Shown here: one piece after another, positions 1 through 64,000 of the stretch | Position numbering within the stretch: the stretch's first letter is position 1 | How the letters are laid out: each line of letters starts with the position of its first letter | IMG/VR virus record: IMGVR_UViG_3300018080_000167 | Coordinates: 1 to 64,000 of that record | Reading direction: 5' to 3' (one strand) | Origin: a virus | Length of the DNA stretch: 64,000 nucleotides | Program-made: the position numbers and the translations under genes | The notes under the pieces: generated by a model | Told to the model about the DNA's origin: nothing | Databases searched by the model: none | The model's input: only the letters and a program-made list of their open reading frames with translations

Positions 1-207
1 ATCTTTTTCTGTGTAGTCTTCTGGTAGTTGCTCCCAAACTTCAAGAAGCACTTGTCCAGTTCTCGCAAGAAAACTTTCTGTTTTGTCTTTATGAAAATGT
101 ATGCTGCAACATTTGCCTTGTTCAACAAATAGTAATTTTACACAATAATTTTCATCATTTTTATAAATTAATTCTTTTCCCCAAACTTTTTTTACAATAT
201 CAGGCAT
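1..207 (-). CDS. cupin-fold protein (mannose-6-P isomerase-like), 3' end outside window
   Basis: Manual translation MPDIVKKVWGKELIYKNDENYCVKLLFVEQGKCCSIHFHKDKTESF; KxWG and SxHFHxxKxE cupin motifs; AGGAGG RBS. Confidence 0.7.
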   Translation of the reverse strand, partial: MPDIVKKVWGKELIYKNDENYCVKLLFVEQGKCCSIHFHKDKTESFLARTGQVLLEVWEQLPEDYTEKD

Positions 208-460
208 AATGCCTCCTATTTCCAATTTTTATATTTTTTGCGCATCGGTTCAAAAACAAAAGAATCATCTATATCATATTTATTGACGCTCATTTCTTCC
301 ACTATTGAATCAACAATCCCCTTTGTTTTAAATACACCAGATGCCTTGGCAAAGGTTTCTACAATCCTTTTAAATTCTTCGTCTGTCATTAAATTTCAGC
401 GACTGATAATGCCGCCCTCCTTTTGTTAGATGTTAAAATAATGATGTTTACTCATATATA

Positions 461-470
461 ATATCTACTA
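461..470 (-). promoter_or_regulatory. class II phage promoter motif TAGTAGATAT (lacks the TTGRA upstream box)
   Basis: One of 8 intergenic copies, oriented toward downstream genes. Confidence 0.55.
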
Positions 471-494
471 ATTGGCAAAAAATTTTATTATTTT

Positions 495-1208
495 TTACCA
501 ATTTGGAAATAGTCCTTCAAGACGCGCCATTATATCTATGTCTTCTTGAGAAACATGCCTCCAACATCTCTTCACCTTATTGTCATGGTCTGTCTTGAGT
601 CCATTCCATAAATTAAACTTTGCTCTTTTTATCAAATTAAAATTATTAAATACTATATCTTTTGTTTGTAAAATCTTTGTTTTATCTCGTTGAGCCTCTA
701 AATTATTTTTACTTTCAAATTCCCATATTGTAAAACCCCTTTTCAAGTATTTCATCAAGAATTTTCGTTTCCAAATTGAAGGTTTGGTTGTCATTCGGAA
801 TGCTGCATGTTGTGGATATAAATCAAAATTTTTGTCAAAATTGCTACAAATTGTTTTGTGCTGTCCAACAATAATTTTACCAATGTTATCTTGAGATATT
901 TTTTCTAAACATAAATTGATTTTTTCTATATCAACATCTCCAACAGGAAGTAGGTCATCCAATAAAAGCAATACATATTCATCCTCGATGTCGGCTAAAT
1001 ACTTCTTAATAGGGTCTGTCCATATACGACCATCGTTAAAGTCTGACTGCGGACCTACAGAAACCGATTTAAAATTTGAAGGCAATTCTTTTGGTTCTTT
1101 AAAACACAGAACATCTACAGATTGCCCTGGATAATGCTTATTAAAAAGTTCAGCATAAATATTCAAAAGCGGCAAATATTTATCACAAACTTTTAATACA
1201 ATTCTCAT
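495..1208 (-). CDS. putative glycosyltransferase-like protein
   Basis: EYVLLLLDD acidic motif, PSIWKR; located in glycan cluster. Confidence 0.45.
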   Translation of the reverse strand: MRIVLKVCDKYLPLLNIYAELFNKHYPGQSVDVLCFKEPKELPSNFKSVSVGPQSDFNDGRIWTDPIKKYLADIEDEYVLLLLDDLLPVGDVDIEKINLCLEKISQDNIGKIIVGQHKTICSNFDKNFDLYPQHAAFRMTTKPSIWKRKFLMKYLKRGFTIWEFESKNNLEAQRDKTKILQTKDIVFNNFNLIKRAKFNLWNGLKTDHDNKVKRCWRHVSQEDIDIMARLEGLFPNW

Positions 1209-2257
1209 AACATTTTCTCCTTTTTTACCATTTTTACCAAAAGATCAAACAAACTTGTTTTAATATCCCATTCTGGATAATGCAATTTAAACTTAGACAA
1301 ATTTGTTATATACCAAATATGATCGCCTATTCTGTTGTCTTCTAAAATATCATAGTTTTTCCAATTACTTCCATTTATTCTATTTATTGTATCAATGGCT
1401 TCTAAAATAGATGTTGAGTTGTCTCTTCCACCGCCAGCATTATACACCTCTCCACATCTTGGATTTTGTATAAAATGCCAAAACATATTTATTAGATCAG
1501 CGCTATAAATATTATCTCGCACCTGCTTGCCTTTATAGCCGAAAATATTGTAATGTTTGTTGTGTACAATACATTTCACCAGATACGACAAAAAGCCGTG
1601 AAGCTCTGTTCCTGCGTGATTTTCGCCCGTTAAACAGCCGCCCCTAAAGATAGCTGTTTGCATTCCAAAATATTTTCCATATTCTTGCACCATTATATCT
1701 GCGGCAACTTTAGATGCGCCAAAAATAGAATGTTCTGACTGATCTATACTCATAGTTTCATTTATAGTATACAGATTGTTGTTAAAGTCATAAACTTCAT
1801 AACGCATATCTTCTTCAACTAACCCTGGTAAATAATTAGGCATATCGCCATATACTTTATTACTGCTTGTAAAAACGAATACAGCGTCATTACAATGTAA
1901 TCTTGTAAGCTCCAAAAGATTAAATGTTCCAACAGCATTAATGTGAAAGTCAGTCAAAGGCTCTTTAGCTGCCCAGTCATGAGATGGTTGTGCAGCAGTA
2001 TGTATTATAATATCAAAAGGGTGTTTATTAAATATTTGCTCCAAAGCCTTGTAGTTTCTTATGTCGCAATTGTAGTGTTCATATTGTGACAAACATTTAA
2101 GTGAGTCTGCAGTCTTTTTTGTAGATGCATTTTTGCCAAAAAAGTATTGTCGCATATTGTTGTCAATACCATAGACGCTATAATTTTTGTTAATAAAAAA
2201 TCTTACTGCTTCTGATCCTATCAGTCCTGCAGAACCAGTTACCAATACATTCGCCAT
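1205..2257 (-). CDS. NAD-dependent sugar-nucleotide epimerase/dehydratase (CDP-paratose 2-epimerase-like)
   Basis: VLVTGSAGLIG Rossmann motif, HTAAQPSHD, FTSSNKVYG, FGASK, GKQVRDNI. Confidence 0.9.
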   Translation of the reverse strand: MANVLVTGSAGLIGSEAVRFFINKNYSVYGIDNNMRQYFFGKNASTKKTADSLKCLSQYEHYNCDIRNYKALEQIFNKHPFDIIIHTAAQPSHDWAAKEPLTDFHINAVGTFNLLELTRLHCNDAVFVFTSSNKVYGDMPNYLPGLVEEDMRYEVYDFNNNLYTINETMSIDQSEHSIFGASKVAADIMVQEYGKYFGMQTAIFRGGCLTGENHAGTELHGFLSYLVKCIVHNKHYNIFGYKGKQVRDNIYSADLINMFWHFIQNPRCGEVYNAGGGRDNSTSILEAIDTINRINGSNWKNYDILEDNRIGDHIWYITNLSKFKLHYPEWDIKTSLFDLLVKMVKKEKML

Positions 2258-2287
2258 TACCCCCCCTTTTTTTTATTTTTACCTCTA

Positions 2288-2863
2288 TTAAAATTGATAA
2301 TTAAAATTTTCAATATCTTCTTGATAAAAATCTTCAATTAATTTTATAGCCTTTTCATCTCCTTTGTAAAATTTTTTATAACATTTATTTTTTCTTTTTT
2401 TGCTTTTGTTCTTTTCTGGTAATTTTTTATATTTTATTCCTAATTTTTTACACAATAATTTCCAATCTTTATCTAATGTTTCAAATTTGCATATAAAATC
2501 AACTTCTATTTTTTCTTTATTGTTTTTTAGCCAGTTACTACAAGTGTCAAATGACCAATTTAGTCCCTTATTTTCTCCAAAGATTATTTTTATCCAGTCT
2601 GTAAAATTATATTTATTAGAATAAATAAATTTTTTCCCCTGTCTTTTTTTATGGAAATATAATGATAAAACCCTATCAAATGGATTTCTTACAATTGACC
2701 AAATAAAAAAATTATTAAATTTTTCCTGCCCATTTTTTTTAATATAATATTTAAGATTATGGTTTTTTTCTTTTGTGTTTTGTTTATTAAAAAAATGATG
2801 TACTGAAGTTCCGGCTGTTTTAGTAATGTGTATGAATATAAAATTATTATTTTCACAAATCAT
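2288..2863 (-). CDS. sulfotransferase family 2 protein
   Basis: FIHITKTAGTSV (5'-PSB) and VRNPFDRVLSLY (3'-PB) motifs. Confidence 0.85.
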   Translation of the reverse strand: MICENNNFIFIHITKTAGTSVHHFFNKQNTKEKNHNLKYYIKKNGQEKFNNFFIWSIVRNPFDRVLSLYFHKKRQGKKFIYSNKYNFTDWIKIIFGENKGLNWSFDTCSNWLKNNKEKIEVDFICKFETLDKDWKLLCKKLGIKYKKLPEKNKSKKRKNKCYKKFYKGDEKAIKLIEDFYQEDIENFNYQF

Positions 2864-3357
2864 TTTTTTGCCACCATAATATCTTTTTTCTTTGAGCTTT
2901 TCCCACCACCATTCTCATAATAGATTTTATAATCACTACATATTTGTAATAATTTCTTTTTTACTTTTTTCTTTTTGACTTTATAGCTATTGAACAACGA
3001 CACATCATCTATTAAAATACATGGCGTTTCTTTTACGTTCGATATAATGATATCTAATTCTTCAAGAATTGGACTCCAAGAATTTGTATGTGCATCGAGC
3101 CAAAATGTTATTGGCCCATTAATATTTTTAACAACATTTTTTAAAAACTCTCTAGAGTCATTTGTGTAAAAATGTATTTTGTCAATATCATTCAGTCTTT
3201 CCTTGCATATTGGTATTCTTTCTTCGTCTACTTCTGTTGTCCAAATTTCTTCAAAGCCAACACTTAATGCATTTAACGATGTGTTGCCAGTTGCCGTTCC
3301 GGTTTCTACAAAATTTTTATTTATATATTTTTTTAAAGTCTCTATTTTAATTGGCAT
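2860..3357 (-). CDS. SAM-dependent methyltransferase
   Basis: FVETGTATG and FWLDAH ... ILIDD motifs. Confidence 0.7.
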   Translation of the reverse strand: MPIKIETLKKYINKNFVETGTATGNTSLNALSVGFEEIWTTEVDEERIPICKERLNDIDKIHFYTNDSREFLKNVVKNINGPITFWLDAHTNSWSPILEELDIIISNVKETPCILIDDVSLFNSYKVKKKKVKKKLLQICSDYKIYYENGGGKSSKKKDIMVAKK

Positions 3358-4180
3358 TCTCTTTAGTCCATTCTTCTACTATCGCCTCTTTAATTTTATA
3401 CTGTTGTTTTATCGCCCATTTTTTTCTGTTAATATATCTATATTTTTTAAAATTACTTTTTTCAAGAATATTTTCTACTATGTGATTTTTCAATCCTTTT
3501 TCCTTAAGTTTTAATTGTATAAATGGCAGCCTTCTATAATGTACCAATAAGCCATAAAAATAATGGTCTAACAATTTTTCAAAGACATCAAAAAGATAAA
3601 ATAACTCTCCTTTTATAAAAAATGAATCCTGATATGAACATAATAATTTATAACCTTTACTTTCGAAAATCTCATTTATAACAGAAAGCGACTGCTGTAT
3701 ATTATTTGATGCAATATCTGCCGATACCCTTGGATGAAACGGTGGCAGCATCTGTCCACCCTCTATGCATACCACTGTCGGTAAATATTTTTCAATAGAT
3801 TCAAAAATTTCTACATCTAAACCGTCTACATCAATTGAACAAAAATTTATATGTTGTCTTCTTATAAATCTATCACATATGTTATCAAAATGATTTTCAC
3901 TGTTTTTGTCGCTGTTTATAAAAGCATTTGCAATAACAATTCTTTTCTGGTCTTTATAATTATTTTTTAATTGTTTGAATCTTTTTTCATTGCCCTCTAT
4001 AAAAAATCCGTCCCATCCTTCATCGAATAACTTGCGACAATTTGACCCACGTATTCCATCAATGGCTCCAAATTCAACAAAAAAACCCCTCCAAATTTTT
4101 AATACTTGCATAATTTTTTCTATAATGCCATCATTTCCAGTAAAGCTATATTTATCTTTTCTATAGTCTAATAAGTTCAT
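3347..4180 (-). CDS. FkbM-like methyltransferase
   Basis: DGIIEKI, FFVEFGAIDG.SNCR, SIDVDG; start taken at MNLLDY (ATGA overlap). Confidence 0.75.
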   Translation of the reverse strand: MNLLDYRKDKYSFTGNDGIIEKIMQVLKIWRGFFVEFGAIDGIRGSNCRKLFDEGWDGFFIEGNEKRFKQLKNNYKDQKRIVIANAFINSDKNSENHFDNICDRFIRRQHINFCSIDVDGLDVEIFESIEKYLPTVVCIEGGQMLPPFHPRVSADIASNNIQQSLSVINEIFESKGYKLLCSYQDSFFIKGELFYLFDVFEKLLDHYFYGLLVHYRRLPFIQLKLKEKGLKNHIVENILEKSNFKKYRYINRKKWAIKQQYKIKEAIVEEWTKENAN

Positions 4181-4878
4181 GATAATCGTCCCTTTGTTCT
4201 GTTGCGCGAACCGCTTGTGTCTGCATTCCAAAACGGTTGATTTTCTAAAATATAAATATCACATATGTTATGAAAATTTTTTGCCCTTGGAATTTCAGCT
4301 TTCTTGGCTACATTGTTGGGATCAAAATCTTTCCACAAATGATGTAACAACTTTGTTCTTGTAAAATTTGGATAATCGCAATAATTTCTACTGCTCAAAG
4401 TAAATTGTTCTTTGCCAATATTGATCGTATCAAAATCTTTTGTTTTTTTGCCATTAATATATGATCGTGTTCCAACAAATCTTTTATTTGTGCCTTTAAG
4501 CCCCTTGTTTCGCATTGTTTGTATGTGTCCAGCATTCCCATATTGTTGAAAAAATGCTTCTATTGACGCCATATCTATTGTTCTATCAAGAAAAAAATCG
4601 TTTTGAACATACAATAGAATATCACCGCTTTTCTCCGCGCTCTCAGTTATTTTCTTGAGGGTAATTGATATCCCTTTTCTTTCTTTATTTTTTATAAATT
4701 GATCAACAAAGTCCAATGAATTTATATATTCATCAACCCTTTTATCTTTAGATGCGTCGTCCCCTATTATAAAATACGCATCCATTAATTCAGGATTATA
4801 TTTTACTATGCTATCGACACACTTTTTAAGGAAAGAAAGTCTTTCACATGTTTGAATACCAACAACAAATTTCATCAT
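4177..4878 (-). CDS. glycosyltransferase family 2-like protein
   Basis: IQTCER..LKKCVDSI, IIGDDASKD, LYVQND. Confidence 0.75.
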   Translation of the reverse strand: MMKFVVGIQTCERLSFLKKCVDSIVKYNPELMDAYFIIGDDASKDKRVDEYINSLDFVDQFIKNKERKGISITLKKITESAEKSGDILLYVQNDFFLDRTIDMASIEAFFQQYGNAGHIQTMRNKGLKGTNKRFVGTRSYINGKKTKDFDTINIGKEQFTLSSRNYCDYPNFTRTKLLHHLWKDFDPNNVAKKAEIPRAKNFHNICDIYILENQPFWNADTSGSRNRTKGRLS

Positions 4879-5480
4879 ATCACCCCAATCATTTTTAACC
4901 AATGTGCAATTCTTATTTGGTGTGTTTTTCCCCTCATTGCTTGAGATTGTGTTAAATAATTATCTTTATTAAATTTATTAAGCTTATCTTTTAAATATTT
5001 TTTTAAATGCTTCTTGCCATCTATTTTTCTAACATCAAAATCTATCATCAAATGATTTATTTTATCATACTCACAACTATTTAATAAATCATCTACTATA
5101 TCAATCTCTGCACCTTCGGCATTAATTTTCATTATAACATAGTCATCATTTGAAATATTTTCTTGAAACCAATCTGTTGCTCTTACAAACTCACATTCAA
5201 TATCTCCATTTGGTTTTTTACGTTTTCCATTATATTTTTCTTTAAAAAGCGTTCCACCAACATGTCCAGCATTATAAATGATAGAACGGCAGCTTCTATC
5301 CCATAGCCCAAATGCATTGATTACAAGTTTGTCATCGTTATATTGTTCTTTTATAATATCACAATTAGACACAACTGGTTCAAATGTGTGTATAATATCA
5401 AAGTGATATTTTTCTTTCAACACCTCTTCCACTGTTTCACCGTGATGTCCACCAACATCTAAAAATATTTTCATCATCAA
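4875..5480 (-). CDS. FkbM family methyltransferase
   Basis: FLDVGGHHG, FEP, MKINAEGAE. Confidence 0.85.
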   Translation of the reverse strand: MMMKIFLDVGGHHGETVEEVLKEKYHFDIIHTFEPVVSNCDIIKEQYNDDKLVINAFGLWDRSCRSIIYNAGHVGGTLFKEKYNGKRKKPNGDIECEFVRATDWFQENISNDDYVIMKINAEGAEIDIVDDLLNSCEYDKINHLMIDFDVRKIDGKKHLKKYLKDKLNKFNKDNYLTQSQAMRGKTHQIRIAHWLKMIGVI

Positions 5481-6271
5481 GCCTTTCTTATGTCTTTAAT
5501 ATTCCTTAATGGATGATTATCTAAAATTTCTGGATGTTCTCCATCGAATTTTTTCAAAGAAAATTTACCAAGATAAAAATTATATGTAGCTTCTTCTAAT
5601 GGAATTTTTTCCCAATTATTATTAAACCATCTTTCCATCCCTGGTACAAATCCACTTGTTTTGTGTCTTATGCGCATCCTTTCGGTGGGTTTAACCCACT
5701 TTAGATGGTGAAAATATGTATCTTCATTCAAAATAATATGATTTTTTCCTACATTTTTAGCATTGTGTGTAGGTTTAAAATACATGTCTGGATTAACTTT
5801 AAAAATAAAAGCACGCTTCTTAGGATTGCTATGTATAATTAATTGCCAATCAAAAGAAAAGGCAAATTCTTTCCCGAAAAATTTAATTAAGTCTGGCTTA
5901 TCATTATCCATTATATCTATCATTTTTTCTATCGCTGAGTGGAACCAAATTTCGTCCACATCTAATGGGATGAGGTAATCTCCAGCAGAACAATAGCTTA
6001 AAGCGCGATTAAAATTTTCGCATTGATTTTTTCTGTAGTTATTATGTTTTCTTGTCGTATATTCTAATTTAATTCTATTAGGAAATTCTTTTGTCTTATC
6101 TGAAATGACATCAAGCGTCTCGTCCGTAGAACGTTCAGGTATTTCTTGGTGTGCTGCAAATTGTGAGCCTTCACAAATATATATCAAATCACAAAATTTT
6201 AATGCATTATCAATTTGATATCCTACCCAATCCTTTTCATTATATGCTTGTATAAAACCTATTTTTTTCAT
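5477..6271 (-). CDS. glycosyltransferase family 2-like protein
   Basis: QAYNE, STDETL, LDVDE DxD motif. Confidence 0.75.
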   Translation of the reverse strand: MKKIGFIQAYNEKDWVGYQIDNALKFCDLIYICEGSQFAAHQEIPERSTDETLDVISDKTKEFPNRIKLEYTTRKHNNYRKNQCENFNRALSYCSAGDYLIPLDVDEIWFHSAIEKMIDIMDNDKPDLIKFFGKEFAFSFDWQLIIHSNPKKRAFIFKVNPDMYFKPTHNAKNVGKNHIILNEDTYFHHLKWVKPTERMRIRHKTSGFVPGMERWFNNNWEKIPLEEATYNFYLGKFSLKKFDGEHPEILDNHPLRNIKDIRKA

Positions 6272-6906
6272 TTCCACCCCATATATGCATTGCCATTTTT
6301 GCTTAATATATATTCTGCACGATCGCCACACAGCTCTCTTATATGCTTTGACAGTGTGAATGTGCTTTTGAATTTCTGCTTATTGCCATTTTTGATCATT
6401 TTGTCATCTGGGATGTTTCCAGTAAAGTCGAAGATAGTTGTCCTTATCGCACCATGTTCCGTGGGTTTTTCTCCCCTGATCTTCTGGCATTTATAACACA
6501 ACACATTAAGGAAATCATCAGATAGTTGACAATAGTCGAAATATAGTCCGTGACTTGCTATAATTTTTTGTCCATCCTGTTTTTCTGCTATACAATATCC
6601 AATTTTTTTATTATCAAAAATAAATTTTTCTGGTTTAATAATTATATTTGAATCACTATGTAAATAAAATAATGGCTTTTGAAGGGCTAAAAATCTATCT
6701 CTGAGGAACAATAGTCCAGCTTTAAAGATAAACCTCTTGTGACTAAGCGAACCCCGCACATATTCAAGCGATTTGGCGTACTTTTCTACGTCAAGGTGTT
6801 CTGCTATGACTGGAATTTTAAGCTCTTCACAGCGCTGTACAAGCCTTTTAGCGTGGTGTTTGTGTGAGCTTGTATACCAAGTCCAAAATGTGGGATAATT
6901 ATGCAC
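6268..6906 (-). CDS. putative glycosyltransferase-like protein
   Basis: LFYLHSDS DxD-like motif; cluster context. Confidence 0.4.
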   Translation of the reverse strand: MHNYPTFWTWYTSSHKHHAKRLVQRCEELKIPVIAEHLDVEKYAKSLEYVRGSLSHKRFIFKAGLLFLRDRFLALQKPLFYLHSDSNIIIKPEKFIFDNKKIGYCIAEKQDGQKIIASHGLYFDYCQLSDDFLNVLCYKCQKIRGEKPTEHGAIRTTIFDFTGNIPDDKMIKNGNKQKFKSTFTLSKHIRELCGDRAEYILSKNGNAYMGWK

Positions 6907-7504
6907 GACAAGTGCCCTTTATAACATCGAAATCTTTTTTATATCTTTTATAAATTTTAATAATTGTTGAGTCTTTAACATCTTTTATATTTACAAATTT
7001 TTTACTTCTATTTTCCCAAGGAAATCCGCGAGTAATATCAAATAATTTGCCTATTTCAATAATATTATCTGGCAATTTACTGAATATTAATATTTTGGTT
7101 ACTATTTGTAAGTCATCGTCAAAAAACCACCTGTATTGATTGCCGAGCATATAATTAGATATTAATTTTCCTTTATACTCATCTATTTGATCAACAAATT
7201 CATCAAATGTAGTGTTTTTTAGCGCCCTCTGAACATTTTTGTCGTGCTGAATGCCAACGCCGCCGCCTTTATAGTGATTAAAAACCGACATTAAACGATC
7301 AATAGGGTTTCTAATGACGCCAAACGAAAAATAGTCGCTATATTTGCCAGCAGCAAGCTGATTTCTGATGCGCCAGTCCTTTTCGTGCGGATTTCCAACC
7401 GTTTTTCCAGTAAGAAAAATCTCAACGCTTTTTCCTGCGTTTTTTGGAATGTGTAGAAAAATTAATTTTTTATCTTTTAAAATCACAATTAAAAACCTTC
7501 TCAT
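6899..7504 (-). CDS. sulfotransferase family 2 protein
   Basis: FLHIPKNAGKSV and IRNPIDRLMS motifs. Confidence 0.85.
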   Translation of the reverse strand: MRRFLIVILKDKKLIFLHIPKNAGKSVEIFLTGKTVGNPHEKDWRIRNQLAAGKYSDYFSFGVIRNPIDRLMSVFNHYKGGGVGIQHDKNVQRALKNTTFDEFVDQIDEYKGKLISNYMLGNQYRWFFDDDLQIVTKILIFSKLPDNIIEIGKLFDITRGFPWENRSKKFVNIKDVKDSTIIKIYKRYKKDFDVIKGTCRA

Positions 7505-8153
7505 TAAGATGTTTCAAGTCATTTGTACAATAACTATTAAATATGCTATTATTATTATACGCTTTCCATCTTTCAAGAACTTTCATATCTTGAGCGCGCC
7601 CTTGATACTTCATTTGATCAAAAGAACTGCCATTGGCATTTTTTGGTATAAAATTTATGCCCTCATCTGTGAAAGGAATATCAAAATTATCGCATATCCA
7701 CATACGATATGCTTTATCTTTAAACCACTTGTCAAATAAAATATATTGCTTTTTTCCATTCAGTATTTCGCAAGCATATTCAAACCAAGCATTTGTAGAT
7801 TCAGCCAACCTTTGTTTGAGCGATCTTTTTTCTGTTGATCTTATTAATGATGCAATTGTATTTCTAACGTCTCTTAAAACAATAATTGATTCTGCTTCAA
7901 TATGGTTTTCTACCATATTAATATCATCTATTTTAGCATCTTCAAAGCTATAAATTATTTTTTTACTATCTGAGCCAGCATATTTGGTTTTCTTAACTCC
8001 GCCAAAATAATGAATTTCTCCATCTACTAATTTATATGGGTCAACATCATTGTGATGTATCACAGTTTCCTTCATCTGTTTTGCAAACCAAGAAAGAACT
8101 GCATGGTGCCCGCTTCTTTTTGTCGCTACAAACAATATTTTTTTGCCAAGCAT
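7470..8153 (-). CDS. sulfotransferase-like protein
   Basis: KRSGHHAV P-loop-like PSB motif and IVLRDVRNTIAS. Confidence 0.6.
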   Translation of the reverse strand: MLGKKILFVATKRSGHHAVLSWFAKQMKETVIHHNDVDPYKLVDGEIHYFGGVKKTKYAGSDSKKIIYSFEDAKIDDINMVENHIEAESIIVLRDVRNTIASLIRSTEKRSLKQRLAESTNAWFEYACEILNGKKQYILFDKWFKDKAYRMWICDNFDIPFTDEGINFIPKNANGSSFDQMKYQGRAQDMKVLERWKAYNNNSIFNSYCTNDLKHLNEKVFNCDFKR

Positions 8154-8315
8154 TTAAACTTCTTCCAAAAGCTTATTAAATTGTTTACCACATTCACACT
8201 GCAACTGCATTTTTTTACGTGGCATTACCATAACATAATTTAGTTCTTTACCGCATGAAGGGCACTTTAGTTTTGAATGTTTTTCTTTTTTAATCTTTCC
8301 TACTTTGCGTGCCAT
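8154..8315 (-). CDS. small Zn-ribbon protein (53 aa, not in ORF track)
   Basis: MARKVGKIKKEKHSKLKCPSCG...QCECG; AGGAG RBS. Confidence 0.6.
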   Translation of the reverse strand: MARKVGKIKKEKHSKLKCPSCGKELNYVMVMPRKKMQLQCECGKQFNKLLEEV

Positions 8316-8335
8316 TATTATCTCCTTTGCTATAA

Positions 8336-8902
8336 TTATTTTTTACCAATAACTTCCATAACAATTTGTAAATCTTCCCAACACTCCTTTTTCTTTGCAG
8401 GATTGCGCAACAAATATGCAGGATGAAATGTTGGAATTACTACAATTGATTGTTCGCTATAGAACGAATCTATCTCGAATATTTTCCCATGTTCTTTTGT
8501 GATACCCTTAATAGACTTATCACCAATAATTTCTTTCATCGCAAAATTACCAAGTGTGATAATAGCTGTAGGATTAATCAATCTTATTTGTTCAGCCAAA
8601 AAATGTTTACACTTACCAATTTCAAATTGAGTTGGGTTTCTGTTTTCTGGGGGGCGACACTTGAGTATATTCGCAATATATACTTCGTCTCTATTAAAGC
8701 CCATTGCTGCTATCATTTTCGTCAAAAGCGCCCCAGAGCGCCCACAAAAAGGTTTGCCAGTCAAGTCTTCGTTGGCCCCAGGGGCTTCGCCAACCCACAA
8801 TAAATCTGCATTGACATTGCCTTCGCCAATTACAACATTCTTTCTTGTTTGATACAAAAGGCATTCTTTACAATTGTTGATTTTTTGTATTATATTATCC
8901 AT
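8336..8902 (-). CDS. uracil-DNA glycosylase family 4
   Basis: CKECLL, VGEAPG, KCRPPENR, TFHPAYLLR. Confidence 0.95.
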   Translation of the reverse strand: MDNIIQKINNCKECLLYQTRKNVVIGEGNVNADLLWVGEAPGANEDLTGKPFCGRSGALLTKMIAAMGFNRDEVYIANILKCRPPENRNPTQFEIGKCKHFLAEQIRLINPTAIITLGNFAMKEIIGDKSIKGITKEHGKIFEIDSFYSEQSIVVIPTFHPAYLLRNPAKKKECWEDLQIVMEVIGKK

Positions 8903-9107
8903 CTAACAACTGAACCAATTCATCAAGGTTTTTATAAAAAATATCTTTGACATCATCTTTATCCATATGATAATGTCCATTTTCTTCTATGAGGCGCTCA
9001 ATAAAATTTTCTACAATAAGCTTTTTTTCATAGTGTTTGGCAGCTCTCTCGTCTATAAATAGCTCGCCATCACTTGTCTGATACGCAGAAACATTATTTA
9101 TTGCCAT
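8895..9107 (-). CDS. hypothetical protein, paralogue of 9116..9376
   Basis: YQTSDGELF..E..AK motif shared with neighbour. Confidence 0.6.
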   Translation of the reverse strand: MAINNVSAYQTSDGELFIDERAAKHYEKKLIVENFIERLIEENGHYHMDKDDVKDIFYKNLDELVQLLDG

Positions 9108-9115
9108 AATAACCT

Positions 9116-9376
9116 CTATACATCATTATTTTCTACAAAATCGACTATTTCACCAAAATGATCAAATAATGCATTAACAACATCTGTTTTGTCCATCCTA
9201 TCAAACAAATACCTCTCTACAAAGTCATCAAGAAATATATGTAAATCTAATTCTGCTTGATGATCTTTGGCTTCTTGCTCATCTTTAAATAATTCTCCGT
9301 CTGTAGTTTCAAAAACTTCTACTTGTTTAATATTTACTTTTATTTTACCCATCGGTTTTAATTTTCCCATCTTCAA
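9116..9376 (-). CDS. hypothetical protein, paralogue of 8895..9107
   Basis: FETTDGELF..E..AK motif. Confidence 0.6.
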   Translation of the reverse strand: MKMGKLKPMGKIKVNIKQVEVFETTDGELFKDEQEAKDHQAELDLHIFLDDFVERYLFDRMDKTDVVNALFDHFGEIVDFVENNDV

Positions 9377-10592
9377 TTATAACGCCCATCTCTTTGTCGT
9401 CGCCGACTCTTTCCATCCACAACTGAAAATCATTATCTTTTACAACCTGTTGAATTTCCTTAATGCTGTCATTGTCCAGAAGCCCACCATCTTTTACCAA
9501 AAGTACCCTAAGTTTTGGGTTCAACGCCATTCCACAGGCTATTGACACCTTGAGCTGTTTAGAAGACGACTCTTGTTCAAACGGCACTCCATCAATAAAG
9601 ATGCCATCTTCGGTGAAAGACAGTCCTTCTACCGGCATATTTACCTCAGAAAGCCGCTTTTCCTTCTCTTGATCTATTTCTTTTATTTGATCTGTCAATT
9701 TTTTATATTTTTCACGACTTTCTCTTAGCTTTTTAAGCAACTCTTTGTGCTCATTTACTGCATCAACCGCCTTATTTGTTTCTTCAGCCATATTTAACCG
9801 TTTTTTAATTTCACTTGTATCGACCTTATCTGCTACCTTAAATTTTTCTTGAATCTTTAATCTTTGGTTCTTGAGATCTTTGTATTCTTCTTTTTTGGCA
9901 TTAAACTTTTGCTTAAGCTCCTCTAACTCTTCACGAACATACTTCATTCTATGGTCAATATTTTCTGCGTCTATAGTAAGTCTATCTACTTCAGCATTTT
10001 TTTCATTAGCATTATTAAGTTTTTCCATAAGGCGCTTAACAGAAACTTTTTCTTCTGGAATTTCATCTGGTAAATTTTCTTCTATCTTATCACATTGCGC
10101 CCTAAGTCTTTTACCCTCTCTGTTTACTTTTTTACGATCTTCATAAATGAAAGCCCTTTTTTTCTCTAGATCAGCAAAATCTAAGCCAGTAATTTCCTTT
10201 AGAATCTCCACCTGCCTTTTGGAATCCATACGAGTAAATGCAAACGGATCAAATGAAATTTCGCCCACCAGTTTATTCAACATCTTTTGAGGTGACCCAA
10301 ATGTTGCGCCGTCTTGATTTGTAATTTTTAATGTGCCGCCACCATCTTCGGTGAATGTGCGCTTTACCTTATATTCGCCAAGATCAAGCTCTACAAAGCC
10401 CCTCTTTTCTCCATCTCGCAATGCTTTCTTTGGAATATTGCGACTACCAGCCAATGCTGCAAGAATGGAGTCCAAAACAGATGATTTCCCCTGAGAGTTC
10501 TTCCCACTGAGAATAACAAGCTCTCCATCTGGAGTGATTTCAACTGCCTTAATACGTTTGAAATTTTTTGTTACAAGGTTTAAAATCTTCAT
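9345..10592 (-). CDS. SMC/SbcC-like ATPase with long coiled coil
   Basis: NFKRIK, Walker A GKNSQGKSS, central coiled coil, C-terminal signature/Walker B-like LLVKDGGLLD. Confidence 0.85.
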   Translation of the reverse strand: MKILNLVTKNFKRIKAVEITPDGELVILSGKNSQGKSSVLDSILAALAGSRNIPKKALRDGEKRGFVELDLGEYKVKRTFTEDGGGTLKITNQDGATFGSPQKMLNKLVGEISFDPFAFTRMDSKRQVEILKEITGLDFADLEKKRAFIYEDRKKVNREGKRLRAQCDKIEENLPDEIPEEKVSVKRLMEKLNNANEKNAEVDRLTIDAENIDHRMKYVREELEELKQKFNAKKEEYKDLKNQRLKIQEKFKVADKVDTSEIKKRLNMAEETNKAVDAVNEHKELLKKLRESREKYKKLTDQIKEIDQEKEKRLSEVNMPVEGLSFTEDGIFIDGVPFEQESSSKQLKVSIACGMALNPKLRVLLVKDGGLLDNDSIKEIQQVVKDNDFQLWMERVGDDKEMGVIIEDGKIKTDG

Positions 10593-10628
10593 CTTTTTTC
10601 CTTTCAGCAATTTTCCTCTCTATTTATA

Positions 10629-10656
10629 ATATCTACTAATTGCTGTTTTTTTCCAA
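10629..10656 (-). promoter_or_regulatory. class II phage promoter TTGGAA-N12-TAGTAGATAT
   Basis: Conserved bipartite motif upstream of SMC-like gene. Confidence 0.65.
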
Positions 10657-10663
10657 TTAAAAT

Positions 10664-11056
10664 TTAACAATCTCCACACAGCCACTCCAATGAATTTTGA
10701 TAGACAAATATATCATTATCGGATGGATCAATAGTTATACAGCCAGATGTATTTCCATCGCTATCGGTTGTTTCTACCCAGTGTAATTTTTCATTTTTGT
10801 CTATTTTTTCCACATCGGAACCTAAAGATTTCACAGCGCATTTTAATGTTTCATATTTTGTTTTTAAGTTAATATTTTTATTTTTTAAATCATCAATTTC
10901 ATCACTGATTTCATCAAATGATTTTTCTAGTTTCGCTTGTTCGTCTTTCAATTGATTATTTTTTTTTATGCTTTGATCTAATTCTGTCCAAAGTTGCCAA
11001 AGAAAAACAACTTCTGCTATAATAATAACTGCCAAAATAGATATTATCCAAGTCAT
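10664..11056 (-). CDS. membrane-anchored coiled-coil protein
   Basis: N-terminal hydrophobic helix followed by heptad region. Confidence 0.55.
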   Translation of the reverse strand: MTWIISILAVIIIAEVVFLWQLWTELDQSIKKNNQLKDEQAKLEKSFDEISDEIDDLKNKNINLKTKYETLKCAVKSLGSDVEKIDKNEKLHWVETTDSDGNTSGCITIDPSDNDIFVYQNSLEWLCGDC

Positions 11057-11268
11057 TTTGCGTTCCTTTCTAAAATTTTAATTATTTTTGCATAATTTTC
11101 TCTTATGTGTGGAAATTTACATTCTGAACAATCTTTCACCCCATTTTTTAATATTTTATAATTACCAGGACAATCTAAATGGTAAAGTGGGCAAAAACAA
11201 AATAAACAATTAATTTCTTCCATGTTGTGACATGGGTAAAAAGGACATTCTTTATATTCGAAAAACAT
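11053..11268 (-). CDS. cysteine-rich small domain protein
   Basis: CPFYPCH...NCLFCFCPLY...DCSECKFPH. Confidence 0.75.
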   Translation of the reverse strand: MFFEYKECPFYPCHNMEEINCLFCFCPLYHLDCPGNYKILKNGVKDCSECKFPHIRENYAKIIKILERNAK

Positions 11269-11579
11269 TAAAACTTCTTATTCCCGTGTCGATATGGTCG
11301 TTGTTTATTTTTGTTGTGCTTTTTTTCTACCTCTGCAATTATGTCTATTTCTTCGTGTTCACATAGGTCAAAAATTCTAATAATCGCATCTGCAAGTTCT
11401 TCGCCAAGCCAACCATCTTCACCATCCACTTTGTGCTCTCTACATCCCTCAAGCGCTTCTGAAATCTCTGAATGTACAAGACAAAGCAATTCTGGAATAG
11501 AGCGTTCTTTATCCCACCATCCGTGTTCTTTTGCAACTTGATTGATGTCTTTGGGACTTACAATTTTTACTTTTGACAT
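11268..11579 (-). CDS. MazG-like nucleotide pyrophosphohydrolase
   Basis: LVHSEISEALE ... EELADAIIRIFD. Confidence 0.8.
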   Translation of the reverse strand: MSKVKIVSPKDINQVAKEHGWWDKERSIPELLCLVHSEISEALEGCREHKVDGEDGWLGEELADAIIRIFDLCEHEEIDIIAEVEKKHNKNKQRPYRHGNKKF

Positions 11580-11798
11580 AATTTTTCCTTATTTATTTTA
11601 ATAGTAGTGTCCAAAAAATAACGCCCATAAACAAAAAAGATAACAAGCAGCCAACTAAAGCCTCTCCGTCTGCATCGTCTTTATCAATAAATATATCTTC
11701 TAATTCTGATATATTAAAAATGCGTGACAAAAAAAATATGGCAAGCATTATACCAGACAATGCATGTATGAACCCAACTACAATAAGAATTGTTGTGA

Positions 11799-14267
11799 TC
11801 ATTTTTCTACTCCGAAATAATCTAAAATAAAATCTCTTTTGTCCTTGGCTCTTACAAATCGTTGCATTATTTCAAGTTTGTGCAGCTTTTCTTTTTTGCG
11901 ACTTTCGCTTAAATCAAAATCTATTCCAAGTTTGTCAAAACTTTTCACATTATCTGACAATACCATCACGCCTCTTTTGGGTGCTTTAAAAACGCCCCTT
12001 TTTTTCAACTCTGTTAAACATGTAGATATCTGTGCCCTTTCCAGATTGTCTTTCCCTATCATTTGTCCGAATGCACTATATGTAATTTTGTTTTCTTCTC
12101 CTACTACAAGATTATTGAGCAAATGTACATAAACTCTTTTATATAATTCAATTGATGGATGGCTAATGTCAATAAGATATTTTCTAAGGCGTATATCATT
12201 CGGATAATAAAATAGCACACATTCAGATGGCTTTCCGTCCCGCCCTGCGCGTCCCACTTCTTGGTAATACGCCTCTATAGAGCCTGGAATTGTATAATGC
12301 AAAATGTGTCGTATATTGCTCTTGTCGATGCCCATACCTATTGCAATTGTTCCCACGATACAGGAAATATCATTATCCATAAAAAGCTCTTGTGTTTTCT
12401 GTCTGTCCTCTTTTTTCATATCTGCGTGATATGGCAACGAAAAATCATCTATATGATAATTTTTTTTAACCCTTTCATTTATTTCTTTAGACAATACTTC
12501 GCAATCTTTTCTTGAGCCACAATAAACAATCATAGGTGGGAAACAACCATTCTTTTCATATATCGAATTAAAATAATTATAAAATGCATCTTTTTTATCA
12601 ATTGCGTATCCATGATATTCACATTTAAGCGTAAGCTCTGGACGATCAAAGCCACCTATTTTTATAAATGGCTCTTTCATTTCAAGATTTTTTGTGATAT
12701 CCCACACAACCCTTTCTGTGGCTGTTGCTGTTAGTGCTACAATACTTGGATCTCCTGCAAACCTCCTTATTTTTCCTATGTCACGATATTCTTTTCTGAA
12801 CTCGTGCCCCCACAGACTTACGAGATGTGCTTCATCTACCGCAATAAGCGATACATTAATCTGTGATATTATATCTTTAAAATATTCTGTGCAAAGCAAT
12901 TCTGGTGATACATATACCATTTTATATTTATTATCAATAATATCTTTAACAATCTTTCTTTTTTCTTTTTGTCCAAGAGTGCTATTTAAAAATGTAGCTG
13001 GAAGGTTACGGTTTTTTAATGCCATTACTTGATCAGCCATTAGTGAGATCAGTGGAGAAATTACAAGTGTTACGCCATCTTTAAGTAGGGCTGGCAATTG
13101 ATAAAGCATAGAATTATGTGTGATTGTAAAGTCTTCTAATAAATATCTATGATCTTTATCAAGCTGAAATCCATAATATTGTTCATTGTCAGATATTTTT
13201 TTTATAATAAATCCTGAAACTAAGGAGTTTGTTCTTTGTCGTCTTTTACAAGCTTTTTTGCGTTTTATTCTTAATGGTATTTGAGAGCAGTCGCCAGATA
13301 TATGTATCCTATTGTATAATTTATTAGGTCCGCATTTTCCATGATGTGCATGAAGTCCTAAACTTCGTGCCAAAAACAATACATTGTCAGCCATTTTGTT
13401 AGATTTACAAGAAAACTCGTATCCACTATGTCCTAAATACCCATCTGTGTCTAATAATCCAGCTAATAATTCTAATCTATCATATTTGTTTCTATAAAGA
13501 TATTGTTTTGGAATAAATTTATCGGCACACGCAATTGGTAATAATCCCAATTCTCTCAGGGCTGTTTTCAAAGGATTTTTCTGTGGTCCACGTTTTTTAT
13601 TAGAAAATCTATATGCATTACAGCCACAACTATTTTGATATATGACACATTTAATATCAAAAATATCAGCCAATTCTTGACATGCATCCTGTATCTCTAC
13701 ATCATTTTTTGTTACCGAAACACTATTGTCGTGTGCTAACGACCCATCTCCTAATATCATTCCAAGATAATATGGTGGAATTTTATATTGTTTTTCTATT
13801 TGTCCAAATTTATCAACTCCTGTTCTTATTAATTTATAAATATGTTTTTTATATTTACTCCACGTCAAATATTCTTTGATGGATACATCTATAATTGGCT
13901 TGTTGTCATATCCTTTTCCTTCGTTGGTTTTTATTAGACTGATCTTATGGTGCGGAGTAGCGCCAAATGCTTTTCCTTTATGCGGAATTATGTTGTATAT
14001 TACATCTCTTCCACGAGCAAGGGACAAGACAACTCTAGGCGTGTTGTCTGGACCCATAAGCTTGTCGCCAACTATTATATTTTCCACATTTTTTATAGAG
14101 CCATCATACATTATAACTTTTGTTCCAGCCGGATGGCATTTTCCCCCACCTGTCGGCATTACTGCGAGCGTATCTCTGTTTTCCATAATGTTTTTAATTG
14201 TTTCTTCTTGTCCTGGACGGAAAGAGTCGAAACCAAAATGTTTTTTCAATGCTTTTTTTAAGTCCAT
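11799..14267 (-). CDS. recQ: RecQ family DNA helicase containing an intein
   Basis: FGFDSFRPGQ, MPTGGGK/S, DEAH, ALTATAT, YYQEVGRAGRDG. Confidence 0.95.
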   Translation of the reverse strand: MDLKKALKKHFGFDSFRPGQEETIKNIMENRDTLAVMPTGGGKCHPAGTKVIMYDGSIKNVENIIVGDKLMGPDNTPRVVLSLARGRDVIYNIIPHKGKAFGATPHHKISLIKTNEGKGYDNKPIIDVSIKEYLTWSKYKKHIYKLIRTGVDKFGQIEKQYKIPPYYLGMILGDGSLAHDNSVSVTKNDVEIQDACQELADIFDIKCVIYQNSCGCNAYRFSNKKRGPQKNPLKTALRELGLLPIACADKFIPKQYLYRNKYDRLELLAGLLDTDGYLGHSGYEFSCKSNKMADNVLFLARSLGLHAHHGKCGPNKLYNRIHISGDCSQIPLRIKRKKACKRRQRTNSLVSGFIIKKISDNEQYYGFQLDKDHRYLLEDFTITHNSMLYQLPALLKDGVTLVISPLISLMADQVMALKNRNLPATFLNSTLGQKEKRKIVKDIIDNKYKMVYVSPELLCTEYFKDIISQINVSLIAVDEAHLVSLWGHEFRKEYRDIGKIRRFAGDPSIVALTATATERVVWDITKNLEMKEPFIKIGGFDRPELTLKCEYHGYAIDKKDAFYNYFNSIYEKNGCFPPMIVYCGSRKDCEVLSKEINERVKKNYHIDDFSLPYHADMKKEDRQKTQELFMDNDISCIVGTIAIGMGIDKSNIRHILHYTIPGSIEAYYQEVGRAGRDGKPSECVLFYYPNDIRLRKYLIDISHPSIELYKRVYVHLLNNLVVGEENKITYSAFGQMIGKDNLERAQISTCLTELKKRGVFKAPKRGVMVLSDNVKSFDKLGIDFDLSESRKKEKLHKLEIMQRFVRAKDKRDFILDYFGVEK
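13113..14138 (-). mobile_element. intein (342 aa) with LAGLIDADG homing endonuclease in RecQ Walker A
   Basis: Begins CHPAGTKVIMYDGS, ends FTITHN followed by extein Ser; LGMILGDG and LLAGLLDTDG motifs. Confidence 0.95.
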
Positions 14268-14269
14268 TA

Positions 14270-14878
14270 TTAAATATCCAAATCAATTTTTGGCTGGTAC
14301 TCTAAAAGTTCTTTAGTAAAAATATTTGGGCATTCTTTGTTGAGAATTTTATAAATTTCTTTTGCTACATTACGAATCTCAAGTTGGGCGTGTTTGCCAA
14401 GGCGCAGCCTAAGGAATGAATACCAAGCTTGCAGGTTGCCAGTAACATTCATACTTGTTTTGTGTGCGTTACTTAGAATCATTCTTGAATCTTCATTTTT
14501 ATATTTAAGATTTAATTTTCTATACCACGCAATAATTTTTTGTTGACATTCTGCAAAAAACGATTGATCCTCGATATCAAATACGGATGGCATAATAAAG
14601 TTGATAGAATCTTCTTTATTGTAGCGCTGAGAACGAACCAAATATCGAAGGTGTGCATGTCGAGTCATTTGTGCCAAAAAAGCCCTGCTTACATCAGATA
14701 TATGAAATGTTGCATATGCAAAAGACAATGCACTTAAGTGTCCTCGTTTAATAATATTCGGAAGAAATTGTTTATGAGAGTCTTCTGTCATTTTATTAAG
14801 TGAGTCGTAACATTCTCTTGTATATATTTCAATTTTAGTTTCTGCATATTGCGTAATGTCTGCCAGCTCTACTTTCAT
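14270..14878 (-). CDS. thyX: FAD-dependent thymidylate synthase
   Basis: GHLS, VSRAFLAQMTRH...SQRY, HAQLEIR. Confidence 0.92.
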   Translation of the reverse strand: MKVELADITQYAETKIEIYTRECYDSLNKMTEDSHKQFLPNIIKRGHLSALSFAYATFHISDVSRAFLAQMTRHAHLRYLVRSQRYNKEDSINFIMPSVFDIEDQSFFAECQQKIIAWYRKLNLKYKNEDSRMILSNAHKTSMNVTGNLQAWYSFLRLRLGKHAQLEIRNVAKEIYKILNKECPNIFTKELLEYQPKIDLDI

Positions 14879-15589
14879 CGAAAACTCCTTATCTGTTTTT
14901 TAAAGTCGAAAATTTCTATACCAACAACATCTGCATCGTCGTAAAGAATTGTAAACTTATCATAAGGCTGTGCAATACAGATATTTCTAAATTTACGTTT
15001 TATTTTTAGTGTGTCGGTATTATCTGAATATTCAATTGTCATTCCATCTATTTCATATTTTTCCTCTATTATTTGCCAAAAATTAAATATTTTTACACCT
15101 ACAAAACTACAGCTAAATAGATCATGATATAAAATACATTGTCCATCATTTGTTACATCTCCATAGTATGCTCCATAGTTTATATGAGGAAAAAATATCA
15201 TCATGGTATCTATTAAACTAATCTCTCTTATGTCTAATATTTGTGTGTTTAAATCCATCATTAATCCTTCAGTCAATTTTTATTGTGACACAACATAATT
15301 AAAATATAAAGAACAATTTCTATCATCAACAAATGTAAAGACATACTTTCTTTCGCCTGAACAATATTTTATACAACTCTTAAATATCCATTTATATTCA
15401 TTAACCTCTTCAGGAAACTGAATTATTTCTGCATCTCTTACTAAACAATTTCCATTATGATTATATACTGACACAACATCACCTTTTTCAAGTTTTAATT
15501 TATCTTTTACAAAACTCATAAGATACTCCTTTTGTTCAAAAAATTGATTTGTTTATTTTCACATTTAAAAAGTAGATATTTTAATATTT

Positions 15590-16054
15590 TTAATACCATC
15601 TTGTAATTTGCATAATAAATTTATAATCAATTTGCTTTCTTTTTACTGGTCCAATTTCTGGACTGTCAAGAGCCACCTCTCTGTTGTCTCCGAGTACAAA
15701 AAATTCATCTTTCCCAAGTTCCATCATAACTTTATCTGGATTTTTAACTGTTGTAGATATATATTTTTCATTCATTCGTAAAATTTGTCCATTTGTGTCA
15801 AGTATTGTTACTGTGTGTCTATTTACAAATACTGTTTCGCCTGGAAGTCCAACTATGCGTTTAACTAGATATTTATTTTTATACCTAAAACCAATAATAT
15901 CTCCCCTATTTACATTATTTGTTGATAGACATAAACACATATCTCCATCTCCAAGTGTGGGGTTCATCGATGTCCCTACAACGTGAATAATTTTAAAATT
16001 CCAAGCAAAAATAATACATAAAATTAATATAATAAATAAAATTTTAAGTCTCAT
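15590..16054 (-). CDS. signal peptidase I (S26)
   Basis: TM helix, GTSMNPTL (Ser), LVKRIVGLPGE (Lys), FVLGDNR..DS. Confidence 0.9.
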   Translation of the reverse strand: MRLKILFIILILCIIFAWNFKIIHVVGTSMNPTLGDGDMCLCLSTNNVNRGDIIGFRYKNKYLVKRIVGLPGETVFVNRHTVTILDTNGQILRMNEKYISTTVKNPDKVMMELGKDEFFVLGDNREVALDSPEIGPVKRKQIDYKFIMQITRWY

Positions 16055-16523
16055 CTTTTAGTCCTTCATAATATTTTTTTGCCTTAATTAAATCAATATT
16101 GTTGCTCCTTGCTTCAATCCACGGCTGCTCTTGCGTCACCAATGATTTTAGCCATTCGGAATCTCTATGTCCATAATATTTTATAATAGCATCTATGCTT
16201 TCTTTTTGTGATATATTTAATTTTTTTAAACACCCTTTTTTTAATATAGTAGAGTATTGATATGCACCATCCCACCCTATAATGTATTCAAATGTTGGAA
16301 AATTTACACCATATTCTGTAGCAATTGGTTGATCTGGAAACAATATTTCATCTTCCCATACAAAATGCCAAACTTTCGCATAAAATAACAATATTATTAA
16401 TTTATAAAAATCAATATGTTTATTTTTAATTCTTTTGTGTTTTAAAATATATTTTGCAATATCATGTATTGTCAACGAACAACTTTCTTTTTCTTTACTC
16501 TTGAAAATTTTTGGAAAGAACAT
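16044..16523 (-). CDS. Panacea/DUF4065 (SocA-like) antitoxin-domain protein
   Basis: DIAKYIL...KL..LLFYA..W, IDAIIKYYG...WL..L...EQPWIEAR. Confidence 0.65.
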   Translation of the reverse strand: MFFPKIFKSKEKESCSLTIHDIAKYILKHKRIKNKHIDFYKLIILLFYAKVWHFVWEDEILFPDQPIATEYGVNFPTFEYIIGWDGAYQYSTILKKGCLKKLNISQKESIDAIIKYYGHRDSEWLKSLVTQEQPWIEARSNNIDLIKAKKYYEGLKDET

Positions 16524-16532
16524 ATTTTCTCC

Positions 16533-16901
16533 TTAAACTAAATGCAAATCTCCATCGGGATGCATTTTTTTAAATTTTCTTATTGTGTCTTCTGTGCCAC
16601 CAGTCCTATCTTCTGCAACACATGCTATAATTACATTTGATACACGAGCGATATCCGAATTGCGTATCAGTCCAGCCTTTCTTCCATGTTCGTCCCAATT
16701 AGGATAAAAAATAATAATTGGAATACCAGATTTTTTCGCAATTCTTTCTGCAAATCTATCACCACCCTTTGGACAACCACCACTACAAATGTAGTCACCT
16801 TTATTATATATAGAATAAAATCTGTCGTGTACTGCAAAATAGTCATCTTCGTTGTTGCGCCGTCTACTGCCTATAATGCCAATCACTTTTCTTTTCGACA
16901 C
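16533..16901 (-). CDS. SLOG/DUF2493 (YspA-like) protein
   Basis: IGIIGSR, SGGCPKGGD, AGLIRN, TGGTEDT. Confidence 0.75.
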   Translation of the reverse strand: MSKRKVIGIIGSRRRNNEDDYFAVHDRFYSIYNKGDYICSGGCPKGGDRFAERIAKKSGIPIIIFYPNWDEHGRKAGLIRNSDIARVSNVIIACVAEDRTGGTEDTIRKFKKMHPDGDLHLV

Positions 16902-17064
16902 GACACTCTCCTAAATATATAATCAAATGAAAAATACCAAATTGTTTTAGAAATTTCTATACATAGTCCTACAAAGCCTATCTTTACAACATCATCAAAA
17001 AATAATGATAAAATTGTAGCTGACAACATAAACGATAAGGTCCTATATATAAGAGCTTTTTTAA

Positions 17065-17526
17065 TTAATAATTTAATTTCTTTGCGCATTTATCACAAAG
17101 GGCTCGTATCCATCCACCGTCCCGGAGCCGTCCTTTCTTTCCACAGATTTCACATATTTCTGCAGATTTTTCTTCTGCCTTATCTATAATATCATACATA
17201 TTATCTGTACTATACGTTACATATATGCTAAGGGTGCCCCATTTTTCTTTGACTTGTATCGCTCTAAATAGCGGGCGTTCATACTTTGGCAGTTTCTTGA
17301 TTTCTTTTTCAAGCTTTATAGATGTCTTTTTGAGCAACTTGAGCCAACCATCCCCGATTTCAAAGCCGAAATACATAAGAGTGTCTCTCGGACCTCTTTT
17401 TTCTAATACATCTCTGTAAAGATTAGGACACATCTTTACTATTTTTTTTCGCATCCTAAGACTTTTCCACACAAGATATTTGTTATATGGCTTTGATAAA
17501 AAATTAATTATCTTTTTTCCTATATT
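17065..17526 (-). CDS. conserved phage hypothetical protein
   Basis: GDGW ... QVKEKWGTLSIY ... CEICG...LCDKC. Confidence 0.6.
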   Translation of the reverse strand, partial: NIGKKIINFLSKPYNKYLVWKSLRMRKKIVKMCPNLYRDVLEKRGPRDTLMYFGFEIGDGWLKLLKKTSIKLEKEIKKLPKYERPLFRAIQVKEKWGTLSIYVTYSTDNMYDIIDKAEEKSAEICEICGKKGRLRDGGWIRALCDKCAKKLNY

Positions 17527-18427
17527 CATTATTAATCCAATCTGTGTTTCCACGAAATTTAATATTCATATCCTCGATATTATTTAAAAAATTGGCTGCT
17601 TCGTCCAACCCTTTATTTCTGAAGCAATATGCCAAATTAGCAATGTCTTTTACCAGACAGGAGCCAGAATACCCTAGACAACCATCTGGGCCTGGAACTT
17701 GCGAGTGACTCATGCCTATTCTTTTGTCTTCTCCAACACCCCTTCTGACAATGTTGTAATTAACGTTATGTTGTTTACACAAGGCATAAATCATATTTGA
17801 AAAATTAATTTTTGTTGCAAGAAAACTATTCGATGCCAATTTAATCATTTCTGCTTCTGTCGTATTACAAATAACTGCTATGCAATCGCTTTCTTGTATA
17901 GAGTCAATTACATAGAAGGCTTTTGTGTCTGACTCTTTCCATTCACTAATCAAACTATTGGTGCCAAATACAATTCTATCTGGATTTTTAAGATCAGAAA
18001 GTGGAGTAGCCTCCGTTAAGAACTCAGGCGCGAACATGATATTAAGATTCGCAAAAGTATCATTGAGCGTTTTCGTATAGCCGACAGGGACGGTAGACTT
18101 AATAATAACCGCTTGATCTTTATTTTTTGTGAGTTTAGAAATATTGTATATTGTTTCATATACAAGCGAAACATCACATTGAAAACAATGTCCTTCTGTG
18201 CTATAACCAGTAGGTGGAGTTGGAACGCACACTAAAATAACATCGCAATTTGCTACCTCTTCCAACGGTTTTACTGCCGGTAGTGCCCACGATTCTGGCC
18301 AATTTAAAAAATATTTTTTATTTGTGTCATATACTTTTACGTTGAAGCCCAAATCCATTAGTGCTTTTGCGTGTGTACTACCGACAAAACCTGCCCCCAC
18401 AGTTCCTACGTTCTTTACATTAATCAT
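17504..18427 (-). CDS. UDP-glucose/GDP-mannose dehydrogenase family protein
   Basis: GAGFVG, CVPTP, IIKSTVP, APEFL, AEMIKLASNSFLATKI, GSCLVKD. Confidence 0.9.
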   Translation of the reverse strand: MINVKNVGTVGAGFVGSTHAKALMDLGFNVKVYDTNKKYFLNWPESWALPAVKPLEEVANCDVILVCVPTPPTGYSTEGHCFQCDVSLVYETIYNISKLTKNKDQAVIIKSTVPVGYTKTLNDTFANLNIMFAPEFLTEATPLSDLKNPDRIVFGTNSLISEWKESDTKAFYVIDSIQESDCIAVICNTTEAEMIKLASNSFLATKINFSNMIYALCKQHNVNYNIVRRGVGEDKRIGMSHSQVPGPDGCLGYSGSCLVKDIANLAYCFRNKGLDEAANFLNNIEDMNIKFRGNTDWINNEYRKKDN

Positions 18428-19110
18428 TAATATTCCTCCAAATTAAAAAAGTTATTATTCTTTTTCACCAATATTCTCATATCAAAATATAAATTTTTAA
18501 TCTTCTCTTCTTTAAGACGATACAAAAATTTACACCAATTAATTTTATCTGTGTCAAATATGTCTGCTATTTTTAAAAAATCAGAACGATTCATAACAAA
18601 GGCATATACACCGTCTATACCGCTCAAACTCTCTATTTTTTCCAATACGCTGTCCCAAGTAGCGAAGTATTTATTTTCGTCTATTTGCCAGTGTATCGGG
18701 CGAATAACCGTGCCATTTTCTACGTTCCTCATTGTTTGTATAAACTTAGGTGATATTACAATATTCGGATTTAGCCATAATACCTTCTTTACATTAACAT
18801 ACTCCTTTATAATTCTTGCAATATTTTTGTATATATTATTACAATTTAATATATTTACATTGCGGAATACACTTTTATTTTCATCAATAAAATTTAGTTC
18901 TTTATCTGTAATTTTGCCTATTACACATATCTCTATATTTTTTGGGCTTTCGAGCTGCCTGTTAAGAACAAAGTGTATTAAATTATATGCATTTTCTATA
19001 GAATTATTATTTGGAATAACAATTATCATCTTTTCTTTATTTGGAGAGCTGTTCACTTCAGTTCTCTTTGCTCTTTTAATGTCTCTTATTTCTTTTCGCG
19101 TTAAAAACAT
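18427..19110 (-). CDS. degenerate glycosyltransferase-like protein
   Basis: IIVIP...KVLWLNPNI GT-A-like layout without intact DxD. Confidence 0.35.
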   Translation of the reverse strand: MFLTRKEIRDIKRAKRTEVNSSPNKEKMIIVIPNNNSIENAYNLIHFVLNRQLESPKNIEICVIGKITDKELNFIDENKSVFRNVNILNCNNIYKNIARIIKEYVNVKKVLWLNPNIVISPKFIQTMRNVENGTVIRPIHWQIDENKYFATWDSVLEKIESLSGIDGVYAFVMNRSDFLKIADIFDTDKINWCKFLYRLKEEKIKNLYFDMRILVKKNNNFFNLEEY

Positions 19111-19450
19111 TAGTTTAATCCTATACGGAAATCACCGAAATCTATATCTTTGAATGGATTTTCTTCTCCACCCTGTCCAAACTTAATAGTTACACCGCCC
19201 TCTTCTATTTCTTCGAACGTTAGTTGCTCTGTAAGACGATTAAAAATATCTATTGTCTTTTCGACATGAGAGTTTGCAGCCTCGGCAATCATTTCTTCTG
19301 TAAATATGCCATCAATATCGCTAAACTCTATTTCTTTTTTAAGAAGTCCAAAAATTATATCTGGATTATTTGTTACAGCACTTAAAACACCTATAAAACC
19401 ATAAAAGTGACTGTTTGGCAATTCCAATGTTTTTTTATTCACGTTGCCCC

Positions 19451-19807
19451 CTATTTGTTAAGCCTTGTGTATTTTTCCCACTTTGTTTGATTTTTGCGCC
19501 GCCATTCTTTCATATGCTTTGTACCTTTCCTGCGTTCTTTTAGCACCTCTTCTTTCAAATCTTTATTCTTTTTTACTTTATCTCTTTTTTTTTCAAAATT
19601 ATTTATTTCCTCATCGCTGCCCTCCATTGTGTTCGCTCTTTTGATGTCTTTCCCTGGCCAGCTACCTCTTAATATAAAATTTGTGCTAAATTCTCTAGAC
19701 ATCTTTTCGCCACATTCGCACTTAACTACGCTTGGTGGCCCCTCTTGAATCGGTGCGACAATCTGTTTTTCATTACCGCATTTTTCGCAAAAGAAATCGT
19801 AATGCAT
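19451..19807 (-). CDS. FmdB-like zinc-ribbon protein
   Basis: YDFFCEKCG...KCECGEKMSR..FILRGSW. Confidence 0.7.
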   Translation of the reverse strand: MHYDFFCEKCGNEKQIVAPIQEGPPSVVKCECGEKMSREFSTNFILRGSWPGKDIKRANTMEGSDEEINNFEKKRDKVKKNKDLKEEVLKERRKGTKHMKEWRRKNQTKWEKYTRLNK

Positions 19808-19809
19808 TT

Positions 19810-20637
19810 TTATTTTACTCCAAAAAATTTAGTTTTTCCGCCAAGCCGCCACGCAAGCTTGACTCCATCTAAAGAATACCCATTGTTTTTGAATATTACC
19901 ATTCGTAATCCTGCTTGAATAAGCATTCTAGCACACACAACGCAGGGGGGGGCGTTTATATAAGCAATACCGTCTTCTAAATCGTTCTTCGATGCTTTTG
20001 CTATCATATTCCACTCTGCGTGCATACAAAGTCCTCGTTCAAAGGTAGTGCCAGAAACAACACCTTGTCTTTCGCACACACAATCAAGCCTTGTACCTAT
20101 TGGATGTCCATTTCTACCACTATATTTTATATCTCCATCCTTTACTAAAACGCATCCCATTTGTGCTCTCTTGCATTTTGATAATTGTCCAGCATTATTA
20201 GCTGCATCAATAAAATGCCTTACTTGATAATGATCATAAATTATTTTTTTCATCTTAAAATTTTGAATATTGTGCATATAAAAAAAATGAGCAAAAACAT
20301 CCATAGGAATAATAACAGACATTTGATGCCCTTTTTCAATTTTTCCCGCGCAAGAAATTTCTCTTTTCAACATAGCAGCAAGCTGCATAGAAAACTGTGT
20401 AACATATGTGCTTTGGGTCAAAGATAAAATTACTTGATCATTAAAGACAGTACACGAGAAACATTCAAGAACAGCCTTCATTACATTATTAAGCTGATCT
20501 CCATAAGAAATATTGGCAATATAATCTACCCCAGTAGTTTCTAATGTTTTCTTAAGAATTTTTTTTGTTGTATCACTTTTTATTTGTGAAAAGTCTAATT
20601 TTTTGCACAAATATTTTATAAAGTAATATGGAAACAT
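19810..20637 (-). CDS. dCMP deaminase with N-terminal extension
   Basis: SKCKRAQMGCVLV, HAEWN, PCVVC. Confidence 0.85.
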   Translation of the reverse strand: MFPYYFIKYLCKKLDFSQIKSDTTKKILKKTLETTGVDYIANISYGDQLNNVMKAVLECFSCTVFNDQVILSLTQSTYVTQFSMQLAAMLKREISCAGKIEKGHQMSVIIPMDVFAHFFYMHNIQNFKMKKIIYDHYQVRHFIDAANNAGQLSKCKRAQMGCVLVKDGDIKYSGRNGHPIGTRLDCVCERQGVVSGTTFERGLCMHAEWNMIAKASKNDLEDGIAYINAPPCVVCARMLIQAGLRMVIFKNNGYSLDGVKLAWRLGGKTKFFGVK

Positions 20638-21587
20638 TATTCGCTTCCTAACTTTTTGTAAACAAAACTTTTAAGAAAATAATTTTTTGTATCTGACTTT
20701 TCTCCAGCATTAAGTTTATCAATTTCATCTGTCATAATACTCATTTGTGTATCTGCCATATCTGCAGCGTGAATAATAATTGCTTCTGGAATTGCTGGAG
20801 ACACACATGACCCCCAACCCTTATCAACAGAACCATGATGTGACAGAATACAATGCTTCAAAAGCATAATCTCTTCATCTGTAATTTTAATATCACATTC
20901 TTTACACAAATTGGAAATAATTTCAGAACCCATTGCAATATGGTCCATAAGAGATCCAGCCTTCGTGTATTCAATAGTAAATTTATTAAAAATATAGCTT
21001 TTAATTTTTCCTATGTCATGTAAAAGAGAAGCAGTAACAACCAAGTCTTTGTCTATAATGGTAGAATAATTCTTTGTTAGTCCTATTGCATTATATGTAA
21101 CATTAATTGTGTGCTTTATAAGTCCATTCCTATATGCTTCATGAACCTTCGACGCTGCTGGTGCCTGAAAGATTTCTTTCCCATACTTTTTAAATGCACA
21201 TACCAAAAGTTTTTTATAGTTCTTATTGTTAATATCAGCTATCAAATGATTGACTTCTTCTTTATATGCAGCTATCTCTTCGTCTGGAAGATGTGGCATC
21301 AATTCATCCATTATTTCTTCCGATGGCTCCACCTTTTTATATCCAGAGACATGAAGAGATTTACTGCCATTATAAAGCTTCACCTGACCTTTCACTTCTA
21401 AAACATCATTCTGTTCAATTTTACATTTTGATAATGAGCTGTCCCACAAAAAACACGAACAACTCTGTCCATTCTTACACAAAGTAAATTGTACAAAACT
21501 TTTATTTCTCTTAGTTTTTCTTTCTGATACGCTCTCTATAAAACCAGTAACGGTAGCAACAGAGCCGCCATTGTAAATTGATATCAT
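20637..21587 (-). CDS. YhaM-like OB-fold + HD-domain 3'-5' nuclease
   Basis: N-terminal OB-like region; APAASKVHEAY..GL..HT, LLHDIGK, SHHG, ADMAD. Confidence 0.85.
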   Translation of the reverse strand: MISIYNGGSVATVTGFIESVSERKTKRNKSFVQFTLCKNGQSCSCFLWDSSLSKCKIEQNDVLEVKGQVKLYNGSKSLHVSGYKKVEPSEEIMDELMPHLPDEEIAAYKEEVNHLIADINNKNYKKLLVCAFKKYGKEIFQAPAASKVHEAYRNGLIKHTINVTYNAIGLTKNYSTIIDKDLVVTASLLHDIGKIKSYIFNKFTIEYTKAGSLMDHIAMGSEIISNLCKECDIKITDEEIMLLKHCILSHHGSVDKGWGSCVSPAIPEAIIIHAADMADTQMSIMTDEIDKLNAGEKSDTKNYFLKSFVYKKLGSE

Positions 21588-22705
21588 AAAACCTCCGACA
21601 AAATACTGCTTTTGTTTTTAATTTCATTAATATTTTTTGTAGAATAAACATCTCTATATTTATTAATGACACGAATTTGAACCAATTTGTTTAAAAGATT
21701 ACGCAACTTTGTGTCTGTCAATAAGTATCCGTTTGCCTCTGCATTTTCAACAATATCACAAAAGGAAGCAGCGCCACCATTGTCTTCGAGGAATTGATAT
21801 ACACCAACTTCAATAGAAGACAACTGCAATGCCCGAATAGGATTGCAATGTACTGTATCTGCAACCATATCTTTGACTACCTGCTTCAACTCTTCATTGT
21901 TCATTATATTTTCGCAATGAAAAAATCTTTTTGTGAACAATAAAATATCAATAACTTCAGATGCTTGTCTATAAAGTGCTTTATTAGGATCAAGAGATTC
22001 CTTCTTCTTCTCGATAAAAAGCTCTCTGCCAAAAGTGCGCTCTTCTTTATTCAAATTATAGGCACAGCGCGTACTAAGGCGTTCGGCTATTTCTATCCAA
22101 TCTTCGCGTGTAAGGCTGCATCCATACTTTTCTTGATCTGTATTAAAAATATCTTCTTCTTTATGCTGTTGCGGTTTGATATTAACAAGAGTAAATCTTT
22201 CCAGCATTGCCATCAGGTGAGGCAAATTCTTTTTTGACAACGGCAGTCCATTTGTTGCGCCAAGCAGAATGCCAGAAAATGGAGTAGGTTCAACCGATTT
22301 GCTTTTTAAGCGCGATATTGTTCCAGACGCGACTTGCTTCATAATGTGTATATGTTGCGTACTACCACAATCAAGTTCGTCCATTACAATAATACCTTCA
22401 TTATTATTTACAAATAATTCAAATAGTCCAACACCAGTAGAAATACCTGAAGGAATCCATTTGCCAATTGTTTTTCCACTATCATTTTTAGCATCAAGCT
22501 CAAGCCCCTTAAAGATTGCCTTTAGCGTACTAGTTTTTCCGCCACCAGCCGTCCCAACTGCAAGACAACCCTTAAAGCCGTCCTTAAAACTTTGCCCTAT
22601 GCGGTTTTCAATACCAATGTTTTTTTCTATTTTGGCACGGATAGCCTTCAAAATACTAAATGCAAAAGTAAAGTTTCCTATTTGTTTAATTTTATTTAAC
22701 ATCAT
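21584..22705 (-). CDS. P-loop (AAA+-like) ATPase with C-terminal winged-helix-like region
   Basis: GTAGGGKTS Walker A, IIVMDE Walker B, GATN sensor, ERF. Confidence 0.7.
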   Translation of the reverse strand: MMLNKIKQIGNFTFAFSILKAIRAKIEKNIGIENRIGQSFKDGFKGCLAVGTAGGGKTSTLKAIFKGLELDAKNDSGKTIGKWIPSGISTGVGLFELFVNNNEGIIVMDELDCGSTQHIHIMKQVASGTISRLKSKSVEPTPFSGILLGATNGLPLSKKNLPHLMAMLERFTLVNIKPQQHKEEDIFNTDQEKYGCSLTREDWIEIAERLSTRCAYNLNKEERTFGRELFIEKKKESLDPNKALYRQASEVIDILLFTKRFFHCENIMNNEELKQVVKDMVADTVHCNPIRALQLSSIEVGVYQFLEDNGGAASFCDIVENAEANGYLLTDTKLRNLLNKLVQIRVINKYRDVYSTKNINEIKNKSSILSEVL

Positions 22706-22873
22706 TACCCCATATTTCTACAACAGTTGGTCTATATCCAAATGCATTGTAGTGTCTTTTTATTTTATAATTGCCCTCCCTTAAACCTTGCCTTATTTCT
22801 TGTAGCCACTGTCCAAAAGCATCATTTCTTTTATAATTGAGTAGTGTTTCTGCCGTTACCATTGTCAGCATTC

Positions 22874-23353
22874 TCAAAAGTCAAGGTCCTCTATATTAAT
22901 ATCGTCTTCATCGTCGCTGTCTTCATCGCTGCTGTCAAAATCAAATAGTGAATCAACCTCAGCATCATTGTCAAGCTCTAACTCTTTTATTACATCATCA
23001 AAAGTTGTATCGTCAACATCACAGTCACAGCCTTCTTCTTCATCTTCGCTTTCATCTGCCACATCCATTTCGACTTCATCGTCATCGCTCTCTACAACAT
23101 CTGTGTCATTAGGGACAGCGTTTTCTGCCGCTTCTTCGTCATTATTAGTATAAACAGGATGGTTTCCCATATTGTCCATGTCGTGCTCATTAATGACAGC
23201 CTTTTTCTTTCCACGCGACTCTTTACAACCACTTGCCTTATTCTCATTATAAAAATCAATGCAACCTTGGCAAGTTTTCGCCCTTTTTGTCAGTCGCAAG
23301 CCTTTGTACGTCGGATGTTCTTTACAAGACATAATGCTCTCCTTACTGGACAC
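22874..23353 (-). CDS. protein with N-terminal Cys/His motif and very acidic C-terminal half
   Basis: CKEHPTYKGLR...CQGC then D/E-rich tail ending EDLDF. Confidence 0.65.
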   Translation of the reverse strand: MSSKESIMSCKEHPTYKGLRLTKRAKTCQGCIDFYNENKASGCKESRGKKKAVINEHDMDNMGNHPVYTNNDEEAAENAVPNDTDVVESDDDEVEMDVADESEDEEEGCDCDVDDTTFDDVIKELELDNDAEVDSLFDFDSSDEDSDDEDDINIEDLDF

Positions 23354-24023
23354 TATAGTCCGATGGATTAATTTTTGTTAATTCTGTATACTTTTTCCAA
23401 AAGGTCTTTTGTGGCATTCCACAGCCTTTAAGTTTTCCTTTCTTATCAATTTCACCATAAACATATGTAGATAAACATTCTCTCGCCAATTGCCTAAATA
23501 ACATTTCATCTATACCTAAATTATCGCATTGTTTTTTTGCCCAAATCCAAGCTTTTAATTCGTGGAAAAGTGTAAAGTGTTCATATTTTAATTTTGTAGT
23601 GGCATCAACCCAAGCATGTCCACACTCATGCAGTGTAAGAACAAATGTTGAATTCTTATCAAGATCACCAGAATAAAAAAGAATTATTTGTGGTCCGCTT
23701 AGTTCATATCCCTCATATTGTGGTAGATAAAGCCCTATCTCATCTTTGTTCATTTCGTCAAGAGACAATGCAACAGGTGGCTTGTCTTCTATACAAAAAT
23801 ATGTCCACTTAATATTTTTAAAAAATTCTAATATAGAAAGCCCCTTAGAGCATTGAAAATTATTAAAATATTTTTTTGTTTTATAAATTATTATTGAAAA
23901 AACTTTATCTAATTTAATTCTTTCTGCAATAGCATATCTTAAGGCTTCATCGCTTGAATCAAAATGTTTGCCAAGCTCTTTCTGTTTCCATTCCTTATAA
24001 AAAATATGCACTTTATATTTCAC
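23343..24023 (-). CDS. putative HExxH zinc metalloprotein
   Basis: LHECGHA and downstream HELKAW. Confidence 0.55.
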   Translation of the reverse strand: MKYKVHIFYKEWKQKELGKHFDSSDEALRYAIAERIKLDKVFSIIIYKTKKYFNNFQCSKGLSILEFFKNIKWTYFCIEDKPPVALSLDEMNKDEIGLYLPQYEGYELSGPQIILFYSGDLDKNSTFVLTLHECGHAWVDATTKLKYEHFTLFHELKAWIWAKKQCDNLGIDEMLFRQLARECLSTYVYGEIDKKGKLKGCGMPQKTFWKKYTELTKINPSDYSVQ

Positions 24024-24081
24024 CTATGCGATACTCCATATCGTGTATTTAGATAGAAAATAAATAGCTTTTCTATATATA

Positions 24082-24109
24082 ATATCTACTAAATAGAAAA
24101 TTTTTCCAA
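24082..24109 (-). promoter_or_regulatory. class II phage promoter TTGGAA-N12-TAGTAGATAT
   Basis: Conserved motif heading the operon starting at 24023. Confidence 0.65.
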
Positions 24110-24360
24110 TTATTTTATATTAATTTTCTGTTTCTGCACCAACGCCATCTATTGTTTCGCCTTCAAAGTTTACTTTACAGCGATATCCAGCTCTACATTC
24201 ATCAAAGTTTGGACCATCACATGGGCAAATTCCTTCTTCGAGAAGACAGCCACATTCCTCATATGGATTGTAAAGTCCATCATAATCGTTGTCGATTAAA
24301 AAACTTTCAATAATTTCAATTATCCTTGGATTGACCATCTTGATTTTCCTTAGTTATTAA

Positions 24361-24390
24361 AAAATTAGGGGGGCAAAAGCCCCCCCAATA
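24361..24390 (-). terminator. intrinsic terminator
   Basis: GGGGGGC-TTTT-GCCCCCC hairpin plus T-run after DUF932 gene. Confidence 0.7.
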
Positions 24391-24392
24391 AA

Positions 24393-25370
24393 TTATGCCG
24401 CTACCAATTTACCTTCTGCTGCTGCAAGGCTCATTTTTTCTGCGCGAATAGACATTTTGTCAAGACTGCCGTCAAAAAGCATATTTTCTACTCGTCTTGC
24501 TGTTTTTTGCTCGCTTGTAAGATTTTTCCCTTTAATGCCACGATGATATTGGATGTATTCTATGCTAGCGTTAAATAACCCATATGCTGTCCCACGCACG
24601 CCAGGAACGTCCATTCCGCGCCCATTTTGGATCAGCTTATGAAGAAGCAAACGATTATCTTTAGCGCGACGGATCGTGCCTTCTTGCTTAGAATCAGGCA
24701 AAGGAATAAACTTATCAACAAAAACATTTGCTGTCTTAACATCGATATTTGCACCTGAAAGATATTTCATTTCTTCTTCAAAAAGATCAAAATACTTATT
24801 GGCAGAACCAAAAATTGTGTACGCCTCATCAAGGCGCTGTTTGTAATTAAGTGTATGGCGCAACCTTACGGCGCGATTAGCACGCTGTGCCTTGGCTATT
24901 GTTGCTCTAAGCATATTCTGACACCAAATGCGAGTGGGGGTAAACGCAACGCCTATTCCAGATGACCCATCGTGTGAATTATAAAAAATTGCATATTTTT
25001 CAATTGGGTCGCCATTTACTGGTTCAAATGTTCCGTTTCCATCATTGATAACTGCCTGAAGCCAAACACGCTCTCCATTCCCAAAATATCCAGCATTTTC
25101 AACCTTTAAGTTTCCGTCTTTAACGAGTGGATCAAGAACACCGAGGGCTTCGGCGTTTTGAATGACATGGTAGCGGTTTCCAACAACACCGAGCTGCGTT
25201 CCGTCATCCTTTACATTGACAAACGCATCTTTTACCTGTTCACGATTACCCAGGATTTCAGCATACATAGGAATTTTACTTACTTTGAAATGAATCCCTG
25301 CATTTTCAAGCGCTTCTTGTGCACTACTTACATTTTCTACTTTCCTTCCTACTGTTTCAAAAAGCTCCAT
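24393..25370 (-). CDS. DUF932 family phage/plasmid protein
   Basis: LGVVGNRYHVIQN, NSHDGSS, TPTRIWCQN, LRHT, GTAYGLFNA. Confidence 0.85.
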   Translation of the reverse strand: MELFETVGRKVENVSSAQEALENAGIHFKVSKIPMYAEILGNREQVKDAFVNVKDDGTQLGVVGNRYHVIQNAEALGVLDPLVKDGNLKVENAGYFGNGERVWLQAVINDGNGTFEPVNGDPIEKYAIFYNSHDGSSGIGVAFTPTRIWCQNMLRATIAKAQRANRAVRLRHTLNYKQRLDEAYTIFGSANKYFDLFEEEMKYLSGANIDVKTANVFVDKFIPLPDSKQEGTIRRAKDNRLLLHKLIQNGRGMDVPGVRGTAYGLFNASIEYIQYHRGIKGKNLTSEQKTARRVENMLFDGSLDKMSIRAEKMSLAAAEGKLVAA

Positions 25371-25399
25371 TTTTTTACTCCTTGTAAATTTGTTATCCT

Positions 25400-25440
25400 C
25401 TCATACACTGCACATTGGATTGAAATTTTTGATTATTTTT
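25400..25440 (-). promoter_or_regulatory. class I early motif TTTCAATCCAATGTGCAGTGTATGAG
   Basis: One of 13 copies; core at 25417-25423, upstream of DUF932. Confidence 0.7.
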
Positions 25441-25596
25441 TTAAATTTTTATTTCCATATCCCAACCGCAGTGACAAGATACAACAATATTATTTTTGTT
25501 ATAATAAATGTTTTCTACATCGATTATTCTGCAACATTCTGGACAATAAAGTGGTATTTCTGGATAATTTTCAATTTTTTGACCCACAATAAACTC

Positions 25597-25899
25597 CTAT
25601 ATGTCAACATTAAAAATTTCTACATCGAAAAGCCTCAATAATTCATTGCTAATTCTTAAGTCTTCTTCATTAGCAAAAACACTTTCATCTTTCACTGTCT
25701 TGTGCCTTATAAATGCTGTAGAAATAATTTTATATGGCGTAATGCTTGCACCAACTTCTCCAGAAAAATAAACAAATGACATGCTTTCCCCGTCTTGTGC
25801 TACAATTTCACAACGGAACATTTCGCCATATCCACTTTGTCCGATATAGCTCACATTTGTTTTTATATTATTTTTTTCAATAAAAGTTTGAATATCCAT
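25597..25899 (-). CDS. hypothetical protein, distant paralogue of 40535..40912
   Basis: MDIQTFIEKNNIK vs MDIKEFIKKHNIT. Confidence 0.5.
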   Translation of the reverse strand: MDIQTFIEKNNIKTNVSYIGQSGYGEMFRCEIVAQDGESMSFVYFSGEVGASITPYKIISTAFIRHKTVKDESVFANEEDLRISNELLRLFDVEIFNVDI

Positions 25900-26081
25900 T
25901 AGTGCCCCTTCCAAAAATATCCATTGATGCCGAATTTAGCAACGAGAAAATCTGCCGCTCGTTCAAAATAACCGCCCTCGATGAGATTGCCTATTGCAAT
26001 GATCAAAAGCATAGCTACCACAACTGCCAAAATCCATTTCAAAAGTCCAAACATTTTTATTTCTCCTTATTAAATTGTTAC

Positions 26082-26157
26082 TGGTACGCCAAGAAGGATT
26101 CGAACCTTCGACAATCAGATTAGAAATCTGATACTCTATCCTCTGAGCTACTGGCGT
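26082..26157 (-). tRNA. tRNA-Arg(UCU)
   Basis: Acceptor ACGCCAG/TTGGCGT, anticodon arm TCAGA-TT[TCT]AA-TCTGA, GGTTCGAATCC T-loop, encoded CCA. Confidence 0.95.
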
Positions 26158-26169
26158 AAAAATGATTAT

Positions 26170-26247
26170 TGGTGGGGCCGAACGGATTTGAACCGCTAAC
26201 CTATCGTTTATAAGACGATTGCGCTTACCAGATTGTGCCACGACCCC
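26170..26247 (-). tRNA. tRNA-Ile(UAU)
   Basis: Acceptor GGGGTCG/CGGCCCC, anticodon arm ATCGT-CT[TAT]AA-ACGAT, GGTTCAAATCC, A73, encoded CCA. Confidence 0.92.
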
Positions 26248-27415
26248 ATTTTTGTTATCGTACTTCCCATCCTTTAAAATTAACTATATAAGATACATTG
26301 GCTTGTGTTGTGTTATATAACTTTGCCAATTAACAAATTCGCCAGACTTATTGCATTTCGCGCTCTGCCCTAATATCTTTCTTGATCTCTTCAATATCAT
26401 ATAGAATTTTATTAACAACCGGATTTTTGCTTATATGATCTTCTAATTGTTCGTATTGGAAAAGAAGTTCATTGAAAAGATCAGTTTCATATGCAGTCAT
26501 ATGCTCTTTAAGTTGCATTGCCATATCTCCTTTTATTAAAAATAATAAATAGTTGGTTACCACACACATTACACTTTGGTCTATTTACCCCAGGTACAAT
26601 TTCTACATTATCTACCTCTTTGTTTAGCTCACTACATAGGATGTTTACGCAGCCTATTTTATAATTTTTGCTATTAATTTTCATAAGCCATCATCCTATA
26701 ACAATGTCAGCATCAACTTCACAAACATTAAGAATACGCCTAGTAGTAGTTTTTTTATCACGATAATTGCTAAGTTTTAATGTAGCATCAACTAGGTTTT
26801 CAGACACAACGTAACAAGATTCTACAATTCCATCACTTGATATAGCTTCAATTTTATATAGTCTTTGTCTTTTTTTCATCATGCATTCCCTTCATCATTT
26901 CATCTTGCACCAAATCTGTCTTGTGCCTTACAAATTGTTTTTCTCAATTCATTACAAAGGTCTGAAAATAATATGTCTTTTTCGTCAAAATCTTCTTCAA
27001 ACTTTCTAATTTCTTTTCGCAAATTTTCAATTGTTTTATTTAAATCTGTTACAAGCTCCTCGCTTTCTTCCAGTTCAATTTTAAGCCCTCTGTTTATTAA
27101 TTCGTATTCATTTATTCTTTTTGTTAATTTTTTGATTGATTCTTCAAGACAATTAATTTTTAATTTTAATTTTTTACCAAACATTATACACTTCTCCTAA
27201 CAAGTTTCAAAATTTTGGCTTTCAACTTTAGAGTCTTGTCCTTTGTAACAATGTCGCTTGTGTGAAAAAGATTATTTTGCAACATTGCAAGTTTAAGCTG
27301 CGCAATGCTTACGGCAGCGTCCATCTTTGTTGTTGATATCATCATTTCTCCTTCATATTCTTTAATAAATGTTTTTACTTTTTGTAATTCAATTTCAGCT
27401 TGTTTAGCCAATTGT

Positions 27416-27949
27416 TTAAATGTCATTTTTTATTTGCCTACGTATGTTTCCTTTTGCCCTCTGTACTTTTAAATATGCTGTAGATTTACTTTTGTTTATT
27501 TTTTTAGCAATTTCTCCATATTTGTATCCCAATAGTCTGAACAACATTGTATTATCGCTGTCATGTTTTGCAAGAAGCTCTCTAACATATATTTCTTCAG
27601 CTATATTGTCGTGCTGTGAAGGCATTGGAACATTAGCCGAATGTAATGTTTTGCTACAATCTGGTATTTCATCCTTGTATTTCTTCCAGTATTGATAATT
27701 CGGAAACTTTAAATAATGCCCCTGGGTGCATAACATTTGTTTAATTGAACCAATTGCCCTTTTCATCATTGTTACTATTATTTGTTTGTCTTCAAGTTCA
27801 ATATTTTTCTTTCTCAAACTTTCATATGTTTCTATGGCTGCGAGGCGCTGCTCTTGCAAACAATCTTGATCATTGAAGCGCTCACATTCATATAGGTTTG
27901 TATGGAAAAATCTATCAAGCTGTTCTAAATAGTGTTCAATTGGTTTCAT
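27416..27949 (-). CDS. sigma-70/ECF-like transcription factor
   Basis: Region-2-like QDCLQEQRLAAIE; region-4 HTH LLGYKYGEIAKKINKSKSTAYLKVQRAK; AGGAGG RBS. Confidence 0.65.
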   Translation of the reverse strand: MKPIEHYLEQLDRFFHTNLYECERFNDQDCLQEQRLAAIETYESLRKKNIELEDKQIIVTMMKRAIGSIKQMLCTQGHYLKFPNYQYWKKYKDEIPDCSKTLHSANVPMPSQHDNIAEEIYVRELLAKHDSDNTMLFRLLGYKYGEIAKKINKSKSTAYLKVQRAKGNIRRQIKNDI

Positions 27950-29661
27950 GCTCGCCTCCTTAGCCACTCCTTGAATTTCGGGTTTACATCGTCTTGTGAG
28001 TTGAGCCATTCCAAAACTTCTTTAGCCTTCAATTCACCACTCTTTACTTTTTGCCGCAATGATCCAGCTTCAATCTTTTCCATCGTTTTCTCCTTTATTG
28101 GAAATGCGTACCTTTTGTAACAATTTCGTAATAAGTTTAATCCTTTTTGTTTTGTCTACAAATTTGCGTCGCCCAGGATTAAATTCACATTGTTGAATAA
28201 TACATAAAAGTTCTGCCTTGTCCCACATTTCAGGATGGTTGTCGTGACGTGTATATCGTGGTACAAGTTTAATATCCTTTTTATTTACAGCTTTCTTAAG
28301 TTTTGCCTCTACAAAATCACTATGAACTGCAACATTTGTTGATTTGTCGTCAAATACATAAAGATTTTGATAATGGCTAATGTATTGTTTTTCCATCATT
28401 AACTCCCGCAATGATTAATAAGTGCCTCGCCGTATTCAATAAGATTTTTCCTATCTTGAATATATTCATCTGTAAGAAAAAGTGTCCCAGGTTTACATGC
28501 ATACTTAATAGTTTCTAATGTAGCGTCAGACCACCGCTCCTTTTTTTTGTCGGATGTTGGGTTATATTGTTTCCCTCCAACTGATCCAAAAATTCTCTCA
28601 ATAAAATGACGATAGTCTTCTAAATTGTTGTTATGCATTATTATCTCCTATTCATAATATTCTTCTTCGACTTCTTCCATAAGTGAAGAGATTGTTTCTC
28701 TAATTTTTGTGTTGTCAGTATCATCTATTTTGCTGTCGCGTTGCCAAAACAATAACAGACAATGGAAAAGTCTATTTGTTGTATAATATTCATTATATTT
28801 CGGCAAAAAACTTTCAACTTCATCATAAAGGATTCTTAAACTTGAATTAATCTTTTTCTTTTTTTCTTCATCATATTCTCTACAATAATAATAATCTGTT
28901 AAATGTTTAAAAAAATCTTTAAAAATATCAAACTTTTCGTTTATAATAGATAAATAATCCATCTTTATCTCCTATATGGGTTATAAAACCATTTCTTTAC
29001 ATCTCCATTTAATACATTGTCTATTCCATTAGATGCATTACGCAAAACTCTATCTGCTCTCTGGGCTTTTGCAATTGCAACACCAATATGTCCATCATAT
29101 ATATCGTTCCAAATATCATGTAACATTTCTCTAGCATAGTTGATGTCTGCATTAGATTTGCTCAATTGACTTTTCTCTGCTTGTATCATTTCAGCCTCTT
29201 TCCATAGCGATATTTCATTCTGTTAAGAAACGAGACTGCCTCCTGCTCGGCAGAAAAACAATCATAAAAAACAGGTACTTTAAGCTCATTGAAAACATAA
29301 ATTTCTTTCCCTTTGCGAATACCGTTACATACTCCTTGCTTTTCCATAACTTCATCAAATGTTTTTTGTCTATTGATATTAAGTGTTGTCATAATGCACC
29401 TCAAATAATATTTTGTTTTTACTATTTAAAAAATCATTCAACATTTTCATCACATTGGTCCTTATTAAAATAAACTGAACAATAAGTGTCATAAAGGTCG
29501 TTAAAAAATGTACGAAATTTTTCTCTAAGTTGTTCCTTCTCTTCTTGTGAGTCAAGCTCATAATGGATATCTATTCCCACAAATCCTTCTTGAATACCAA
29601 CCGATGTGTCACCAGGAATGAAAACTTCCACCTTTTCAATTATCTCTGCCATAGTTTTGTA

Positions 29662-29705
29662 CTCCTTACATCTATTACACATAGGATTGACTTTTTTAAT
29701 TAATT
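29662..29705 (-). promoter_or_regulatory. class I early motif (near-identical to 30840-30883)
   Basis: TCAATCCTATGTGTAATAGATGTAAGGAG. Confidence 0.7.
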
Positions 29706-29948
29706 TTTATTCATATTATTTAAACATATTTTCCAAAGATTTATTTTTGTTTGTAAGCTCAACAATTTTCTTTTCCAGTTGATGGATTTTTTTGTCCTGT
29801 TTTGAAATAATTTCTTTGTATTCTGAAATACGTGATTTTAAAATATTATTCATATTTGTCCTAGAATGTAACAAAGTTTCAGAATCCTTCAAAGAAAGAT
29901 GTAATTGATTAATAATTTGTCCGTCTGTCATAATTAAACTCTTTTCAT

Positions 29949-30620
29949 TTAATAGTTTTCGGCCTCTTCTCTTGTCATAAAAAAATGAATACCGTGTGTA
30001 CAAGTTTTCCGTATATCCGTATCGAAGTGATCCGCATAGACCGTTTCACCCTCTTTGTACACTACACCCGTATCATATAATCCGCACCCATTGCCCTCGA
30101 TTACCTTCACGTATTCAGCCCTACATTTTCTTGAAGTGGGCACTGATATGCGGGCCGCCTCGGCCGGAATACGAATCTTTATGACACCCCCCCTTACGGC
30201 CTTGTATGCGATAAAACTGCCCTCCTCCGGGCATACCGCGTACGGTGAAAATTTGCAGCCATCAATATTCGCGCCCCACAAATCCGCGCGCCGCAAATCC
30301 GCGTCCCGCAAATTCGCGCCCTGTAAATCCGCGCGCCGCAAATCCGCGTCCCGCAAATTCGCGCCCTGTAAATCCGCGCGCCGCAAATCCGCGCCCCACA
30401 AAGCCGCATCCCGCAAGTCCGCGCCCCACAAAGCCGCATCCCGCAAGTCCGCGCCCCGCAAATCCGCGTCCCGCAAATTCACACCCCACAAATCCGCGTT
30501 CCGCAAATCCACGTACCGCAAATCCGCGTCCCGCAAATCCGCGCGCCGCAAATCCGCGCCCTGCAAATTCGCACCCTGCAAGTCCGCGCCCCTTTTAATT
30601 TCATAGCCTTTTACGTTCAT
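29949..30620 (-). CDS. pentapeptide-repeat protein with DUF5758-like C-terminal domain
   Basis: About 20 A(D/N)Lxx repeats; PEEGSFIAYK...RKCRAE...GIHFFMTREEA; visibly GC-rich versus flanks. Confidence 0.9.
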   Translation of the reverse strand: MNVKGYEIKRGADLQGANLQGADLRRADLRDADLRYVDLRNADLWGVNLRDADLRGADLRDAALWGADLRDAALWGADLRRADLQGANLRDADLRRADLQGANLRDADLRRADLWGANIDGCKFSPYAVCPEEGSFIAYKAVRGGVIKIRIPAEAARISVPTSRKCRAEYVKVIEGNGCGLYDTGVVYKEGETVYADHFDTDIRKTCTHGIHFFMTREEAENY

Positions 30621-30839
30621 TTTATTATCCTTGTATTTTTTGTTTCAACTTTTTTTGTTTTATTTTGATTTTTATGTACCAAGCCGGTATGTATCAAATC
30701 ACAAATGGCTGTAAAAACATTGTCGTCGATTTTTTCAGCGTGTTCTTTTATTTCGTCTATCATGTCTTGCCCAAGTGTCCACTTAACCTCATTGTTATTA
30801 TAAACTAAGATAATTTCCATATTGTCTTCCATTTTTTTT

Positions 30840-30883
30840 CTCCTTACATCTATTGCACATAGGATTGATTTTTTAAATTAATT
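30840..30883 (-). promoter_or_regulatory. class I early motif
   Basis: TCAATCCTATGTGCAATAGATGTAAGGAG. Confidence 0.7.
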
Positions 30884-30886
30884 TTT

Positions 30887-31739
30887 TTAAATATTTTCTA
30901 TTTCTTTTAGAATTTCTTTTACTATTGCCAAAGAATTTTCGTAGTCACGCTCTTTAAATTCCATAGCTCCAGAGCCAAAAAAGAGGTCCCACAAAAAATC
31001 AGCTTCTTTTTTGTCTTGTGGGCGTATTGCTTGCAATCTATAAAGTCCAATTTTTGCAAGATGATTTTTAATTTTAGTTTTAATAAAGTTATATTCTTTT
31101 TTTGAAAGACCCATTTTTTCTACTCCCAACTTTATAAAAGATCATATTCTACTCCATCCGATTTAATAATGTCTTTAATTGCATAAACAACAACCATTGT
31201 AATATGTGCGTGTAAAGCCTTCGGTTTAACATTATCAATAATAAAATCGACTATATCACAATCATGATAAAGTTTCCAAACAAGTGCATGCCAAGAAAAA
31301 TTGCATCGTGCATATAATTTTTTATGCATCTCTTTTAATTGTTCACCATCGTATTTTTCTCTAATCTTGCTTTTTACAAATTCATAATTTTCTCTTGTCA
31401 TTTCTGTGCTTTTGTCAAGTAGTGTATAGTATTTTGTAAAATTTTTCATTTTTTGCTCTCTTTTGTAATAGCTTTATTTACTTCAGATTCGTCAATAATA
31501 TCGCTTATTACCTTACCAACAGCAATTTGCACCTCTGTAGCATTTAAATAATTGTATAAATTACCCAAAACAAAGTACACAAGATCAATAGAAGTACAAA
31601 GAATATCCCACACGAACGATTCCCACGAAAGCCCCATACTACGCGCCAAGTGCCGCCTGTTAAGCTCAAGTTGTGCGCCGTTATAATTTTCTTTGATCTT
31701 ATTTTTAATAAATTCGTAATGTTCTGTAGATATTTTCAT
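30887..31739 (-). other. three tandem small paralogous genes (30887..31114, 31132..31449, 31446..31739)
   Basis: Shared Y(N/E)F(I/V)KxKI(K/R) motif; latter two share KI.E.Y.G.QL and SW...VW. Confidence 0.55.
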
Positions 31740-32342
31740 TAGTTTATCTTTCTTAATTTTAATAAACTTACAATTCTCACCTTCTTTTTAATTCTAACAC
31801 ATCTATGTTGAGAAGTATTCCTGTTGCCATTTCCTCTATTTCTCCAAGCTCTTCGATTTCAGGATATTTTTCAGATAAACTAGATGTAATTTCTTTTATT
31901 TTTGTTGCTCTGCTCTCTATACATTTAATTATTGTCATTAATGTTCTCCTTTATTCAAATATTAAGCCATTTTGCCACATGAATTTCAATGGTTGATTTT
32001 GCCATTTCTGGATATTTGTTAAAAAAATTAAAATATGCTTCTCTTGCCTCTTCTCCTGCTTTGACTTCTGCTTCAATAAGCTCTAATGCTTCTTCACAGG
32101 CATTGTCGATATAATCAATATTCATTATGTTCTCCCCGTTTAATTCCTATTTAATATAGATATTATATCCGTCTATTTCAAACATTGTACGATGTTCACA
32201 ACACATATATCCAGATTTGACAATACGATTTTCTTCTGGAGATATTACAGTCGTAAATTTAATATCATTGTCATAGTTTTCGTGTTCGCAGTCTCTACAC
32301 TCACAACATTGGGTTTTATTCATAATGTTTTTCTCCTAAAAT

Positions 32343-32475
32343 AAAAAAAGCCCACGCCAAAAGAGGTGTTCTAACGTGGACTATAAGGGAATATTTTTTA
32401 AATAAATTTATCTAAATAGGTTGAATCTGACAAGTCAAATCATCTATTTAGGTTCCAGCTTTATTGAATTTCCTT
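32343..32475 (-). ncRNA. candidate small RNA between a class I motif and a terminator
   Basis: No ORF; long hairpin 32412-32451; terminator hairpin 32349-32382 plus T7. Confidence 0.4.
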
Positions 32476-32520
32476 CTCACATACTACACGCCGGATTGAA
32501 AAAATGAGATTAAAAAATAT
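32476..32520 (-). promoter_or_regulatory. class I early motif
   Basis: TTTTAATCTCATTTTTTCAATCCGGCGTGTAGTATGTGAG; core 32493-32499. Confidence 0.7.
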
Positions 32521-32623
32521 TTTTTGTATTATAATTGTTGTAAGACAATCTATTGTTATCTAATATTAAAAATTAAAAGAAATGACTGTTTGGAACCATT
32601 ATTTGCGCTTGATACAATAAATG

Positions 32624-32806
32624 TTACATTTGACGCAATTGTTTTATCTTTTGTAACATCTCATGTTGCTTTGTCCGCAATTGGAGCAGGTCGAGGCATT
32701 CTGTGAAGTGTGCATTTTTGTCGAGCTGTTTGAGTTGTTCGTGACTAAGTTGTTGTGCAATTTCAACGAATGCTTCTACAATCTGTGAGCGCGGCTGTAA
32801 CTTCAT
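32624..32806 (-). CDS. hypothetical protein
   Basis: AGGAGG RBS; amphipathic 60-aa product. Confidence 0.55.
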   Translation of the reverse strand: MKLQPRSQIVEAFVEIAQQLSHEQLKQLDKNAHFTECLDLLQLRTKQHEMLQKIKQLRQM

Positions 32807-33320
32807 AATTTCCTCCTAAATGGTATTTTAATAAGAAAAAAAGCACTTTTTGTTTTTTAATAATACTACAAATAAAAAGAAGAATAAGAGAGAAAGGAGT
32901 AGAAAGGGGAAGGGAGTTAGGAAAAGGTTGGTGGGTTGGGTGTTTCCTATTGTGAGATGCGCCAAAAAAATGATAATTCTCTAACGATTTTTCCGTTTTG
33001 CTTCCGCCATTAACGTTGCCGCCCCTGCTATTACTCTTAGTAATTGCTGTTTTTAGCCAAAAAATTAACTTTTTTTTAAAAGGAGCCATTATTATTTTTA
33101 TTCTCCCGACTTTTAATAATATTATTATAACGAATATTATCTAACGTATTATTGCCAAAAAAATCCTTTTTTACATTAATAACTTCACTAATAATAGCAT
33201 TTTTACTGCTTTTTTTATGTCGCCATTATTATCTAAGGTATTACGGGTGTGCCCTTATTATACAAATCGATACAAATCGTTGTTTTTGAGCCAAAAATGG
33301 CACTTTCATTTAACACTTCT

Positions 33321-33463
33321 AACCGTCATATGACACTTTCCAACCGTCATATGACACTTTCTGAACCGTCGTGTGACATTTTCCAACCGTCATATGACAC
33401 TTTCTGAACCGTCGTGTGACACTTTCCAACCGTCATATGACACTTTCTGAACCGTCGTATGAC
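33321..33463. repeat. 7-copy tandem array of alternating 21/22-bp units AACCGTC(A/G)T(A/G)TGACACTTTC(C/TG), iteron-like
   Basis: Unit starts 33321, 33342, 33364, 33385, 33407, 33428, 33450; internal palindrome GTCATATGAC. Confidence 0.95.
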
Positions 33464-33476
33464 GACTTCTCAATTA

Positions 33477-33788
33477 TTATGTGAACGGAATAACATCGTC
33501 ATCACAACCATTTATACAAGTATCAATATCATCGATTTTTTCTTTTAATATTTTATATTGTTTTTCTACATCGTCTAATCTGATATTAGCCGCATTCAGC
33601 GCTTGCAATACCTCTTCTTGGAATTTATTAAAATCATTGGCTTTAATATAATTGCCAGTATGAGTTACATTATTAACAGTATTATTTTTTCTATAATAAT
33701 ATTTTCTATGATTATCACAACAAAATTTTTGTTGTTTTCCAAACAAAGGTTTTCCGCAATATTCACATTTTTTAGTATATTCTACCAT
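33477..33788 (-). CDS. Zn-finger + coiled-coil protein with SSB-like acidic tail
   Basis: CEYCG...KFCCDNHR; C-terminus DDDVIPFT. Confidence 0.6.
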   Translation of the reverse strand: MVEYTKKCEYCGKPLFGKQQKFCCDNHRKYYYRKNNTVNNVTHTGNYIKANDFNKFQEEVLQALNAANIRLDDVEKQYKILKEKIDDIDTCINGCDDDVIPFT

Positions 33789-33802
33789 ATATTACCTCGA
33801 TA

Positions 33803-34348
33803 TTAAAAATTATCTTTTTTTAATGGTTTCCAACAAATCGCTGTTTTAATTTCTTCAAGCTCCTTTTTAATTTCTATATTTTCCTTTTCAAGTGCTGAAA
33901 TTTTTGCCAACAGCATTTCAATTATTTCTTCAAACATTTTATTTTTCTTCTTCCAGACTATCGAGCCTTTCTTCGACATCACAGATGCTATTTTCAAGCT
34001 CTGCGAGCCCTTCACTTAGCTCAAGTATTGCGGGTGATTGTTCAAGAGTGTCAAGTCGATCATCCAGCCGAATTGCAAAAGATTTAATAATTTCGAGCTT
34101 TTCTTCCAGCCTATCTATTTTTTCTTGCATTTCCTGTATCTCGACAACCATTTTGTATTCCATCATTATTCCTTTTCGTTAAGTTGCCTTTTAAGCTCTG
34201 CAATTTCTTGCTCAAGTTTATATACTTTTGATTTTGTATCGTTCATAATATTTATTATTGCCAACCATATTTGTGAAAAACTATCTGTAATTGCATTGCC
34301 TACTTCATAATCTTTATTAGCTCTTGGTACAGTTACTTTATTAAACAT
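33803..34348 (-). other. three short coiled-coil genes
   Basis: ORFs ending 33803, 33939..34166 and 34166..34348 with E/K/L heptads. Confidence 0.55.
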
Positions 34349-34363
34349 AATGGGTCCTTTCTG

Positions 34364-34624
34364 CTACTTTTTTGCAGCCCTAAAAAAGTCATATAATGAT
34401 TCGTGTTTATCTTTATAAAAATTTTCACCATCATCAAAGAGTGGCTCAGAAGCCTCACAGCCGTCAATTAGCTCATTTTCTTTTATCGTCTCTTCCAGTA
34501 CAACATCAAACCTTTTAAGCCAATAACGCGCCTCTCCTACCGTTACACCCAAACTTTTAGCCATCTCTCGGACATTAGAACTTGCTTCCGCCAATTCTTT
34601 AATAGTTTTTTTGTTGATATCCAT
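34364..34624 (-). CDS. helix-turn-helix protein
   Basis: NVREMAKSLGVTVGEARYWLKRF. Confidence 0.65.
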   Translation of the reverse strand: MDINKKTIKELAEASSNVREMAKSLGVTVGEARYWLKRFDVVLEETIKENELIDGCEASEPLFDDGENFYKDKHESLYDFFRAAKK

Positions 34625-34647
34625 AATAATACTCCTTTCTACATATA

Positions 34648-34675
34648 ATATCTACTATATTGTAATTTTTTCCTA
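34648..34675 (-). promoter_or_regulatory. class II promoter TAGGAA-N12-TAGTAGATAT
   Basis: Motif upstream of HTH operon. Confidence 0.6.
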
Positions 34676-34699
34676 ATGAATTTGAAATAATTTTATTTT

Positions 34700-35232
34700 C
34701 TCTATTGACAGAGGGGTTCCCTTTTCTCCCTTCCCATAATTTAAGTTTATGGCGGCGGCTACCCCTTCAGGGTAAGGAGGGGGGAGCTATGCCTAACCAT
34801 TATTTTTAGCAAAAAAAGCCTAAATAAAAAAGGCGCTCGCCGATTATGAAAAAAGAGACATTTTTTGGAAAACCTATTGCTCATCGCTTCTGTAGAGCGT
34901 CGAAAGCACGGTGGCATATTATATTTTCCTACATGTTCGGGTGCTGGTTGCAAAGGGAACCAGGGAAGCAGAGCCAGCGCGCACCGTGAGAGGCTCACTA
35001 AAATCGATGGTCTCCCGCCACTCGTGGCGATATATGCCTCCCGCTGTTTCCAGCTACTAAGCAATATATTCTTTTCCATCGACACCTCTCTTTTTCCCTA
35101 AAGCTATTAACTTAAGGTACTTACTAATTAGGTAGCTTTCAAACCTTTGGTTTTTTTATTAAAGAGAGTAACCTGTCTGAAATCTCTCTAATTTAACAGC
35201 AAAGCGATTCGCTGTAAAGAGAACCTTTCTCT
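34700..35232 (-). ncRNA. candidate ~500-nt structured non-coding RNA
   Basis: Directly behind class II promoter; GC-enriched; multiple nested helices including GCTG-GAAA-CAGC. Confidence 0.45.
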
Positions 35233-35240
35233 ATTATATA

Positions 35241-35269
35241 ATATCTACTAAAATGCCTCTTTTATTCAA
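35241..35269 (-). promoter_or_regulatory. class II promoter TTGAAT-N13-TAGTAGATAT
   Basis: Motif with no convincing ORF downstream. Confidence 0.6.
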
Positions 35270-35803
35270 TATTTTTTAAAATTTATTTTTTTTAATGAAA
35301 ATATTATAGAATTTATTATAAAATGTATTACTGCAAATATTAAAGGGGGGAGGGTTAAAGTGTAATTATAAAAGAAGTTATTAAGGATTGCCAATTTGGC
35401 AATTTCATCTCCAGTCGCTCTCGCTCTCTGAACACAAAAAGGTAATTATTATAAAAGTTATTAAAGTAAGTATTACTGTATAACAAAAAATAAAGAAGGC
35501 GACGATTATGCCGCCCTCAATATTTTCTTGATCTTAAAAAACTATTATTATTTTGGATCAATAGAATTATTATTCTTGCTGCACCCCGTTAAAACCATTA
35601 TAAATATGAACGCCCTCCTCTGTAGGTTCCCACTTCCTATAAACCTCATAGGATTGATTGCCATAGCGCACACTAGTAAAGCGTGCTACAAGCCGCCATT
35701 CGGATGCATAATGGTAATGATCAGCTAACCAAAGCAGCATTTTTTTGTCTCTTGGCTCTGCATATTTTTCAATTTCTTCTTTAATTTTCATAGTGTGGCT
35801 CTC

Positions 35804-36106
35804 CTAACTACAATAAAGATAAAGTTTTACACAATCTTCACCATTTTCATCTTCAAAAAGTTTAACAAGATGTCCGCTAAAAAAAGAATCTGCGTCATAC
35901 CCATCAAATGGCTTCATCCAATCTGGGGGATTTGGATTATAGACGGGATTGTGAACAGCCATAAATTCGCTTAAAAAGTATTTTTCGCCGTTGTGCTCAA
36001 AGTATTGCTCCAGCTCTCCGTTTTCTTTGTCGTCTTCCCATTCTGGGATTCCGTAATTTAATTCTTTGATCCCTAAAAATTTAATATCAGGTTTATCGCA
36101 CTCCAT
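35804..36106 (-). CDS. conserved acidic early phage protein
   Basis: YFLSEFM...DGYDADSFFSG.LV motif; start at MECDKP with GGAGG RBS. Confidence 0.65.
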   Translation of the reverse strand: MECDKPDIKFLGIKELNYGIPEWEDDKENGELEQYFEHNGEKYFLSEFMAVHNPVYNPNPPDWMKPFDGYDADSFFSGHLVKLFEDENGEDCVKLYLYCS

Positions 36107-36107
36107 T

Positions 36108-36284
36108 TTAATCCTCCACTTCTTCGAGTTTAAAATCGTCGCAATCAAGATAATCGTCCGCATTGTCAATATGCTCTTCATAGTCAAGCTGTTCCATCTT
36201 TGCCTTCGCTTCTTTTTCACTATCTGCTTTTACCTTGAAATATTCACGCACTGTAATTTTTTGACTAAAAATGTAAGTTTTCAT
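36108..36284 (-). CDS. small acidic protein (58 aa, not in ORF track)
   Basis: MKTYIFSQKITVREYFKVKADSEKEAK...; AGGAGG RBS. Confidence 0.6.
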   Translation of the reverse strand: MKTYIFSQKITVREYFKVKADSEKEAKAKMEQLDYEEHIDNADDYLDCDDFKLEEVED

Positions 36285-36461
36285 TTCATCCTCCTATAAA
36301 GTCATAAAGTTTTTCAAGTGTTTGAACAGCTCCAAAGGAATAATATTCAGCTTTCATATAACTATTATATATAAAAGTAAAATATTTGTTCCCGCCTTCA
36401 TGCATAATTCTGAAATTGTAACCGTTTTGACTCCCTGTTAATGTTTCCATTTTTTTACCTC

Positions 36462-36505
36462 CTTACATCCTTCACACGTAGGATTGAAAAAATAGAATGA
36501 AAAAT
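36462..36505 (-). promoter_or_regulatory. class I early motif, leftward member of divergent pair
   Basis: TTTTTTCAATCCTACGTGTGAAGGATGT; core 36481-36487. Confidence 0.7.
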
Positions 36506-36696
36506 ATATTTTTTTACTTATACATCTATATATAATAAACAACATCCTATGTATGGCAGTGTACATTTTTTGTACATCGACATAAGATGTACATCATTAA
36601 AAGATACACTAATACGTTCCGTTATATCTTTACAATTAAACCTGTATTTAATATTTCCATCAATAAATTAGCTATTAAAATTGAAAGCTGAAAAAA

Positions 36697-36735
36697 TTTT
36701 AATAAAAAAATTCAATCCGGTGTGCGGTAGATGTA
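36697..36735 (+). promoter_or_regulatory. class I early motif, rightward member of divergent pair
   Basis: TTCAATCCGGTGTGCGGTAGATGT; core 36712-36718. Confidence 0.7.
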
Positions 36736-36783
36736 AGCAAAAATTTAAATTTTACAAAAAACTATTATTAAAGGAGAGGCAAG

Positions 36784-37338
36784 ATGAACTACGAAAAAGA
36801 GTCTGGAAGTTTGTATGATAAAAGAGCAAGGTGGGCTTCAAGGCTCCGCAGTCTGCGCAACGAACTGAATGATACAGCATCAGAGCTTGGAATAGATGAT
36901 TATTTTTATAATCTGTTCAACGGGGCTGGTGATGTAATCCATAGTCTTATGTGCGAATTTATTGATTCTTTGAAGGAGGATGAAATGAAAGTTGACATTG
37001 AAGACACTTTACAGAAGAATGTTGATGAGGCAATTGAAAATTTGGAAGAGCTTATTGAAGAAACATGGGAAGACGAGGAAGAAAGAGAAGAGTTGACGGC
37101 ATTTGAGATTCAACAAAAACTCGATTATGATGGTAGGATTCACGAAATTATTGATAGTGCAGTACCTATTTATACAAAAGAGATCAAGGATACATGGTAT
37201 TTACACGAACACAAATTACTTGAGGCATACGAAAATGAAGGACTTGGGAAAAACCCCCACGAGAACGATGGGATGGTTGCAATCTTTTGTTACATTTCAC
37301 AAAAGGTTTTTGAATGGCTTTTCCAAGAGTACAATTGA
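36784..37338 (+). CDS. Ocr-like acidic DNA-mimic (anti-restriction) protein with N-terminal extension
   Basis: IHEIIDSAVPIYTKEI resembles T7 Ocr IHMAADNAVPHYYADI; very D/E-rich; first rightward early gene. Confidence 0.65.
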   Translation: MNYEKESGSLYDKRARWASRLRSLRNELNDTASELGIDDYFYNLFNGAGDVIHSLMCEFIDSLKEDEMKVDIEDTLQKNVDEAIENLEELIEETWEDEEEREELTAFEIQQKLDYDGRIHEIIDSAVPIYTKEIKDTWYLHEHKLLEAYENEGLGKNPHENDGMVAIFCYISQKVFEWLFQEYN

Positions 37339-37559
37339 TAGGAGGAAAAATGAAAACAGCAAATAAAAAATATCGTTATTCGCCATCTTTTTTTGATAGT
37401 ATTATTGCACCACCAGACGGAATAAACGATGGAGATATTGTGACAGTTATTAATGATGCATCTTTGCCAAAGTCAAAAGGGAATTCTTTTGTGACAAAAG
37501 ATGGTGGACCTGTGCGAATGGTAAACGATAATTCATTAGAAAAGGTTTAGGGAGAAAAG

Positions 37560-38090
37560 ATGAGAACAAAACAATATAATGTTTATAAATTTAACGAACT
37601 CTCAAAAGAGGCGCAAGAACAAGCAATATATAATCTCCAAGATATCAATGTAGCGCATAATTGGTGGAGCTATATCTACGGAATGTTTCAACAGTGCGGA
37701 ATAAAAATAAAATCTTTTGATATATATAGATACCAAATAGAAATTGAATTTATCGAAGACATTGAGGATGTTTTTAGTAAACTTATTAAAGACTTTGCCC
37801 TTTATCCTGCGGAACATATTGCGTCACGATATCAACTTATGATTGAACGTAAAAAACAAGAGGCATTGAATAATGAAGGCGTTGACCCATCTGATTTCAG
37901 TGTAGAATGTGAAGAAACTTATGATGATATTTGTGATAGTTTTAAGCACAAAATAAAAAATGAAATTTTTGACACATTAAAAAAAGATTACGATTATTTA
38001 ACAAGCGAAAAAAGCATTGTCGAAACAATCGAACTTAATGACTACGATTTTCTAGATAATGGAGAGTTAGACCCTTTTCCAACAAGCTAA
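37560..38090 (+). CDS. conserved acidic mobile-element/phage protein
   Basis: VYKFNELSKEAQEQAI ... DYDYLTSEKSIVETIELNDYDF..NG. Confidence 0.6.
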   Translation: MRTKQYNVYKFNELSKEAQEQAIYNLQDINVAHNWWSYIYGMFQQCGIKIKSFDIYRYQIEIEFIEDIEDVFSKLIKDFALYPAEHIASRYQLMIERKKQEALNNEGVDPSDFSVECEETYDDICDSFKHKIKNEIFDTLKKDYDYLTSEKSIVETIELNDYDFLDNGELDPFPTS

Positions 38091-38260
38091 CCAACGGGAG
38101 CAAAATCGCTCCCAAAGTAATTAATACGTGCAGTAATAGGTTTCGGCTTTCTCTGAGGTATTGGCGCGTGTATTAAGGGCTTTATTACTTCTGATCTTTA
38201 AAATATTATTGTAAGTATTAAAAAAGGTATTATTGTTTAAAAACCAGGAAAATTTTTAAA

Positions 38261-38300
38261 TTTTAATATTCAATTTTTCAATCCATAGTGCAGTAGATGT
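38261..38300 (+). promoter_or_regulatory. class I early motif
   Basis: TTTTAATATTCAATTTTTCAATCCATAGTGCAGTAGATGT. Confidence 0.75.
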
Positions 38301-38330
38301 CAGCAAACAATCGAATAAAAGGAGAATAAA

Positions 38331-38627
38331 ATGACACTTAACGATTTTTTAAACAGTGATTATTTTCAGAATTACGAACACGATTTTTTCAATACTAATA
38401 TCTATTTTATGTATGATAACAAGACAATAGATAGAATATTTGAAGCAAGAGAAGATGGATGTGATGGTAGGACACACTTTGAAGTAATAGACTTGTGGAG
38501 AGATTCAATTGATTGTGCTTGGCACGATGATGTAGTTACTGAAAAAGAATATGATGATGTTGTTGCAGAGATTAACAAGTGTGAATTGTGGCATTGTGAA
38601 AACGGTTCTTTGTTTCAAACAATTTAA
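38331..38627 (+). CDS. acidic hypothetical protein
   Basis: Own class I motif and AGGAG RBS. Confidence 0.65.
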   Translation: MTLNDFLNSDYFQNYEHDFFNTNIYFMYDNKTIDRIFEAREDGCDGRTHFEVIDLWRDSIDCAWHDDVVTEKEYDDVVAEINKCELWHCENGSLFQTI

Positions 38628-38630
38628 TAA

Positions 38631-38670
38631 TTTTAATCTTCAATTTTTCAATCCAGTGTGCAGTAGATGT
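38631..38670 (+). promoter_or_regulatory. class I early motif
   Basis: TTTTAATCTTCAATTTTTCAATCCAGTGTGCAGTAGATGT. Confidence 0.75.
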
Positions 38671-38702
38671 GAGGGGAAAACAATAACAATTGGGAGGTTA
38701 TT

Positions 38703-38987
38703 ATGTACGATGAAAATGAATTTGAAAAAATGGAGTGTTTGTTAGATGATTGTCGTGGGATTTATATTCCGCAAGCCTTTATTGAGTGTTATAGTTATGA
38801 ACAATGGGGCATTTCCGAAGAAAATGCTACAATATTACTTAAAGGTCCTGAACCTGAAAATGAGCTTTACTGGGAAACTTGGGATGAGGTAATGCGCGAT
38901 GCCGAATATACTGATGAGTTCGGTAACGTTTGGAACTTGTTTCAAGATGGCGACCTTTTCGCTGTTGTTTACAAAGAGTGTGAATAA
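38703..38987 (+). CDS. conserved acidic early phage protein
   Basis: RGIYIPQAF...GPE..ELYWETWDEV...QDGDLF. Confidence 0.7.
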   Translation: MYDENEFEKMECLLDDCRGIYIPQAFIECYSYEQWGISEENATILLKGPEPENELYWETWDEVMRDAEYTDEFGNVWNLFQDGDLFAVVYKECE

Positions 38988-39006
38988 ATCCTCCTAATCT
39001 TATAAT

Positions 39007-39039
39007 AGGACCCTGGATTGTTTCTGGGGTCCTTTTTTT
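39007..39039 (+). terminator. intrinsic terminator
   Basis: AGGACCCTGGA...TCTGGGGTCCT plus T-run. Confidence 0.75.
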
Positions 39040-39606
39040 ATTAAAGGAGTTATTATGGAATATATTATTGATTTTTGTTTCACATTAAAAACAAATAAAG
39101 ATTTTTCTGATATTACCACAAAAGAATTTATCAATGCAGCAAAAAAACGCCTTGATGATGTGGAAATAGCAGATGATATTGAGGCATTTGGTATTGTTGA
39201 TGTTATTAGTGAGGAGGAATAAAATGTTTGAGCGAATAAAATTTTGGAAAAGCGATCGTGTTTGGTATCGCAAGTGTGATGATAGATTCATCCTTACCAC
39301 TACATTTGATTATGGTAGAAACATCGGATGTTGTGCAAGAAATTATTTTATTGCAACGATGCGTAATGCAGCAAAGGGAAGAAAAGTAATCGTGAGGCGT
39401 ACATGATTATTATTATACTTACTATTGGACTTATTATCTTATTGTATTACGGAAGTAAGCTTGATGTAGAATATCGTAATAATGTACGTATTAAGGAGGA
39501 AAAGAAAAGACAAAAAAGATTTATTGATATGCAGAGTACACATCATCAAGGTGGTGGTTCAAATCAATATATTGGCACTATTTATAATTCTTGTGATATT
39601 TTTTGA

Positions 39607-39650
39607 TTTTAATATTCAATTTTTCAATCCAGCGTGTTATAGGTGAGAGG
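39607..39650 (+). promoter_or_regulatory. class I early motif
   Basis: TTTTAATATTCAATTTTTCAATCCAGCGTG. Confidence 0.75.
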
Positions 39651-40069
39651 AAACAAAATTTTTATTAGGAGGTAAAAATGCTTTTTCCATTTGCTGAATA
39701 CGAGAAACGCGCTAAGAAAATGACAATCGCTGAACTGTTCTATGCCAAAAGAGATGCCTATCGTGCAGCACAATCTTTGAAGGGCGCAGATGTTCGAGGC
39801 AAGGATGAGAACTGGTATATGGATGAGTGTCATACCTATGGCGATGAAATAAGGCGGCGTCAAAAAAACGTATAATATAATTCACACAAAGGAGGAAACC
39901 TTATGTATTATATTATTGACTTTATTATGACGTTGCACGAAAAAATGGTTGAAAGAAAATTTCAAAAGAAGAAAGATAAAATTCGCAAAAAATGCAGAAA
40001 AAATCAGGTTACAAAGTCACGTTTCAAAGATAGTTCTATTGTTTAAGAAATTAAAAACTTTAACTTGGT

Positions 40070-40099
40070 GGGGATGGTGCGTTACCATCCCCTTTTTTT
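40070..40099 (+). terminator. intrinsic terminator
   Basis: GGGGATGGT-GCGTT-ACCATCCCC plus T7. Confidence 0.8.
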
Positions 40100-40132
40100 A
40101 TTATTGAAGTTATTAAAGTAAAAAAAATAAAA

Positions 40133-40175
40133 TTTTAATATTCAATTTTTCAATCCAACGAGTAGTAAATGAGAG
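40133..40175 (+). promoter_or_regulatory. class I early motif
   Basis: TTTTAATATTCAATTTTTCAATCCAACGAGTAGTAAATGAG. Confidence 0.7.
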
Positions 40176-40203
40176 GGAAACAAAGATTATTAGGAGGTTG
40201 AAA

Positions 40204-40443
40204 ATGTTAAAGATTCACGCAAGTACAGCAAACACTATTCAGGCCTGGATTGATGATAATCTGGTGCTTTTCAGTTACAACACTCCTGTTGCGATTAGCA
40301 CACCAACGGGATTTGTAAAGACTTCCAAAAAATGGTCCGTTACGACATCGAAACATATCAATAAGTTCTTGAACGGACATCACGCAGAGGAGGTGAGTCA
40401 GGAAGAAATCGAAAAAATTGTGACAAAAAATACTGTTCTTTAA
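40204..40443 (+). CDS. conserved small phage protein
   Basis: LFSYNTPVA...KKWSVTTSKHINKFL. Confidence 0.7.
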   Translation: MLKIHASTANTIQAWIDDNLVLFSYNTPVAISTPTGFVKTSKKWSVTTSKHINKFLNGHHAEEVSQEEIEKIVTKNTVL

Positions 40444-40534
40444 TCTTAATTTCGTTTGTGAATACGGTTGTACTGTATTCTTTTTTTGCATAAGCCCCAT
40501 CGTTTGGTGGGGCATTTTTATTTTTGGAGGATTT

Positions 40535-40912
40535 ATGGATATTAAAGAATTTATTAAGAAACACAATATTACAATTGAAAGCAAAAAAACATATCAGAAT
40601 CTTAATATGTCATCTTTCACAGATGCTGATCACTGGAAATGCACATTGAAGATGGATGATGCCGAACATAATTTTTTCTTTTCTAAAGGATATGGACACA
40701 AGGGGAAGGAACCTACTGCTGATGAGGTTATCGAGTGTTTCGTTTCAGATTTAAGCTTTGACGATTTGTCATTTGATGAATTTTGCGATGAGCTTGGACT
40801 TGATGCGTACAGAGAAAACAGAAGAACATATAATGCAGTTCAAAAACAAAATTATCACATTAAAATTCTTTTTGAAGATTGTTTTGATGAATTACTAAGT
40901 CTTGAATTTTAA
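40535..40912 (+). CDS. conserved acidic phage protein
   Basis: HWKCTL...FFSKGYGH..EPTADEV...SFDEFCDELG; followed by terminator 40920-40948. Confidence 0.7.
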   Translation: MDIKEFIKKHNITIESKKTYQNLNMSSFTDADHWKCTLKMDDAEHNFFFSKGYGHKGKEPTADEVIECFVSDLSFDDLSFDEFCDELGLDAYRENRRTYNAVQKQNYHIKILFEDCFDELLSLEF

Positions 40913-41062
40913 AAATTTATGCCTTGCCTAATGGTAGGGCATTTTTTTATGTCCATAAAACATTATTATTGTAGATATTAGTGCAACGTATTAGTGTAAA
41001 GCCACTAAGAAAAAATAGGTAGGTTTTCTATCGTATGATGCAAAAAAATTACATTTTTTTAA

Positions 41063-41091
41063 TTGAATGTATTAGTGCGATTAGTAGATAT
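41063..41091 (+). promoter_or_regulatory. class II promoter TTGAAT-N13-TAGTAGATAT
   Basis: Upstream of HNH-like gene. Confidence 0.6.
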
Positions 41092-41108
41092 TAAATGTAG
41101 GTGATATT

Positions 41109-41615
41109 ATGAAAAGAAAAGAGCATAAAATTATTGACTGCATTGAATGCAAACATTGTTGCAAGTGTAATACTTGGAAACCGCTTGATGCATTTTATAA
41201 ACGCAAACGTAATTTGGATGGGTTGAAGGTTCAGTGTAAAGATTGTGAGGAAGAATACCAAAAAGAGCTTCGGAAAACAGACGAATGGAAAGAATACCAA
41301 AGAGAATACAAACAGACAGAAAAATACAAAAAATACAAAAGAGAATATCAAATAGAATATCAAAGAGAATATATATCAAGAGAAGATGTTAAAGAAAAAA
41401 AGAATGTTAGAACAAAAACAAGCCGTTTATTAAAGAAATTATTACCACAATGGAAACGTAAATATATACTATGTGAGATATGCGGCAAGGTTCCCTATGA
41501 GGAATTTCATCACTTTGTGTATAGTGCAGATAAGCTGTTGTGCGGACTTTTTGTGTGCGGGGCGTGTCATACGAGTTACATAATAAATCTTCTGATCAAG
41601 CCCCATAGGGCTTAA
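41109..41615 (+). CDS. HNH-like endonuclease
   Basis: CCKC..KPLDAFY...CKDC N-terminal Zn domain; CEICG...HH...CGACH. Confidence 0.6.
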   Translation: MKRKEHKIIDCIECKHCCKCNTWKPLDAFYKRKRNLDGLKVQCKDCEEEYQKELRKTDEWKEYQREYKQTEKYKKYKREYQIEYQREYISREDVKEKKNVRTKTSRLLKKLLPQWKRKYILCEICGKVPYEEFHHFVYSADKLLCGLFVCGACHTSYIINLLIKPHRA

Positions 41616-41950
41616 AAATAAACCACTTTTTCAATCATATCTAATAAGCAAAATCAACTTTTATATCTTATGCTGTTCGCTCCCTAATAACAATAATGCG
41701 TTTACTAAAGAAGATATTATTGTATCACCATAGGGTAATATATTAAAGCAGTTATTAAAAAAGGTATTATTGCGACATCTGGATTGACATCCTGGGACAG
41801 ATCCGCTCTCATCACTTAATGGTGTATGTATTATCGTTTATATTATTGCGCTTTCTGATTTATTAAGGAACGTATTAGTGCAAGGCGGGAGGGGTATTAA
41901 AGAAGGTATTACTGTATTATAAAGATTAAAAAAATATCAGAAAACATCTC

Positions 41951-41966
41951 TGGCACAAAATTTGCA
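41951..41966 (+). promoter_or_regulatory. sigma54 (-24/-12) consensus site
   Basis: TGGCAC-AAAAT-TTGCA exact consensus. Confidence 0.6.
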
Positions 41967-42045
41967 AAACATCATATAGGTGACCCATTTTTACCTACGT
42001 AATAAATACATACTTTGCAGATTAAAATTAAGAAATGTTGTAGCT

Positions 42046-42061
42046 TGGCATAGAAAATGCA
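42046..42061 (+). promoter_or_regulatory. second sigma54-type site
   Basis: TGGCAT-AGAAA-ATGCA, GG-N10-GC spacing intact. Confidence 0.5.
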
Positions 42062-42102
42062 TCTAAGGATGGTAAGATTAAAATAATGTAATATAATAGA
42101 CC

Positions 42103-42130
42103 AAAAAAATAGGCGGGTTAGACCCGCCTA
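42103..42130 (-). terminator. intrinsic terminator of leftward mini-operon
   Basis: TAGGCGGGT-CTA-ACCCGCCTA plus T7 on minus strand. Confidence 0.75.
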
Positions 42131-42642
42131 ATATTAAACTTCCGCAACCTGAACAGCTTGGATAAAGTTCTCATTTGAACGCATTGTTTTCTTTGCCTTT
42201 GTTATTGCCTCCCCTGCATAGTTTGCTTGTACGTATGCTTTATTACAAAAGGTACATTCTGGACATACTTTGTAAGAAGAAATGAATTCAACAAAATATT
42301 CTTTCATTTTGCCTCCTAGTGTGTTAAAGAGTACCATACGCCGAAACCGCCACGAGGATAAATGCAGCGATTTTTTATTGCACACTTGATTTCAATTCCG
42401 TAATAATTTACTTTTCTTTTGAAAATCATTTTTTTAATTATCTTTAACATTATATCCCCTTAAGAATAAAACCCCCTCTCTTTTTTTTACCTATGCTTCC
42501 AAAAGGTCCATAGGATCAAAGTAATTGAAACCGTAAAGAGTGAATCTTTTGTCACGATACCCCTCATTGATTAGTGCTTCCGCATATTTCAAGAGACTTT
42601 CTTTTTCCATTTTTCCTCCTATTAAAAAAGGGTTTACTTCAT

Positions 42643-42685
42643 TCTCATTCACAGCACATCGGATTGAAAAAATAGAGATTAAAAT
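42643..42685 (-). promoter_or_regulatory. class I early motif
   Basis: TTTTAATCTCTATTTTTTCAATCCGATGTGCTGTGAATGAG; core 42661-42667. Confidence 0.7.
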
Positions 42686-42702
42686 CCCCTCTCTAAAAAG
42701 AT

Positions 42703-43005
42703 TTAATCTTCGTGTTTTTCTCTGTTTTTTTCATAACATCTTTTTGCGACCTCTTTAAAGATGTTGTTTCCATTATCTTCCGCGCGATAATCTGTGATGT
42801 GCGTGATAAGACTATTTGTGCTTTCTTCGTCAAGACATTCGCTTTGAAGCCGACCGCGACCGGCTACCCTGATTCTACGCTCTTTTGTGCCGCTTGCCTT
42901 GCGTGAATTGTAAATTGACCAACAAGTTGGACAATTGCCTCTCGGCTTCCTTAATCCTTTATAACGAGGATGGTTAGGACATGTTACTTGAAATAACGCT
43001 TTCAT
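42703..43005 (-). CDS. hypothetical protein with C-x2-HP-x-YKGLR-xn-C-x2-C motif
   Basis: CPNHPRYKGLRKPRGNCPTCW; AGGAGG RBS; class I motif upstream. Confidence 0.65.
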   Translation of the reverse strand: MKALFQVTCPNHPRYKGLRKPRGNCPTCWSIYNSRKASGTKERRIRVAGRGRLQSECLDEESTNSLITHITDYRAEDNGNNIFKEVAKRCYEKNREKHED

Positions 43006-43042
43006 AACGCCTCCTATTAAAAAATGTTTTATTGTTTGTAGC

Positions 43043-43250
43043 TCTCACATTGACTGCACATGGGATTGAAAAAATCCGATGAAAAATCTAAAAAATTTTT
43101 TGTCTAAGATTTTGACAGGTAAATTTTACATAGGTAGAAATTACATAGGTAAAAAATCCATACTATAGAATTATTACCTATGGTATTATTGCCTTGTTGT
43201 TGTTCACCTACCATTGAAAGCACATCGGATTGAAAAAATAAAGATTAAAA
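43043..43250 (-). promoter_or_regulatory. two tandem class I motifs (cores 43063-43069 and 43227-43233) separated by a non-coding repeat-bearing spacer
   Basis: TTTTTTCAATCC(C/G)ATGTGC in both. Confidence 0.65.
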
Positions 43251-43508
43251 TAAAAAAATACAATAATAAAAAATGATGTGCTTGTTATATATAATAGTAT
43301 TATATAAAGATTAAAATAAAAAAATATAAGATATACGATTGTAAAAAATACTATGTAAAAAATGGAACATAGTAAAAAAACCATACCGAAAAATACATAG
43401 TATATTTTTTTATCCTTGTTTTTTGCGAAAAAAGAATGATTTTTTGTTTGGAACAGAACTTGCTATATATATAATATGACAACAACAAATAAAAAAAATA
43501 AAAAAAGG

Positions 43509-43536
43509 TTGCGCAAATAAAAAAGCATCGTATACT
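43509..43536 (+). promoter_or_regulatory. sigma70-type promoter TTGCGC-N16-TATACT
   Basis: A-tract UP element; duplicated leader TAGAGAGGAAAACAAA..AAGGAGG. Confidence 0.6.
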
Positions 43537-43571
43537 TGAAATAGAGAGGAAAACAAAAAAAGGAGGTCGTT

Positions 43572-43703
43572 ATGGAAAAGGCATTGAAAGAGATCAGTAT
43601 TGTAAAAAATAATGGGAAAGTAAGAGAAATAAATGGAAAAATGTATCCTGTTTGTGCATGGGACACTAAGTATAGTAATCGTAAAAACTTAGAAAAAAAA
43701 TAA
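43572..43703 (+). CDS. 43-aa microprotein
   Basis: AGGAGG RBS; MEKALKEISIVKNNGKVREINGKMYPVCAWD... Confidence 0.5.
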   Translation: MEKALKEISIVKNNGKVREINGKMYPVCAWDTKYSNRKNLEKK

Positions 43704-43710
43704 AAAATGG

Positions 43711-43738
43711 TTGCACAAACGGAAAAGGATGTTATAAT
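43711..43738 (+). promoter_or_regulatory. sigma70-type promoter TTGCAC-N16-TATAAT with extended TG
   Basis: TGTTATAAT; A-tract upstream. Confidence 0.7.
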
Positions 43739-43771
43739 AGAATAGAGAGGAAAACAAATAAGGAGGTAATA

Positions 43772-43864
43772 ATGAATAGTGAAACAACAAAACGTATTGT
43801 TTATCTTGTCGTAAAAGGCATTGTATTGGGTCTTATTGTTAGTGCTATTATCGTTTTTGCATAG
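43772..43864 (+). CDS. 30-aa single-pass membrane peptide
   Basis: MNSETTKRIVYLVVKGIVLGLIVSAIIVFA; AGGAGG RBS; terminator 43877-43905. Confidence 0.55.
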   Translation: MNSETTKRIVYLVVKGIVLGLIVSAIIVFA

Positions 43865-43923
43865 TATTCAATTTATAGACCCGGTTTTTTGCCGGGTCTT
43901 TTTTTCTTTTTTCAGGAGGTCGT

Positions 43924-44409
43924 ATGATTCATTCAAATAATGTAGAATTTTCAGAACTTAATAATGGTTTTGAGATTAGATCTTTTTCGGATGGTAGAAT
44001 CCCATCTGGATTCTTTTTTTATGATAACAAGAGGATCGCCGATGCATGTCGGGATGTGATACGTCAAGCCGATTTTTTCGGCTTAGATGAAACCGATGTA
44101 TATATCGGATGGATGTTTTTTGTTGAAGGTATAAAACACGATGATATTGCATTTTTAAGTGATTATACTATTGGTCAAGTAAAAGGTAGAATACAAAAAA
44201 TCACAAAAAAAGCAAAAAGATTGTTAGGTTATGGAACATCTTTTGCATCTAAAAAAGGTTTTTATGACAAGGTGAAAAAAGCAAATGAAAAGATACGAAA
44301 AATGAAAAGTGTTTCATTTAAAAGTATTACAGAAAAGAAAAAATATGATTTTTTTAATCATAACATTGTACTGCATACGATGAAAAAGAGAATAGAAAAA
44401 ATGAAATAA
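43924..44409 (+). CDS. protein with sigma region-4-like HTH
   Basis: FFVEGIKHDDIAFLSDYTIGQVKGRIQK resembles ECF sigma4 pattern. Confidence 0.5.
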   Translation: MIHSNNVEFSELNNGFEIRSFSDGRIPSGFFFYDNKRIADACRDVIRQADFFGLDETDVYIGWMFFVEGIKHDDIAFLSDYTIGQVKGRIQKITKKAKRLLGYGTSFASKKGFYDKVKKANEKIRKMKSVSFKSITEKKKYDFFNHNIVLHTMKKRIEKMK

Positions 44410-44426
44410 AAAAAAATATATTTTTC

Positions 44427-44453
44427 AAGGTCGGATAAAACCGACCTTTTTTT
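44427..44453 (+). terminator. intrinsic terminator
   Basis: AAGGTCGG-ATAAAA-CCGACCTT plus T-run. Confidence 0.75.
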
Positions 44454-44519
44454 GTGCTGAAATAATTATTAAAATAAAAAAATATTATTCAATTGGCATA
44501 GAATTTTCCACAAAGAGTA

Positions 44520-44815
44520 TATGTAAGGTAGCGGGTAGGGTTCTTGGAATCAAAGGTACTTTATGAAAAACAGGAAAATCGGCGGGGGGTGCCCAAAACA
44601 ATTGTCCAGCCCCTTTTTTCATTAGGTGGGTAGTTTATATGGGCGGGGGAGGGTTTCTTTTTGATTTTTATTGAAAAATTATTTTTTTTGGGTTGAGCAT
44701 TAAATTTTTTCGGGGGGGCTTGTTGAGCATTAATTTTCTGAAGAGTTGGGGGACACGTTGAAAGGATTGGGTACTCCAAAATAATTGGGGGACACCCCAA
44801 AATAATTGGGAGACA
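44520..44815. repeat. G-run-rich non-coding block with short direct repeats
   Basis: GTTGAGCATTAA x2, TTGGGGGACAC x2, CCAAAATAATTGGG x2. Confidence 0.7.
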
Positions 44816-44834
44816 TTATTAAATTTAAAAAATA

Positions 44835-44862
44835 TTGGAAACATTCTCTGATTAGTAGATAT
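44835..44862 (+). promoter_or_regulatory. class II promoter TTGGAA-N12-TAGTAGATAT
   Basis: Heads the right-arm operon starting at 44912. Confidence 0.65.
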
Positions 44863-46651
44863 TGTAATATAGAGGTGGGACAGTTACTTTTACCCTTAGG
44901 AGAAAATTATTATGAAAGATAAGGTACTTGAGGCAATAAATGGAAATATTAAGAAATGGAAAAATATTAAACGAGGGAAAGGGGCAGATGAGGGAATAGA
45001 TTGCCCTCTTTGCCAACTATTCTTTACAAATGATTGTAGGGGTTGTCCTATTTATGAACAAGGTGGTTTTCCCTACTGTGTCGCTACCCCCTGGGCTAAA
45101 TGGTCTGATCATCAGCGAATTTATCACGACAGAATGGCAGGTGAAGGAGTAGGACCACTTAAGATATTGTGTAGTAAATGTAGGAGTTTGGCTGCTGAAG
45201 AGATAAAGTTTCTTAAAGGGGTTCGCAAACGATATATTAAAAATAAAAAAGATTATGAACAGATATTGCGGCTTATGACAGACACTTATTAATAATTTTG
45301 AAAGGAACCCATTATGACAATCACACCGATTAAATGGATGCGAGTAAAGAGAAATATTCTTTTTGTATCGTCTATTCCGGCGCTTGATGCTGAGAAAAGA
45401 TGTTATGGCTTGACAGAGTTGATAAATCCGAAACAGGCGCTCTTTAATGATCGCATTGAAGTGTTGGGCAACAATGGCAATTATATCTTCGACTTTGAGA
45501 ACGAGGTGGATACCTTCTGCGAGCTTTTAAATTTCTTTTGATCGTCGCTATGCGACAAAAACAAGGAGAAAAAAAAAGAATGAAAGCAGTATGTAAAAAA
45601 TGCAAGTATTGTAGATTCGAGCAGACAATTTGGGGTTTTAATAGCTATTATAAATGTCTTGTTGAGCCAACAGATATTACTATTGATTTTGTAACAGGAA
45701 ATGTGATATCTTGTTATAGAAGGTGCTCTGATGTAAACTCAGATGGTCATTGTAAACATTTTAAATATAAGGGGTGGATAAAACTACTTTTTGACCACCT
45801 TTTCAGAGTGGGGTTTTGAATATGAATGTAAATTTAATTGGAAATATACCGGCAAAAGAAAATGACTGTGTGACGGACGACAATCTTGCAGTTGCATTGT
45901 GTACCTATTTTGAATCGCTTCCAGAATGTCCAGAGGATGATATCAATACAGAAGTTGGTAGGTCTCAGTGGGCAATGGATAAAACAGATAATCTTTTGAA
46001 AAGAATAATAGAGGTGGTTTCTAATGAAAAAACCGATTGAAATTACTACACACCAGATAAGAAATATTGTTAAAGAACAGAAAAGACTCTCAGAAATGAT
46101 TCAGGATTACGCATATTCAATTGACAACGCGCTTGACGAACGCCCAGACATCCAAGGGATGATAAAACATACCGACCTTTTTCCTTGGTACTGGATAAGT
46201 TATGGCGAAAAGTGTTATGCCTTTGAGGTTGTAGAGGCATTCCCAGCCAATGAAAATGATAGGTACCCAAAGCCTGGGACACAATTATATTATAATGACG
46301 AATGCAAGGTACAAGATGAAGATGGCGTTGAAATGATGGTTAATAAAAGTATTACTACTATAGAAGAGCAGTGTGGAGATGTCGTCTGTAAGTTTATCGC
46401 AGAGGCGCACACCTATCTATTAGGGAAAGAAATTTCAAAGCTTATTAAGGGTAAAAAATTATGAAAAAACTGATAAGAGTAGATAAGAAGAAAAACGATG
46501 GTTTTGTATATGACTATGATCAGATAGTAGAACTTACAGGTAAAACTAGGGAATATATTGGTGGTGAAGCTTTATTTATGACAAACGTTCAAGCGGTAAT
46601 TTTAGCAATGCAAGAATGTGGCTATGTTGAAGTAATTAACGAGGGGGGAGA

Positions 46652-46948
46652 ATGAGTAAAGCGCAAAACAAATATCGGCGCAGCAAAAGGGGTAAATTTA
46701 ATGAGCGGCTCAATAAAAGGCTCAGACAGTGGCGTAGAGTATATGGTTATAAAACAGAAATTGATTTTGAAGAATTTATTAAGAAATATTCAGATTGTGG
46801 GGAATGCGAATATTGTGGCGAAAAGGGTGTAAAGCTCCTTTTTCATCTTGGAAGCCATGTTGCTAAAAAGATTGATAACACAATTAGAATTGAAGACATA
46901 GATTTTATTTGTCAAAAATGTCTTTATAATGAAATAAGGAGATATTAA
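46652..46948 (+). CDS. degenerate HNH-like Zn-binding protein
   Basis: CEYCG...H...ICQKC. Confidence 0.4.
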   Translation: MSKAQNKYRRSKRGKFNERLNKRLRQWRRVYGYKTEIDFEEFIKKYSDCGECEYCGEKGVKLLFHLGSHVAKKIDNTIRIEDIDFICQKCLYNEIRRY

Positions 46949-46949
46949 T

Positions 46950-47384
46950 TTGAATGTAACAGTATATACAGACGGTTCATCAAACTCTATTAGGCTGTGT
47001 GGCAACAGAAGGGGTGGCTGGGCAGCAGTATTCGTAGAAGACGACAATCCAGACAAAAAGGCTATGCATATTTGCGGCGGCGAGGAAGATACTACGAACA
47101 ACAGAATGGAAATGACGGCAGCGCTTGAAGCTTTAAAGTTTGCTGATCTTTATGACAATATGACAATTTATTCTGATTCGCAATATGTTGTAAAGGGGTT
47201 TAACTCTTGGATACACGGATGGTTGAAAAATAATTTTAAAGATGGTACTATAAAAAATCAGGATCTTTGGGGAAAGTTTATACCATATCTTGCAATGGAT
47301 AACATTACTATTAAATGGATCAAGGGACATAGTAAGAATAGGTGGAATGATGAGGCGGATAAACTTGCTCGCCGCGCAAGGTAG
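46950..47384 (+). CDS. rnhA: ribonuclease HI
   Basis: VYTDGS, TTNNRMEM, YSDSQYV, WIKGH, NDEADKLA. Confidence 0.95.
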   Translation: MNVTVYTDGSSNSIRLCGNRRGGWAAVFVEDDNPDKKAMHICGGEEDTTNNRMEMTAALEALKFADLYDNMTIYSDSQYVVKGFNSWIHGWLKNNFKDGTIKNQDLWGKFIPYLAMDNITIKWIKGHSKNRWNDEADKLARRAR

Positions 47385-47767
47385 TTTTTAAAGGAGAAAA
47401 CGATGAAAGAAGAAATTTTGAAAAGAATCGACATTTTAGCAGAAAGGCTTGAGGTTACGGGGCGACAACTCTTTGGAATTGTTACAGAGGGTATATTGTA
47501 TTCGAATATTGTTTATATGGTTATTTATGGTGTTGTTTTGGTTGCCCTTTTGTCTGTTTTTCGTAAATCAGCAAAAAATGTTATTGGACTTAGTAAATTA
47601 TCAAAGGAAGAATGGCAAACAGAAGACGGTAAAATAGCTTTAGGAATTATTGGTTTTGCTACGCTTTGTGCGACACTTCTTATTGTTTCCACACTTTTAA
47701 TCAGTAGTATCGCAAAATGTATTGCTCCCGAATACGCCGCTGTACATGAAATTTTAGAGGTTCTTCG

Positions 47768-48472
47768 ATGAATATAGCTTACAATGGAGATGCTATTAAA
47801 CTTGCAAAGAAAACCGAAAACGAAATTGTTGATTTAATCCTTACAGACATTCCGTATAATATTTCAAGGAAAAATCAGCTACACACAATGGGCAGGACAG
47901 GCTTTGATTTTCAATGGGATAAAAATCAATTTCTTGTTGATTCTCTCTATTATATTTTGCCATTACTTAAAAAGGGCGGCTCTTTTATAACCTTTTCTTC
48001 TTTTGCTCAGTGTGGTGAACTTGATAAACTTATGGCAGAATGTGGAATGTTAAGAAAAGATAAGTTGATATTTGTAAAAAAGAACCCTATGCCTCGCAAC
48101 ATTAATAGGCGGTACGTTGCAGATGTTGAGGTTATTAATTGGTTTGTTAAGAAAGGCAAAAAGTGGACATTTAATAAACCGCCAGAAACCCCTTATTTGC
48201 GCTCTATTCTTGAGCATCCAGTAGCTACACATAACTCAAAGTATCACCCGACAAGCAAGCCAATTGGACTTCTTAAACAGCTCATTGAGGTTCATAGCAA
48301 TAAAAAGGATTTGATTTTCGATCCATTTGGCGGCAGTATGACAACTGCAGTTGCAGCCTATGAGCTTAATAGATCCTTTTTGATATGCGAAAAGAATCAG
48401 GGTAATTTTTTGAAGGGAAAAGAGTTTCTTAAAAAGCATAGGGTTAAATTTACAGACGGAGGTAGCAGATGA
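47768..48472 (+). CDS. DNA amino-methyltransferase (beta class)
   Basis: LTDIPYN catalytic motif, HPTSKP, FDPFGGS. Confidence 0.9.
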   Translation: MNIAYNGDAIKLAKKTENEIVDLILTDIPYNISRKNQLHTMGRTGFDFQWDKNQFLVDSLYYILPLLKKGGSFITFSSFAQCGELDKLMAECGMLRKDKLIFVKKNPMPRNINRRYVADVEVINWFVKKGKKWTFNKPPETPYLRSILEHPVATHNSKYHPTSKPIGLLKQLIEVHSNKKDLIFDPFGGSMTTAVAAYELNRSFLICEKNQGNFLKGKEFLKKHRVKFTDGGSR

Positions 48473-48840
48473 TAGCGTTGGCAGGACTATCAATTTTTCT
48501 TGTTGTTTTTTTTGTTGCATTCTATGTTGTTCTTACGCAGCGATATAGTGAAAGGATGCAAGTTGAGCAATTAAAATCAGCCCTTGGGCTTAAAACAAAG
48601 GAATTTAATAAAGAAAGAGCGGATAATGACAAAATTATGAATGACATTTTAGCAAGAAAGGAAAGAGAAAATAATGCAGCAATATATGAGCTTGTTAAAA
48701 AACATGAGGCGGAAAAAGAAAAGCTTAAAATGATGGCTAAGTCGTATAAAGAATTATATAGCTCATTGGCGACAATAATGGAGAATAATAAATTTGTTGC
48801 CGAAGATCAGTGGGACCCAGAAAAGGAGCCGCCGCCATAG
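48469..48840 (+). CDS. membrane-anchored coiled-coil protein ending in PPP
   Basis: N-terminal TM helix; C-terminus EKEPPP-stop overlaps tRNA-like element. Confidence 0.6.
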   Translation: MIALAGLSIFLVVFFVAFYVVLTQRYSERMQVEQLKSALGLKTKEFNKERADNDKIMNDILARKERENNAAIYELVKKHEAEKEKLKMMAKSYKELYSSLATIMENNKFVAEDQWDPEKEPPP

Positions 48841-48885
48841 TGTAATGGCATCACGGCAGGTTTTCGACTTATAGTGGCGGTTCCA
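48831..48885 (+). pseudogene. tRNA-Glu(UUC)-like element lacking variable and T arms
   Basis: Acceptor GCCGCCA/TGGCGGT, D arm GTG-TAATGGCAT-CAC, loop TT[TTC]GA, ends T-CCA; only 55 nt. Confidence 0.6.
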
Positions 48886-48894
48886 CTATTTTTA
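48871..48894 (+). terminator. possible intrinsic terminator overlapping the tRNA-like 3' strand
   Basis: ATAGTGG-CGGTT-CCACTAT followed by T-run. Confidence 0.5.
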
Positions 48895-49673
48895 AAAGGA
48901 AAAGGTGTTATGATACGCAAATGCGAAGGCTGCGGGAAAGAAATTAAGATTTTGGCTAACTTTCCTGATCTTGACAGCAAACATTTTTATTGTCCTAAAT
49001 GCTTTGATAAAACTTTTGAAGAGAAAACAACCCATTGTGAAAAATGTGGCAGACAAGTTCCAAGGCGTTGTCAAAATTGTTTCCTTGAGGTTCATAATCA
49101 ATCTTGGCTTTTGTGTGGAGCATGTCAAATAGAGGCTGAACGGATGATTGATAGGTGGATCAACGAATGAAGTTACTTTTTTGTACAAACTGCTATGATA
49201 TTATAAGTCTTAAATCAGAGGAAAGAAGGTGTCAATGTGGAACAACAGGAGGAAAGTACCTTGATGATTTAATGGCAGAATATTGGGGTGACAATGCTGT
49301 ACCTCTTGGAATTTCTAATCCTTCTTTTGTGGCGGCATTGACTGCTGGGCAGCCAGTTGGAGATAAGGGGCTCAATTTTGAAGCATTTATAATGCCGAAG
49401 GATTGTGAAACTTTTAAAAAAATTAACAAAAGGGGAGAAAAATGAATGGAGTGCGTTGCGAAGACTGCGGAAAAGAGGTAATGTTCTCTGAACAATTGTC
49501 ATATAGGGTAACTGATGGAAAAAATGTGTGTGTTGATTGTTCGCACAAGAAAGCTCCTTGTGAAAAATGCGGGATAAGAGATAATGTTACACTTGTTGAA
49601 ATTGGATACAATTATTTTTTATTGTGTGAGCAATGTAGGGGTACTGTGTCTCATGTTGTAGCGGAGTGGTTAT

Positions 49674-50042
49674 ATGGCGACAAATAAGCGAAATAAAAAA
49701 TTGTTGTTTACTATCGGAAAAAAAGATTTTGATATTTCATATTTTTCAGGATCAGGCGCAGGAGGTCAGCATAGAAATAAACACAAAAATTGCGTAAGGC
49801 TTAAACACAAGGATTCTGGCGCTATTGCAACTGGGCAATCACATAAGAGTAAAAAGCAGAATCTTAAAGAGGCTCTTCATAATATTGTTAAAGTTGGGAA
49901 GTTTAAAATGTGGCACAGTCAAAAGGTGCGCGAGGCATTGGACGGAATAACGCTTGAAGAAAGGGTTAATAAAATGATGGAGCCTAAAAATTTGAAGATT
50001 GAAGGCAGAAATAAAGAAGGCAAGTGGGAGGAAATTGAATGA
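49674..50042 (+). CDS. GGQ peptide-chain-release-factor-like protein (PrfH/ArfB-like)
   Basis: SGSGAGGQHRNK..NCVRLKH..SG...QSHKS..QN. Confidence 0.85.
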   Translation: MATNKRNKKLLFTIGKKDFDISYFSGSGAGGQHRNKHKNCVRLKHKDSGAIATGQSHKSKKQNLKEALHNIVKVGKFKMWHSQKVREALDGITLEERVNKMMEPKNLKIEGRNKEGKWEEIE

Positions 50043-51187
50043 AATTTTATACAGAAGAAAATAAAGTTATCAAGTCTTGGTGTAACAATCCAGAAGATGG
50101 TACAATTGATCAGGCTCGTAATTTAGCGAATCTCCCATTTTTATTTAAGCACGTCGCTTTAATGCCCGACGGACATCAGGGGTACGGGATGCCAATAGGT
50201 GGCGTAATTGCTTGCAACTCAGTAGTGATTCCTAATGCTGTTGGAGTTGATATTGGCTGCGGAATGGCAGTAGTGAAGACGACATTAACAGAAATCACCA
50301 TCTCTGAATTAAAAACAATTATGTCTGGAATAAGAAAGAGGATTCCAGTTGGTTTTTCTCATCACAAAAGGATGCAAGACTTTAGCTTGATGCCAGAACT
50401 TACAGATGAGAAGATAGTAAGTGAGCAATATCTATCAGCAAGTAGGCAACTGGGCACTTTGGGTGGCGGCAATCATTTTATTGAGATACAAAAGGGGAGT
50501 GATGGACATATTTGGATTATGATACATTCGGGCTCTAGAAATTTGGGGTATAAAGTTGCGAAATATTATAATGAAATAGCCAAGGAAGCAAACAAAAAGT
50601 GGTACACACAGGTTGATCCAAAAAATGATTTGGCTTTTCTTCCTATAGATATGGATGACTGCCAAAATTATCTTAAGGAAATGGAATATTGCCTCAAGTT
50701 TGCTAAAGCTAATCGTGCATTGATGATAGAAAATATTAAGTGTGCGTTTGGAGAAGTTTTTGCAGAAATTTCTTTTGATAACTTTATTGATATTCATCAC
50801 AATTATGTTGCGATAGAAAATCATTTTGGAAAAAACGTCTGGATACATAGAAAGGGTGCGACATCTGCTAAGGAAGGACAGACAGGAATCATTCCTGGCT
50901 CACAAGGCACTAGTTCATATATAGTAAGAGGAAAGGGCAATCCAGATTCTTTCAAGTCTTGTTCACATGGAGCAGGAAGGAAGATGGGGCGCAAAGAGGC
51001 ACGAAAATCTTTAAATTTAGAAGATGAACAAAAAAAATTGGATGGTGTTATACATTCTGTCAGAAGCGAAAAAGATTTAGATGAAGCTTGTGGGGCGTAT
51101 AAAAATATAAATATTGTAATGGAAGAACAGAAGGATTTAGTAGATATTGTTATAAGGATGGAGCCGTTGGCTGTTATAAAGGGATAA
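50039..51187 (+). CDS. rtcB: RtcB family RNA ligase
   Basis: MPDGHQGYG, VGVDIGCG, GGGNHFIE, IHSGSR, HHNY, HRKGAT, SCSHGAGR. Confidence 0.97.
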   Translation: MKFYTEENKVIKSWCNNPEDGTIDQARNLANLPFLFKHVALMPDGHQGYGMPIGGVIACNSVVIPNAVGVDIGCGMAVVKTTLTEITISELKTIMSGIRKRIPVGFSHHKRMQDFSLMPELTDEKIVSEQYLSASRQLGTLGGGNHFIEIQKGSDGHIWIMIHSGSRNLGYKVAKYYNEIAKEANKKWYTQVDPKNDLAFLPIDMDDCQNYLKEMEYCLKFAKANRALMIENIKCAFGEVFAEISFDNFIDIHHNYVAIENHFGKNVWIHRKGATSAKEGQTGIIPGSQGTSSYIVRGKGNPDSFKSCSHGAGRKMGRKEARKSLNLEDEQKKLDGVIHSVRSEKDLDEACGAYKNINIVMEEQKDLVDIVIRMEPLAVIKG

Positions 51188-51448
51188 AATATATTTAAGA
51201 AATAAAAAATTTTATTATTGCTACAACACAACATCCGACATGGCCAGAGGCGCTTGTCGTTGTTGCGATTATAATTTCTTCTGCGTATGTTATTGTTAAG
51301 TTGAACAAATGATATTTAATAATTGCGATATGACAGATGACGGCATATATTGATATGAACGCCATTTAAGAACATCTAAGGTGAGTGGTTTTCTTAAAGT
51401 TAGATATACGCCAAGAGAGCCAATACCAAAAAAGGTGAGGACTGACAG

Positions 51449-51667
51449 ATGGGAAGCGAATTAGAAAAAATTAAAATTTTTAAACCTGGAGAAATACTTG
51501 AGGGTTGCTTATTAGAAGACTATTTTGTAAAACATGATGACTATCCATATCTTTCTACGTTTGGTGATACGGCGGAGGAAGCCCTCAAGGAATTTATTAT
51601 AGTTTTTGTAGAACTCTTTGAATGGGAATTAGAAGAAAAAGAGTGTAATGATCAACAAAATTTATAA
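51449..51667 (+). CDS. HicB-like antitoxin-fold protein
   Basis: YFVKHDDYPYLSTFGDTAEEALKE pattern. Confidence 0.6.
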   Translation: MGSELEKIKIFKPGEILEGCLLEDYFVKHDDYPYLSTFGDTAEEALKEFIIVFVELFEWELEEKECNDQQNL

Positions 51668-52400
51668 TGAAAAATGCGAAGAAACAATTGCGCGGATGGA
51701 AAACAACTTTTTGGATCTTGTTGTTACATCTCCACCGTATAACGTAGATTTAGGAAAAAACAAATATAATAAAAATTCATACGATTTATATTGTGACAAC
51801 AAAAATCATAAAGATTATATAGAATGGCTTGGAAACATTTTTTTGTCTTTGCGTCCAAAATTGAAGGACGGCGGGCGCATCGTTATTAATGTGGGCGACT
51901 CAAAGAATGGCGCGATTCCTACTTCTTCTGATCTTATACAATATTTGTCTAATATGCATTATATTCCAATGGCACATATTATTTGGGATAAAGGGCAAAC
52001 TTCCAATAGGTCGGCTTGGGGCAGCTATTTATCGCCATCGTGCCCATCGTTTCCAACCCCCTTTGAACACATTTTAATATTTGCTAATAAAAATAAAAAA
52101 TTACAATGGAAAGGTGAAACAGATTTAACAAAAGAAGAATTTGTTGCGTGGGCTACAGCATTGTGGAAATTTAAACCAGAGATAAAAGCTAAAAAAATTG
52201 GACACCCAGCCCCTTTTCCTTTGGAGTTGCCAAAGAGATGTATAAAGATGTTCTCGTGGGTAAATTCTGTTGTATATGATCCATTTATGGGAGCAGGAAC
52301 TACTGCTATTGCGTGTAAAATGCTTAACAGAAAATATATAGGATCAGAGATTAGTGAAAAATACTGCAAAACTGCAGCGGAAAGGTTAAAAAATGTATAA
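51648..52400 (+). CDS. DNA amino-methyltransferase (beta class, SPPY)
   Basis: VVTSPPYN, HPAPFP, YDPFMGAGTT. Confidence 0.92.
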   Translation: MINKIYNEKCEETIARMENNFLDLVVTSPPYNVDLGKNKYNKNSYDLYCDNKNHKDYIEWLGNIFLSLRPKLKDGGRIVINVGDSKNGAIPTSSDLIQYLSNMHYIPMAHIIWDKGQTSNRSAWGSYLSPSCPSFPTPFEHILIFANKNKKLQWKGETDLTKEEFVAWATALWKFKPEIKAKKIGHPAPFPLELPKRCIKMFSWVNSVVYDPFMGAGTTAIACKMLNRKYIGSEISEKYCKTAAERLKNV

Positions 52401-52567
52401 ATATATTTCATTTACCAATACTGAAGACTCTCTTATTAGTAAGAGAATCAATAAATTGCGCGAAGAAGGCTGGTGGATAATTTCTCATTCTTCTTCTATT
52501 GAGCCAGATAACGAGGTTGTTTCTTTTGTGTTTGAAAGGGTTTTTCAGCCAGACAAGGAGGGCTAAA

Positions 52568-53002
52568 ATGCGTAATATAATAGTATTTGACCTAGAGGGT
52601 ACGCTTGGGCTTATGTCTAGTGAGAGAATCAAGTTTCTCAACGATAGAGACTGGGACAATTTTTATAAACTTTGTGATACAGATATGCCGAATCAACCCA
52701 TCATTGATATTTACAAGGCATTTTGGCTATCAGGTAGAAATCTTAAAATTGTGACTGGCAGAAGCGATATTGTTAGAGATAAAACATTAAGATGGCTTGA
52801 TAAGCACGGCATTTATATTAAAAGCGAAAATCTACATATGCGTCCACATGGAGATCATAGGTGTGATACTGAGTTAAAAAAAGAAATGGTCGCAGCATTT
52901 ATTAATGATATATATATGGTTTTCGAAGATAGGGCGGCAGTTGTAAAGATGTGGCGAGATATGGGAATAACATGTCTGCAGGTTTCTGAAGGAAATTTTT
53001 GA
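52568..53002 (+). CDS. HAD-family polynucleotide 3'-phosphatase (PNKP phosphatase-like)
   Basis: VFDLEGTL, VTGR, LHMRP.GD.R.D..LK, FEDR..VV.MWR. Confidence 0.8.
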   Translation: MRNIIVFDLEGTLGLMSSERIKFLNDRDWDNFYKLCDTDMPNQPIIDIYKAFWLSGRNLKIVTGRSDIVRDKTLRWLDKHGIYIKSENLHMRPHGDHRCDTELKKEMVAAFINDIYMVFEDRAAVVKMWRDMGITCLQVSEGNF

Positions 53003-53007
53003 TATGG

Positions 53008-53035
53008 TTGAACAAAATCGCAAATTAGTAGATAT
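53008..53035 (+). promoter_or_regulatory. class II promoter TTGAAC-N12-TAGTAGATAT
   Basis: Upstream of 53057 gene. Confidence 0.65.
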
Positions 53036-54323
53036 TATATATAGGAGAACATCACTATGCTTTTAAAACTCTTGGACAATATATGGCTTTTTTTACGGTT
53101 TATTGATTTTCGTGTCATAGAGTCTGCAGATGATATTCCTTTCGATGTGCGATATTTTTTAAAACGTATTGTAATGACACTTAGCTATATTAAGCCTATT
53201 TTTTTATGTGATGGTGACTATGCTGTTACAAATGGACTCTTTGCAATAATGGCACATAAATTTCGCAGAGTAGAGAAAGAAATGCGCCATTTGGTAAACT
53301 CTGGAAAATATAAAAGAGAAATCAATTGGGCTATTGACAGACTTGAAGAATTGGCGAACAATAAATTTGAAAATGACTTTCACAATGCCCACGAAAACAA
53401 ATGGGGTGAACGAGAAGTTCATCTTGATGGACAAAACTTTGATGTTTATGGAGCAAAAGCCAAGACGGAAGAAGAGAAAGAGCAGGAAAGAAAAGAATTT
53501 GTGGCTGCATACAAAGAGGCTGCAGAAAAAAGAGCAAAAACAATGCGGGATGTGATGTTGTTTATTGGAGAAAACGCAGATCATTGGTGGGACTAATAAA
53601 AACTATGAAAGCTAAAACGTGCGAAGAATTAAGAAATTTGCTTTATAATGCAGCAGAAGAGTTGGCTGAAAGGGTAGCTCCACTGTATAAGGTGCTTAAT
53701 TGGGAGTGGGGCATTTTCAGGAGAGGCAGGGGGCAAAACATTCCTACAGAAAAGGATATTTGTGTCTGTCTTATCAGATTGATAAATTCATTAATAGATG
53801 AAAATATTTGTGGATATACAGAAACAGGCGGACTCTTTGTTAGAATTGAGGAAGATGAAAGCAATTGGTTTGTTGGTACAGTTGGATTTTTAGTTACAAA
53901 GGAACGTTATGTCAAAGACGAGTAAAAATTTTGTTAAAGTTGTTGGTGTGGAATTCGATAATGAACACGATAAAATGATTAGGGTCGAGTGTCCATATTG
54001 CAATCTTATACATAAGCATAGCGGTTATGGACTAAGACAAAGTTCGTGCTACCCTGGTGGATTTTATTATATTATTAAGGATGCGAATGATTAATTTAGA
54101 CCCTACAAAGTTAAACCAGCTTGCAGACATTATCTTTTGTGTTGGAGCAATAGTTGGTATTATATTATTTATAATTCTTTTAATTAATGTGATTTCTATT
54201 AAAAAAGAATTAATTCATTTAAAAAATAAGATGGAATATCAAAATATTATTACTTCTAAGATTTATAAATTATAATATGAAGAAAATTTGATTTTAACTC
54301 ACAAAGCACAAGGAGAAGAATAA

Positions 54324-55319
54324 ATGGTTAAATCTGCAGTGATAACTGGTGTAAACGGACAAGATGGGGCGTGGTTGGCTAGGCATCTAGTTGATATTGG
54401 CTATCAAGTTGTTGGTGTCGTTAGGCGAGGCGCTACCGACAAGCTGTGGCGACTACGATATCTTGATCTTTTGAATAATAAGATGTTTAGTTTGGCTAGT
54501 GGAGATGTTACAGATTATGCGTCTATGGAAAGCATTTTAAAATGTCGTCCAGATGAAGTATATAATCTCGCGGCGCAGTCGCATGTCGGGGAAAGTTTCA
54601 AGGCACCAATTGCTACGGCTCAGACAAATTATATTGGTGTTGCAAACCTTCTTGAAGTTATTGCTCAAAATACTCCAGATACCAAGTTCTATCAAGCATC
54701 TACTTCTGAGCAGATGGGTAGGGGGCAATGGAAAGAAGATGTCTTAATGAACGAAAACACATCATTTCATCCAAGAAGCCCATATGGCGTGGCGAAAGTT
54801 GCAGCCCATTATCTTACTCAAAATTATAGGGAGGCTTACAACATCTTTGGTTGTTGTGGAATTCTTTTCAATCACGGTAGCGAATTGCGTCAGGACACAT
54901 TTGTAACAGCTAAAATTTGTAAGGGTGCTGCGTTGATAGCGATAGGTGAAGCAGATAAGCTTGAGCTTGGCAATTTGGACGCAAAGAGGGATTGGGGGTA
55001 TGCGCCAGACTATGTTCGCGCTATGAACCTTATTCTTCAGCAGGAAAAGGCGGAAGACTTTGTTATTGCTACCGGACAAACTCGTAGCGTAAGAGAGTTT
55101 TGCGATGTAGCATTTGGTATGTTTGATTTGGATTATAAAAAATATGTTGTTCAGTCAGATGAATTTTATAGACCTGCAGATGTTGGCTGCCTCATAGGTG
55201 ATAGTAGTAAAGCTAAAGAAAAACTTGAATGGGAGCCAGAAACCTCCTTTGAAGAGATGGTTGCTAATATGTGCGAATTTTGGATGGATATGATTCAAAA
55301 GGGTGATAAATATGTATGA
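54324..55319 (+). CDS. gmd: GDP-mannose 4,6-dehydratase
   Basis: ITGVNGQDG, YNLAAQSHV, YQASTSE, PRSPYGVAK, GNLDAKRDWG. Confidence 0.95.
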   Translation: MVKSAVITGVNGQDGAWLARHLVDIGYQVVGVVRRGATDKLWRLRYLDLLNNKMFSLASGDVTDYASMESILKCRPDEVYNLAAQSHVGESFKAPIATAQTNYIGVANLLEVIAQNTPDTKFYQASTSEQMGRGQWKEDVLMNENTSFHPRSPYGVAKVAAHYLTQNYREAYNIFGCCGILFNHGSELRQDTFVTAKICKGAALIAIGEADKLELGNLDAKRDWGYAPDYVRAMNLILQQEKAEDFVIATGQTRSVREFCDVAFGMFDLDYKKYVVQSDEFYRPADVGCLIGDSSKAKEKLEWEPETSFEEMVANMCEFWMDMIQKGDKYV

Positions 55320-55496
55320 AACTGTTACACTGCCTATTAATTTAAAAATTAAATATAAAGTTATCGAAGATAAAGATGGTGTGTCGATTGATATTCGTTA
55401 TGATGAAAAGGATATCGATGCATCTATAAGCGATGCTTTTACAAAGGCATTGAAACTTGCTGTTGATACTTCGGAAACACCGAAAGAGGAAAAATA

Positions 55497-55850
55497 ATGT
55501 TTAAAGAAGAACTTGCAGACTTACTTAAAAAATATCGAATAATGTATGATAGCAAAATTCCTGACTACGATGATCTTGCTCAGTATTTAACTGGCTGCCT
55601 TTATAAGTATAGGATTAAAGGGGGTGACCAATGGACAGATATAAAAGATGAGATGCCAGAGGAAGGAATGACTGTAATTGGATACGATGAGCTTTATTGC
55701 GACATTGGTGAGGCTGAGTTCTGTTCTTGTTTAAATGCTCTAATATTTGTTGGTAGCCGAGGAGATGATTGTAACATTACGCATTGGATGCCTTTTCCGA
55801 CACCACCAAAGAAGTTAGAAAGGATAACGAAAAATGAGAGAAACAGCTAA
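55497..55850 (+). CDS. DUF551-like protein
   Basis: WTDIKDEMPE ... ITHWMPFP.PP. Confidence 0.7.
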   Translation: MFKEELADLLKKYRIMYDSKIPDYDDLAQYLTGCLYKYRIKGGDQWTDIKDEMPEEGMTVIGYDELYCDIGEAEFCSCLNALIFVGSRGDDCNITHWMPFPTPPKKLERITKNERNS

Positions 55851-56141
55851 AGAGGGCATTTTAAAATTTGATATCTCAGATATAGATGGAGAGTTGGCGT
55901 TTAAAAGGGCTGTGAAAGTAGATGACTATTGTGCGGCACTTTTAGACGTTGCAAATGAAGTTTTCAGACCACACAGAAAACACGGTTATTCCAGTAAAAA
56001 ACTTCAAGATATTATTAATATCTCATATGATGATGATAAGAATCTTGTTTTGGATATGATTTCTCTCTTGGAAGACATGTTTTATGAAATAATGGAAGAA
56101 AATGATATAAATTTAGACAAGCTTTATTGATAGGAGTGTTG

Positions 56142-56948
56142 ATGGACATAGTGGCGAATGGAATTATTGGAAAATGAAAACGTATTATTATTGATGATGA
56201 GGACTATGAAATAGTAAAAAATTTTAGATGGACATTAAAAAAAAGTTCGAATACGTTTTATGCTAAGTCATTTAATGGTGAGCACACAATACTTATGCAT
56301 CGTCTTATATTGGGATTAAAATTTGGAGATAAGAGAGAAGTTGATCATATCAATAGAGATGGTATTGACAATAGGAAATGTAATTTAAGAATAGTTAATA
56401 GAAATCAACAAAATCAAAATAGACGTGCTGTTAGAAATAGATGTAGCAAATATAGAGGTGTTTGTTTTGCAAAATGTGACTGTTGTAAATCTTTTAGGGC
56501 TGCGTTTAAAAAAGATGGTAAAACATTATGTGAAGTTATTTTTGCGACAGAAAAAATGGCTGCGTTATATTATGATTTAATTGCATATAAACATAATTCA
56601 AAATATAATTATTTAAACTTTAAAGATATAAAATATTATGAAATTAAAAACATTATAAGCGATGAGATTAAAAAACAGGCGGAAAGAAGCGAGATCATAA
56701 GAAAAAACAAAGGTAAGGGTAATGAAAATAATATTGGGAAAAAGCTTGTAAGTTATACTAAATACACAGGTGTTGGATATCGTAAAGAAAGAAAAAAGCC
56801 CTGGTATGCATTTTGTTACATAGATGGCAAAAGGAAGAAACACATAGGGTCATATGCAACAGAGGCAGAGGCAGCTATGGCGTTTGATGAATATGTAATA
56901 AATAATAAAGTAGAGAAATATTTGCAACATTTGAATTGTGGGAGGTAA
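56142..56948 (+). CDS. HNH homing endonuclease with two AP2-like domains; N-terminus interrupted by in-frame TGA at 56175
   Basis: IDDEDY..., MHRLILG, VDHINRDGIDNRKCNLR, SKYRGV, KYTGV...GSYATEAEAA. Confidence 0.75.
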
Positions 56949-56949
56949 T

Positions 56950-59589
56950 GTGAAATTTACAGAAAACGGAATGAGGCTACTGAGGCGAAGGTATTTGAGA
57001 AAAGACAATAATGGAAATGTTGTTGAAACACCAGAAGAGCTTTTGGACAGGGTGAGCAAATGTCTTTCGCATTCAGAAATTTTTTATGGCGGTAAAACTA
57101 AAAGAAAAAAATGGTATAATATTATTAAAAATTCTTTGAACAATATGGAAATAATGCCATCAACCCCCATTCTTTTTAATGCTAGAGATCCTGAAATAGA
57201 AAAACCAGGGGTACTGTATGCTTGTTTTTTTGTTCCAATGTCTGATTCTATTCAGGGTATTTATTCGTGCCTACACCTTTGTTCTTCTATTTTTAGCGCG
57301 GGTGGCGGCATAGGGACAGATGTGTCGTGTTTGCGTGAAAATGGGGCTGATATAGGTAATGGTAGGGGCGTTAGTACAGGACCAATATCATTTTTGAAAG
57401 TATTTGATGCTTCGTCTGATGCGATTTTACATGGGGGGGTCAGAAGGGCTGCCGCACTTGCATCGATGGATGTTTCACATCCAGACATAGAGCATTTTTT
57501 GCGTGTTAAAGGGGAAAACTTACAAGAAATTAATAGACTTTTGGCAATTGTTAATTCTTCTAAAGATGGCATATTGAAAAAATATATTCAAGCTGAAATT
57601 TCTAAGTTGCAGCAACTTAGTCATTTTAATCTTTCTGTTAAGATCACAGATAAGTTTATGGATGCTGTAAGAAATAATAAAGATTGGGAATTAATTTCTC
57701 CACATACGGGAAGCGTTGTTAAAACAATTTCTGCCGCGAAATTATTTAACGACATTTGTAGGTGTGCACATAATTCTGCAGAACCTGGGGTTATTTTTAT
57801 AGATGAAATTAATAGGCATAACCCAATGCCAAACATTGGACCAATTAATGGAACCAATGCTTGTTCTGAGGTTCCGCTTCATGATTATAATGCATGTAAT
57901 TTGATATCTGTTAATTTAAATAAGTGCTTAGCTAACGAGGAGTTTTCTTTTGATGAACTGAAAAGAATCAGTAGGATAGCGCTTCGTTGCGGAGAAAATG
58001 TAATAGATGTTTCTTCATATCTTGATGAAAAGATAGAGAATATTGTTAAAAATAGTCGTGGGATTGGCGTTGGCGTTACTGGTTTTGCAGACGTTCTTGT
58101 AAGGCTTGGAATACCTTACGATAGCAAAAGAGCTAGAGATTTTGTTCGTAAAATAACAAAGGTATTAACAGACTCATGTCGTGAAGAGTCAAAAGAGCTT
58201 GCAAAAGAAAGAGGTGTTTTTAATAATTATAAAGGATCTCTAATGGAAAAAAAGGGATTTGTTGTTAGAAATGCATTTGTCAGCGCTCTGCAGCCTACAG
58301 GATCTACTGCGATACTCGCTGGGGCATCTCAGTCAATAGAGCCATACTTTTCATTGTTTTACACTAGAAATACTCACGAAGGCGATGTGTATGTTGAGCT
58401 TAATGAAATTTTTATTGATAAACTTAAAAAAATGAATATTGATACAGAATGTGTTGTTAATGAGCTAAAGAAAGGTAAGCAGCTTTGTGATATTGATATT
58501 ATCCCAGATGAAATAAAAAGAGTTTTTGTTACATCTCATTTAATTTCAGCAGAGGGACATGTCAGAATGCAAGCTGCGGCTCAAGAAAATATAGATTTAA
58601 GCATTTCTAAAACTGTTAATTTACCATCTAATGCAACAGTAAACGATGTAAAAAATGTTTATCTGTTAGCAGAAAAACTCGGTTGTAAGGGGTGTACTGT
58701 ATATAGGGATGGCTCAAGAGAGGGTGTTTTGCATTCTGTAGTCGAGAAAGAAGAGAGCGATGGTAATGAAGAGTTGCGAGACTTTTTGTATAATAAATTT
58801 GTCAAAGAGGGGCTTACGGCTAAAGAGATAGCCGACATTCTTGATGTTTCTGAATCACAAGTTTTTTCAAAGCTTAAAAGGTTTTGTATTAAGAAAAGTG
58901 ATAAAAACACTACAATTTCTGCCAAAAAAATAAAACTTACTCAATCACTAAAGGAAATTATAATAGCGAATCTTCTTGTTGGTAATTCTAAAATAAACAC
59001 TGTTGAGAGTCAGTCGTCTTATAGACAAGTAAGTGATCACTGTGTTTATACTAAGAATATTCGCAAAAAATTCTTGGACAACGGCATAAACTGTTCTGAG
59101 ATTATGACAATTGTGACAGATAAAATATATTATTATTTTGACACTGTATTCAATAGTAATATTTATAATTTACCAGCAGATAATGATGTGGTAGATAAGT
59201 TAAGCAGCGACGAGATTGATACGTTATTGACAAGAACTTTTGTTAGACACCTTTTTCTTGTTGGCGGAGTTCGTACAGGAAGAGGTGGAATTAAGTTTTG
59301 TTCTAAACACGGAAACTATAATAACTTAAAGAAAATTATGCAGCTTGTTGAGAAGGAGCTCGGTGTAGAATTCAGCTATAAGCAAAAGGAAAACAACAAT
59401 GGAATTGTTTATATTCCTAAGAGGTGTGCGGAAGACTTTTATAATTTTATAGAGTCTGGAGAGCAAATCAATAAGATTAATTCAATACAAAGCAAGGCTA
59501 CTTGTCCAGAATGTGGTGGTATGCTTAATTTTTGTGAAGGCTGTAAGACATGCGCCTCCTGCGGCTGGTCTGCTTGTAGTATTGGCTGA
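56950..59589 (+). CDS. nrdJ: class II (AdoCbl-dependent) ribonucleotide reductase with C-terminal insertion
   Basis: LRRRYL, PSTPILFN, ACF, RRAA, TNACSE, QPTGST, SISKTVN, YRDGSR, terminal CPECG..EGC..C..CGWSAC; GTG start after GGAGG. Confidence 0.92.
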   Translation: MKFTENGMRLLRRRYLRKDNNGNVVETPEELLDRVSKCLSHSEIFYGGKTKRKKWYNIIKNSLNNMEIMPSTPILFNARDPEIEKPGVLYACFFVPMSDSIQGIYSCLHLCSSIFSAGGGIGTDVSCLRENGADIGNGRGVSTGPISFLKVFDASSDAILHGGVRRAAALASMDVSHPDIEHFLRVKGENLQEINRLLAIVNSSKDGILKKYIQAEISKLQQLSHFNLSVKITDKFMDAVRNNKDWELISPHTGSVVKTISAAKLFNDICRCAHNSAEPGVIFIDEINRHNPMPNIGPINGTNACSEVPLHDYNACNLISVNLNKCLANEEFSFDELKRISRIALRCGENVIDVSSYLDEKIENIVKNSRGIGVGVTGFADVLVRLGIPYDSKRARDFVRKITKVLTDSCREESKELAKERGVFNNYKGSLMEKKGFVVRNAFVSALQPTGSTAILAGASQSIEPYFSLFYTRNTHEGDVYVELNEIFIDKLKKMNIDTECVVNELKKGKQLCDIDIIPDEIKRVFVTSHLISAEGHVRMQAAAQENIDLSISKTVNLPSNATVNDVKNVYLLAEKLGCKGCTVYRDGSREGVLHSVVEKEESDGNEELRDFLYNKFVKEGLTAKEIADILDVSESQVFSKLKRFCIKKSDKNTTISAKKIKLTQSLKEIIIANLLVGNSKINTVESQSSYRQVSDHCVYTKNIRKKFLDNGINCSEIMTIVTDKIYYYFDTVFNSNIYNLPADNDVVDKLSSDEIDTLLTRTFVRHLFLVGGVRTGRGGIKFCSKHGNYNNLKKIMQLVEKELGVEFSYKQKENNNGIVYIPKRCAEDFYNFIESGEQINKINSIQSKATCPECGGMLNFCEGCKTCASCGWSACSIG

Positions 59590-59666
59590 TAATGCAAATA
59601 AACGTATAATACAATAGGTGCTATGTTATTTATCATAATATAAGCACTATAAAGAGAGGAGAAAAT

Positions 59667-59840
59667 ATGTCTGATTTAGAACATTATGAAAAATTAAACG
59701 CAAAAGGTTTAACGCCAAAGGTGCGTGCAATCAATCCTAAGGCGGTTTCTGCTAGCGGACTTGGTGAATTTAGGCGCGATATTTCTGATGAAGAAATAAA
59801 TCGTATTATTGAGGAAAATAGAATTGGACGCCTTGATTAA
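59667..59840 (+). CDS. small hypothetical protein (57 aa, not in ORF track)
   Basis: AGGAG RBS; stop overlaps start of next gene. Confidence 0.55.
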   Translation: MSDLEHYEKLNAKGLTPKVRAINPKAVSASGLGEFRRDISDEEINRIIEENRIGRLD

Positions 59841-60475
59841 TGCAAAAATACAATAAAGCAAAAATAGAAAAATTGGCAGATAGTGGCGAGTTAAAATATG
59901 AAGATGTAAGTGACATAGTAGAGTATTTAATTAATGCCAAGTCAAATAAAATTTATCAGACTATAGGGATATATGATAGAGATGATATAGCGCAAGAATT
60001 ACGCATTAAATGTTTGAAAGTATTAAAGCGTTATTCATCTGACAAGGGAGACATTGAGAATTTTCTTGGCGTTTGTATTGACAATGCTCTTATTGATCTT
60101 GTTAGAAAACACACACTCAGGAAAAGCAACGTGTGTTTTTATTGTTTGTGTTATTCTAAAGGGGAATGCAAATATTATGACAACATAAAAGATTGTAAAA
60201 AATATAGTGATTTTCTTGCAAAGAAAAAGGAAAAGGAATCAATATCCTTGTTGCGTGGCAATTCGTCATTTGAATGGCGTAAGATAATAGATCAAGAAGA
60301 TTCTTTTTCGCACGACTACGATATAGACGAACAAATTAAGATTGTACGCGATAATTTGAACGAGAGAAGCAAAAAGCTTTTTGATCTTATTATTGCAGGA
60401 AAAAGTATAAAGGAAGAAGAAAAGGTTATCTTATTTCAGGAGGTTAGGTATGTTGTTCGGAGATATGTGTGTTAA
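59840..60475 (+). CDS. sigma-70-like factor with Cys cluster
   Basis: Region-2-like DRDDIAQELRIKC...NFL...IDNALIDLVRK; CFYC..C...C. Confidence 0.7.
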   Translation: MQKYNKAKIEKLADSGELKYEDVSDIVEYLINAKSNKIYQTIGIYDRDDIAQELRIKCLKVLKRYSSDKGDIENFLGVCIDNALIDLVRKHTLRKSNVCFYCLCYSKGECKYYDNIKDCKKYSDFLAKKKEKESISLLRGNSSFEWRKIIDQEDSFSHDYDIDEQIKIVRDNLNERSKKLFDLIIAGKSIKEEEKVILFQEVRYVVRRYVC

Positions 60476-60934
60476 TACATTTATTTGTTTGTCATGCGGT
60501 GAATCAATCGATGCTAACAATGTTGTTTACGAAAAGGTTGGTGATATCAAGGTACCTAAGGCTATCAAAGATAATGGAAAACTTTTCAAGATGATAGTTT
60601 GTCCGCATTGTATGTCTCCATACTTGGGATTTGTTCCATCAAAGTCGCATGACTCAATTCCTTTGTCATCAACGCCATCTATATCTACTGTTGATAACAA
60701 TAATGGTGAGCAAAAGAAAGATGATTTCGCTAATTTTGCATATGGAAAAGATGGGAAAAAGAAAAGTGGGAAAACAAAAAATAAAGAGCAAAATAATGCT
60801 AAACCAGCACTAAGGAAAACTACAGAGTCTGTAAAGTGTATAGCTTGTGGGAAAGATATTGAAGTCGCAAGTGGGCACGGCGGTACTTTCGGGACTAAAT
60901 GTGACGAATGTTTGAAAAAACTGCTTGGTGGAAA

Positions 60935-61804
60935 ATGAAAAAAGATATTGAATATAAAATAAAAAGATACCTTTATGAGAATTATCAAGATAAGACAGAC
61001 TCTCAGATGGCAGAAGAACTTGAGGTTGCAAGAAGCACTGTTGTAAGGTGGCGCAACACATTAGGTTTACAAAAAAGAAAAAAACAAAAGGGTGAAGAAA
61101 CAGATATTTTAGAAAAATTTGAGGAAACATCTTCTGTAGACGTAAAGTCAATGACACAAAAACAGAAGAGAGAATATTTTTTAAAAAAATTGCGGAATAA
61201 TCCTAGATACCAAATTACTAAGGGGCTTCTTACAGCAGAAGAGTTGAATTTTTATGAAGCTAAATACATAGAATATTCTACAAGTCCAGAAATAGAAACA
61301 TTAACAGCGTATGAAGAAGACGATCTACATGAACTTACAATGACGCAAATCTCTAAAATGCGTATACAAAGAATGGAATATGATGAGGTTGCTAATGGTG
61401 ATCCTGTTCCAGATGTATCTCGCAATACTAAGGATAAAGATGAGACTATATTAAAACTTAAAAAAAGTCTTGATCTTGAAAGATCTCAAAGACTAAGACG
61501 ACAAGAAGATAGCGCTACAAATTTTATTAATCTTGTTAAAGAATTTAATAATGCAAAAATAAGAAATGTTGTTGGTAGAGAAGCTAATGCATTTAACGCA
61601 TATGGAGATGAGTGCTTAAATAAAATGATAGAAGATGGCAATGCTTATGGTATTGAAGAAATAGATGTATCTAAATATTATGATGGAGGAAAGAATGGAG
61701 GAAGAAAAAAAGAAGAAGAATATAAAGAAAAAAAGGAAAAAGCAGAAAAGAAAAACTCCGAGGAAATTGAAAAAGATATGGGGGAAAAAGAGGCGCAAGA
61801 ATAG
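60935..61804 (+). CDS. HTH protein, candidate terminase small subunit
   Basis: TDSQMAEELEVARSTVVRWRNTLGL; two genes upstream of TerL. Confidence 0.5.
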   Translation: MKKDIEYKIKRYLYENYQDKTDSQMAEELEVARSTVVRWRNTLGLQKRKKQKGEETDILEKFEETSSVDVKSMTQKQKREYFLKKLRNNPRYQITKGLLTAEELNFYEAKYIEYSTSPEIETLTAYEEDDLHELTMTQISKMRIQRMEYDEVANGDPVPDVSRNTKDKDETILKLKKSLDLERSQRLRRQEDSATNFINLVKEFNNAKIRNVVGREANAFNAYGDECLNKMIEDGNAYGIEEIDVSKYYDGGKNGGRKKEEEYKEKKEKAEKKNSEEIEKDMGEKEAQE

Positions 61805-62315
61805 TCAGATTGATAACATTAAAAAATCTAAGAAAAAAATAAAGATTATTTTACCTACAATTATTGTTGACACTAGGGAAAAATCGCCACATAAATATAA
61901 AAAAACAAAAGATAATAATGGTTACAAAATACAAAAGCTAGATGTTGGTGATTATTCACTCGAAGGATTTGAAGATTATGTTATTGTTGAGCGGAAGAAT
62001 GGAATAGACGAGCTTGTCAATTGCTTTGGCAATGAGCGTGGAAGATTTATGAGAGAACTTGACAATCTTGCGGATGTCCCATATAGGTATATTGTTGTGG
62101 AAGAAAGCCTTGGGAGAGTGTTTGGAAAACGTAGATTTTCTAGAATGGCTCCAAAATGTTTTTTATCTAACGTTTTCTCTGTTATTGTTAAACGTGAAAT
62201 TCCTGTTTTCTTTTGTAAGGATAGGTCTGAGGCTCATGCACATATTTATTGGCTGCTATATAAGGCATATAGTGTCTATATGGCAGAACAAGCAGAGATT
62301 AACAAAGATGTATAA
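61695..62315 (+). CDS. ERCC4-domain nuclease
   Basis: IIVDTREK, LDVGDYS, VERK. Confidence 0.85.
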   Translation: MEEEKKKKNIKKKRKKQKRKTPRKLKKIWGKKRRKNSQIDNIKKSKKKIKIILPTIIVDTREKSPHKYKKTKDNNGYKIQKLDVGDYSLEGFEDYVIVERKNGIDELVNCFGNERGRFMRELDNLADVPYRYIVVEESLGRVFGKRRFSRMAPKCFLSNVFSVIVKREIPVFFCKDRSEAHAHIYWLLYKAYSVYMAEQAEINKDV

Positions 62316-62356
62316 CGTTAGAGTATATTGTAAAAACAAGGCTTTAGGAGAATAAT

Positions 62357-64000
62357 ATGCCAATTATCACTCCAGATTTGTACTGGGCTCCTTCTTTAGA
62401 TATAATGGATTTTGCAGATCCCCTTAAAGCTGGTGTGTCGATACAAAGTGACGACCCTATGGCAGAGATTGTTGCAATGTCTTTTCATAGCATTGGATGG
62501 TTTTCAAAATATATACTTGGCACAGAGCTTTGTGATTATCAAATTTGTTTTCAGAAGCTTATGTGGAGTAAAAAATATCCTTTGCTTATAGCCTCTCGTG
62601 GTGCGGCAAAAACATTTTCATTGGCATTATATTCTATTTCTAGAGGGCTTTTGTTACAGGGCAGTAAAATTATAATTGTTTCTGCATCTTTTAGACAGGC
62701 TAAGCGTGTTTTTGAGGAAATAGAGGCAATTTATAGGCGGGCTCCATTGCTGAGAGCTGCTGCAGGTTCAGCACCAAAAAGATCTGTTGATCATTGTTTG
62801 TTTAGGATAGGCGACAGTGTTATTAAGGCACTCCCCCTTGGTGATGGTAGCAAGATTCGTGGTGAGCGTGCTTCTACTGTTCTAGTCGATGAGGTAGATT
62901 CTGTTGATCAAGAAGTTTTTAATGTTGTTGTTAGGGGTTTTGGAGCTACACAATTAGATCCAATATCTAAGCTTAAAGAATCATATAGAAACATTAATAG
63001 TTCAAAGCAGCCTAATGTTGGGAACCAAATTATTATTAGTGGAACTGCCGGATTTCAAGATGGTAATTTTCATCAGATGTATAGACAATATTTAAAAATT
63101 ATAAATTGTCAGGCTCAAGATTATGGATATAATCTTGCAGATGAGTTGGGTGAGAATTATGGCGATACATTTATTGATTATCGTAACTATGGACTTATGA
63201 TATTGCCATGGCAAAAAATACCAGAGGGTATTCTTGATCGCGACTTGATTTCTAATGCTAAAATTACAATGTCTTCGATGTTATTTAATATGGAATATAA
63301 TTGTATATTTGCAGATGTTTCTCGTGGATTTTTCTCTCATAAAGCCATAGATGGTGCTACAGCGAAGGGAATGGATGGCTTTACAGTTCAAGTAAAAGGC
63401 AAAGAAGATAGAGAATATGTTATGGGTGTTGACCCAGCTAGGACTGGAGATGCATTTGCCATTGTCGTCTTGGAAATTGGTAAGCCTCACAAGGTTGTTT
63501 ATATAAAAACACTTTTGGATACTAAATTTTCTGAAAGTGTAAAGGTTATAAGGCGTATATTAGCAAAATTTAATGTGATTAGAATAGCTATGGATGCTGG
63601 TGGCGGTGGACTTACAGTCGAGGAAATGCTTGAGAATCCAGAATATTTTGTAAATGATCAAAAGCCAATCTTTGATATTGAAACAGAAAAGAAAACAAGG
63701 GATGGTGAATATATATTAAATGTTGTTAATTTTACGTCAAAGTGGATTGAGGAAGCTAATTTCTTGCTACAAAAGAATATAGAAGACTGCAGCATAATGT
63801 TTCCAAGTCGTGTGGTAAAAAGTGAAGCATATAAAGATGATAAAACTTCTGAGTTGATAGATGATACATATGAAGAAGTGAATGAGTGCAAAAGGGAAAT
63901 GTATCAGATATCTGTAACGCAAACTAAAAATGGCAATAGACATTTTGATATAGACCCAACACTTGAGGCAAAAAAGAAAAAGGTGAAGCCAAGAAAAGAT
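62357..64000 (+). CDS. terL: terminase large subunit (3' end beyond window; absent from ORF track)
   Basis: Manual translation: IASRGAAKT Walker A, KIRGERA..VLVDE Walker B, ISGTA, MEYNCIF, MGVDPARTGD nuclease motif, MDAGGGG. Confidence 0.92.
   Translation, partial: MPIITPDLYWAPSLDIMDFADPLKAGVSIQSDDPMAEIVAMSFHSIGWFSKYILGTELCDYQICFQKLMWSKKYPLLIASRGAAKTFSLALYSISRGLLLQGSKIIIVSASFRQAKRVFEEIEAIYRRAPLLRAAAGSAPKRSVDHCLFRIGDSVIKALPLGDGSKIRGERASTVLVDEVDSVDQEVFNVVVRGFGATQLDPISKLKESYRNINSSKQPNVGNQIIISGTAGFQDGNFHQMYRQYLKIINCQAQDYGYNLADELGENYGDTFIDYRNYGLMILPWQKIPEGILDRDLISNAKITMSSMLFNMEYNCIFADVSRGFFSHKAIDGATAKGMDGFTVQVKGKEDREYVMGVDPARTGDAFAIVVLEIGKPHKVVYIKTLLDTKFSESVKVIRRILAKFNVIRIAMDAGGGGLTVEEMLENPEYFVNDQKPIFDIETEKKTRDGEYILNVVNFTSKWIEEANFLLQKNIEDCSIMFPSRVVKSEAYKDDKTSELIDDTYEEVNECKREMYQISVTQTKNGNRHFDIDPTLEAKKKKVKPRKD

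Follow-up and report, generated by a model that had tools for sequence, protein, structure and literature searches.

On the minus strand of an uncultured phage genome of ~144.5 kb, a promoter of a phage-specific family (35236-35269) is followed by ~590 bases of unusually GC-rich DNA, with no gene start at the distance seen behind the other copies of this promoter. We tentatively read this element as a lineage-specific, non-protein-coding transcribed spacer, which may be the cis leader RNA of the adjacent HTH operon. The preliminary description of this DNA, which had proposed a large structured non-coding RNA with its own promoter, is accurate as an account of the sequence; a large structured RNA is unproven.

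The phage genome and its relatives

The window, i.e., the whole stretch of DNA analysed (64,000 nt), covers the initial 64 kb of an IMG/VR record of 74.8 kb (G000, IMGVR_UViG_3300018080_000167). This record and a second one of 69.9 kb (G001, IMGVR_UViG_3300018080_007253, L135) are the two halves of one phage genome of ~144.5 kb: positions 1-123 of the window are 100% identical over 123 nt to G001 69825-69947, and at the other junction G000 74494-74773 and G001 1-201 hold a common tandem-repeat region. The genome has a GC content of 34% and a coding fraction of 81-96% (by a crude gene call), and its gene set includes a T4-type terminase, a portal, a class II RNR, RtcB, sugar-nucleotide enzymes, RNase HI, and three tRNAs. 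Cultured phages are very distant, with terminase identities of ~24-29% to Bacillus and Clostridium phages. As a hint to the host, the GDP-mannose dehydratase gene is uninformative, its identities of ~50% being spread over many phyla.

Closer relatives, as judged by the terminase, fall into two groups. Those at 82, 78, 70, and 69% identity are found only on contigs of 2.5-15.5 kb, and those at 53-57% lie on long IMG/VR contigs. The element was not found in the long relatives by BLAST, by a covariance model of its three-way junction, or by translation of its open reading frame, and they also lack the adjacent HTH gene. The junction covariance model (R1) found nothing in G001 or in G003-G006, a search that covered relatives at 41-57% terminase identity; a 19-nt match to the P3 hairpin of the junction in G003, one of these relatives, falls within coding sequence for a Zn-ribbon and was discarded as chance. 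Similarly, the proteins encoded around the element (86, 138, and 176 aa, and an 822-aa helicase), used as baits, have no close relatives in IMG/VR. The whole neighborhood is, by these comparisons, lineage-specific, so that the absence of the element from relatives says nothing about its function.

At the DNA level, no homologue of the element was found in phage records, IMG/VR, metagenome contigs, or GTDB genomes, the GTDB search for a donor sequence being of limited sensitivity, and the exact DNA pattern of the two junction hairpins retrieved nothing from IMG/VR. Of the 31-mers in 34300-35700, 18% occur in one salt-lake run and 6% in another, and no RNA dataset is among those listed as sharing them.

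Promoters and the GC-rich island

The element and its surroundings comprise the following features, given in the direction of transcription.

35387-35403: 17-bp perfect palindrome ATTGCCAAATTGGCAAT, containing the -35 box of the sigma-70-like promoter; unique in the window at 0-1 mismatch
35365-35394, minus strand: host-type sigma-70-like promoter, TTGGCA-18-TATAAT, 11/12 matches in a promoter scan
35236-35269, minus strand: phage-specific promoter, TTGAAT (35264-35269), 13-nt spacer, TAGTAGATATTATAT (35236-35250)
35101-35235, minus strand: AT-rich 5' segment with five simple hairpins, including 35217-35232, 35196-35215, and 35163-35189; z -1.5
35003-35083, minus strand: three-way junction, with P1 at 35076-35083/35003-35010, P2 at 35030-35069, and P3 at 35016-35029
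34759-35079, minus strand: ORF106, 106 codons from ATG, or 108 from a GTG at 35085
34907-34988, minus strand: second domain, with a CACGGTG/CACCGTG closure and a CTGGTT/AACCAG stem; z -0.3
34826-34841, minus strand: terminator-like GGCGAGCGCC + TTTTTT, with a stem of 3 bp and a tetraloop
34710-34795, minus strand: GC-rich 3' segment, a C-run with CCTCCTTA (34773-34780, matching the anti-SD), then GGGAAGGGAGAAAAGGGAACC
34697-34706, minus strand: AATAGAGAAA, direct repeat of transcript bases 1-10 (35226-35235)
34643-34657, minus strand: second copy of the phage promoter, followed by an RBS and the 86-aa HTH-like gene
34364-34624, minus strand: 86-aa HTH-like gene, weak match to HTH_29

The promoter family has the layout TTGRAW-N12/13-TAGTAGATATTATAT-(N)TAGA and 12 copies in the whole genome, located in the window at 456-470, 10624-10638, 24077-24091, 34643-34657, 35236-35250, 41082-41096, 44853-44867, and 53026-53040, and in G001 at 37061, 49109, 62998, and 64484. 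At up to 2 mismatches, the 15-mer TAGTAGATATTATAT occurs 9 times in the window vs. 0.5 expected. The family stands before replication, nucleotide-metabolism, and large structural genes. In IMG/VR and metagenome contigs, the 15-mer gave single, random-looking matches only, and BLAST of the contigs that bear it against the genome returned only L026, identified as the genome's own second half, together with a few protein matches of 25-56%. A sigma-region-4-like ORF is present at 27416-28009.

The copy at 35236-35269 is a perfect match to the consensus, and the class II promoter that the preliminary description had placed here on the minus strand is a member of this 12-copy family. It is also the only exception to a rule that holds for 11 of the 12 copies, where an RBS and a start codon follow the promoter after ~10-70 nt. 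Here, the AT-rich segment 35101-35235 has no start codon near the promoter; the first ATG lies 157 nt downstream, which leaves a leader far longer than at the other 11 copies.

Behind the promoter, the GC content rises to 0.50-0.56 vs. a genome mean of 0.34. The richest 150 nt (0.56) are at the top of all non-coding gaps in the genome, the tRNA gap having 0.45, and only the pentapeptide-repeat gene exceeds the element in GC; the earlier observation of ~530 nt of GC-enriched DNA was thus well founded. The GC skew flips its sign inside the element, and the RNA is not consistently G-rich. The element is single-copy in the genome, and its surroundings are cassette-like, with other foreign GC-rich DNA nearby and a strand switch at a distance of 1.5 kb.

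Upstream of the phage promoter, the host-type promoter at 35365-35394 could possibly provide a second, earlier transcription entry point for the element, and the palindrome ATTGCCAAATTGGCAAT (35387-35403) that contains its -35 box looks, from its sequence, like an operator. AT-rich repeats with 12-nt spacing (TATTA boxes) occur in the same region, at 35284-35342 and 35429-35487.

Transcript boundaries

Two terminator scans found no intrinsic terminator between 35235 and 34350, and the same scans found the clear terminator of the upstream operon at 35495-35518. The GGCGAGCGCC-T6 sequence at 34826-34841 was called by neither scan and is too weak to count as a terminator. With no terminator, an RNA that starts at the element's promoter should read through the second promoter copy at 34643-34657 into the 86-aa HTH-like gene and its operon at 34624, and it would therefore be a long alternative leader and not a discrete gene, unless it is processed. 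The element has, as a sequence match, a promoter of its own, and it lacks a 3' end defined by an intrinsic terminator; on this point, the discrete RNA gene proposed earlier does not hold as far as the sequence goes.

The element is bracketed by the two copies of the 10-nt direct repeat (34697-34706 and 35226-35235). This repeat may be due to chance, since there is another perfect 10-nt repeat within the same 1 kb. In the GC-rich 3' segment, the RNA of 34773-34792 has CCUCCUUA, the same sequence as at the anti-Shine-Dalgarno end of 16S rRNA, and the plus strand of the same positions reads TAAGGAGG, followed after 8 nt by an ATG that opens a 6-codon ORF.

Coding potential

The preliminary description had found no credible protein in the region. 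The codon statistics and the lack of protein relatives mostly agree with this statement, on which the length of one open frame and its start site cast some doubt. On the minus strand, the frame 34759-35097 is open for 112 codons and contains ORF106. The probability of such an open frame was 0.010-0.015 in dinucleotide shuffles of the whole region and 0.05-0.07 when the local GC content was kept. The other two frames of the same strand contain 15 stop triplets and that of ORF106 none, and GAGGTG stands 5 nt before the ATG at 35079. Alternative genetic codes gave no better ORF in the stretch.

The composition of ORF106 is that of non-coding DNA in most respects. Its GC content at codon positions 1, 2, and 3 is 0.46, 0.46, and 0.48, and there is no 3-periodicity (chi-square p = 0.15). 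Among the controls, four of five neighboring genes of 60-108 aa gave p < 0.03 (the other 108-aa ORF, 0.059), and the pentapeptide gene gave 4e-6. G has frequencies of 0.17, 0.24, and 0.29 at the three positions, with its minimum at position 1, contrary to the universal pattern. ORF106 has a log-ratio of -0.26 per codon vs. +0.21 +/- 0.13 for the genes of the phage, i.e., ~3.6 sd below them. The predicted protein, with 0 Asp, 10 Arg, and 16 Leu, resembles a random translation; its score against the universal amino-acid composition is ambiguous, corresponding to the 14th percentile among real genes but to the top 13% among shadow ORFs.

In database searches, ORF106 has no relatives among 5.8 billion protein clusters and 1.84 billion representatives, where it does not even find itself, which means that no source's gene caller had called this frame. 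This negative extends to the variants of the ORF with a GTG or TTG start. No Pfam or PHROG family was found for the stretch in any frame. The genuine small genes next to it (86, 73, and 60 aa) are likewise without relatives, so that the orphan status of ORF106 says little. An AlphaFold2 model of the protein (pLDDT 54, pTM 0.27) and a search of the ESM Atlas (recognition 1093, best score 0.79) were uninformative either way. The start site of ORF106, SD and ATG, is situated within the most stable helix of the region.

RNA folding and known RNA families

Over its whole length, the 536-nt RNA folds better than shuffled sequences, with a z of -3.4 for the transcribed strand vs. -2.05 for the opposite strand. 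By parts, only the 93-nt window of the three-way junction beats the shuffles (z -4.1); the values are -1.5 for the 5' hairpins, -0.9 for the 221-nt GC core, -0.3 for the second domain, and -1.6 for the 3' part. All the helices described earlier are present in the sequence, i.e., the 5' hairpins (35217-35232, 35196-35215, and 35163-35189), the TCGATGG/CCATCGA closure (35076-35082/35004-35010) around GCTG-GAAA-CAGC and CGCCA-CGAG-TGGCG, and the CACGGTG/CACCGTG closure (34982-34988/34907-34913) with CTGGTT/AACCAG. What these values do not support is a large structured RNA, given that only the ~80-nt three-way junction exceeds the shuffles.

In the junction, P2 has an internal loop and a GAAA tetraloop, and P3 a CGAG loop; the SD-like GAGGTG (35083-35088) lies at, and the ATG (35077-35079) within, the 5' strand of P1. 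The z value is similar for the minus (-4.1) and the plus (-4.3) strand, and the MFE is -30.2 vs. -22.7 kcal/mol, 7.5 kcal/mol better on the transcribed strand. The two hairpins GCUG-GAAA-CAGC (P2c) and CGCCA-CGAG-UGGCG (P3) have pair probabilities above 0.93 in every context. P1, P2a, and P2b reach 0.79-0.99 only when the RNA ends near 34880 and drop to 0.1-0.24 in the full transcript, i.e., the closing helices of the junction are outcompeted once the 3' part is included.

To place this stability on a genomic scale, 19272 windows of 93 nt from both genome halves were scanned with adjustment for GC. The junction ranks 133 (0.7%), and the three true tRNAs of the phage rank 120, 632, and 736. The junction is thus as stable as a real small RNA, and stability alone cannot separate it from more than 100 other windows, many of them coding. 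Since ~0.7% of the windows of the genome fold equally well, one such window among the 66 in the stretch is unremarkable.

The second domain (34907-34988), which had been described as a structure, is at the level of chance: in addition to its z of -0.3, its closing helix has a probability of 0.81 in one of five contexts and of 0.0-0.29 in the other four. AAAGGGAACC (34715-34724) is perfectly complementary over 10 nt to GGTTCCCTTT of this domain (34952-34961), and the long-range helix between them has a pair probability of 0.00-0.14. Several folds compete with one another, the two-domain model among them.

In a search of the whole genome against Rfam 15 at the gathering threshold, no family matched the element, in line with the earlier statement that signatures of tmRNA, RNase P, SRP, and group I introns are absent. 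The families covered included these as well as group II introns, GOLLD, ROOL, pRNA, riboswitches, and small ribozymes. Over the stretch, the best hits at E <= 10 reached 12-20 bits vs. thresholds of 41-80, with E values of 0.4-10. By-eye readings of a hammerhead, a tRNA-like element, a group II domain 5, and an attP/tRNA fragment were dropped, as neither Rfam nor ARAGORN supported them.

A possible cis leader of the HTH operon

According to the reading that we favor, the phage promoter at 35236-35269, of the type served by a sigma-like factor, and perhaps also the host-type promoter at 35365-35394, would start an RNA without a gene start behind it. This RNA would extend past the second promoter copy and enter the HTH operon at 34624, and the element would act in cis as the long 5' leader of an alternative operon transcript. 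The GC-rich part would fold co-transcriptionally into the three-way junction at 35003-35083 with its two very stable tetraloop hairpins, and the junction could govern the stability of the RNA, pausing, or the binding of a protein such as the product of the downstream HTH gene. We infer from the sequence that the region is transcribed and that the junction forms, and likewise any regulatory effect that it may have.

By its position, the element would belong to the 5' untranslated part of an mRNA. It has no expression platform: there is no terminator, and no SD is sequestered other than that of the doubtful ORF106. The HTH gene has its own promoter copy between itself and the element. The leader reading is weakened by the lack of homologues, by a fold that is at chance outside the junction, by closing helices that are outcompeted, and by the length of ORF106, greater than chance, with a good SD and ATG. 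More generally, an elevated GC content within AT-rich genomes is an established sign of structured RNA, which is the basis of the GC-IGR approach (PMC11109978). In a survey of this type, 2948 of 4714 long GC-rich gaps proved to be ORFs, and about one-fifth of the remaining gaps gave ranked RNA motifs (PMC11109978).

Alternative explanations

An orphan small-protein cassette would account for the open frame, which would then encode a 106-aa protein, very basic and either foreign or recent in origin, expressed as an early or middle gene. We consider this possible, if doubtful. The frame of 112 codons is longer than chance (P 0.01-0.07), the other two frames hold 15 stops, and GAGGTG precedes the ATG by 5 nt; moreover, the true small neighbors are orphans too, and GC-rich foreign genes do exist in this phage, as the pentapeptide gene demonstrates. 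However, the frame has no codon periodicity, its G content is lowest at position 1, its codon log-ratio is ~3.6 sd low, its composition is random-like (0 Asp), and no gene caller had called it. In addition, its SD and ATG would be inside the most stable helix, behind a 157-nt leader far longer than at the other 11 copies. The lack of a coding signal is also consistent with acquired DNA that is decaying without function, either the remnant of a cassette or a filler between tandem promoters that serve the HTH operon, an explanation that we hold to be rather doubtful. It agrees with a single-copy element that is found nowhere else, lies in a cassette-like region, is bracketed by 10-nt direct repeats, and for the most part folds no better than shuffles. 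On the other hand, a compact genome of 34% GC would be expected to lose or AT-enrich useless DNA of 50% GC, the promoter copy is a perfect consensus, and no donor was found in a search of limited sensitivity.

Two further explanations give the hairpins a function outside a leader. The element might encode a discrete structured ncRNA that acts in trans and represents a new class, ~350-530 nt long, transcribed from the middle-type promoter and released by processing. Its own promoter, the GC island, the junction, the better fold on the transcribed strand, and the lack of an Rfam family are in keeping with this hypothesis, which nevertheless seems unlikely to us: there is no defined 3' end, only ~80 nt beat chance, the folds compete, and the covariance model finds no homologue in relatives at 41-57% terminase identity. 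It is just as unlikely that the core of such an RNA would be the junction with its GAAA and CGAG loops, acting on phage or host targets. A site at the DNA level, formed by regulator-binding palindromes or by an R-loop-type origin such as T4 ori(uvsY) or ColE1 RNA II, is improbable, and we give equally little credit to CGCCAC-GA-GTGGCG, CACGGTG/CACCGTG, and TCGATGG/CCATCGA as candidate sites, e.g., for the adjacent HTH protein. The similar junction z on both strands (-4.1 and -4.3) is what DNA inverted repeats would give, the HTH gene lies directly downstream, a strand switch is 1.5 kb away, and the phage has an RNase HI. Yet no second copy of any of these palindromes occurs in the window, P1 and P2b contain G-U pairs that DNA could not form without mismatch, the transcript shows no consistent G-richness, and the RNase HI gene is 12 kb away.

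Comparison with known systems

The phi29 pRNA needs intermolecular loop pairing. Like the element, this RNA (RF00044) is a phage RNA with a three-way junction and its own promoter. It differs in that the element gave no Rfam match at E <= 10, and in its setting: the pRNA is found in small phi29-like podoviruses, at the end of the genome, whereas the element belongs to a phage of ~144.5 kb that has a terminase of the T4 type.

R-loop primers of replication origins are exemplified by T4 ori(uvsY)/ori(34) and ColE1 RNA II. The element shares with these systems a middle-type promoter followed by non-coding DNA and the presence of RNase HI in the phage. In contrast to them, its RNA is not consistently G-rich, and a GC island is found where an AT-rich unwinding element would be expected directly downstream. 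The RNase HI gene (46953-47378, plus strand; PF00075, E 1.8e-35) does not adjoin the element, from which it is separated by 12 kb, and the link to nearby iterons and RNase HI that had been suggested earlier is therefore weak.

Moron-like early cassettes resemble the element in having their own promoter, a small ORF with an RBS, and a foreign composition, and many such cassettes surround it. The differences are that ORF106 has no coding statistics except its length, that its leader measures 157 nt, and that no terminator closes the cassette.

The element also resembles the GC-IGR candidates of the Breaker laboratory (PMC11109978, PMC6429828), which likewise consist of a long gap with a GC content far above the mean and no known ORF. 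They may also have predicted hairpins with stable tetraloops and stand upstream of a gene for a nucleic-acid-binding protein, the category of the "protein-binding candidate." However, those candidates were ranked by covariation among many representatives; with one representative, the element would be 'unnamed' or 'low-ranking' by their criteria.

Should the element prove to be a functional RNA, it would join the few large ncRNAs known from an uncultured phage lineage of ~145 kb, and be a case of the GC-island rule finding RNA genes in viruses. At present, it is a single-copy orphan and a reasonable low-priority candidate, the value of which lies in a flagged candidate and a well-defined phage promoter family, and not in a discovery.

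Other observations on the phage and its family

Two features of this phage and its relatives were noted in passing. The gene for a protein with pentapeptide repeats and DUF5758 (29949-30620, minus strand) has a GC content of 0.62-0.68 with normal codon periodicity and foreign codons, as if it had been acquired recently from a high-GC donor. In this phage family, several terminases (P0041, P0045, P0056, P0058, P0065, P0073, and P0085) are ~1000 aa long and carry the intein/LAGLIDADG Pfam domains PF14528 and PF14890, which indicates probable intein insertions in the large terminase of these relatives.
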